This document shows, piece by piece, positions 1 to 37,246 of a stretch of DNA of 37,246 bases. Numbering within the stretch: the stretch's first letter is position 1; each line of letters begins with the position of its first letter. The notes below the pieces were generated by a model, which saw only the letters and a list, made by a program, of their open reading frames with translations, made no database searches and had not been told where the DNA came from. Position numbers and translations under genes: made by a program. Source of the DNA: a virus (taxonomy: Duplodnaviria > Caudoviricetes); IMG/VR virus record IMGVR_UViG_3300029145_000016, positions 1 to 37,246 of that record; one strand, given 5' to 3'.

Positions 1-1
1 G

Positions 2-99
2 GGGCAAGGTGGTTGCGGAGGTTCTGGAGCGTGCGCTGGCGTACAGCGTGGACAGTTATGACTTCGACAACACGATTGAAGCCGCGTTGCTGGACTACC
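2..99 (+). repeat. Terminal direct repeat, left copy (98 nt; circular assembly overlap)
   Basis: 2-99 is identical to 37149-37246. Position 1 (G) differs from 37148 (T). Confidence 0.95.
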
Positions 100-1901
100 T
101 GCTTCCGGGACGTGGCCTGCTGCGGGTTCGCTACCGGCCCCACTACGGCGACAAGACGCGCGACCGCATCCCGGTTCAGGTCGAGACAGGCATGGACGGT
201 GCCGACGCCTATGTCACGGCGGATGGCATTATTGATGAAGATGCTGTCCTGACCGATGACGACGGCGCTTACATCGAAGGCGAGGAATATGAGCCTGTCG
301 TCCATGAAGAGGCCGTCTGCGAACACGTTGAATGGGATGACTTCCTGATCCTGGGCTATGCCCGCAAGTGGAACGATGTTCAGGCCATTGCGTTCCGTCA
401 TCGCATGGACCGTGAGACGCTGGTTGAGGAGTTTGGCGAGGCTGGCGCTGTTGCGCCGCTGAACTGGAAGCAGGATACCGACAAAGCCCCGGATCAGGCG
501 GACATGATCAAGCGCGCCGAGGTCTGGGAAGTCTGGGACAAGACCGAGCGCCGGGTTGTGTTCGTGGTCAAGGGCATGGACCGCGTTCTGGACGTGCGGG
601 AAGACCCGTTGCGGCTTGAAGGGTTCTTTCCCGTGCCGCGCCCGTTGCTGTCTATCCGCAAGCCCCGGTCACTGGTCCCGAAGCCGGAGTATTTCATCTA
701 CAAAGCGCAGGCCGACGAACTCGACAAGGTGTCCGCCCGCATCATTCGCCTGACGGATGCTGTGAAGGCGCGGGGTATCTACAACCCCATGCTCGGCGAT
801 TCCATGACGCGCATGATGGACAGCGATGCGGACGCCATCTTGCACCCCGCGGATTCGGAGACCATCAACCAGTTGTTCGCCCATGGCGACACGGATCTGC
901 GCAAAGCGGTCTGGATGCTGCCCATCGAGACCCTTGTTGGGGTTCTGGTGCAGTTGACGCAGCAGCGCGAGGTCATCAAGCAGACGATTTACGAAATCAC
1001 GGGCATTTCGGACATTATCCGGGGCGCGACGGACCCGAACGAAACGGCATCGGCACAGCGGATCAAGTCGCAGTTTGGTTCGCTCAGGCTTCAGGGGCGC
1101 CAGCGTGAGGTTCAGCGCCTCATTCGGGACGTGTTCAGGCTGAAGTCGGAGATATTCGCGGAACACTTCAGCGCCGAGACGCTTTCGATGATGACCGGCG
1201 TGGAATTGCCGACCGAAGCGGAAAAGGCGGCGGCGCAGCAGGCCATTCAGGCCGCACAGTATGCGACGCAGGTGGCGCAGCAGGTGCCGGAGGCTGAAGG
1301 CATCGCCCAGCAGCGGCAGGCGGACGCACAGAAGGCGCAGGAAGTTCTCCGCAAGCCGTCATGGGAACAGGTCATGCAGATGATGCGGGATGACTTGCAG
1401 CGTGGCTACCGCATCGACGTTGAGACTGACAGCACGATCCAGGCGGACCAGGCATACGACCAGCGTTCGCTTGCTGAACTGTACAAGGGCGTTGCTGATT
1501 TCGCCGCCACGATGGGGCCGCTGGTGCAGCAGGAAGTGATGCCCATGGACGCGGTCAAGCAGATGCTTCTGGGTGCGGTGCGGAAGTTCAAGATGGGCCG
1601 TCAGGTCGAGGATGCGTTGGACGAAATCCCCGACAAGCAGCCCCCGCAGCAGGACGGCGAGGCGCAGAAGGCCCAGATGGAGCTTCAGGTGAAGCAGGCC
1701 GAGGGCCAGATGCGTATTCAGGAAATGCAGGCCAAGGCGCAGTTCGAGCAGCAGCGTATGGCGCTCGACATGCAGAAGATGCAGGCCGAAGCGGCGAACG
1801 ATCAGGCTGAAATCGCCATCAAGCGCGAGGAACTGGAAATCAAGCGCGCGGAATTGGGCCTGAAGCGCGCCGAACTGTCGATGAAGTCTGATGATGACTG
1901 A
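3..1901 (+). CDS. Portal protein, C-terminal part (podovirus type, long Q/A/E-rich coiled-coil C-terminus)
   Basis: Lies between TerL and scaffold. Motifs EVWEVWDK, FFPVPRP, IYEITGISDIIRGAT..ETASAQRIK. Confidence 0.9.
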   Translation, partial: GKVVAEVLERALAYSVDSYDFDNTIEAALLDYLLPGRGLLRVRYRPHYGDKTRDRIPVQVETGMDGADAYVTADGIIDEDAVLTDDDGAYIEGEEYEPVVHEEAVCEHVEWDDFLILGYARKWNDVQAIAFRHRMDRETLVEEFGEAGAVAPLNWKQDTDKAPDQADMIKRAEVWEVWDKTERRVVFVVKGMDRVLDVREDPLRLEGFFPVPRPLLSIRKPRSLVPKPEYFIYKAQADELDKVSARIIRLTDAVKARGIYNPMLGDSMTRMMDSDADAILHPADSETINQLFAHGDTDLRKAVWMLPIETLVGVLVQLTQQREVIKQTIYEITGISDIIRGATDPNETASAQRIKSQFGSLRLQGRQREVQRLIRDVFRLKSEIFAEHFSAETLSMMTGVELPTEAEKAAAQQAIQAAQYATQVAQQVPEAEGIAQQRQADAQKAQEVLRKPSWEQVMQMMRDDLQRGYRIDVETDSTIQADQAYDQRSLAELYKGVADFAATMGPLVQQEVMPMDAVKQMLLGAVRKFKMGRQVEDALDEIPDKQPPQQDGEAQKAQMELQVKQAEGQMRIQEMQAKAQFEQQRMALDMQKMQAEAANDQAEIAIKREELEIKRAELGLKRAELSMKSDDD

Positions 1902-1995
1902 CACTCAGTCCGCGAACCTTTCCAACGCCATGTTCAAGGCCGTCTGCGCTGCGGCTGATGTGACGGTAAGCCTGACCTATTACGAGGACCTGTGA
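1891..1995 (+). CDS. Small hypothetical protein (34 aa, MMTDTQSANL...YYEDL)
   Basis: Read manually. Start overlaps the portal end and its TGA overlaps the next ATG (TGATG), filling the gap exactly. Confidence 0.4.
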   Translation: MMTDTQSANLSNAMFKAVCAAADVTVSLTYYEDL

Positions 1996-2225
1996 TGACC
2001 CCGACCAGCCGTTTCAACAGCGCGACGGGCGAGTGGGAACCGTATGAAAAGCCGCCTGTACGCATGGGGCTTACGGTCATCTCCGACCTGCCGGATTACA
2101 TCTCGCCCCTCAGCGAGCCGGGGAAGGCCCCGCAAATCGTTTCTGGCCGCGCACAGCGGCGTGAAGAGCTTCGCCGGAACAATCTGCGCGAAGTTGATCC
2201 GTCTGAGTGGAAAGGTGGAAAATGA
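1992..2225 (+). CDS. Small head-module protein
   Basis: ISDLPDYISP...SGRAQRREELRRNN motif, which I recognise from genes between portal and scaffold. Stop overlaps the scaffold ATG. Confidence 0.7.
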   Translation: MMTPTSRFNSATGEWEPYEKPPVRMGLTVISDLPDYISPLSEPGKAPQIVSGRAQRREELRRNNLREVDPSEWKGGK

Positions 2226-3262
2226 GCGACGAAAAGAAAGACGAACTCCCGGTTGGCGAAAGCTCCATGCGGGATGAAATGCTCAAGACGTTCGATGAAA
2301 TCGAGTCGCGGGCAGATGATGTTGAAGCGGTTGAAGCGCCGACCGATGAGGTCGAGGACGCGCCCGCAGAAGATATTGAGCAGGAGGACGTAAGCCCGGA
2401 CTCCGATGATGAACCCGAACACGTTGAGGAAAGCGCGGAACAGCCCGACGGGGCTGACACCGTTGCGGCCCCTGACCACTGGTCGGCAGAGGAGCGTGAA
2501 CGCTTCGAGAGCATCGCGGACCCCGAGGCGCGCCGGATGGTGCTTGATAAGGCCACGAGCCTGGAACGCGGTTTCGAGCGTAAGTTTCAGGATCTGGCAG
2601 AAGAACGGCGACAACTGTCTGAGTGGGACAAGGTGTTCGCGCCCGTTGAGGAGAACCTGCGGCTTGCCGGTGTGAACCGTGTGCAAGCTGTTGAGCGGCT
2701 TCTGGCGGCGCAACAGATGCTTGAACGCAACCCGCAGCAGGGCCTTGCGTACCTCGCGCAGCAGTATGGCGTCGATCTACAGCAGCCGGTTCATGGTGAG
2801 CCGGTTGATCCCCAGATTGCCGGGCTACAGTCCGAAGTCATGGGCCTGAAAACCACGATTCAACAGCAACGTGAGGCCGAGCATAACGCCCGGTTGTCCA
2901 CCGTTCAGAAGCAGATAGAGGACTTCCGGTCCGCTGTCGGCGAGGACGGCAAGCCATTGCGGCCATACTTTGACCGCGTGCAGGACACCATGGCGGCTCT
3001 TGCCAATGCCAACCCCGAATCCGACCTTGCAACCCTGTACGACCGTGCAGTGTACGCTGACCCGACCATTCGAGCGGAAATCGTCGCGGCGGAACAGCGT
3101 GAACGCCAGCGGCAGCAGGAGCAGGCGGCGAAGGAGAAGGCGGCGAAGGCCAAAAAGGCGACTCTCCCCAAGGGAGGGCCGTCTGGCAAGGCCGCGCTCA
3201 AGGGCGCGACGATGCGTGAAACGATGGAAATGGCTTACGACAAGGCAATGTCCGGCTCCTGA
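2222..3262 (+). CDS. Capsid scaffolding protein
   Basis: Acidic disordered N-terminus, APDHWSAEE motif, coiled coil, LATLYDRAVYADP. Directly upstream of the capsid gene. Confidence 0.8.
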   Translation: MSDEKKDELPVGESSMRDEMLKTFDEIESRADDVEAVEAPTDEVEDAPAEDIEQEDVSPDSDDEPEHVEESAEQPDGADTVAAPDHWSAEERERFESIADPEARRMVLDKATSLERGFERKFQDLAEERRQLSEWDKVFAPVEENLRLAGVNRVQAVERLLAAQQMLERNPQQGLAYLAQQYGVDLQQPVHGEPVDPQIAGLQSEVMGLKTTIQQQREAEHNARLSTVQKQIEDFRSAVGEDGKPLRPYFDRVQDTMAALANANPESDLATLYDRAVYADPTIRAEIVAAEQRERQRQQEQAAKEKAAKAKKATLPKGGPSGKAALKGATMRETMEMAYDKAMSGS

Positions 3263-3277
3263 TAATGGAGCAGTAAG

Positions 3278-4228
3278 TTGGCATCTCCCAACGCTACGTT
3301 CACCGAAATGGTGACGACCACGCTGCGCAACCATCCGGGACAGGTCTACGACAATGTGTCGAACAACAACGCCCTGTTTGCCCGGCTGCGCCAGCGCGGC
3401 AAGATCAAGCGCATCAACGGCGGTTACGAAATCGTCCGCAACCTGGATTACGCCGAAAATTCGACGTTCCAGTGGTATGACGGCTATGAAACTCTGAATG
3501 TTGGCCAGTCCGACGTTCTGAGCGCCGCCAAGTACGACTGGAAGCAGGCTGCGGTCAATGTCGTCGCCTCCGGTAAGGAACTCCGCATGAACAACGGTCG
3601 CGAGCAGATCGTGGACCTTGCCGAAGCGCGCACTACCAACGCCATGCGCACCATGGCCAACCAGATTTCCAACGGCATCTACTCCGATGGTACGGGGTCC
3701 GATTCCAAGGAAATCGGCGGGCTGGATCTGCTGATTCAGACCGATGGCAATGGTGTTGTCGGCGGCATCGACGCCTCGTCCAATGCGTTCTGGGCTAACC
3801 AGTTCAAGGACGGGGGCACCATCACCACGACCAATATCAAGCAGAGCATGAATGAGCTTTGGCTGGATACGACCCGTGGTGCTGACAAGACGGACCTGAT
3901 CGTGTCGTCCAATGAAATCTTCAACACGTACTGGAACTCGCTGCAGGACCTGCAGCGGTACGCCAGCGCGGATGAAGGCGCCGCGGGCTTCACGTCGCTC
4001 AAGTTCGTCACTGCCGACGTGATCCACGATGGTGGGTCGGGCATCACGGCAAATCGCATGTTCTTCTTGAACACCGATTATCTCGAACTCGTGGTTCACC
4101 GCGACGCCGATATGACGGTTCAGGATGACAAGGTGTCGTTCAATCAGGATGCGGTCGCGATTCCGGTCCTGTTCATGGGGAATCTCTGCGTGTCCAACCG
4201 GGCGCGTCAGGGCGTTCTCTTCACCTGA
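3278..4228 (+). CDS. Major capsid protein (HK97 fold)
   Basis: GGAG RBS and TTG start; 316 aa. Motifs TTTLRN..DNVSNNNAL, YDGYETL, AAKYDWKQ, IYSDGTG, FFLNTDYL, SNRARQG. Confidence 0.9.
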   Translation: MASPNATFTEMVTTTLRNHPGQVYDNVSNNNALFARLRQRGKIKRINGGYEIVRNLDYAENSTFQWYDGYETLNVGQSDVLSAAKYDWKQAAVNVVASGKELRMNNGREQIVDLAEARTTNAMRTMANQISNGIYSDGTGSDSKEIGGLDLLIQTDGNGVVGGIDASSNAFWANQFKDGGTITTTNIKQSMNELWLDTTRGADKTDLIVSSNEIFNTYWNSLQDLQRYASADEGAAGFTSLKFVTADVIHDGGSGITANRMFFLNTDYLELVVHRDADMTVQDDKVSFNQDAVAIPVLFMGNLCVSNRARQGVLFT

Positions 4229-4243
4229 TAGGAGGGTTGAACA

Positions 4244-4735
4244 ATGGCGAATATCAATGGCGTCATCGGTGGTCATCCCACCTTCACCATCACGTCCAGC
4301 GCGAATGAAGGCCGGGAGTTCGCTCTCGGTGACACCGCCATGGGCGACGATGGTTCCTGCTGGGTCTATGTCGAGGCTGACGAAGCAATCGTTCAGTACG
4401 ATGTGGTCCTGATTGCCGAGGATTGGGGCGTTTCCGCCGTCGATACCACGGGCACGGCCAACGCGTTTGGCCAGTCCTGCGGTGTCGCGCCGGTTGCCTT
4501 CGCTTCCGGCGATTACGGCTGGGTTCAGGTCGCTGGCAAGGCCACGGCAAACGTGCTGATCAACGCTTCGGCAACGACGCAGTTGAACAGCACCGGCACC
4601 GATGGGTTCCTGGACGACGACCAGACCACGGGCGCGGAGAACATCGACGGCATCGTCCTGTTTTCCACCGCCACGGCTGCGGGTGGCTATTCGGTCAACC
4701 TGCGGTTCCCGGTTGTCGGGGCAACCCTGGCTTGA
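4244..4735 (+). CDS. Capsid decoration/cement protein
   Basis: GGAGG RBS; follows the MCP; WVYVEA and GDYGWVQVAG motifs; followed by a terminator. Confidence 0.65.
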   Translation: MANINGVIGGHPTFTITSSANEGREFALGDTAMGDDGSCWVYVEADEAIVQYDVVLIAEDWGVSAVDTTGTANAFGQSCGVAPVAFASGDYGWVQVAGKATANVLINASATTQLNSTGTDGFLDDDQTTGAENIDGIVLFSTATAAGGYSVNLRFPVVGATLA

Positions 4736-4746
4736 CCAATCAGATT

Positions 4747-4771
4747 GGGGCGGGGGAAACCCTGCCCCTTT
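4747..4771 (+). terminator. Intrinsic terminator after the capsid and decoration genes
   Basis: GGGGCGGGG-GAAA-CCCTGCCCC 9-bp stem with a GNRA loop, followed by TTT. Confidence 0.7.
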
Positions 4772-4791
4772 CCGATTTCGCAAACCAGAAA

Positions 4792-5586
4792 GTGCGCCGT
4801 GACGATGAGGCGCGCGTCAAGTTCAACATCGCTCTCAATTCCGCCCGTGACATTCCATGGATCGGCACGCAGAAAGTGCCGCATGACCGGCCCATCGTGT
4901 TTGTCGGCAACGCGCCATCGGTGGCGAACGATCTGCGGCACATTCGACGCCGCCAGCGCAGGGGCGCTGAAGTCTGGACCGTCAACGGCGCGCATGACTA
5001 CCTGATTGACAATGGCATCACCCCGGACGCGGCCCTGTTCTGCGACCCGGCGGACCGTATGCCGACCGTCGTCCAGAAGCTTAACGACGAAACCATCTAC
5101 ATGGTCGCTTCATGCTGTTCCCCGGCATTTTTCGACCATCTGGCGGGCCGCAAGGTGCTGCTCTGGCACATGAACAACGAATTCGGGGAAGAGAAGTTCT
5201 GCGGCGATCTGGGCCGTGTGCATGGGAAGTTCGGGGCCGTGTTTTCGGGTGGTTCGACCTGCATCCTGCGCGCGCCGTCCGTCGCTTATTTCCTGGGCTA
5301 CCGGGATTTTCATTTTTATGGCGTGGACAGTTCGTTTGACGGCCCTTCCCATGTCAACCGGGATGATAGCGACCTGTTCGGCGTCATCTTCAATGTTGAA
5401 TGCAATGGCCGGATCTTCCGCACGAACGTGCCGCTGGCCCGTCAGGCAGAAGAATTCGCGCTTTTGCATCAAGTCATGTCCCGCTGCGGGGCGAAGTTCC
5501 ATGTTCACGGCTCGGGCCTCCTGCCATTCCGGTTCAGGCAGGCACGCATTGCCTTTGCTCCGAAAGAAAGGATGAAAGTCGCATGA
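4792..5586 (+). CDS. Maf/MptE-like (DUF115, sialyltransferase-like fold) protein; start uncertain
   Basis: IVFVGNAPS, VWTVNGAHDYL..GITPD....CDP, GGSTCILRA...AYFLGYRDFHFYGVDSS. The ORF-track start at 4423 overlaps the previous gene and is unlikely. Confidence 0.7.
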   Translation: MRRDDEARVKFNIALNSARDIPWIGTQKVPHDRPIVFVGNAPSVANDLRHIRRRQRRGAEVWTVNGAHDYLIDNGITPDAALFCDPADRMPTVVQKLNDETIYMVASCCSPAFFDHLAGRKVLLWHMNNEFGEEKFCGDLGRVHGKFGAVFSGGSTCILRAPSVAYFLGYRDFHFYGVDSSFDGPSHVNRDDSDLFGVIFNVECNGRIFRTNVPLARQAEEFALLHQVMSRCGAKFHVHGSGLLPFRFRQARIAFAPKERMKVA

Positions 5587-6173
5587 CCGCTGTTTTCAAA
5601 TTCGATACCCGTCAGGTCCCGGACGAACCAAAGACGCTTGAGACCGGCGTCCCCCACTACATCGACGAGGTGTTTGTGCGGATCAAGGCTGACGAACGGT
5701 CGGAAATGACGAAAACGGTTGATGCCTTTTTTGACGGCCTGCGGACCCGCGTTGAGCAGACTCCGAACCCCGCTGAGCGCGAGAAGGCGGAGGAGGCGTT
5801 GAGCCGCGCACAGCGTGCTTACGAACGTTTCCAGAATGGCCGCCCGGAGGAAATCGAAGGCGTCCCCCTGCAAGAATGGCCGCGCGTGAACAAGAGCATG
5901 ATCATGACGCTGAACCATCTGAACATCATGAGCGTGGAAGACATGGCCAAGGCGTCCGACACGCAATGCGGCAAGGTTCATGGCGGCGTTCGGCTTCGGG
6001 AAGAGGCGCAGCGTTACCTTGAAGCCGCGAGCGAGGACGGGGCAAGCGCGATGGCCACCCGGCTGACGGAAATGGAGCGCCAGATGGCGGAACTCAGGAA
6101 AGAGAACGCCGAACTGAAGGCGATGGCCCCTGAGCAGCCCAAGCGCGGCAGGCCGAGGAAGAACGCAGCATGA
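5583..6173 (+). CDS. Conserved phage hypothetical protein (C-terminal coiled coil and KRGRPRK tail)
   Basis: ATGA-coupled at both ends; GVPLQEWP...LNIMSVEDMA motif. Confidence 0.75.
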   Translation: MTAVFKFDTRQVPDEPKTLETGVPHYIDEVFVRIKADERSEMTKTVDAFFDGLRTRVEQTPNPAEREKAEEALSRAQRAYERFQNGRPEEIEGVPLQEWPRVNKSMIMTLNHLNIMSVEDMAKASDTQCGKVHGGVRLREEAQRYLEAASEDGASAMATRLTEMERQMAELRKENAELKAMAPEQPKRGRPRKNAA

Positions 6174-6877
6174 CCCTCCTGACCATCGTTCAGGCAGTCG
6201 CGGAAGAACAGGGCTTGCCGACCATATCCGACGTGTCGTCAAGCGCCCCTGATGCGACCCTGTTGCGCCGTCTGGTCAACGTGGAATGCAACGCTCTCGT
6301 ACGCCGCAAAGACTGGTCATTTCTTCAGGAAGAACACACGTTCGCGACGGTCAACGGCACGGCTGCCTATTCCCTGCCGAGCGATTTCCTGCGGCTGATC
6401 ATGGAGACAGCCTGGAACCGAACCGAATACTGGCGCGTCCGGGGCGCGACAAGCCCGCAGGAGTGGCAGCTTTACAAGTCCGGACTGGTCACGCCGACCG
6501 TGCGTGACAGGTTCCGCATCAAGTCCACCAGCGGGACGAACGAATTTTATGTGGATCCGACGCCAACCGGGGCTGAAACGCTTGTGTTCGAGTACATCTC
6601 GAAAAATTGGGCGCGCACGGGCGGGACGGTCGCGGCAAGCAGCGTGGGCGCAAACAGCGACACGGTGTTGTTCGACGAATACCTCGTTGAAAGGGGTGTG
6701 ACGTGGCGCTGGCTGTCTCAGAAGGGCTTCCCATACGCTGAAGAACGCGCGCAATACGATGAGACATATGCGCAGGTCGCCACGATGGACGGCGGCGGGC
6801 GTGCGCCGCTGGATATGGGCAATTCCCCGCATTACACGGTAGAGGCTATCTTGCCGGATGGCGGTTATGGCGCTTGA
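6170..6877 (+). CDS. Head-tail adaptor / tail tubular protein
   Basis: MTLLTIVQAV, WSFLQEEHTFAT, YSLPSDF, PTP motifs; position in the module. Confidence 0.75.
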   Translation: MTLLTIVQAVAEEQGLPTISDVSSSAPDATLLRRLVNVECNALVRRKDWSFLQEEHTFATVNGTAAYSLPSDFLRLIMETAWNRTEYWRVRGATSPQEWQLYKSGLVTPTVRDRFRIKSTSGTNEFYVDPTPTGAETLVFEYISKNWARTGGTVAASSVGANSDTVLFDEYLVERGVTWRWLSQKGFPYAEERAQYDETYAQVATMDGGGRAPLDMGNSPHYTVEAILPDGGYGA

Positions 6878-8444
6878 TGCGCTTGCCCGGCAGCGCCGGG
6901 GCGCAATCAGGACACAGCAGGCAGTGGGGGCAGCCGGGCCGCAGATCGTGCCCGCACCGGTCGGGGGTTTGAACGCCCGCGATTCAGAAGACAACATGAA
7001 CCCGCTCGATGCGTTGAAAATGGACAATTTCACGCCGGGGTTCGGGTCCGTCAACGTCCGCAAGGGCTATACGGCTTATGCAAGCGGGGTTGGGTCCGCG
7101 TCGTCATCGGTCCAGACCATCGCAACATTCATCAGCGGGGCCACGTCCAAGCTGATCGCGGCGGCGAATGGTTCGATTTTCGACATTACGTCCACCGGCA
7201 CGGCGTCCAGCCTTGCAAGCGGGTTTTCCGGCAACCGCTGGCAGACGGCGAATTTCAACGGCCTCATGGGGCTTGTGAACGGGACGGACACGCCGCAGCA
7301 GTTCAACGGAACAACGGTTTCAAGCCTGACGGTTTCCGGGTCCGGGCTTACGTCAACCGACCTGATCGGCATCACGGTGTTCAAGAATCGCTCCTACTTC
7401 TGGGAGGATGACAGTCAGGATTTCTGGTATTCGGCGCTTGATACGCTGGGAGCCGGGGTATCCAAGTTCCCGCTGTCGCGTGTCGGGGATTTTGGCGGCA
7501 AACTGGTTGCCATCAATTCGATGGCCCGTGATGGCGGTGATGGCCCGGACGACCTGTTCGTAGCCGTCATGTCGTCCGGGGACGTGATCGTCTATCAGGG
7601 CACTGATCCGAACTCGGCCTCAACGTGGCAGATCGTCGGTGTCTACAGGTCATCCCCTGCGGTGGATGTTCGGGCCGTGGTCAAGGTTGGCGGCGACCTC
7701 ATTCTGGTGACCCGGGCGGGCTATGTGTCCGTTGCGCAGTTGATGCAGTTCGGGTCCATCGCGAACATCGACCCGAACATCTCGTTCGGCTCGAAGATCA
7801 ACCCGCTCGCCCGTCAGAAGGTCGAGGACAACGCCGCAAATACAGGCTGGCAGGCCATTCTAGGCCCGGAATCCGAACTGCTGCTGTTCAACATCCCGAC
7901 CTCAAGCACGACGTTTGAACAGCACGTCTTCAACCTCGGAACGAAGGCGTGGGGCGTCTGGAAGGACATTCCGTCCTACTCATGGGGGAAGTTCAACGGG
8001 AAATACTATTTCGGCGGCCTTGGCGCGGTCTACCAGATCGGCGGCAATGACGACAACGGAACGGCGATCCAGGGGGATTGTCAGCAGGCGTTTTCCCAGC
8101 TTGGCGTTCAGGGCGTCCGCAAGATCATCACAGCCGTACAGCCCGCCTTGCGGGGGTCTGGCGACCTGGCCTTGCGCATCGGCGTCAATACCGACTTCGG
8201 GACGCAGCCGCCCGTAACCGTGCAAACGACATTCGGTGAACAGGGCACGTTCTGGGAAGACGAAGGCACATTCTGGGAAGATGCCGACCGGCTCTGGAAC
8301 GAGGGCGAAAACGGCATCATTGACGTCCTGACTTCTGCGGGCGGGCAGGGCTTCCGGATCGCCCCGCGCCTAATCGTGGACACAAGCAACGCCGTTGAGT
8401 GGCTATCAACGCGGATTATCTACAAGGCAGGGGGCGTGCGCTAA
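6867..8444 (+). CDS. Tail nozzle / DNA stabilisation protein (P22 gp10-like, beta-propeller)
   Basis: PAPVGGLNARD N-terminal motif, beta-rich ~525 aa, directly after the adaptor. Confidence 0.7.
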   Translation: MALDALARQRRGAIRTQQAVGAAGPQIVPAPVGGLNARDSEDNMNPLDALKMDNFTPGFGSVNVRKGYTAYASGVGSASSSVQTIATFISGATSKLIAAANGSIFDITSTGTASSLASGFSGNRWQTANFNGLMGLVNGTDTPQQFNGTTVSSLTVSGSGLTSTDLIGITVFKNRSYFWEDDSQDFWYSALDTLGAGVSKFPLSRVGDFGGKLVAINSMARDGGDGPDDLFVAVMSSGDVIVYQGTDPNSASTWQIVGVYRSSPAVDVRAVVKVGGDLILVTRAGYVSVAQLMQFGSIANIDPNISFGSKINPLARQKVEDNAANTGWQAILGPESELLLFNIPTSSTTFEQHVFNLGTKAWGVWKDIPSYSWGKFNGKYYFGGLGAVYQIGGNDDNGTAIQGDCQQAFSQLGVQGVRKIITAVQPALRGSGDLALRIGVNTDFGTQPPVTVQTTFGEQGTFWEDEGTFWEDADRLWNEGENGIIDVLTSAGGQGFRIAPRLIVDTSNAVEWLSTRIIYKAGGVR

Positions 8445-9406
8445 TGGCGGCTCTGACAGGCAACTCAATCAAGGACACCTATATCGACTTGTTGCAGGTG
8501 TCGAACAGCAACAGCGGTATTGACGGCACGCGCCGCAATATCAGCGACGGCGAAGGGACGAACGCGCCGATCACGGTGTCAACGTCTGCGGCTGCGTTTA
8601 CCGGCATTGCGGACTTTACCGGCGGCTCCCCGTCATTTTCAAACAATCAGATCCCACTTGCCGCCGTTGACCTGTCGGACAATGACACCATCGAAGGCGC
8701 GTTGACGATGGCATCAGGGGCGTCCCTGACCTTCACGTCCAACTCCACGCTCGACCTCACCGATGGGACATTGACACTGGCGAATGACCAGATCCCGGTG
8801 GCGAAGATTGACCAGTCCGGCACGGATACCATCTCGGGCGCGCGCACATTCACCAGCGCGGCGACATTCCAGGCGACTGTTGATCTGACGGCTTCCACAC
8901 TGGCGCTTCAGAACGACCAGATTCCGCTTGCCAAGGTTGATCTATCGGACAGCGACACGATCACCGGCGCGTTGGAAGTCACCACGGGCGGCTCGTTGAC
9001 TTTCACCACCGGCTCCACGCTGAACATTTCGGGCGCGACGGTCAATATGGCCGGGCGTCTCATTGCGGGCACGCCGGTCACCATCAACCCCTATACCACG
9101 TCCACCAGTGCAGCCGCCGCGCACGGGCTTGGCGGCGCACCGGATTTCTTCAAGTCACAGGTGACGTTCCTGACCACGGCGGCTGGCTACACAACGGGTC
9201 AGGTCATCGACATCGGCGCATCGTTCACGGGTGATGAAAACGGCACGGCGGACCGGCTGTTTCAGGTTGTCCCGGATGCAACCAATGTCTCTGTCGTGAC
9301 AGGTGCGGGCGGCCTGACCTTCATCGACCGGGGCACGCACGCAGCCACGACCCCAAGCGTCGCCACCTATCGCCTCGACGTGACGCCTTACAAGGTTTCC
9401 ACATGA
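8444..9406 (+). CDS. Tail fiber/needle-like virion protein with internal repeats
   Basis: TAATG coupling; T/S/G-rich; three N(N/D)QIP(L/V)AxxDxSxxDTIxGA repeats. Confidence 0.65.
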   Translation: MAALTGNSIKDTYIDLLQVSNSNSGIDGTRRNISDGEGTNAPITVSTSAAAFTGIADFTGGSPSFSNNQIPLAAVDLSDNDTIEGALTMASGASLTFTSNSTLDLTDGTLTLANDQIPVAKIDQSGTDTISGARTFTSAATFQATVDLTASTLALQNDQIPLAKVDLSDSDTITGALEVTTGGSLTFTTGSTLNISGATVNMAGRLIAGTPVTINPYTTSTSAAAAHGLGGAPDFFKSQVTFLTTAAGYTTGQVIDIGASFTGDENGTADRLFQVVPDATNVSVVTGAGGLTFIDRGTHAATTPSVATYRLDVTPYKVST

Positions 9407-9834
9407 ACATTATTGTTCCTGCCGACCAGTCCCTACACCAGTGGGTTGCGTCCCGAATGCCGGACAATGTTGCATTCGATCCGCGTGACATTGCGGTTGG
9501 GGTTGAAGATGGCGGGAAGGTTGTTGCTGGCGCGGTCTATCACGACCATCAACCGGACTATCGAAACATCCAGGTTTCGTTTGCGACGGATGGCCCCGGC
9601 TGGGCGTCGCGGAAGACGGTCGCGGCCCTGTTGTGGCCTGCGTTCCGGGAACTGGATTGTCAACGTGTGACGGCGTTGATCCGCAAGAAGAACAAACCCT
9701 CGCGCAAGCTCGTTGAAAAGCTGGGCTTCCGATACGAAGGGGGCATCTGGCGCGGCTATGGAAATGACCACATGATCGTTTACGGCCTGCGGGACGTGGA
9801 CGCAAAGAAATGGCTGGAGCGATACGATGGGTAA
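9403..9834 (+). CDS. GNAT-family N-acetyltransferase (virion assembly module)
   Basis: AFRELDCQRVTALIRKKNKPSRKLVEKLGFRYEG is a RimJ/RimL-type GNAT motif, in the usual podovirus position before the ejection proteins. Confidence 0.85.
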   Translation: MNIIVPADQSLHQWVASRMPDNVAFDPRDIAVGVEDGGKVVAGAVYHDHQPDYRNIQVSFATDGPGWASRKTVAALLWPAFRELDCQRVTALIRKKNKPSRKLVEKLGFRYEGGIWRGYGNDHMIVYGLRDVDAKKWLERYDG

Positions 9835-10867
9835 GCCCTCAGCGCCGACGCCTCCCGATCCCGCACGTCTGGCGCGGGAACAGGCCGAGGCAAACCGCGT
9901 TACCACATTCACCCCGTTCGGGAACATCAACTTCGGCACGGTCGGGGAAGATGGGTCATTCGTCCCGACGCAGAACGGTTCACAGGCGGCGGTTCAGGTC
10001 AGCCCGACCGACACGCAACTGGACACGTTCAATCGCCAGATCGAGACAGAAAACCTGATTGCCAACCAGTTGGCGGACAGGGTTTCAACCCTCCCCACGG
10101 GCGAAATCGACGTGTCCGGTCTCCCCGAACTGCGGACCGACTTTGGCGCACAGGGCGCGGAACTGGAAGACGCCACATTCCAGCGCGCAATGGGCCTGCT
10201 TTCCCCGGTGTTCGACCAGCGGGAAGAACAGTTGCGCAGCCAGCTGCGGAACCAGGGGCTTGTCGCGGGTTCGGAAGCCTTTGATGACGAATTCGGCAAT
10301 TTCAGCCGGGCGCGTAACGAGGCGGAATTGGCGGCGGCGTTTGATGCGGTTGGCGCGGGGCGTGCGGAACAGTCCCGGCTGTTTGGCCTGAACTCGGCGG
10401 CGCGTCAGCAGGGATTCGGGGAACAGTCTTTCCTCAGAAACCAGCCCTTCAACGAATTGGCGGCGGCGCTGTCGGGGACGCAGATCGCGCCCTTCCAGTC
10501 CCAGCCGCTCAACGTGCCGGGGGTGGACGTTCTGGGGGCGAATGCGCTCAACCTTCAGGCACAAAACAACGCATTCAACGCTGCCAATCAGGGCCGGTCC
10601 GACGTTCTCGGCGGCCTGTTCTCGCTTGGCGGTTCGGCACTCAGCGCGGCCCCGTTCTTCCTCGCATCGGATCGCCGCCTGAAGGAAGGCGTCAAGCGTG
10701 TTGGCACGCTGGACAACGGCTTGCCCGTTTACGTCTACCGCTACAAGGCTGGCGGACCTCCGCAGATCGGCCTGATGGCGGACGACGTGGAAAAGGTGAA
10801 GCCGGAAGCCGTCGCCAGCATCAACGGTTACAAGGCTGTCGATTACATGGAGGCGGTTCATGCGTAA
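9827..10867 (+). CDS. Virion/ejection protein with C-terminal peptidase S74 intramolecular chaperone domain
   Basis: MGKPSAPTPPDP start; C-terminal SDRRLKE...YVYRYK...IGLMADDVEKVKPEAV...VDY. Confidence 0.8.
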   Translation: MGKPSAPTPPDPARLAREQAEANRVTTFTPFGNINFGTVGEDGSFVPTQNGSQAAVQVSPTDTQLDTFNRQIETENLIANQLADRVSTLPTGEIDVSGLPELRTDFGAQGAELEDATFQRAMGLLSPVFDQREEQLRSQLRNQGLVAGSEAFDDEFGNFSRARNEAELAAAFDAVGAGRAEQSRLFGLNSAARQQGFGEQSFLRNQPFNELAAALSGTQIAPFQSQPLNVPGVDVLGANALNLQAQNNAFNAANQGRSDVLGGLFSLGGSALSAAPFFLASDRRLKEGVKRVGTLDNGLPVYVYRYKAGGPPQIGLMADDVEKVKPEAVASINGYKAVDYMEAVHA

Positions 10868-11984
10868 TCAGTACGGTCAGACGGACATTCTGGCGCGCTA
10901 CCTTGCCCAGCAGCCGCAACAGCACCACACGGCTCTGGGAACGGCTCTCAGGCTTGGCGGGGCGGGCATTGCGGCCCTTGGGGACTACAAGCGCCGGGAA
11001 GGCCAACAGACGGCCCTTGTTGACGCTCTGAGAGGGTTGAACACACCCGGTGCGAACGGCCCCACGATGGCTGCTGCTGCAAGTGCCCCGGTGCAGGATC
11101 CGGAAGGCATGGCGGCGCTGCTGTCAAACCCGGCATCCGCCCCCATCGCGCAATCCCTGCTTGCCAAGGCGCTTGCCGGGCCGGAGAAGGGTGAACTGGT
11201 GAAGGCGGCAGACGGCTACTTGTACAACTCGGTGACAGGTCAGCGCGCGTTCCCGGATGTGGTCGCGTTACAGTCGCCAACCCTGAAATCGGTTCATGGT
11301 GTTGGGTTGGTGGATGTTTCCGACCCTGCGAACCCGCGTGTTGTGCAGGCTGAAGGCCAGCGTCCGCCAAGCACAAGCGTGAACGTCAACACAGGCAACC
11401 CGAATGCCCTTCCGGGTCTATCCAAGCTGCCTGCGGGCTTCACCTATCGTTATGATGGCCAAGGCAATGTTATGCGTGACGCGCAGGGCTTGCCGATGGT
11501 TGCCCCCATCCCCGGCACGAAACAGGCAGCAGATGTTGACGCCGAAGCAGCCAAGGCGGACAAGCGCGAGCAACAGGAACGCCAGCAGGCCGACATTATG
11601 CTGCAAGACATTGATAGGGCTCTTGATCTTGTCGAAAATAGCACATTCCCGACAACGGGCTTTGCAGGCAACATCATGCAGCACGTCGCGGGTACGTCAG
11701 CGGGCGATCTGAGGGCGACCCTTGCGACGATCAAGGGCAACATCGCTTTCGACAAGATCAACGCCATGCGTCAGGCGAGCCCGACCGGCGGCGCGCTTGG
11801 CGGGGTCAGTAATAACGAACTGGCGATGCTGTCGGCGGCATTCGGAAGTCTGGAGCAATCCCAGTCGGAAGAGCAGTTCGTGAAGAACCTTCGCCGTCTG
11901 CGGTCGATCTACAATGAGGTTGTCCACGGCAGCGCCCCGGTCACGTCCGATGATGACGGATGGAAGGTTGAAAGGGTCAACTGA
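10860..11984 (+). CDS. Internal virion (DNA ejection) protein
   Basis: A/Q/G-rich; IKGNIAFDKINAMRQASPTGGALGGVSNNEL motif; position. Confidence 0.65.
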   Translation: MRNQYGQTDILARYLAQQPQQHHTALGTALRLGGAGIAALGDYKRREGQQTALVDALRGLNTPGANGPTMAAAASAPVQDPEGMAALLSNPASAPIAQSLLAKALAGPEKGELVKAADGYLYNSVTGQRAFPDVVALQSPTLKSVHGVGLVDVSDPANPRVVQAEGQRPPSTSVNVNTGNPNALPGLSKLPAGFTYRYDGQGNVMRDAQGLPMVAPIPGTKQAADVDAEAAKADKREQQERQQADIMLQDIDRALDLVENSTFPTTGFAGNIMQHVAGTSAGDLRATLATIKGNIAFDKINAMRQASPTGGALGGVSNNELAMLSAAFGSLEQSQSEEQFVKNLRRLRSIYNEVVHGSAPVTSDDDGWKVERVN

Positions 11985-13894
11985 TGGCGCAGTACAAGGT
12001 CACCGGCCCCGACAATCAGGAATACATCGTCACCGCCCCTGAAGGCGCGTCCCGTGAAGAAATCATGGCCCGTGTCCAAAAGGCGGCGGCACAGGAACCG
12101 GAACACTCCACCATGCAGATCGTGGACGACTTCATGCGTTCGGTAGCGGATGGTGCGACGTTTGGCTATTCCGACGAAATCGCGGCTGGGTTGTCTTCCC
12201 TCACCGGCATCGGCAGCCAAGGCGATGGGACATATGAAGGCAACCTGAAGGCCGAACGGGAGAGAGACGCGAACATCCCCCTTGCAACACGTCTGCCGGG
12301 CCAGTTGACCGGCGGCCTGATGACGGCTGGCGGCCTGATGCGGGGCGGTCTGACGCTGGCGCGTCCCGGCATGAGTACGGCTGGGAAAATCGGCGCAGGG
12401 GCAGGCGAAGGCGCTGCCTATGGCGCGGCCTATGGTTCCGGGGCGGCTCAGGGTGGACCGCAGGAGCGGCTTGCCGGGGCTGGCACCGGCGCGGCCATCG
12501 GAGCGGTTGCAGGTGGTGCGGGGACAATCCTGTTCAACAAGGCCGGGCAGGCTTGGGACACACTCAGGAACAAATACGCTGCTTTGACTGGACGCCCCGA
12601 ACAGGCAGCATATGCACGGGCCGCAAAGGCTCTTGAACAGGCAGGCGTCCCTCCGGAGCAGATTGTTGCCCGTCTGGATGAACTAGGTCCGGAAGCCGTA
12701 CTGATGGATCTGGGCGAGCCGACGCGGGCACTTGCCCGTTCAGCGGCCAACACCAGCCCGCAGGCGAGAGAAGCCATTGAGACAGCGATTTCCGCACGAA
12801 GCTCTGGCCAGACGGATCGGTTGACGGATTCCCTGCTTCGGGCCGCCGATCTGGACCAGCCCAAAACGCTTGATGAATTGACCGGGGCGATCCGGGCGGA
12901 GGCCAAGCCCGCGATTGATGCGGCTTATGCCGAAGCGCGTTCGGTGGGCAACGACATTAACCTGTCAGCATTCGATGATCTGGCGCAGGCCGAAATGGTC
13001 ACGGTCGCACTGGCGCAGGGCAAGAAAGCCGCACGCGAGCGCATGATTGCGGATGCGGCACGTCAGGGCTATGCGCTTGAGAAAGGTGCAGAACCCTCCG
13101 CCCTCGCCGTTCTAGACGCCACAAAGCGCATTCTGGACGATATGGCCGAGGTCGCGGCGCGTTCCGGTGAACGGTCCAAGGCCGAAATCGCAAGCAGCTT
13201 TTCCAAGTCAATTCGGGAACGGGTTGATGGGTGGATGACGCAGTATGCGGATGCTCGCGGGAAGGCGTCGGAAATGTTTGGGCGGATTGATTCCGCCGCT
13301 CTGGGCGCGGAAGGTGCCAGGCCGCGCCCGGCTGCGGATTTTGGGCGACGTGTCAGCGAAGCGAAAAGCCCGGCAGATGTTGCCAGAGGGTATGCGGCGG
13401 CAAAGATTGATCAGGTTGAAGGCCGGAGATCAACACCGGGCGCGGTTGATGCTGTTTTCGGGTCAAAGCGCAATCAGGATGCGCTCGCACAGGCCCTTGG
13501 GCCACGGGCAGCGATAGTGCAGCGTCAGATTGATGCTGAACGGGCATTCGGGGCGACCGACCGCGCGGTCAGGGGGAATTCGACAACCGCACGTCAGCTT
13601 GCCGAAATGGGCGCGACAGGTGCATCCGGCGCGGGGATTGGCTTCGCCGCTGGCGAGAACCCGGAAAGCGCCGCAGCGGGCCTCGTAACCGCCTTGCTTC
13701 TGAGGAAGGGGGGCAAGGCGCTGATCAACGCTGCTACCAACACGACCGAAAAGAAGGTGGCGGACAGCTTGGCCGATGTTCTCCTGTCTCGTCGCCCGCC
13801 TACTCAGGTTGAACAGCAGATGCTTGCGCAGGCGATGATGCGCGCCGCTCTGGCCCGTTCCGGGGCCGGGGTTGCGGGGGGTAGCTTACCCTAG
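11984..13894 (+). CDS. Large internal virion (DNA ejection) protein
   Basis: 636 aa, A/G-rich helical; GATFGYSDEIAAG motif and glycine-zipper segments; TGATG coupling. Confidence 0.7.
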   Translation: MAQYKVTGPDNQEYIVTAPEGASREEIMARVQKAAAQEPEHSTMQIVDDFMRSVADGATFGYSDEIAAGLSSLTGIGSQGDGTYEGNLKAERERDANIPLATRLPGQLTGGLMTAGGLMRGGLTLARPGMSTAGKIGAGAGEGAAYGAAYGSGAAQGGPQERLAGAGTGAAIGAVAGGAGTILFNKAGQAWDTLRNKYAALTGRPEQAAYARAAKALEQAGVPPEQIVARLDELGPEAVLMDLGEPTRALARSAANTSPQAREAIETAISARSSGQTDRLTDSLLRAADLDQPKTLDELTGAIRAEAKPAIDAAYAEARSVGNDINLSAFDDLAQAEMVTVALAQGKKAARERMIADAARQGYALEKGAEPSALAVLDATKRILDDMAEVAARSGERSKAEIASSFSKSIRERVDGWMTQYADARGKASEMFGRIDSAALGAEGARPRPAADFGRRVSEAKSPADVARGYAAAKIDQVEGRRSTPGAVDAVFGSKRNQDALAQALGPRAAIVQRQIDAERAFGATDRAVRGNSTTARQLAEMGATGASGAGIGFAAGENPESAAAGLVTALLLRKGGKALINAATNTTEKKVADSLADVLLSRRPPTQVEQQMLAQAMMRAALARSGAGVAGGSLP

Positions 13895-14092
13895 AAGGAT
13901 GTATCGGAAGGTGTAGAACACTGGCGCGGCCCATAATGCAGCGCCAGCGATCCAGAAAAAGACCTTCTGCCTGACCTTCCATGTCGTTTCGCTGTAGGCA
14001 CGGTAAATGAAGACCGGGGCCCAAACGCCAATCGCAAGCGCCGTGATGATCAGGGCGTAAATGTCAAACGCCGTCATGTCTGCAACTGTCAT
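13886..14092 (-). CDS. Small two-TM membrane protein (antisense moron)
   Basis: 68 aa with two hydrophobic segments; G-rich RBS upstream; convergent with the ejection gene. Confidence 0.6.
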   Translation of the reverse strand: MTVADMTAFDIYALIITALAIGVWAPVFIYRAYSETTWKVRQKVFFWIAGAALWAAPVFYTFRYILLG

Positions 14093-14137
14093 CCCCCCAA
14101 TCTAGGGGCAATCGCCGCGCGTGTCAGTGCGGAAATA

Positions 14138-14221
14138 TCAGCCGAACAGCACCCAGCCCAACAGGGCGAACAGAACGAGCGGGATGAACGCCCGCCGCCA
14201 GAACCATTCATACCGAAACAT
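14138..14221 (-). CDS. 27-aa single-TM peptide MFRYEWFWRRAFIPLVLFALLGWVLFG
   Basis: Read manually. GAGG lies 7 nt upstream of the ATG; hydrophobic stretch; same strand as the adjacent moron. Confidence 0.45.
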   Translation of the reverse strand: MFRYEWFWRRAFIPLVLFALLGWVLFG

Positions 14222-14232
14222 GGAGTGGCCTC

Positions 14233-14568
14233 ATGCCCCTTGCAACCAACAACACGCCCGCTGCGGTGGCCTCACAGGCAGGCCCGGACGGCGGCATCTT
14301 CCAGGCTTTCAAGCCCGGCACAACCCAGAATGTCGGATATACCGGAACTGCTGGCACGATCAGCAACGCGGTTGGAACCAGCCTCGCCCGTGTATATTGC
14401 ACCACAGACGCGTTTGTCGCGGTTGGCGAGACGGCGACATCTGCGTCCATGCCGGTTGCGGCGGGCGTCCCCGAATATGTGGCCTGCGATCCGAACGATA
14501 CGATTTCTGCGATTCAGCAGACCGGCGGCGGGACGCTGTACGTCACGGCAGCGGCGACCGCGCTATGA
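14233..14568 (+). CDS. Small beta-rich virion protein
   Basis: GGAG RBS; T/A/G-rich; ATGA-coupled to the next gene. Confidence 0.7.
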   Translation: MPLATNNTPAAVASQAGPDGGIFQAFKPGTTQNVGYTGTAGTISNAVGTSLARVYCTTDAFVAVGETATSASMPVAAGVPEYVACDPNDTISAIQQTGGGTLYVTAAATAL

Positions 14569-15293
14569 TGATGGTGGGAATGGGGCGGCTCATGAGGCCG
14601 TATCCATACTACCGGACAGCCGCGTCAAACTATGACGGCACGAACGACTTCGCCCGGCGTGGTGGTGACCTGACGGGAATCGCGGACGGGAAGGAAGGAA
14701 CCATTGCATGGTTCATGGACCTTCAGGGCGGAGACGGCGCGGATCAGTACGTCTTTGAGATCGCCAACCGCGTGCAGGTGTTCCGCGATTCTTCCAACCG
14801 TATCGACGTGATCCTCCGCAACTCGGGCGGAACCATCATCGGGCGGCGTCGGACCTCTGACACCTACGTTGCGTCCGGCGGGTATATCGGGGTGCAGATT
14901 TCATGGGATCTGGCGAACGCGGACTTTGACTTCTATGTCAACGATGCGGTTCCCACCCTCGGCGTCACCACGCCCACCACGAACGACACGGTGGACTACA
15001 CCGCAACGGAAGTCTCGGTCGGTGAACGCGCGACGGTCACGGGTTCCAAGCTGAATGCGTGCCTGTCGGAACTGTTCTTCCACACGTCCTATCTGGATTT
15101 GTCCGTGGAAGCCAACCGGCGCCGGTTCATCTCTGCCGATCTGCGGCCCCAGAACATTGGTCCGACCGGGACCGGCGGGCTTGGGGTGCAGCCCCTCCTT
15201 TATGCGCCAGACGGCGACCCGTCCGACAACAAGGGCACGGGCGGGAACTTCACCATTACCGGCGCGCTGGCGGTCTGCAACGACACGCCATGA
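14565..15293 (+). CDS. Tail/receptor-binding protein, possible LamG/concanavalin-like fold
   Basis: YDGTNDF, TIAWFM, ISWD...FYVND, LSELFF pattern; ATGA coupling. Confidence 0.55.
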   Translation: MMMVGMGRLMRPYPYYRTAASNYDGTNDFARRGGDLTGIADGKEGTIAWFMDLQGGDGADQYVFEIANRVQVFRDSSNRIDVILRNSGGTIIGRRRTSDTYVASGGYIGVQISWDLANADFDFYVNDAVPTLGVTTPTTNDTVDYTATEVSVGERATVTGSKLNACLSELFFHTSYLDLSVEANRRRFISADLRPQNIGPTGTGGLGVQPLLYAPDGDPSDNKGTGGNFTITGALAVCNDTP

Positions 15294-15517
15294 GGTGGTA
15301 TCACGTCACTCTGATCTGTTGGAATAGTAACCGGCAGATATTCGAGGACGCCTTTGCAGCGGTCGAACCTGACAACATCCTTTCGACCAACTGGAACCTC
15401 CTCAACACCGAATGCGTCGTGAAGGCCCCGGCGGGCCTCGACGTTTCCCCCGTCATCGCCGTTTACGACGCAGCCCCGGTGTCCATGACCAAATCGGTTC
15501 TCTGGGCGGGAAATTAA
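15290..15517 (+). CDS. Hypothetical protein (75 aa)
   Basis: ATGA overlap with the upstream tail gene; MRWYHVTL start. Confidence 0.6.
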   Translation: MRWYHVTLICWNSNRQIFEDAFAAVEPDNILSTNWNLLNTECVVKAPAGLDVSPVIAVYDAAPVSMTKSVLWAGN

Positions 15518-15580
15518 GCCCTTCCCGGTTGCCTGCGGGTTCGTGGTTGCGGCGTGTGGTAGCCAGATACAGGAGCGCCC

Positions 15581-16498
15581 ATGATCGACGTAACCACGCC
15601 TCTAACAGAGACAAACGTCGAGCCGTCTGACGTCCCCGCCATCATCAACGGACTGGGCCATATCCGGGCGCAGGTCAAGATCGTCCTGAAAGCCGGTGAC
15701 TTCACGATTACCGAACCATGGCCGACACACCCGGACGGGGACCACATCCTCATTCGCGGGGCTACCGTCGCCACACCTCCGGTCGCGTCCGACTTTACCG
15801 GGGTCAAGGCCGACGACGAAACCATGCTTAAGTTCAAGTGGGGCACCATCGTGCGCCCTGACGAAGCGCTGGTGCGGTCTGACAAGCTTCTGGGCACGAT
15901 CCAGGATGTTCTTGTGATCGGGGGTGACTTCGGCATTGCAGGTGCGCCACGGGTGGGCCTCCGTAGGGTGCACTGCTTCGACCAGACGAACGCGGCCTAT
16001 GTCGCCGAATATGGCGGGATGATCGACGGCGTGGACGCATCGTGCAGCCACGGCCATGACGGCGGGCGAACGGACTTCGACGGGACGCTACGGCTCAACG
16101 ACTATCTCGCATTCGATATGTCTGGCTACGGGCTGCGGGTGAACCACGGCGGCAACATCTACCCCATTGCAGGAACGGTCATCGGCAGGTGTCAGACCGG
16201 GATGAACGCGACCGATGCGGGGGCCATCCGGGGCCACTACGCAGAGATTTACGACTGTACGGACGGCGCGACGGCGACCGGCGGGCGTCTGCGGCTTCAT
16301 GGATCTGACATTCACGACTGCGGCGATGGTCTGGCGGTCTACAGCGGCGGCTGGGCAAAGATCGCGGACGGGTATCTGACCGACTGTGACCGTGCGCTGT
16401 ACGTCCACAAGGGCTTTGCCAACATCGACGGCACGACCTTCTCCGGCAACACGGTTGACCAGCAGATAGAGGCTGCCGGGGCATTCGTCTATTCATAG
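15581..16498 (+). CDS. Right-handed beta-helix (pectate-lyase-like) protein, tailspike/depolymerase-like
   Basis: AGGAG RBS; ~22-aa repeats with I.DC..G ladders (IYDCTDGA, IHDCGDGL, LTDCDRAL, FSGNT). Confidence 0.7.
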   Translation: MIDVTTPLTETNVEPSDVPAIINGLGHIRAQVKIVLKAGDFTITEPWPTHPDGDHILIRGATVATPPVASDFTGVKADDETMLKFKWGTIVRPDEALVRSDKLLGTIQDVLVIGGDFGIAGAPRVGLRRVHCFDQTNAAYVAEYGGMIDGVDASCSHGHDGGRTDFDGTLRLNDYLAFDMSGYGLRVNHGGNIYPIAGTVIGRCQTGMNATDAGAIRGHYAEIYDCTDGATATGGRLRLHGSDIHDCGDGLAVYSGGWAKIADGYLTDCDRALYVHKGFANIDGTTFSGNTVDQQIEAAGAFVYS

Positions 16499-16501
16499 GA
16501 G

Positions 16502-16792
16502 GTGCGCGTGAGGGCGTTCATTCTGGCGTTGATATTTCTGGCTGTCCCGGCAACTGCGGAGGCGGCGTGCGACCTCCGGGAAGCCATCCTGAAGAAGATG
16601 CTTCTCGGGTATAAGGAATTGCCATCCGCCCGGGGCATCACCGCGAACGGCAGTGTGATTGAGCTTCTTGTCAGCCCTGACGGCGAGACGTGGGCGATGA
16701 TGCAGTCATTGCCCAACGGCGTGTCGTGCATGATTGCCACTGGCGAAAGCTGGGAAGCCGTCGAACGCAAGGCCCCGGAGACGCCGTCGTGA
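16502..16792 (+). CDS. Secreted small protein (signal peptide, two Cys)
   Basis: Sec signal ...ATAEA; GETWAM...NGVSCMIATGESWE motif. Confidence 0.7.
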   Translation: MRVRAFILALIFLAVPATAEAACDLREAILKKMLLGYKELPSARGITANGSVIELLVSPDGETWAMMQSLPNGVSCMIATGESWEAVERKAPETPS

Positions 16793-16986
16793 GCGTTGAG
16801 ATAGGCCAGCTTCAAGCGGATGTTGCGCGTCTGAAATCGGACGTGGCGGCGCTTGAAAAAGAAAACCGCGAACTGCGGGCGCTTCTCAACAGGGGGCGCG
16901 GTGCTGTCTGGGTTCTGGGCCTCGGCGCGGGTCTGGCCACGTTCGCGTTGTCGCAATGGAGGCACATGGTGGATTTTCTCAAATGA
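16789..16986 (+). CDS. Coiled-coil plus TM protein (XhlA/holin-like)
   Basis: GTGA coupling; heptad repeat followed by a C-terminal hydrophobic segment; lysis region. Confidence 0.6.
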   Translation: MSVEIGQLQADVARLKSDVAALEKENRELRALLNRGRGAVWVLGLGAGLATFALSQWRHMVDFLK

Positions 16987-17429
16987 GCGGGCGTGTTCAC
17001 GGGACGATGACGGCTCTGTTCGCTGGCGGCGTTGGCGTTGTCGCCGCGCTGGCCATGTCGATGGTGCTGGATGTGCGGCGCGAGATCAAAGGGCCGCCGC
17101 CGTGTAGCGTCGTCCATAAGGCTTACGTTGAGGCTGTCATCCACGACTATTGGACTCACAGCATTGTTGCGGACGTCGAACGGCTGGACAGAGATTGTTC
17201 ACCGCCTGGCGTTGTGATTAACACGCGCATTCGCGGCGTCGTTTCTGAACTTCGTGAATCCGGCCACGGTCGCGGCGTTCTGGTTGCAAAGGAGGCGGGC
17301 ATCGTCCGCATCGCGATCCCCGTCCGCCTTCCCAAGCACGCGACGCACGTCGAAAGCCAGGCGCATTACATCGACATCGACGGAAGCGCCCGCCCCATCA
17401 CCACAACAGGGTTTTTGAAGCTGCCATGA
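16983..17429 (+). CDS. Membrane-anchored protein (N-terminal TM), lysis region
   Basis: ATGA-coupled at both ends; hydrophobic N-terminus. Confidence 0.6.
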   Translation: MSGRVHGTMTALFAGGVGVVAALAMSMVLDVRREIKGPPPCSVVHKAYVEAVIHDYWTHSIVADVERLDRDCSPPGVVINTRIRGVVSELRESGHGRGVLVAKEAGIVRIAIPVRLPKHATHVESQAHYIDIDGSARPITTTGFLKLP

Positions 17430-17809
17430 TTGACTGGTCCCGATACCCCAACTTCACCGAGGCCGAGTTTCGCTGCAAAGGAACGCACTGTTGCGGTGGC
17501 GAGGCGAAAATGCAGGAAGACTTTCTTGACCGGCTGCAACAGCTACGTTCCCGCGTCGGCTTCCCCTTCCAGATCACGTCAGGCTATCGCTGCCCGGACC
17601 ACAACGCGGCGGTATCCCGGACAGGCCGTGCAGGCCCGCACACGACAGGGCAGGCGGTGGACATAGCCGTCAACGGCCCGCAGCGGTTCGAGATCATGGC
17701 GGAGTTTGCGAAGTTCGGCTTTACGGGCGTCGGCATTGCGAAAACCTTCATCCATCTTGACACGCTGGCGGCGGACGAAGCCCCGCGCCCGACGAGTTGG
17801 ACGTACTAG
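17426..17809 (+). CDS. Endolysin, peptidase M15 family
   Basis: EFRCK..CCG, ITSGYRCPDHN, HTTGQAVDI, FIHLD zinc-peptidase motifs. Confidence 0.92.
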   Translation: MIDWSRYPNFTEAEFRCKGTHCCGGEAKMQEDFLDRLQQLRSRVGFPFQITSGYRCPDHNAAVSRTGRAGPHTTGQAVDIAVNGPQRFEIMAEFAKFGFTGVGIAKTFIHLDTLAADEAPRPTSWTY

Positions 17810-18012
17810 TCACGCCTCCATCGTTCGGGCCAGTATCTCTCTGGCGTGTCTTCCAGCCATTCCAGATGGGCGATGGCGTACTGAGGCCAGCCCTTCTGGT
17901 TCCACTTCGACACGGTGTTGACGTGCAAGTCCAAAGTCTCGGCGAACCGGGTTAGCGCGCCGGGGCCGTAGATGCGCTTGATGCGCTCGGCAGGGGTCAC
18001 GCTATCCGCCAC
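17806..18012 (-). CDS. XRE/Cro-like HTH protein
   Basis: LTRFAETLDLHVNTVSKW HTH signature. Confidence 0.75.
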   Translation of the reverse strand: MADSVTPAERIKRIYGPGALTRFAETLDLHVNTVSKWNQKGWPQYAIAHLEWLEDTPERYWPERWRRD

Positions 18013-18305
18013 GCCAATGTTTCCAAGTCCACACCTTCCCCGCTGGCCACTTCTGTCATGACAGCACGAAGTGACGGGTCATGAAGCACAGCGGTGCGCG
18101 GGATTGAAAAGTATCGCTTCTGGCGGGAATTCCCCTTGGTCCAGAACTCAATTCTGGCAGTTGCCTGCAATCTGTGAGCGTTAGCGCCGTCAGTCATGTG
18201 CGAAACATAATCTTCCCTGACCCGTTCGCGAATCCAGTCCGGAAGGCTTTCATCGCGAGCGATCTGCCACGCCTGATCCTCAGTGAAGTTGACAGGTATC
18301 TTCAT
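17997..18305 (-). CDS. Hypothetical protein (102 aa), first gene of an antisense two-gene cassette
   Basis: GGAGG RBS before ATG 18305; lower GC than its flanks. Confidence 0.7.
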   Translation of the reverse strand: MKIPVNFTEDQAWQIARDESLPDWIRERVREDYVSHMTDGANAHRLQATARIEFWTKGNSRQKRYFSIPRTAVLHDPSLRAVMTEVASGEGVDLETLAWRIA

Positions 18306-18320
18306 TTCTTTTCCCTCCGT

Positions 18321-18363
18321 TATTGCTTCCATAAAACTAACAATATCAATGGAAGTTGCAATA
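18321..18363 (-). promoter_or_regulatory. Sigma70-like promoter with an overlapping inverted repeat (operator)
   Basis: Minus strand TTGCAA-N16-TAGTTT with a TG extension. Inverted repeat CTTCCAT (18326-18332) / ATGGAAG (18349-18355), flanked by TATTGC/GCAATA. Confidence 0.6.
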
Positions 18364-18387
18364 GAAAATCATAAGAAAGTTGAAAAA

Positions 18388-18618
18388 ATGCAATCAGGCT
18401 TCAAATGGGAGAACCGGCGCAAGTGGGTTGCCCGCGTGCTCTGGGGCTGCGGCTTCGCTTGGGCGGCGCTGATCGTCGCGATGTTCATGCCCGGCGTCTC
18501 GGCTGACAAGATGAACGCAATAGCCTTGCCGCTGGCGTCCGTCACGGCGTTGACCATCGGGTCATACATCTTCGGGGCGGCTTGGGAACATAGAAGCCTG
18601 TCAGGCGGCGAGCGGTGA
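18388..18618 (+). CDS. Holin candidate (two TM)
   Basis: 76 aa, basic N-terminus, two TMs, GSYIFGAAWE ending; coupled to the spanin gene. Confidence 0.7.
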   Translation: MQSGFKWENRRKWVARVLWGCGFAWAALIVAMFMPGVSADKMNAIALPLASVTALTIGSYIFGAAWEHRSLSGGER

Positions 18619-19019
18619 TTTTCGGTATGGGCATAGGGCTTGGGATCAAGTTGGCCGCTGGTGCTGCCATTTTGGCGGTTGTCGGGGGGCTTTACTGGCG
18701 CTTGGACGTGGTGGCGGCGCAGCGCGATGCAGCCAAGGCGCTGGCGGCACGGTTCGAGGCGGCGAACGCGGAACTGTCGCAGGTCATCGAGGACCAGGCC
18801 CGGACGCACACTCGCACCCTTCACGAACTGGAACAGGTATCCCGGCAGCGCGAGAACGTGCGCACGGTGGTCCGCTACATCAGAGAGGAAGCCCGCGATG
18901 CTGAAGACGGCCCTGTTGCTGACGTTCTGCGGATTGGCCTTGACCGGCTGCGATCCAGAAATCAGGTACGTGGACCGGGTGAAGCTGATCAAGCCGACGA
19001 TCCCGCCGCAACTGACTGA
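18615..19019 (+). CDS. i-spanin (Rz-like)
   Basis: N-terminal TM followed by a coiled coil; overlaps a lipoprotein gene in another frame. Confidence 0.8.
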   Translation: MIFGMGIGLGIKLAAGAAILAVVGGLYWRLDVVAAQRDAAKALAARFEAANAELSQVIEDQARTHTRTLHELEQVSRQRENVRTVVRYIREEARDAEDGPVADVLRIGLDRLRSRNQVRGPGEADQADDPAATD

Positions 19020-19149
19020 CTGTGCGCCATCGCCTGAAGTGCCGATGGTCGAGACACAGGCCGATGTTCTCGACTACACGCTGGATCTGTTCGAGGCCCA
19101 TGCGGACTGCCGGGAGAAGCTGCGGGCGTTGAACGCGGTGGTGAGGTGA
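18898..19149 (+). CDS. o-spanin (Rz1-like lipoprotein)
   Basis: MLKTALLLTFCGLALTGC lipobox; Pro-rich PTIPPQLTDC and a second Cys in DCREKL. Confidence 0.85.
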   Translation: MLKTALLLTFCGLALTGCDPEIRYVDRVKLIKPTIPPQLTDCAPSPEVPMVETQADVLDYTLDLFEAHADCREKLRALNAVVR

Positions 19150-19156
19150 GCGGCGG

Positions 19157-19420
19157 TTAAGCCTTGAGTGCGCGATATTCCGTGAGAGTTAGGTTGGCTT
19201 TCTTGTTGTTGCATTCCCAGCAGGCGGCGCGGCGGTTTTCAGACACGTCCCGACCTCCGAGGGCAAGCGGGTACACATGGTCAATGGTTGGTGTGTTGCG
19301 CCGTCCGTGCTGTATTTCCATTTCGCGATTGCAGAGATAGCAGCGGCCCTGCTGCTTCTTGAACAGCCGAACCATTTCCGGCTTCCGCTTCTTTTGCCGT
19401 TTCCGGCGCAATGAACTCAT
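19157..19420 (-). CDS. HNH endonuclease (short, McrA-like)
   Basis: QGRCYLC...TIDHVYPLALGG....N...ACWECNNKK. Confidence 0.9.
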   Translation of the reverse strand: MSSLRRKRQKKRKPEMVRLFKKQQGRCYLCNREMEIQHGRRNTPTIDHVYPLALGGRDVSENRRAACWECNNKKANLTLTEYRALKA

Positions 19421-19589
19421 CAGCTTTCCCCAAATCGGTCGCCCTGAATTTGGATAGCGGGCGTCTTGTCCAAATCGGCTGGGGTGACCGGCCCGCCCGT
19501 TGTTCAGACGGTAATGGATGAAGGGTCAGCTTCGCCACGCGGACCGGTCTGTTTCAAGAGCCTGTGCAACACTTGACTTTCCCGCCCCC

Positions 19590-19617
19590 ATTATAGCACG
19601 AAGGGCGGCGCTATCAA
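19590..19617 (-). promoter_or_regulatory. Sigma70-like promoter reading toward the HNH gene
   Basis: TTGATA-N16-TATAAT with a TGn extended -10 (TGCTATAAT). Confidence 0.6.
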
Positions 19618-19752
19618 GCAACCGCCCCCGGCAACGAGAGCCGTATCCGGCGTCTCAATCCTGCGTCCGGCGATCAACCCGGACGGCCCTAGCGGGACTT
19701 AAACGGGGATGCCGAAGCAGAGCCGCCAACATTCCCATGTTATCACAAATCG

Positions 19753-19777
19753 AACCTGCAAGAAATCCTTGCAGGTT
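19753..19777 (-). terminator. Perfect 10-bp hairpin closing the leftward early operon
   Basis: AACCTGCAAG-AAATC-CTTGCAGGTT, 2 nt past the stop at 19780; weak U tract. Confidence 0.5.
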
Positions 19778-19779
19778 GC

Positions 19780-20037
19780 TCAGGTTCGCTTCATCAGGTC
19801 CGCTTCTGCCTCCTGTATCGTCATCTTTTGTTCGTCTGGCACGTTCAGGTCGATCCGAATGTGATCGAGGCCATACCAATTCGGCCCGCGTTCAATCAGA
19901 TCGTGCAAATCTTCCAGTTCCATGATTTCGTGGTCAACATCGACAAGCCCGGCGTCCGTTCGATACCACGCCTTCACCCGCCATCTTGGGCGATCCAGGG
20001 CCTCATTGCTGGCTTTGATGATGTCGTTTCGGTCCAT
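19780..20037 (-). CDS. Hypothetical early protein
   Basis: WYRTDAG...ELEDLHDLIERGPNW motif; last gene of the leftward operon. Confidence 0.65.
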   Translation of the reverse strand: MDRNDIIKASNEALDRPRWRVKAWYRTDAGLVDVDHEIMELEDLHDLIERGPNWYGLDHIRIDLNVPDEQKMTIQEAEADLMKRT

Positions 20038-20096
20038 AACAGTTCTCGCTTTCACTGCGCTCGCACCCAAGGCTCAGGCATACCCGCGCAGGGGTG

Positions 20097-20450
20097 TTAG
20101 TCCCAATCGGTGTTATTGAACAGGCTACTTTCGGCAAGCGCGTTCACCACTTCGGCGGTCCCAACCTTGCGCCCCGGATCAGTAGCTTTGACTGCCCCAT
20201 CCACCCCCCTCACCGCATCCACGACCTCTTGCGGCAGTTCCTCCGGGTGGGCGGCGTAGTAGGTGAGGGCGGCTTGCAGGGTATCTTTGGCATTATCTTC
20301 AAAGATACGCCAAAGGGGCTGCCCCGTCAGCGGGTGATAGTGCCGCTCGGATGTCCAAGCCTCGTCTGGATCGTCATTAGGATCCTCAGAAAGACACAAT
20401 GCCCGTGCCGCCGCCTCCACAGCCCCGTCGCTGATCTTCAAGTCAGTCAT
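20097..20450 (-). CDS. Hypothetical early protein
   Basis: VEAAARALC motif; overlaps the upstream stop. Confidence 0.7.
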   Translation of the reverse strand: MTDLKISDGAVEAAARALCLSEDPNDDPDEAWTSERHYHPLTGQPLWRIFEDNAKDTLQAALTYYAAHPEELPQEVVDAVRGVDGAVKATDPGRKVGTAEVVNALAESSLFNNTDWD

Positions 20451-20742
20451 CCAGCCTCTCCTTCAGGTGGTCGATCATGGCGGTAGCAGCAGCCCGCATA
20501 GGTGCGTGGTCCATGGGCGCATCGTTGGTGTCTGCCTGGCCCCAATAGGCGTCCAGCATACGCTCAACCATGGCGGCGTCGGTCGTGTCGATCCCGTCCA
20601 GCACGGCGCGGATGGCGGCGGCAGCTTCGTACCGCTTCTTTTTCGGAGCCTCGCATTCCGCGCCGCAATGCTCACTCCAGCACACACCACTTGGGCAGCA
20701 GATCGCCCGCGCCACAGCCTCCGTCAGCTTCTCAACGTCCAT
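20443..20742 (-). CDS. Hypothetical early protein
   Basis: AGGAG RBS; EAVARAIC...AAIRA...T.AMV motif. Confidence 0.7.
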   Translation of the reverse strand: MDVEKLTEAVARAICCPSGVCWSEHCGAECEAPKKKRYEAAAAIRAVLDGIDTTDAAMVERMLDAYWGQADTNDAPMDHAPMRAAATAMIDHLKERLDD

Positions 20743-20902
20743 CGTCGCGCTCCTTGTGTTCGCCGCACCAGTTGTGGTCTTCGACTTGTGGGAATTGGAA
20801 ACTTTCTGTTGCAAGGAATCCCGTTGTCCCGACGAATACAGGTGGGTAACGGCGGCATTGGCTCGCGAATTTGAACCGGCATGTCTTACACGTTGCGCGC
20901 AC
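20732..20902 (-). CDS. Small Cys-rich protein (CxxC...CRRYPP...WCGEH)
   Basis: Recurrent phage Cys motif; GTG start with a GGAGG RBS. Confidence 0.65.
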   Translation of the reverse strand: MRATCKTCRFKFASQCRRYPPVFVGTTGFLATESFQFPQVEDHNWCGEHKERDDGR

Positions 20903-21152
20903 GGTTCCGTCCCTCCTTTGTGATGCAGTAGCCCGCCCCGCCAACAGTTCCGTCATCGTGCCAAAGTCCCTTGTGGTACTCAGACAAACCGAGCCGTGCC
21001 AGAAAGCGCACTCGTCGTCGCACTTCCTGCCTACTGAAGCCTGTTTCCAAGGTCAGGAGAGCGAAAGAAACACAAGGCTCCGCGTCTGGATTTGTGTTCG
21101 CATCCAGCGCCGTCAGAACAGTCATGTTTTCAGGCGATAACTGCCTCATCAC
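20886..21152 (-). CDS. Winged-helix-like protein
   Basis: ETGFSRQEVRRRVRFLARLGL...GYCITKEG. Confidence 0.65.
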   Translation of the reverse strand: MMRQLSPENMTVLTALDANTNPDAEPCVSFALLTLETGFSRQEVRRRVRFLARLGLSEYHKGLWHDDGTVGGAGYCITKEGRNRARNV

Positions 21153-21183
21153 TCCCTCCAGTCCAGAGCGTCATAGCGGCCTG

Positions 21184-21366
21184 TCATGCGGCCACCTTTT
21201 CACTGAAGATTTTAACCCGCCCGCAGCGGTCGCAGCGCTGCATCCACGAGTATTTTATCGCGTAAGGCCGTTTGCTGCCGTCAGTTTCGTACAAGGACGC
21301 CTTGTGCAGACTCGTAACGTCGCCCCACTGATGAACCCCCAAAAAGCACTTGAGCCAGCCCATCAC
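21184..21366 (-). CDS. Small hypothetical protein (C..G.H.W...CxxC)
   Basis: KCFLGVHQW and QRCDRCG; coupled to the upstream stop. Confidence 0.65.
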   Translation of the reverse strand: MMGWLKCFLGVHQWGDVTSLHKASLYETDGSKRPYAIKYSWMQRCDRCGRVKIFSEKVAA

Positions 21367-21701
21367 CCCTCTCCCCTTGCCTTGGCGAGCGCGGCGCGGT
21401 TGTTCCCACGCATGATCCCGATACGGGCCAGAAGTTCGTCCCTACCGGCGTTGTCCTTGATCGCCAGTTCGAGCAGGTCCAGGTCAACGCATTCGGCTTC
21501 CAGTTGGCCAGCCAGTTCAGGGGCAGCCGCGATCAGGTGGGCATCCGCTTCGCGCCGGTACGATGGCGGTAACTGACAAACCTCCGGATTGTGTATCAGG
21601 ACTGCCCCACCTGTAGCGGTGGTGTGGGTTATCGGTTGACCTACAACCACTGCGCACAGTTTGGACCGCATTTTCCAAGGCCCCGGCGTCCAGTCACTCA
21701 T
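21363..21701 (-). CDS. Phage early protein with TPGPW...LIAAAPEL motif
   Basis: TPGPW, ADAHLIAAAPEL, AALAKARGE. Confidence 0.8.
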   Translation of the reverse strand: MSDWTPGPWKMRSKLCAVVVGQPITHTTATGGAVLIHNPEVCQLPPSYRREADAHLIAAAPELAGQLEAECVDLDLLELAIKDNAGRDELLARIGIMRGNNRAALAKARGEG

Positions 21702-21940
21702 GCTTCTTCTCCTTCAGGGGGTGGGGGCAGGGGCATCCAGTGGGTGGGGTGGTCTGTCATCAGACGGCGCGATGCCAAGTCCATCCAACCCCATTCGTCA
21801 GCCAACGTTGGACCCCAGAAGCCGAACAGCATCCCAGACTTCTCGACACCTTCACCAGGGGCGACGTACAAAAGCAGGATGATGGCTTTGTCCTTGCCCC
21901 TCGGCGCGTTCTCCATGTCGCTGCGCCATTCAGTCATCAC
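21698..21940 (-). CDS. DUF551-like protein
   Basis: EW...ENAPRG and PTHWMPLPPPP. Confidence 0.8.
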   Translation of the reverse strand: MMTEWRSDMENAPRGKDKAIILLLYVAPGEGVEKSGMLFGFWGPTLADEWGWMDLASRRLMTDHPTHWMPLPPPPEGEEA

Positions 21941-22062
21941 TTCTCTCCATAGTTAACCCACTTCAGGTACAGGTGGCCGCATCTCGGGCATCCATCAGGC
22001 GGTGGGTTCGCTTTCTGGCTCCACGCATGGGAACAGCGCAGGCAGCGGAAACGGGCGGTCAC
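21937..22062 (-). CDS. 41-aa zinc-ribbon protein MTARFRCLRCSHAWSQKANPPPDGCPRCGHLYLKWVNYGEK
   Basis: Read manually. GTG overlaps the stop of the capsid-like gene, GAGG upstream, CxxC-x14-CxxC, and its stop overlaps the next start. Confidence 0.7.
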   Translation of the reverse strand: MTARFRCLRCSHAWSQKANPPPDGCPRCGHLYLKWVNYGEK

Positions 22063-22844
22063 GCCTCTTCACAGGGCATTGTCACCAACCCAAGCGGGTC
22101 GATGGTTACGGCACCTTGCGCCATGTAGTTGTTGATGAAGTGGGCGGCGCGCTCGCCGACCCAGGTGATGTCGCTGGCGACGTCCTTGCCGATGGCGTGG
22201 CCGATGGCGGTGCGGTGATACCAGTGGCAGAGCCGCTTGGACGAGCCGTCCACGGTCAGCCCCGAATGCGGGAACCAAAGCGTGCCCAGCCAGCGCTTGG
22301 CCTGCGTCGACTTCCACGGCAGCTGGTCCGGCCCGACATAGTCGGCGTTGGCGAACTCGGGGATGTCGAGGAGGTCCGACCACTGCTTCCAGCCGATGAC
22401 GGCAAAGCGCTCGCCATCGTCGGGCGCATCGGTCTCGCCCAGGATCTCGAGCGCCTCCAGCACCTTGGCCTTGGTCAGGCCGCCGGTGGTGGTCGCGGTC
22501 AGGTTGGTGGACTTGTCCATCTCGGCGATGATCAGGTCGTCGGTCTTGCGGCCCAGCACGTAGGCCCTGGCGTTCGCCTGGATCTGGCGCTCGTCCGAGT
22601 TGGTCTTGAACTCGTCCAGCTTGTCCACCCAGTCGCCGGCGTAGAAGTCCTTCAGGAAGCACTCCACGGCCTCGTGGGTGACGTTCATGGTGGATGCGAC
22701 ACCATTGCCGACCTTGTGGAAGACGGTCGACGCGCCCTTGATGTTGTTCTGCGTCCGCACGGTATTGCGCAGCTTCGTGCCCTGCCGCTGGTAGGCGTTG
22801 TGGACCGAGGCCGCATATTCTCGGCAGAAGTTTTCATCTTTCAC
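22059..22844 (-). CDS. Second capsid-like protein (T7-type podovirus capsid family), unrelated to the MCP at 3278
   Basis: VHNAYQRQGTKLRNTVR, DFYAGDWVDKLDEFKTN.DER, AYVLGRKTDDLII, QWSDLLDIPEFANADYVG, WYHRTAIGHA, GAVTID; AGGAG RBS 8 nt upstream. Confidence 0.85.
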   Translation of the reverse strand: MKDENFCREYAASVHNAYQRQGTKLRNTVRTQNNIKGASTVFHKVGNGVASTMNVTHEAVECFLKDFYAGDWVDKLDEFKTNSDERQIQANARAYVLGRKTDDLIIAEMDKSTNLTATTTGGLTKAKVLEALEILGETDAPDDGERFAVIGWKQWSDLLDIPEFANADYVGPDQLPWKSTQAKRWLGTLWFPHSGLTVDGSSKRLCHWYHRTAIGHAIGKDVASDITWVGERAAHFINNYMAQGAVTIDPLGLVTMPCEEA

Positions 22845-22855
22845 CTGCTTCTCTC

Positions 22856-23086
22856 CTATTCAGACAAAGGGGTGGGGAATAGGTCGCCCATGGCCTTGCG
22901 GTTCCGTCGCGTCTGAGCCGCGTTCTTCCTTCGCATAGGAGCGTCGTGCCGGTTGTGGCATCGCTGGCATAGCGCTGCCAGATTGTCGTCTGCGCAGTTG
23001 GCAGGGTCTGGGTCGTGCAGATACTCCCATTGCCACGCCACCGCCGCGTCGATCACGGCCTGCTGCTCGGGGGTTAGGTTGGTCAT
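22856..23086 (-). CDS. Chimeric protein carrying only the C-terminal half of an HNH domain
   Basis: HDPDPANCADDNLAALCQRCHNRHD is present, but the N-terminal CxxC is absent. Confidence 0.6.
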   Translation of the reverse strand: MTNLTPEQQAVIDAAVAWQWEYLHDPDPANCADDNLAALCQRCHNRHDAPMRRKNAAQTRRNRKAMGDLFPTPLSE

Positions 23087-23376
23087 TGGGACACCTTCGC
23101 CTTCATCATATCCAGCGCGTCGAACATGGCCCCCATCCTCTTCGTCAGAACAGCGAAGTCGGCTTTTGTCATATGGTCGGGGATGGTTCTGAAGCCGCGC
23201 ATGTGGGCTGGCATCTTCTGTTCAGCTTCAATCTCTTTGCGGCCCTTTTCACTGGCCTCGTTGTAAGCAAAGCCAATCCATGACTGGCCATCTGTGTTCA
23301 TGGTGATCCTGATCATCCGGATCTGGTCTTCACAAACGAACTGATCTTCCAGATGAAACTTCGTGTCGATTTTCAC
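23083..23376 (-). CDS. Hypothetical early protein
   Basis: Coupled at both ends; GGAGG RBS. Confidence 0.65.
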   Translation of the reverse strand: MKIDTKFHLEDQFVCEDQIRMIRITMNTDGQSWIGFAYNEASEKGRKEIEAEQKMPAHMRGFRTIPDHMTKADFAVLTKRMGAMFDALDMMKAKVSQ

Positions 23377-23438
23377 TCGCCCGCCTCCCGTGCTTTGAGC
23401 ATGGCGTCGGCAGGCCCACCGTCTTTCACGTCAGCCAT
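23373..23438 (-). pseudogene. 21-aa remnant MADVKDGGPADAMLKAREAGE of the common phage GGPAFP...ADAML.AR family
   Basis: Read manually. N- and C-terminal family motifs abut directly; GGAGG RBS; stop overlaps the next GTG. Confidence 0.6.
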
Positions 23439-23439
23439 A

Positions 23440-23928
23440 TCACCGGCCCTCCGGTTCCAGAACGGCGGTTGGGGGCCTGAGGGTATCAGGCACAGGTCCG
23501 AGCCATTCAGCGCACAGCGCCATCAACCGTGCCTCACGGTTCGGCCCGTCTTCATCGCCATCCGCGTATTCGTCGAAGTAGGATTCGATTTCGGTCAGAA
23601 TGTCTTCCGCAGCACGTTCGCGCTTTTTCAGACGGGCGTTGTCGGATCGGAGGCCGTCGCGTTCTTCCGCCAGCACGATGTTGGCTTCCTTCACGTACCG
23701 GTATTGCGTGGCAATATCGTTGTAGGCTTCGGTGGCGGCACGATCCCGCGTGATTGACTCTCGCCGATCCGCCTTGGCTTTCTCCAAGTCGGCGAGTAGC
23801 CGTTCGATTTCGTCGTCAACCTCATGGATCGCTTGCCGGGAAACGGTCACCATGACCCCATCCATGTCCGCCGGCTGATAATCCATCAGCGCTTCATGTG
23901 CTGGGCTTCTTTCAACAATGTCAGTCAT
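23440..23928 (-). CDS. Hypothetical coiled-coil early protein
   Basis: MTDIVER start, DEIERL motif; ATGA coupling. Confidence 0.7.
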   Translation of the reverse strand: MTDIVERSPAHEALMDYQPADMDGVMVTVSRQAIHEVDDEIERLLADLEKAKADRRESITRDRAATEAYNDIATQYRYVKEANIVLAEERDGLRSDNARLKKRERAAEDILTEIESYFDEYADGDEDGPNREARLMALCAEWLGPVPDTLRPPTAVLEPEGR

Positions 23929-24311
23929 TGCGCTATCTCCTCGTATTCAGGGGCAGGAAGCACGATCCCGCATTCGTTCGCTGCCCAGCGGTCCACCGCT
24001 TCCATGTACTGGGCCATTTCTGCGACCGTCTTTTCCTTCGTTGACCAGCGTTCAACAATCTGGCCTCGGAACTGTTCGACAATCGGCACGCTCAACGCTT
24101 TCTGAAGCACTTCATGAACCGTTGCCGGGGTTGACCCTTCATGCCTGGCGATAATGCCGATCCACTTCCAATAAAGCCGGTTCTGCCGGAGTGACCGCGT
24201 GTCCTTTAGCGGCCCGATGGTCACGGCTGTCGGCTTGTCCAGAGGCAGGCAAGCAATGCGCTCGGCAATGCGCGCGCGGCTGGCTTCGTCTCGGATGATC
24301 AAGTCAGCCAT
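23925..24311 (-). CDS. ninB: NinB/Orf-family recombination protein
   Basis: RSLRQNRLYWKW...ST....AEMAQYMEAVDRWAA..GIVLP. Confidence 0.8.
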   Translation of the reverse strand: MADLIIRDEASRARIAERIACLPLDKPTAVTIGPLKDTRSLRQNRLYWKWIGIIARHEGSTPATVHEVLQKALSVPIVEQFRGQIVERWSTKEKTVAEMAQYMEAVDRWAANECGIVLPAPEYEEIAQ

Positions 24312-24570
24312 TGCGCATCCGATCTTCCACGGCGTCCAAGGCGGCCTTCAGCGTAGTGTTGAACGCAGCGCGGTGTGTCTTGATCGCCAGAATCTTGTTA
24401 CCGTCACGAATGTGGCCGTCGATCTGGTGCCAGGCTTCGGCGTCTGGGTCATCGACCATCACCGCGCGAACGAATGTTGCCGGGGCGATCTGTGCGACGT
24501 TGAAGGCGATGTTCTTCCAGTCCCGTTCGGACTTCAGAAGTTCAATTGCACGCTTGTAACTGTCAGCCAT
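24304..24570 (-). CDS. Protein with a ribosomal L7/L12 C-terminal-like motif
   Basis: GNKILAIKTHRAAFNTTLKAALDAVE resembles the bL12 CTD pattern KI.AIK..R..TG..LKEAKD.VE. Confidence 0.55.
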   Translation of the reverse strand: MADSYKRAIELLKSERDWKNIAFNVAQIAPATFVRAVMVDDPDAEAWHQIDGHIRDGNKILAIKTHRAAFNTTLKAALDAVEDRMRNG

Positions 24571-24904
24571 TCTTCCATGCCTCATATCTCTCACGGGCCA
24601 GCGCCCGGAATGCGTCTCTCAGAAGGTCGTCAGGTGCTTCACGGCGGAGCATTGAAATCTCCCCGGTCTGGTGGCCACCCGTGTGCAGGTCCGCGCGACA
24701 CGGCAGGGCTTCATCGTCTGTCTTCTTGCCCTTGCCGTGCGTGCCGATGTGCATGGGGACGACTGAAAGATATTCAGTGCCTTCGTCCCCGGTCAGGATG
24801 CAGGGCTGTGTCCGTAGCCATTTCAGGTACTTCGGATCATCGACAGCCATACGGACGCCGAACGCCAGCGCAGCCTTGTTTATGGGTGGGCCGGTGCGGT
24901 TCAT
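24563..24904 (-). CDS. DUF968-like putative HNH nuclease
   Basis: KYLKWLRTQPC...H...GKGKKTDD..LPC...H...H. Confidence 0.7.
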   Translation of the reverse strand: MNRTGPPINKAALAFGVRMAVDDPKYLKWLRTQPCILTGDEGTEYLSVVPMHIGTHGKGKKTDDEALPCRADLHTGGHQTGEISMLRREAPDDLLRDAFRALARERYEAWKNG

Positions 24905-25362
24905 CAGAACGGGAAGTTTTCGCCGTCGCCAACATCCGGACTGGCCCTGTCAAAGCCTTCGCCCCGGCTGTGGTCTGCGTACCCGCCGGATGTATTGGAC
25001 GCGCCGTCCTGCTTGCCGTCCAGCATCTGCAACTCGCCGCGATACCGCTGCAACACGATCTCGGTGGTGTAGCGTTCCTGGCCGTTGTTGTCGGTCCACT
25101 TGCGGGTCGCGATCTGGCCTTCGATGTAGACCTTGGATCCCTTGCGCAGATACTCTTCTGCGACCTTGGCCAGATGCTCGTTGAAGATGACGACGCGGTG
25201 AAATTCAGCCCGTTCCCGGCGTTCCCCGCTGTTGCGATCCTTCCACGTCTCGTTCGTGGCGAGCCTCAGATTGATGACAGGTGACCCGTCATTCATACGC
25301 CTGCACTCTGGATCCTGCGTCAGGTTCCCGATGAGAAGCACACGATTAAGCGAACCGGCCAT
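24904..25362 (-). CDS. ssb: Single-stranded DNA-binding protein
   Basis: MAGSLNRVLLIGNL.QDPE, EFHRVVIFNE, YLRKGSKVYIEGQ, acidic tail ending in PF. Confidence 0.97.
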   Translation of the reverse strand: MAGSLNRVLLIGNLTQDPECRRMNDGSPVINLRLATNETWKDRNSGERRERAEFHRVVIFNEHLAKVAEEYLRKGSKVYIEGQIATRKWTDNNGQERYTTEIVLQRYRGELQMLDGKQDGASNTSGGYADHSRGEGFDRASPDVGDGENFPF

Positions 25363-25876
25363 TTGCTTTCCTTTCACGTTCCCGCCCTGCAAGGGCATCT
25401 TCAAATCTGTGCAGCCGCGTGTGTCCGCTGCGGGTCACAAGCGCCAAGTTGTTTTCGTCGTTGTTGGTGCGGTCGCCGTCGATGTGATGAACGCACTCAT
25501 CAGGGCGAAGCGACCGCCCTAGCCGGGCTTCCATGGTGACGGCATGGACGGTCTTGCCTTTGTTGGGGCCGCGTGTGATTTCAAGGTAGCCATTAGGCTT
25601 GAGGGATGTGCCCTTGGCGTTCTTGTCGCCCCACGCCCTCCTGCCTTTGCTGATATTTTCACACCACTCAGGGGTAAATTTCCGCTTACGGCCCTTGCCC
25701 TTGCTCAACCGGCCCTTTCGTGCTGCGATCTTCATGCTCTCAGAACGAGTCCGTAGAATGCCCAAGCGCTTGAACCTGTGCCGCAGCGTTGATCTGGCGA
25801 TCCCCGTCATTTCAGCAATCTCGGGGATACTGTGCCCTTCGATATACAGCCGGGCCTCTGGCGGCACGTCGCTCAT
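25346..25876 (-). CDS. HNH homing endonuclease with N-terminal HTH
   Basis: SIPEIAEMTGIARSTL HTH; MEARLGRSL...ECVHHIDGDRTNN...NL; sits between the annealing gene and ssb. Confidence 0.85.
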   Translation of the reverse strand: MSDVPPEARLYIEGHSIPEIAEMTGIARSTLRHRFKRLGILRTRSESMKIAARKGRLSKGKGRKRKFTPEWCENISKGRRAWGDKNAKGTSLKPNGYLEITRGPNKGKTVHAVTMEARLGRSLRPDECVHHIDGDRTNNDENNLALVTRSGHTRLHRFEDALAGRERERKANGRFA

Positions 25877-26532
25877 GCCGGAACCTTCCTTTCGAGTGCT
25901 TCTTTCAGCTTGTCTTTCAGATCTGAGACCATGCCGCCCTGTGCTTTGGACAGCGCCTTGAATGCGTCGTGGGTGCAGATGTTCTTCCACTGGTCCCGGA
26001 GCCGCCCGAGTGCGACCGTGGCGTCTGCATCAGACATGCGCTGGGCCTCTGTCGTGTCGCGCACACCAACCGCGCTCAGAAGGTCGCGCTGCATGGCCAT
26101 GACGTCATCGTTCGGGGTGTCCGTGGACGCTGGCTGATCGCCGGGCTTGAATTCGTCCGCCTCATCTTCCGAGTAGACCAAGCCCTGCAAGCCGATCAGC
26201 TTCAGAATCACGCGGTCCTTCGCGCGCTTCTCAGCCATCGCGAACGGGTACGCAGGCTGCTTGCCCTTCACGGTGTAGTTCTGGTTGATGACGGCCTCGC
26301 CAATCGACCATTCGGAACGGTCACCGAGACTGCCCTTGACCAGAATTGCGGCGGCGGACTTCTCAGCGACAAGAACCTGGGGCGTGTCGTAAGCGATGCC
26401 GGTTTTCGCCGCGATCTGTTCCAGAACCCGGTGATAAACCACCCAGGTCCCGTGGCAGTCCCAAACCGCGTTGCGGTCGAACCCATGCGCTTTCAGTGTA
26501 TCCGCGATTGCGGGGTCAAGCTGTCGGGGCAT
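25873..26532 (-). CDS. Putative single-strand annealing/recombination protein (Sak/Rad52-like)
   Basis: YPFAMAEKRAKDRVILKLIGL.GLVYSEDEADEF motif; located upstream of ssb. Confidence 0.6.
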   Translation of the reverse strand: MPRQLDPAIADTLKAHGFDRNAVWDCHGTWVVYHRVLEQIAAKTGIAYDTPQVLVAEKSAAAILVKGSLGDRSEWSIGEAVINQNYTVKGKQPAYPFAMAEKRAKDRVILKLIGLQGLVYSEDEADEFKPGDQPASTDTPNDDVMAMQRDLLSAVGVRDTTEAQRMSDADATVALGRLRDQWKNICTHDAFKALSKAQGGMVSDLKDKLKEALERKVPA

Positions 26533-26812
26533 ACAAGTTCTCCTTCCCCACTGCGTCGAGATAAAGGGTTGCGGCGGCGTGGAAGTCGCTCACACGCTGC
26601 CCATAGTTCCAGACGTTCATCACCGGGGCGGCCTGACCGAATACGGAAGCTGTCAGAGCGTCCTTCCAGCCATGCCGCAGGGCGTGCGCGCCGAGTTCGT
26701 GACGTTCGATGCGGGCGGGCAGCCACGGGCCACCACGGTACGCCCTGACAACGAAGTCACCGGGTTCCGGGCTGTCGATGACCCGTTCCTGATAGGGACG
26801 GTCCAGGATCAT
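26516..26812 (-). CDS. Hypothetical early protein
   Basis: PEPGDF...RGGPWLPARI motif; ATGA coupling. Confidence 0.7.
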   Translation of the reverse strand: MILDRPYQERVIDSPEPGDFVVRAYRGGPWLPARIERHELGAHALRHGWKDALTASVFGQAAPVMNVWNYGQRVSDFHAAATLYLDAVGKENLYAPTA

Positions 26813-27027
26813 GCCGCCACGTCCTGAAGCGTCGCGATGTAAGCCCATCCGTCATCCAGCATCGCGCCAATGTCGGAGTGCGAAATCGTGTTGTTGTGGT
26901 CGGTCCAGATGTTCAGGTAGTTGAACCCCGGCCCCATGCGCAGCCACACGTCGCCGGACGGATAGCCCACTGCGATGACGTTGGCCTTCATGGCTTCCAG
27001 TGCCTCATGGATTTCATCGGTGGTCAT
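26809..27027 (-). CDS. Hypothetical early protein
   Basis: GAGG RBS before ATG 27027. Confidence 0.65.
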   Translation of the reverse strand: MTTDEIHEALEAMKANVIAVGYPSGDVWLRMGPGFNYLNIWTDHNNTISHSDIGAMLDDGWAYIATLQDVAA

Positions 27028-27051
27028 GTCGTTACCTCTGACAGTTCGGGC

Positions 27052-27127
27052 GACGGGGTGGGGAAAAGGAGAAAAACCCACCCCGTCAACGGAACGGTCA
27101 CGCGAGGGGGGAGGAGGGCCGTTCCGT
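27052..27127 (-). ncRNA. Tandem hairpins with anti-Shine-Dalgarno loops (cuckoo-like RNA candidate)
   Basis: Stem 27089-27097/27119-27127 encloses CCUCCUCCC. Stem 27052-27062/27077-27087 encloses UUUUUCUCCUUUUC. Confidence 0.45.
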
Positions 27128-27517
27128 ATTCGCTGCGTCGTGGCGTGCGACGGTTTCGTTGATGGCGCGGAGGTGCTGGCGGTTCAGGTAGACGCAGTTG
27201 CCCGGAGCGCCGTAGCAGATGGACAGGTCGCCGCCTTCATCGGTGATCTTGATCGCAATGACGCCATCATCATCGTGGATTGCTGCGGTTGTTTCCCGGC
27301 GCGTCTCGAAGGACTTCAGCACACTCTCCGGCGTGTCGTGGCGCTCGATGCGTTCCCAGCGGTTGCAACAGATGGGGTCGGTCCAGAGGAAATAGCGGTT
27401 GATCGAGCCATCACACAGCACGCTAAATCCCAAGCCATCTTCCTCAATAACCTCATACTCCCGCCCATCGGTCAGCCAATCGACCTTGGGGCCATGACAT
27501 TTTGCGTAGACGGTCAT
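27098..27517 (-). CDS. Hypothetical early protein
   Basis: ATGA overlap with the upstream gene at 27514-27517. Confidence 0.65.
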   Translation of the reverse strand: MTVYAKCHGPKVDWLTDGREYEVIEEDGLGFSVLCDGSINRYFLWTDPICCNRWERIERHDTPESVLKSFETRRETTAAIHDDDGVIAIKITDEGGDLSICYGAPGNCVYLNRQHLRAINETVARHDAANTERPSSPLA

Positions 27518-27735
27518 GACGTCGCATCCATAAATGTTTTGGCGACGTACCAGCGCCTTGGCTGACATGGGCGCTTCCATCCGGGCTCGGTCTTTCCGAA
27601 CACCTCGCGTCCTGCCCGCTGTGTGTACCAAGTGGTACGTTCTGGGTGCTCCGGATATGGCATCGGATCGCGGGCCGCCCAAAGAGCTACGGCAGCATAA
27701 AACTCATCCTGCCCAAGTTCGACAAACTCCATCAC
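27514..27735 (-). CDS. Hypothetical early protein
   Basis: Coupled at both ends; GGAGG RBS. Confidence 0.65.
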   Translation of the reverse strand: MMEFVELGQDEFYAAVALWAARDPMPYPEHPERTTWYTQRAGREVFGKTEPGWKRPCQPRRWYVAKTFMDATS

Positions 27736-28010
27736 TGCCTCCCGCGAATGTCGATGGTGTCGGAACGCTGCCGGGCGTGGATAACCCCGGCGGCGAAGTC
27801 GTTCAGGTCCGTCTCAAGCGAGTTGATTGCGCGAAAAAACGCATCGCCCGCCGCCTGTGCGACCACGTCGCAGAAGGCGTCCTTTTCCGCGTCGGTCAGG
27901 TCGGCCTTGCTGCGGATCGGAAAGCAGCAGTGCTTCACCAGCGCGTTACGTTCGGCCTTGAGCCGGTCAATCTCGCGCTGCCATTCGTCGGGGTCAAAGT
28001 AGTCGTCCAT
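27732..28010 (-). CDS. First gene of the leftward early operon, hypothetical
   Basis: GGAG RBS downstream of PL. Confidence 0.7.
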   Translation of the reverse strand: MDDYFDPDEWQREIDRLKAERNALVKHCCFPIRSKADLTDAEKDAFCDVVAQAAGDAFFRAINSLETDLNDFAAGVIHARQRSDTIDIRGRQ

Positions 28011-28036
28011 GTGTGTCTCCCATCGCGTTGATGAGA

Positions 28037-28092
28037 GGTACAATAAGTACCTTATCGCGGCAGGTCAACACAAAAATGGTACTTTTGGTACT
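28037..28092 (-). promoter_or_regulatory. PL promoter with two operators
   Basis: Minus strand TTGACC (28068-28063)-N17-TATTGT (28045-28040). Operators GGTAC-AATAA-GTACC (28037-28051) and GGTAC-TTTTG-GTACT (28078-28092). Confidence 0.8.
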
Positions 28093-28389
28093 TTAGAACA
28101 GATAAAGTTCCAGCGGCGGGAAAATCCGATGCACGGTTTCGACGGCGCAGGGCGGGTCCCATGGGCCTTCGGGATTGTACTGACCAAACCGCCAGCCGCG
28201 CCCTTGGCGTCCAGTGATGACCTTCAGGGCGTCCGCCAGCTTGGCAAGTGTGTTGCCGCGCGGGTTGTCCACCTCTCCACGGGAATACCGTTGCAGGGCT
28301 TCACGGGTCACGCCCGTCCGCCGTGCCAGTTCAGCGCGTGACAGATCGGCGTCCTTCCGGGCCTTTTCCAATCGCTCCCACCATTCCAT
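28093..28389 (-). CDS. cI: CI-like repressor (XRE HTH), short, with only a remnant of the C-terminal domain
   Basis: ERLEKARKDADLSRAELARRTGVTREALQRYSRGEVDNPRGNTLAKLADALKV HTH; divergent from cro and flanked by operators; 98 aa. Confidence 0.85.
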   Translation of the reverse strand: MEWWERLEKARKDADLSRAELARRTGVTREALQRYSRGEVDNPRGNTLAKLADALKVITGRQGRGWRFGQYNPEGPWDPPCAVETVHRIFPPLELYLF

Positions 28390-28436
28390 TCCGGGAGACT
28401 GATACGACGGCGCGGTACTGTCGCGTGATTTTCCTG

Positions 28437-28466
28437 TTGCAAATGGTACTTTGAGTACCTTATTGT
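28437..28466 (+). promoter_or_regulatory. PR promoter with operator
   Basis: TTGCAA-N18-TATTGT; operator GGTAC-TTTGA-GTACC (28445-28459) lies in the spacer. Confidence 0.75.
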
Positions 28467-28473
28467 GACGCCC

Positions 28474-28671
28474 ATGCGTACCACCAAGCAAATCATCGCC
28501 GCTTCTGGCGGAGCAGATGTTGTCGCGGAGCGCGCCGGGGTTTCGGCCCGCGCCGTTCGCAAGTGGTATCGGACTGGCGTGCCCTATGACCATTGGCCGG
28601 TTCTCGATGCCGAGTATGAGGAAATCAGGCAGGCGTCCATGGCCGCACGCGGCAAGGACGTGGCGGCATGA
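28474..28671 (+). CDS. cro: Cro-like repressor
   Basis: IIAASGGADVVAERAGVSARAVRKW...GVP..HW; divergent from cI. Confidence 0.85.
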   Translation: MRTTKQIIAASGGADVVAERAGVSARAVRKWYRTGVPYDHWPVLDAEYEEIRQASMAARGKDVAA

Positions 28672-29216
28672 ACAAGAACATCTACTTCATCCGCCCCAAG
28701 GCATCTATCGGGCCTATCAAGATCGGGTGTTCTGAGTTTCCCGTTTTCCGGCTTCCCGAATTGGCGCGCTGGTCGCCCGTGGCTCTTGAGATAATCCACA
28801 CAATGCCGGGTTCCTTCGAACTCGAACGCAACATTCATTGCTGCTTGGCGAATAGCCATTCCCATGCCGAATGGTTCAACGCGGACGACCGGGTGCGCGC
28901 CGTCGTTGATGGCCTGTTGGCTGGTCGCGACCTGTCTGAAGTTCTCGACCTTTCGAGGGTTGAAGGGACCATTCGCGGGCGGCGCTGGTCGGCTCAGAAG
29001 TGTGCCGCCAAGGGCGCATTCTATGCGTTCGCCGCCGCTGCACGGCAGGCCGGTTATCGGAGCAACTACACGTACCCGACGCCGCAACTGGCAACGATTT
29101 TCAAAGCGATGGAACGCCGCCCCGCGACCGATGCGGAATTGGCGCTGATTGAGGCGGCAATGGCGGACCCGCTGGGTCATGTCGAAAACCACAATGCGAT
29201 GGAGACAGCCGCATGA
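28668..29216 (+). CDS. GIY-YIG-like (T5orf172/MUG113) domain protein
   Basis: IYFI......IKIGCS..P..RL...ELERNIH......AEWF. Confidence 0.8.
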   Translation: MNKNIYFIRPKASIGPIKIGCSEFPVFRLPELARWSPVALEIIHTMPGSFELERNIHCCLANSHSHAEWFNADDRVRAVVDGLLAGRDLSEVLDLSRVEGTIRGRRWSAQKCAAKGAFYAFAAAARQAGYRSNYTYPTPQLATIFKAMERRPATDAELALIEAAMADPLGHVENHNAMETAA

Positions 29217-29494
29217 ACAAGCAAGTGAACCGCTTCATCGTGTTCCGCGCCGCGCAGGCGTACATGAGCCGCCATCACCGCGCTCCTACCGGGGCTGAGT
29301 TGGAAGCCGCGACCGGCCTTTCCCGGACAACCTGCGTCACACACATGCGAGCGCTGGATGGCGCTGACGGCCTCCGCTTTCGGTTTGAATTCACAAAAGG
29401 ACAACGGCGGGGCGAGGGCATGACCAAGCCGCGTCGCACCCTCTCTGCTCGCGACCCGTGGACCTCACCCGTTGACAGGCTGATGGCATCATGA
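29213..29494 (+). CDS. HTH DNA-binding protein (LexA-type N-terminal-like)
   Basis: APTGAELEAATGLSRTTCVTHMRAL. Confidence 0.6.
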   Translation: MNKQVNRFIVFRAAQAYMSRHHRAPTGAELEAATGLSRTTCVTHMRALDGADGLRFRFEFTKGQRRGEGMTKPRRTLSARDPWTSPVDRLMAS

Positions 29495-29595
29495 TGGGCT
29501 GGCTTCAGGACTGCGGCGGCATGATCGCCCTCATCGCCTTCTGGGCTGTCTGCATGGCTCTGGCGCACGTCGCCGGGCCTCTGTTGGGGGGTTGA
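29491..29595 (+). CDS. 34-aa membrane peptide
   Basis: Read manually: MMGWLQDCGGMIALIAFWAVCMALAHVAGPLLGG. ATGA-coupled and fills the gap. Confidence 0.5.
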   Translation: MMGWLQDCGGMIALIAFWAVCMALAHVAGPLLGG

Positions 29596-29598
29596 TGG

Positions 29599-29946
29599 AT
29601 GAAGTGCACTACCTGTCACAGCGCCCGAAACTTCGTTACTGACAGCCGCGCGACTGACAGCGGCTTGTCCATTCGACGCCGCCGAGAATGCCGGGACTGC
29701 GGCGAGCGGTTCACCACTTGGGAATGCACAACCAATCTTCTCTGGATGCGCCGTGACCTTCTTTCCGCCGCAGCATCCATGTCTGCTGCGCTGGACACCA
29801 TTCGGGAATCGCTCGACCAACTGCGGGCCATAGAACGCGCTCATTTCGAGGGAAGCGCAGATGCGCGCAGCGACCTCACCAATGCTCATCCAGTCATCCA
29901 TGACTTCAAAGTGAATGCAGGGGGAAGCAATGTCAGTGCGGATTGA
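29599..29946 (+). CDS. NrdR-like N-terminal zinc-ribbon protein without ATP cone
   Basis: MKCTTC.....VTDSR......[18 protein letters not shown] matches the NrdR N-terminal signature. Confidence 0.8.
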
Positions 29947-30196
29947 TGCCGGTTCACACACATTCCGGGACGCCTTCGTTCGCCACTACATCGCGCCGCA
30001 CGGCTATCAGGTGACGCAGATCGCGGAAAACGGATGCCCGCGCAAGGCAATGGCCCTGTCTGCAAAGGCCACGTCCACAAGCGCCGAAGCCATGGCTGAC
30101 GGTGTGATTGACGGAAACGAGATTGACCGCATTCAGGCTGACCATATGGCCGCAGCGCGTGAATGGAACGCCTGCCGCATGGGGAGGTTTGGGTGA
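29930..30196 (+). CDS. Hypothetical protein, possibly a CII-like C-terminal fragment
   Basis: [16 protein letters not shown] motif; purine-rich RBS. Confidence 0.5.
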
Positions 30197-30870
30197 GTCG
30201 TGTTGAACACATAGGCGACTGCACGCTGATACTTGGCGACTGCTTGGAAGTGATGCCGACGCTTGGCACGTTCGACGCGGTGGTGACAGACCCGCCGTAT
30301 GGGATTGGCCGCGATGGTCAGAAAAGGACATTCGGGGGCAATGGTGGCAGAAAAGCTTATGATTTTTTGGGGTGGGACACGTCACGCCCCCCCGCCGAAG
30401 CATTTGAGATGATAACATCAATCAGCAAATGGCAGGTCATCTGGGGGGGCAACTACTTCGCTGACATCCTTCCGCCCGCTGCGGGCTGGCTAGTCTGGGA
30501 CAAGGGGCAGCGGATCAATCAGTCTGACGGCGAACTTGCTTACTGCAATCGCGGCGGCGCGCTTCGGATAATTGAACAGAACCGAGTTGCACTTCTGATT
30601 GAAGGCGCTGAACACCCAACACAGAAGCCGATCAGCGTTATGACGCGCAGCGTCAAGCACGTTCCCAGCGCCCAAACCATCCTTGACCCCTTCATGGGCA
30701 GCGGCACCACCGGCGTTGCGTGCGTCAAGATGGGCCGCAAGTTCACCGGCATCGAACTGGAACCAAAATACTTCGACATAGCCTGCAAGCGGATCGAGGA
30801 AGCGTATCGGCAGCCTGACTTTTTCGTTCCCGCCCCAGCCCCGAAGCCAAAGCAGGAGTCGATGCTGTGA
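30193..30870 (+). CDS. DNA methyltransferase (N4-C/N6-A, beta class)
   Basis: GDCL, TDPPYG, WGGNYF, HPTQKP, LDPFMGSGTTG, GIELEPKYF. Confidence 0.95.
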   Translation: MSRVEHIGDCTLILGDCLEVMPTLGTFDAVVTDPPYGIGRDGQKRTFGGNGGRKAYDFLGWDTSRPPAEAFEMITSISKWQVIWGGNYFADILPPAAGWLVWDKGQRINQSDGELAYCNRGGALRIIEQNRVALLIEGAEHPTQKPISVMTRSVKHVPSAQTILDPFMGSGTTGVACVKMGRKFTGIELEPKYFDIACKRIEEAYRQPDFFVPAPAPKPKQESML

Positions 30871-31250
30871 ACCGCCGCTCTACAGCGCGGCAGGGGTGCG
30901 ACGTGGCAGCGTCGATTCATAGCCAGTTCGGCGGCACTGGTCCCCGAAAAGCCGCCGACCTTATCCCGCTCCACCATTTCCTAGCATCAGTTAGCGGTGC
31001 TGATGAGTTGCCCGTCATGCGTGCCAGTGGTGGAAGCGGCCCCGACACGGGGACTATTGGTGCTGGCAATGACGGGAAATCCGGGCGGGCGGGGGCTTCG
31101 GCTTCCGCCCCCTATCCACGGCATGACACCGCAGCGGAGTTTGCCGAATTCATCGCCCATAACCGCCGCGAATTCCTGGCCGAACGTCTACCCAATGAGA
31201 CAGGCCCCGAATGGCTGGCGCGCACAAACAGGGGAGGGCGGTATCTGTGA
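30867..31250 (+). CDS. Hypothetical protein
   Basis: GTGA-coupled at both ends; low-complexity sequence. Confidence 0.45.
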   Translation: MNRRSTARQGCDVAASIHSQFGGTGPRKAADLIPLHHFLASVSGADELPVMRASGGSGPDTGTIGAGNDGKSGRAGASASAPYPRHDTAAEFAEFIAHNRREFLAERLPNETGPEWLARTNRGGRYL

Positions 31251-31591
31251 AGCGGATCTATGAAATCCCCGTTCCCCCGCCCCTGTCTCAGTTGTTCGTC
31301 AACCACAAGGCGCGCGGACGCAAGAAGTCGGAACGCTACAAGACATGGATACGGGCCGCTCAGAACGAAATGCTGGCGCAGCAATGCCGCCCGTTCGAGT
31401 CCCCCTGCATCCTGACCGTCTGCCTCCCCGAAGGGATGCGCGGCGACCTGTCGAACCGGATCAAGGCCCCTGAAGACCTCATGGTCAAATGCGGGGTACT
31501 GCCGGACGATAACACCAAATTCGTGCGGGAGGTGAGGGCGCGTCTCGTTCCCAGGTCACAGCCCTGCACCGTGATCCTGGAGGCAGCATGA
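31247..31591 (+). CDS. rusA: RusA-like Holliday junction resolvase
   Basis: PVPPP...YKTW...RGDLSNRIKAPEDLMVKCGVLPDD. Confidence 0.8.
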   Translation: MKRIYEIPVPPPLSQLFVNHKARGRKKSERYKTWIRAAQNEMLAQQCRPFESPCILTVCLPEGMRGDLSNRIKAPEDLMVKCGVLPDDNTKFVREVRARLVPRSQPCTVILEAA

Positions 31592-31824
31592 CACTGGCAG
31601 AAGTCGCGGCAATGGTCGCCAAGCCCTACGGCGTGAGCGTTGGGGATTTGTGCAGCCCGGACATATCCGGGTCTGTGCGCCGAGCCCGTACAGCTTACTA
31701 CTACTACGCCCGGCGACTGACGGAGCATTCGTGGAAGCAGATCACGCGGTATGTGAACCGAGAAGATCATTCATCGGCGATCCGATCAGTGCGGCGGTTC
31801 CATGAACGGAGGACGCGCGGTTGA
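31588..31824 (+). CDS. Stand-alone DnaA C-terminal (domain IV)-like HTH protein
   Basis: VAKPYGVSVGDLCS......RAR...YYYARRLTEHSWKQI...NREDHSSAIRSVRR. Confidence 0.8.
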   Translation: MTLAEVAAMVAKPYGVSVGDLCSPDISGSVRRARTAYYYYARRLTEHSWKQITRYVNREDHSSAIRSVRRFHERRTRG

Positions 31825-32879
31825 GCGCCCGCCCGTGGTACAAGCGGTTCGGCGCGGACTTCGTGTTCGGAACAATGGGCCTGACGCTGGAAGAGCGCGG
31901 GGCCTACTCCATCATCATCGACCTCATCCATGACAGGGGTAAGCCGATCCCTGACGACGCCCGGTTCATGGCCGGGATTTTGGGCGTCAGCACCCGGAAG
32001 TGGCGGGCCATTCGTGACGCGCTGATTGGGCACGGCAAGATCTACGAAGCGGACGGGTTTTTGAGCAACGAACGCTGCGATGCGGACCTCGCCGAAGCGC
32101 ATGAACAGGCGCGGAAACAGGCTGAAAGTGGCGCGAAAGGTGGCCGAAAACGCGCTGAAAACGCGCTGAACTCGGAACGAAACGAACGCGAATTGCAAAA
32201 AAAACCCAATGAAATCAACGAAAGCGGGCAAGCAACCCTTAAGCCTACCAGAAGCCAGAAGCCAGATAAGAAAGATTTATCCCCCCCTATAGACCCCCCC
32301 AAGAAATCCAAGCCACGAAAGAAGCAGCCGACCCGACTGACCGAAGATTGGGTTTTGCCTGATCGCGGCTGGTCGGATGCCCGGAAGGATGGAATGACCG
32401 ATGCAGAAATTGAACGTGAATCCAGACAGTTTCGCGACTACCACCTCGCTCGCGACAACTGCCGACCAGACTGGGACGCCTCTTGGCGAACATGGGTCCG
32501 AAACTCCAACAAGTTTGGCGGGACGCAACCCCGCACTGGTTCGCAACGCTCAGGTGGTGGACGCGTGTCTCAAACGCTTGAACGCCTCAAGGCGGAAGGC
32601 GACCGCGAACGACTGGACGGCGGAAGATATGAAGCTGCCGGAGATCCTGCGTCCCATCTGGGCGCTGGACGGGGACAAGGCCCGGCTGCGCAAGGCGCTG
32701 TCATTGACCTGTTCCCTGTCGGAAGCGGCGGAAGCTATGCGCGAGCTTGTGGCGATGACGTACATGGCGGCGACGAAGCAGGACGATCCGGAAGACACCA
32801 TCGAACGGTACACGCGACGGCTGACGGAATACCCGCCGCTGGTGGTTTTGGAAGTGGTTTCCGACTGGACGCTGACTGA
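31821..32879 (+). CDS. Replication initiator (DUF1376/YdaU N-terminus)
   Basis: PWYKRFGADF..GTMGLTLEERGAY..IID...IPDD; C-terminal FRDYH....DWDASWRTWVRN. Confidence 0.85.
   Translation: MSARPWYKRFGADFVFGTMGLTLEERGAYSIIIDLIHDRGKPIPDDARFMAGILGVSTRKWRAIRDALIGHGKIYEADGFLSNERCDADLAEAHEQARKQAESGAKGGRKRAENALNSERNERELQKKPNEINESGQATLKPTRSQKPDKKDLSPPIDPPKKSKPRKKQPTRLTEDWVLPDRGWSDARKDGMTDAEIERESRQFRDYHLARDNCRPDWDASWRTWVRNSNKFGGTQPRTGSQRSGGGRVSQTLERLKAEGDRERLDGGRYEAAGDPASHLGAGRGQGPAAQGAVIDLFPVGSGGSYARACGDDVHGGDEAGRSGRHHRTVHATADGIPAAGGFGSGFRLDAD
32146..32300. repeat. Short direct repeats inside the initiator gene (putative origin)
   Basis: GAAAACGCGCT x2 (32146-32167), GAACG units, CCAGAAG x2 plus CCAGATA (32248-32268), A-rich tract. 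Confidence 0.5.
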
Positions 32880-32961
32880 AGAATTTTTCCCCCGCGCATG
32901 GGTTTTGCTGAAGGACCGGCTTGACCTTGTGCGCTCATCGCTGGAGGCGCTGGCGAAATGA
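32629..32961 (+). CDS. Hypothetical replication accessory protein (helicase-loader position); start uncertain
   Basis: YTRRLTEYP...V...W.....FFP motif; overlaps the low-complexity tail of the initiator. Confidence 0.6.
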   Translation: MKLPEILRPIWALDGDKARLRKALSLTCSLSEAAEAMRELVAMTYMAATKQDDPEDTIERYTRRLTEYPPLVVLEVVSDWTLTEEFFPRAWVLLKDRLDLVRSSLEALAK

Positions 32962-33263
32962 CCTGGCAGGTAATCGCAGAGAGGCCCCGTGGCGACGTTG
33001 GCTGGCCCGGCTTGGACAACCTGTTTGCCGCGTACCGCAAGAAGGTGGAAGCGGGCACGCACATCATGTGCACGCGGTACGTTGAGCGGACGAACCCCGA
33101 CACATGGGAACCCGTGATGATCGAGCAGAGGGTGGTGAAGGAATGCGGGGAGCCGCTGGAACCCTGCCACATCTGGAACAAGCCGCAAGCCGTCCCTGAC
33201 TGGCTGCGTTCCGAGAACCGATCCAAAGCAGGCGCGCGGAGGGTGGTGAATGGCAAAGCGTAA
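32958..33263 (+). CDS. Hypothetical protein
   Basis: GGAGG RBS; ATGA coupling. Confidence 0.65.
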   Translation: MTWQVIAERPRGDVGWPGLDNLFAAYRKKVEAGTHIMCTRYVERTNPDTWEPVMIEQRVVKECGEPLEPCHIWNKPQAVPDWLRSENRSKAGARRVVNGKA

Positions 33264-33744
33264 GCCCAAGCCCGAAGGCATAGGCCCGACACCGGAACGC
33301 AGGCGGCACGGCAACGTGATCGTCATACCCGGCCTCACCGGCAAGGCGCATCGCCTCGACCTGCCGGATTATTACGACCTGCTCTACAGGCAACGGAAGA
33401 TCACCCGCGACGAACACGCGGCCCTTGAGACCTTCCACAGCGTCTACCGGCAGGCATACGGCTCAGACTGCCAGATCGCCCGCTATGACAAGGGCATCGG
33501 CGGCGGGCATGGTGGGGGGCAGCAATACGCGCTGATCCGCGTTCGCGAACTTGCGGCGCACATGGATGCGGATGCGGACGGCAAGCCAAGATACGGCTGG
33601 ATTGAGGGCTTGGTCATCGACGGTTACAAGCTGCGCCCGCTTGAACGCAAGATGGGAGTTCGTCATGGATCCGGCCTTGCGGAACTGGTACGGGCAATCC
33701 GGGTGATGACGGACTTCTGGGGGCTGCCGAATGAAGCCCCCTGA
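33250..33744 (+). CDS. Putative late-gene regulator (Q position)
   Basis: GPTPERRRH...LYRQRKIT..EH.A...F; C-terminal helical HTH-like region; upstream of the late promoter. Confidence 0.5.
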   Translation: MAKRKPKPEGIGPTPERRRHGNVIVIPGLTGKAHRLDLPDYYDLLYRQRKITRDEHAALETFHSVYRQAYGSDCQIARYDKGIGGGHGGGQQYALIRVRELAAHMDADADGKPRYGWIEGLVIDGYKLRPLERKMGVRHGSGLAELVRAIRVMTDFWGLPNEAP

Positions 33745-34171
33745 AGAGCTTTTGGAACGCCTCTGGGAGAAGGTGGATATTCGGGGCAAGAACGATTGCT
33801 GGCTCTGGACCGGCTACACCAAGAGCCATGGATACGGCTGGGTGAAGCACAACGGTTCAGGCTATCTTGCCCATCGCGTAGCGTGGTCGTCCCGCTCTGG
33901 TCGGATGCCCGATTTCAGTCATGGCGAAATCATCTGTCATGCTTGCGACACGCCACTGTGCTGCAACCCCAACCACCTTTGGGTTGGCACGCACGCGGAC
34001 AACACCCGGGACATGATGAACAAGGGGCGCAACAAGAAGCTTTGGGCGCTTACAGACGAGCAGGTCAAAGAGGTCCGGCGCCGCAAACGCCTTGGGTTCA
34101 AGACCGGCACAATAGCCCGGGAGTTTGGGGTATCTCCTACGACCATCCTAAAGTCTCTACAAAGGCGTTGA
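33731..34171 (+). CDS. HNH homing endonuclease with C-terminal HTH
   Basis: WEKVD...DCWLWTG...GYG...AHRVAW...ICHACDTPLCCNPNHLWVGTHADNTRDM; IAREFGVSPTTI. Confidence 0.92.
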   Translation: MKPPEELLERLWEKVDIRGKNDCWLWTGYTKSHGYGWVKHNGSGYLAHRVAWSSRSGRMPDFSHGEIICHACDTPLCCNPNHLWVGTHADNTRDMMNKGRNKKLWALTDEQVKEVRRRKRLGFKTGTIAREFGVSPTTILKSLQRR

Positions 34172-34242
34172 CGTCCGGGACCACGAATGCGACACTGACG
34201 CCATCTTGGAATTCGTGCGGGTGGGCTTGGGGGCTTGCCCGC
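34168..34242 (+). promoter_or_regulatory. Putative late promoter followed by a hairpin
   Basis: TTGACG-N17-GACACT with a TG extension; stem GCGGGTGGGC/GCTTGCCCGC at 34217-34242. Confidence 0.5.
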
Positions 34243-34290
34243 TTGGGAACTATCGGGGTGACGTACCAAAACTGAGGACCATTTACTCAA

Positions 34291-34476
34291 GTGCGTGACA
34301 GGCCAGCAGAATCAGAGATCGAAGTGACGCCCGAGATGATGGACGCCGGTGCGGAGTTGCTGTCGGCTTTCGATGGCGGCTATTTCGATGGTACGCACGA
34401 ATATGCGGCCCAGATTTTCTCGGCAATGTGGCGCGCTAAGGAAGCTTCTGGAAAGGCTGGCCGAGTTCCGGGATGA
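34291..34476 (+). CDS. Small hypothetical protein
   Basis: GAGG RBS; EVTPEMMDAG...IFSAM motif. Confidence 0.65.
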   Translation: MRDRPAESEIEVTPEMMDAGAELLSAFDGGYFDGTHEYAAQIFSAMWRAKEASGKAGRVPG

Positions 34477-34678
34477 AAGACTGCATCGCCCGCTTGACGG
34501 CTTGCCCGCTTCTGATTCTGGAGGCTGCGCTGAAGTAACGCCCGGCCCGCCAGAACATCATTCGCCCATCCCCTATCCATCAACCCAGAGAGTAACCGCT
34601 CTAACGGGGATGGGCGTCTCTAACCCCGCAGCGCGCAGCATTCCTCCCGGCTGACCCGAAAACGCCTGCGGTAAACTA

Positions 34679-34699
34679 GGGGCTACGGCCCCGCTTTCT
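34679..34699 (+). terminator. Terminator-like hairpin
   Basis: GGGGC-TACG-GCCCC with a UNCG loop, followed by GCTTTCT. Confidence 0.45.
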
Positions 34700-34712
34700 A
34701 TGTGAGGTGACC

Positions 34713-35063
34713 ATGCGCGCCGAACGCCTTCCTGACCCTGACGAACGCATCTGGGAACTGGAAGAGCGTGTGCGCGAACTGGAAGCCCTTCTGTTGTCCT
34801 CAAGCCCTGCTGTCTCTGACAAGTTGAGCGCGACGCAGAACAAGGTGCTGTCTGTGCTTCTGGCCCGCGAATGGGCATCACACGCGCAACTGTATGACGC
34901 GGTCTGCTACGGCAGGATGAACCCGCCCGGTCCGGAGAACGTCCCCGTCATCATCTGGAAGATGCGCCAGCGTCTGGACGACATGGGCGTGACCATCCAC
35001 AACATCCACGGCACGGGCTTCTACATCACCCCTGAAGATAAGGACAAGCTACGCCTTGGCTAA
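34713..35063 (+). CDS. OmpR/CtrA-type winged-helix DNA-binding protein without a receiver domain
   Basis: Leucine-zipper N-terminus, then LSATQNKVLSVLL...LYDAV...VPVIIWKMRQRL..GVTIHNIHGTGFYI. Confidence 0.75.
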   Translation: MRAERLPDPDERIWELEERVRELEALLLSSSPAVSDKLSATQNKVLSVLLAREWASHAQLYDAVCYGRMNPPGPENVPVIIWKMRQRLDDMGVTIHNIHGTGFYITPEDKDKLRLG

Positions 35064-35460
35064 GCTCGACAACCCCAGACACGAGGCATTCGCACAAGGA
35101 CTATTCATGGGGGAGAGTGCGGATCAGGCTTACCAGAGCGCGGGCTACAAGGCGAACCGTGGCAATGCGATACGCCTGAAAACAAATGAACGCATACAGC
35201 AGCGCCTTGCTGAACTCCAGGAACGGGGCCGCCGCGTGTCTGATGTAACGAAGGAATCGCTCACAAAGATGCTGATGGAAGAGCGCGAGGCCGCGAACGC
35301 TTCCGGTCAGCATTCCGCAGCCGTGTCCGCACTGGAAAAGGTGGGCAAGCTGCATGGCCTGTTTGTCGAGAAAACGGAGAACCTGAATCTGGTTGCTGAC
35401 ATTAGCGACGAACCAATTCAGGACGACGACGGTTGGGCGGACGAATACAAGCCCCACTAG
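35056..35460 (+). CDS. terS: Terminase small subunit
   Basis: LDNPRHEAFAQG.....ADQAYQSAGY....NA.RL....I..RLAELQ; ALEKVGKLHGLF; directly upstream of TerL. Confidence 0.85.
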   Translation: MAKLDNPRHEAFAQGLFMGESADQAYQSAGYKANRGNAIRLKTNERIQQRLAELQERGRRVSDVTKESLTKMLMEEREAANASGQHSAAVSALEKVGKLHGLFVEKTENLNLVADISDEPIQDDDGWADEYKPH

Positions 35461-36890
35461 CTTGGGCACCGCAACCCGGCCCCCAGACCGCGCTGGTCAA
35501 GTGTCCCGTTTTCGAGATCATGTACGGCGGCGCACGCGGCGGCGGCAAAACCGACGGGATGCTGGGCAAGTTCGGCAACAAGCAGAAACGCTACGGCGAG
35601 AACGTCGTGGGCGTGTTCTTCCGCCGGACACGTGAGGATCTGAAGGAAGCCGTTGAACGGTCAAAGCAGATATACGGCCCGATGGGTGCGACACTGACCA
35701 ATGAGCGGCAGTGGAAGTTCCCCAGCGGGGCGCGCCTCAAGTTCGAGTATCTGGACCGGGACAAGGACGCGGACAACTACCAGGGCCACAACTACACGGA
35801 TTTGTTCTTTGAGGAACTGACGCACTGGCCGGACCCGACGCCGATCAACAAGCTGAAGGCAACGCTGCGTTCCCCCCATGGCGTGCCGTGTCAGTTCCAC
35901 GCGACGAGCAACCCCGGCGGCCCCGGTCATGGCTGGGTCAAGGCCCGCTACATCGACCCTGCGCCGCAAGGGTTTCAGGTCATATACGACGATTTCCAAA
36001 ACCCTTTCACGGGGGAGATACAGCGCCTTGGCAGGGTGTTCATCCCGTCGAAGCTGACGGACAACGGCTATCTGATGCGCGACCCAATGTATGTGGCGCG
36101 GCTTCAGCAGTCCGGTTCAAAGGAACTGGTGCGGGCGTGGCTTGAAGGCGATTGGGACATAATCATCGGGGCGTACTTCGATTGCTGGAACGCATGGAAG
36201 GCGCGGGGCGGCATTGTCAAGCCGTTCACCATCCCCGACCACTGGCTGCGCTTCCGGTCCTTTGATTGGGGTTCAAGCGCGCCGTTCTCGGTCGGATGGT
36301 GGGCTGTCGCCAGCGAACACCATGAAGCCCTGAACATCCCGAAGGGTGCATTGGTCCGGTATCGCGAGTGGTACGGGGCAAGTGGGCCGAACAAGGGCCT
36401 GAAGATGACGGCGGAAGACGTGGCCAGAGGTATCGCAGAACGCACGGTTGAGAAGATCAACTACAGCGTGGCGGACCCGGCCATATTCTCGGTCGATGGC
36501 GGACCGTCCATAGCGGAACGAATGATCAAGCATGGCGTGACCTGGATTCGGGCCGACAACAAGCGGGTTGGCGAGATTGGCCACGCGGTCGGCTGGGACC
36601 AGGTGCGGGCGCGGTTTGAAGGCGATGACCGCCCGATGATGTACGTGTTCGAGACGTGTACGGATTTCATCCGGACCATCCCGGCATTGCAGCACGACGA
36701 AAAGCGCCCGGAAGACGTGGACACCGACGGCGAGGACCACGTTGCGGACGAGGTGCGTTATGCCTGCATGTCGCGGCCATGGACAAAACCGTTGCCGGTG
36801 ACGCCGGAGGATGCGGTGGAACGGGCATCACGCGCGCCGACATTCATGCAGATGGTCGAACGGAACAAGCGGAGGCGGTTGAATGTCTGA
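35433..36890 (+). CDS. terL: Terminase large subunit
   Basis: Walker A YGGARGGGKT, Walker B LFFEELT, TSNPGG, nuclease SFDWG, DPAIF, EDHVADEVRY. Confidence 0.96.
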   Translation: MGGRIQAPLAWAPQPGPQTALVKCPVFEIMYGGARGGGKTDGMLGKFGNKQKRYGENVVGVFFRRTREDLKEAVERSKQIYGPMGATLTNERQWKFPSGARLKFEYLDRDKDADNYQGHNYTDLFFEELTHWPDPTPINKLKATLRSPHGVPCQFHATSNPGGPGHGWVKARYIDPAPQGFQVIYDDFQNPFTGEIQRLGRVFIPSKLTDNGYLMRDPMYVARLQQSGSKELVRAWLEGDWDIIIGAYFDCWNAWKARGGIVKPFTIPDHWLRFRSFDWGSSAPFSVGWWAVASEHHEALNIPKGALVRYREWYGASGPNKGLKMTAEDVARGIAERTVEKINYSVADPAIFSVDGGPSIAERMIKHGVTWIRADNKRVGEIGHAVGWDQVRARFEGDDRPMMYVFETCTDFIRTIPALQHDEKRPEDVDTDGEDHVADEVRYACMSRPWTKPLPVTPEDAVERASRAPTFMQMVERNKRRRLNV

Positions 36891-37246
36891 AACTGTTGAA
36901 CGCCCCGCAGAGATCGAGAAGGAACGCAACGGCACTTCCCGGCGCTGGCTTCAGCAGATTGACGAGGCGCACGCCCGCGACCGGGAATGGATGAAGGACG
37001 CGGAAAAGACCGAGGAAGTTTACGAGGACGAAAAGCACACCGAGCGGTTCAACATCCTGTTCTCGAACACCCAGACGCTACAGCCCGCGCTCTACAACAG
37101 CACGCCCCGCCCGGACGTCCGCAGGCGGTTCCGCGACGCCGATCCGGTGGGCAAGGTGGTTGCGGAGGTTCTGGAGCGTGCGCTGGCGTACAGCGTGGAC
37201 AGTTATGACTTCGACAACACGATTGAAGCCGCGTTGCTGGACTACC
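36883..37246 (+). CDS. Portal protein, N-terminal part (continues across the circular join)
   Basis: GGAGG RBS at 36871-36875 and ATG at 36883 overlapping the TerL end. Reads MSETVERPAEIEKERNGTSRRWLQQID...FNILFSNTQTLQPALYNSTPRPDVRRRFRDADPVGKVVAEVLERAL, in frame with ORF 9..1901. Not in the ORF track. Confidence 0.9.
   Translation, partial: MSETVERPAEIEKERNGTSRRWLQQIDEAHARDREWMKDAEKTEEVYEDEKHTERFNILFSNTQTLQPALYNSTPRPDVRRRFRDADPVGKVVAEVLERALAYSVDSYDFDNTIEAALLDY
37149..37246 (+). repeat. Terminal direct repeat, right copy
   Basis: Identical to 2-99 and lies inside the portal reading frame. Confidence 0.95.

Follow-up and report, generated by a model that had tools for sequence, protein, structure and literature searches.

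The accessible part of PMC5052747 describes Ccm of SaPIbov5 as an HK97-fold capsid homologue that interferes with the capsid assembly of another element, and presents it as a full-length, satellite-encoded protein, about 19% identical to its target, which forms no shells by itself and diverts heads to the packaging of the satellite. The protein analyzed here is likewise an HK97-fold homologue of another element's capsid (92% identical to the host-type protein P0132). Ccm is its nearest counterpart in proposed mode of action, and yet it is no member of the Ccm type: it is encoded by a self-sufficient phage, is clipped in the E-loop and is 92% identical to the host gene, and interference is in its case a proposal only. 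Helper-embedded satellites, along with other elements integrating in prophage late genes, are the subject of the accessible part of PMC10111431; the present locus shares with them a late gene as recurrent recombination target, and differs from them in that the phage lacks an integrase and carries a whole gene in an accessory slot. Sequence family and fold are shared with the major capsid proteins of PF19821/phrog_3437, including that of LME-1 (9EG4). By contrast to these, the present protein lacks the E-loop tip, is changed at invariant residues of the spine helix and has no portal, scaffold or tail genes as neighbours; it descends from PF19821 rather than serving as a functional member of that family. 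Fv1 and enJS56A1 are trans-dominant restriction factors of endogenous retroviral Gag origin, encoded by the host and acting against viruses. The likeness consists in a defective capsid-type subunit that blocks assembly or trafficking of an intact relative; unlike in those cases, a virus would here wield the subunit against a domesticated host particle. A phage-encoded trimmed capsid acting on a GTA-like particle was not found in the literature searched, which comprised few subscription papers and no supplements, and nothing in it matched a capsid decoy, an E-loop dominant-negative or an anti-GTA phage protein.

The window, i.e. the whole stretch of DNA that was analyzed, is a virus record of 37,246 nt, 98% complete. 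Its two ends are contiguous in the related phage L167, so that little of the phage genome is missing. Genes for portal, capsid, tail, lysis and terminase functions lie on the plus strand, and a run of small genes proceeds leftward on the minus strand from about 28040 to 19157. With portal, capsid, terminase and tail genes of its own, the phage is not satellite-like. The features needed to place the locus in this genome are the following:

3278..4228, plus strand: major capsid protein of the phage itself, within a full head module (NF033394, phrog_9953)
23925..26532, minus strand: recombination genes of the leftward run (NinB/Orf, SSB and a candidate Sak/Rad52-like gene)
28040..28068, minus strand: PL-like promoter candidate, a consensus site beside operator-like repeats and an HTH repressor gene

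The profile matches of the resident capsid confirmed the claim, made in an initial annotation, that the genome has a complete head module with its own capsid gene. NinB/Orf and SSB are encoded at 23925-24311 and 24904-25404, respectively. Next to SSB, positions 25873-26532 encode an unannotated 219-aa protein for which Sak and Rad52-like came out nearest among the named atlas clusters (0.90-0.91, with a low family share), a weak lead towards a candidate annealing protein of that kind. Operator-like repeats were located at 28074-28095 and 28441-28462, near the PL-like candidate. Promoter-like sites in the window numbered 3, against 2.3 expected by chance, and early, PL-driven expression of the leftward run is inferred from its layout, i.e. 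the site at 28040-28068, the operator-like repeats and the HTH repressor. The CI-like repressor (28093-28386) has just 97 aa, consisting of an HTH and a short tail with no peptidase domain detected. Integrase profiles PF00589 and PF00239 matched none of five records including the window, and the controls were positive in 14/14 and 12/14 genomes. Without an integrase, this may be a phage that does not integrate, or one derived towards a lytic life. Another near-consensus promoter (19590-19617, minus strand, 11/12 with TG) precedes an HNH gene at 19157-19420, and four HNH genes or remnants are present in the phage genome.

The gene under study and the features around and within it, all on the minus strand, are:

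22059..22844, minus strand: gene for an E-loop-trimmed capsid protein of 261 aa (PF19821), derived from a chromosomal module of Minwuia
21937..22062, minus strand: 41-aa zinc-ribbon ORF (CxxC-x14-CxxC), with diverged copies in sister phages that lack the capsid gene
22850..22876, minus strand: slot leader with AGGAG (22853-22857), common to sister phages with other DNA in the slot
22856..23086, minus strand: remnant of an HNH endonuclease gene, immediately upstream of the slot (phrog_1571, C-terminal part only)
22797..22844, minus strand: diverged 5' patch, codons 1-16, with a shortened N-arm
22137..22796, minus strand: host-like core, codons 17-236, with a GC3 of 0.95; close to a host-type contig of run X13
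22059..22136, minus strand: diverged 3' patch, codons 237-261, with the protein kept at 17/25 residues; begins at the FINN site
22688..22693, minus strand: surviving copy of a 6-nt direct repeat at a 27-nt deletion, with three further changes at most 16 nt away

The 261-aa ORF starts with GTG, 8 nt from the AGGAG, and its stop overlaps the GTG of the zinc-ribbon ORF. It was matched by the PF19821 profile over residues 5-260 (221 bits, cut-off 25) and by phrog_3437 (E 8e-51), and its predicted structure (pLDDT 73, pTM 0.75) has the HK97 fold, with the capsid of podophage LME-1 (9EG4) as best Foldseek match (E 3.4e-13, TM 0.68). The separate, intact capsid ORF on the opposite strand with its own ribosome-binding site was thus correctly recognized from the letters. 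The further assignment to a T7-type capsid held for the fold, T7 being a fold relative only, and gave way to LME-1 as the nearest solved structure. The non-structural setting was supported as well: the ORF is surrounded by small accessory ORFs and has no portal or scaffold neighbours, as against 225 of 228 related loci that adjoin module genes. Foreign origin was supported by the match to P0132, which is of Minwuia type, and by the lack of relation to the resident capsid, which belongs to a different family and shows no pairwise similarity (best E 0.14). Runs X1, X2 and X3 belong to one study, and the window may itself stem from X1. A contig of X1 (21370-22830) and two of X2 (21370-22224 and 22198-24500) are identical to the window, with 0 differences, and a contig of X3 spans the deletion. 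Since the X1 and X2 contigs bridge both gene edges, the gene is not a chimeric assembly. Steps in read depth at 22198 and 22801 had been considered as signs of other alleles; this was dropped, as primer-like loose ends and very uneven depth make amplification edges likelier.

The nearest proteins are 273-aa capsids, named as Minwuia or clustered with such, at 84-92% identity; the phage copy and the Minwuia gene agree at 92% in protein and at 96% in DNA over the core. On sequence grounds, the gene derives from a capsid gene on the chromosome of Minwuia, a marine bacterium, where it is part of a domesticated podovirus-like module. Modules of this Rhodospirillales type are candidate GTAs, and in the chromosomal copies examined the capsid gene has its full length and stands between head and tail genes. 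Of the relatives of one Minwuia genome, the first 12 listed had one intact copy each, 17/41 genomes were matched overall, and pairs of host orthologues showed dN/dS of 0.07-0.18. The donor module is thus chromosomal, single-copy and under purifying selection, features that count among the criteria for GTAs. Portal genes were found in 5/5 and terminase genes in 3/5 Minwuia genomes, and tail-fibre and lysis genes lie nearby in one. In Minwuia, the genes of the module lie in separate capsid-tail, portal, fibre-lysis and terminase pieces, each intact and up to megabases from one another (L070, L071, L074, L259-L263, L266-L268). In other Alphaproteobacteria, the capsid gene stands in a repressor-portal-scaffold-capsid-tail-terminase block, and PF19821, mostly as a single copy, was found in 54/201 genomes of the class. 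Genuine decay also occurs in the family: L370 carries at 7400-8300 an orphan, frameshifted chromosomal capsid remnant with no module neighbours. PMC9254644, in its accessible part, deals with RcGTA-type genes, the accessible part of 10.1101/2024.11.20.624540 holds nothing on the identity of the donor-module family, neither text takes up whether the donor is BaGTA or RcGTA, and no account of DNA packaging or transfer by particles of the donor module was found in the literature searched.

Three lysis-region genes of the phage match the Minwuia module at 42-60%. Genes for a 96-aa protein, a 98-aa protein and an endolysin have the same order in the window (16502-17809) and in L070 (1381-2700). This likeness possibly reflects further exchange between phage and host module. 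From the capsid gene and the three distant lysis-region matches, Minwuia is likely to be the host of the phage. Related prophages were absent from the first 12 Minwuia genomes, and a single 48% match was obtained in 21.

The host-type contig of run X13 holds the 27 nt missing from the phage gene, flanked by two copies of the 6-nt repeat, which points to deletion by microhomology. The nine residues lost correspond to host positions 56-64 and lie, in a model of the host protein, in the long hairpin before the spine helix (96-121); this model superimposes on 9EG4 with a fold Z of 19.8 and an rmsd of 3.2 over 239 residues. By HK97 topology, we take the lost residues to be the tip of the E-loop. 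In the HK97 fold, this tip clasps neighbouring subunits. The E-loop of the phage protein spans 45 residues between anchors, as compared to 53-58 when complete. An in-frame loss of about 9 aa at 22688/22689, in the predicted E-loop tip, had been proposed by the initial annotation and was found by comparison with homologues; the gap was shared by none of the 227 related loci that cover the segment. Also as proposed, the N-terminus is shortened, by 3 aa relative to homologues, and NAGAYALG reads NARAYVLG; the latter corresponds to G93R and A96V, at columns 100% conserved in 124 homologues. Further core substitutions are K47N, A49V, F132L and V140A.

The reading we favour, tentatively and with not quite even confidence, is that the 261-aa protein is a dominant-negative subunit that jams assembly of the host's particle. 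The trimmed protein would be made early, from the leftward operon. Having kept A-domain, P-domain and spine helix, it would still be taken up by host subunits, scaffold or portal; lacking the E-loop tip, it would fail to clasp the next subunit, so that the growing shell would be capped or distorted. The phage would gain by stopping a co-induced host particle, with terminase, portal and lysis genes of its own, from cutting or packaging phage DNA or from using up resources. In its favour count the single, conserved host copy with portal and terminase genes in the same genomes, the place of the lost residues in the hairpin before the spine helix, the precedent of Ccm and the relatives trimmed at the same loop. 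Among the points against it, in-frame deletions are simply best tolerated in the E-loop, and G93R, located in the spine helix, could wreck folding. Poisoning of a competing phage or resident element had been suggested at the outset; the present data narrow the target to the resident domesticated module of the host, given the 92% identity. Free podophages of the same capsid family would be another target, since free phages use PF19821 capsids (55 records) and related prophages occur in some Alphaproteobacteria; those capsids are less than 60% identical to the phage protein, as against 92% for the host module. A minor component of the phage's own head would be a further role, at variance with the position of the gene in the leftward run and with a resident capsid of another family. 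Taken together, action on free podophages or in the own head seems highly improbable.

The kept A-domain also bears on a decoy function, the second suggestion of the initial annotation. A capsid fold that does not oligomerize might bind a fold-reading immune sensor without activating it, and so shield the real capsid of the phage. In its accessible part, bioRxiv 10.64898/2026.01.04.697583 reports that Avs7 binds the HK97 fold mainly via the A-domain, which the trimmed set retains, with surface contacts to P-domain and E-loop, and the accessible part of an editorial (PMC13728456) states that capsid triggers shared only the need for oligomerization. The idea is weakened because the protein mimics a host self protein and not the resident capsid; moreover, known sensors are activated by the capsid they bind, so that early expression should trigger them. 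We consider a decoy quite unlikely.

How the gene came to its position can be read from its mosaic structure. The core differs from the X13 host-type contig at 26/684 nt (22122-22805), whereas the 30 nt past each end of this match hold 16 and 18 differences, counted by hand (p 3e-26); at the 5' side, codons 4-13 and the closest host allele disagree at 16/30 nt. The diverged ends, which are closest to the Minwuia clade, keep 25-26 of 39 residues, against 15-19 under neutral change (p<=0.001), a result in favour of the assembly poison. Their excess of silent changes depends on the parameters used, with p ranging from <0.001 to 0.2. Low GC3 of the ends was considered as a sign of long residence in phage; it is a weak one, since one Minwuia genome shows similar codon use. 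The 3' join falls at codons 237-242, and 7/307 loci with room for it are broken directly after the corresponding F/L-I/V-N-N site; six of the seven share the isoleucine of the window and one lies beside an integrase. Broken after F-I/V-N-N are the chromosomal copies L370, L375, L378, L138, L148, L123 and L245. In L378 a tyrosine integrase follows the break, and L350, an intact copy, is followed after 329 nt by a serine integrase. In L123, L148 and L245 the frame continues into sequence that we take to resemble the C-terminus of a tail fibre. No element bearing the diverged 3' tail of the phage gene was found. The diverged ends, together with a 3' join at a hot spot, indicate that an older copy, or an att-type tail, occupied the slot until the core was renewed with host sequence. 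With the assembly poison, capture would likely have been aided by the recombination hot spot near the 3' end of the gene, and the phage recombination proteins would refresh the core from the host copy.

The same data could be explained at the level of DNA, with the gene consisting of captured host DNA joined to a replacement tail of att type, or serving as a homology cassette for recombination between an integrase-less phage and the chromosome. The join at a site broken in 7/307 chromosomal or contig copies, six with the isoleucine of the window, the recently host-like core and the absence of an integrase from the genome are in line with this, and the accessible part of PMC3945230 offers a precedent in phages that capture genes from defective prophages by relaxed recombination. 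Such a role would account for the mosaic and not for E-loop-specific losses or for relatives whose divergence precludes recombination; divergence also marks the 5' end, and no integrase adjoins the gene. We regard it as very unlikely.

The trimmed gene occupies an exchangeable slot with a phage ribosome-binding site, the 261-aa ORF fitting exactly between this site and the next start. In the sister phages of X1 and X2, the leader (22850-22876) is followed by 231 other letters and then by a diverged zinc-ribbon copy, and in another sister phage 1283 letters replace both the capsid and the zinc-ribbon genes. Co-occurring sister phages swap single genes over 20590-22876 at several boundaries that share short RBS-like repeats. 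Five records of related phages, including a nearly complete one, are without the capsid gene, which argues against the assembly poison. Coupling of the capsid gene to the zinc ribbon, as initially proposed, is real as regards the overlap of stop and start and is not specific: in sister phages the slot holds different DNA ahead of the zinc ribbon, and a dedicated partnership is not supported. The zinc ribbon is a neighbour in an exchangeable gene run. In the putative frame of the sister-phage copy, which is 7 nt shorter, silent changes were read by hand near the second CxxC (P26, R27, Y32). No homologues of the zinc ribbon were found.

Selection on the phage copy was assessed from changes polarized with three outgroups; 23/26 core differences were classed from a table, and V237I was inferred from the protein. 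The phage branch accumulated 7 amino-acid and 5-8 silent changes, versus 0 and 9-12 in the host branch (Fisher p 0.005-0.02). Omega of the phage branch was 0.26-0.42, with p for neutrality of 0.011 or 0.12, i.e. rejected under one polarization only. Core changes were clustered, 7/11 being at most 10 nt from another (p 0.03) and three adjoining the deletion, as would be expected of old patches that were retained. By itself, the copy in the window could be decaying.

This leads to the alternative of a relaxed passenger, gained by hot-spot recombination and drifting, with the E-loop loss kept because it makes a misplaced capsid harmless. Amino-acid changes of the core hit columns at least 90% conserved at about the chance rate (5/7, expected 52%), and among 116 highly conserved columns the protein deviates at 11, where the median is 1. 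A deletion by microhomology, a lack of stops that is not significant in this copy (p 0.24-0.6) and sister phages that manage without the gene point in the same direction. Divergence of the ends under protein constraint and the exact fit of the ORF between slot ribosome-binding site and next start speak against a passenger, as do 17 relatives that remain open, with the core kept, at 35-54% identity to chromosomal copies. On balance we hold a passenger to be unlikely.

These relatives came from a search of 1.84 billion cluster representatives, in which the best 150 of 1195 matches were used and 124 of these 150 cover both E-loop anchors. The E-loop span among them was bimodal, with 53-58 aa in 107/124, 20-47 aa in 17/124 and none at 48-52. 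Deletions in the 17 representatives ranged from 7 to 34 residues and, with the window, 15 different lengths occurred among 18 trimmed proteins. Of the residues lost by these 18, 339/399 were in the E-loop, centred on R58-H59-G60 (gone in 17/18), whereas F176, W197, C218, Q255 and C270 were retained in all 18. A clade signature of eight residues, picked after viewing the alignment, was present at 7 or more positions in 16 trimmed proteins (window included) and 5 others, versus 2 trimmed and 90 others in the rest of the best 150 of 1195. In a rapidly built tree of the sequence C-terminal to the E-loop, all 18 nested in the chromosomal-module clade; tip lengths were 0.46-1.82 for the 17 and 0.03-0.27 for chromosomal copies, and parsimony gave 7 changes, with 3 forced. 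In a smaller tree, a single origin of 15 older trimmed proteins was not rejected (support 65), which is a point against the assembly poison. The copy in the window is a separate, younger trimming event.

Being open over 230-300 codons at 35-54% identity to chromosomal kin, the trimmed relatives are not plain pseudogenes, and having diverged so far while acquiring no stop codons they point to selection on the trimmed form. Newly found are 17 intact, fast-evolving E-loop-trimmed derivatives of the chromosomal-module clade, among 124 of the best 150 of 1195 matches. The question whether other copies share the loss and stay intact is thereby answered in the affirmative for 17 distant proteins, phage context being known for the window's copy only; as to purifying selection on orphan copies, the 17 stay intact, and the data on the window's copy are compatible with relaxed decay. 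The trimmed relatives belong to small clusters whose contigs do not exceed 44.6 kb, with 0/17 over 45 kb versus 30/120 full-length clusters, a weak contrast since small clusters have fewer contigs. P0278, P0170 and P0272 are divergent proteins of this clade whose E-loop is almost complete or which show losses of another kind, and they may be intermediates of the trimmed class.

No trimmed copy was present in bacterial genomes among the matches listed (HMM searches of 401 genomes, with 104 matches beyond those listed and 40 genomes re-queried, and of 127 genomes, the latter counting one unpublished genome on which no claim depends). In 30 chromosomal regions, the E-loop was full in 95/96 covered loci, the exception being frameshifted, and a spacing pattern covering part of the deletion sizes gave, in 351 and 301 genomes, 26 matches, all non-capsid. 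Among the accessible records, other phage-borne copies were not found by protein scans of viral and metagenome contigs or in phage and plasmid collections; DNA patterns gave one chance match and then 0, and a region search gave 3 host proteins. The broader claim that phages of Alphaproteobacteria repeatedly captured their hosts' domesticated capsid gene and clipped its E-loop, turning it into an assembly poison of the GTA-like particle, is put forward as a doubtful proposal, somewhat unlikely as it stands.

If the phage antagonist is true, it would be the first sign of a phage-versus-GTA conflict at particle assembly, and it would turn around the common pattern of phage heads being sabotaged by satellites or hosts. 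A further consequence would be that a widespread host module harms or competes with infecting phages, PF19821 being carried by about a quarter of the Alphaproteobacteria sampled (54/201). The 18 natural E-loop deletions would map those HK97 contacts that are dispensable for folding yet needed for shell growth, and the trimmed protein would be a natural inhibitor for asking what the host particle does.
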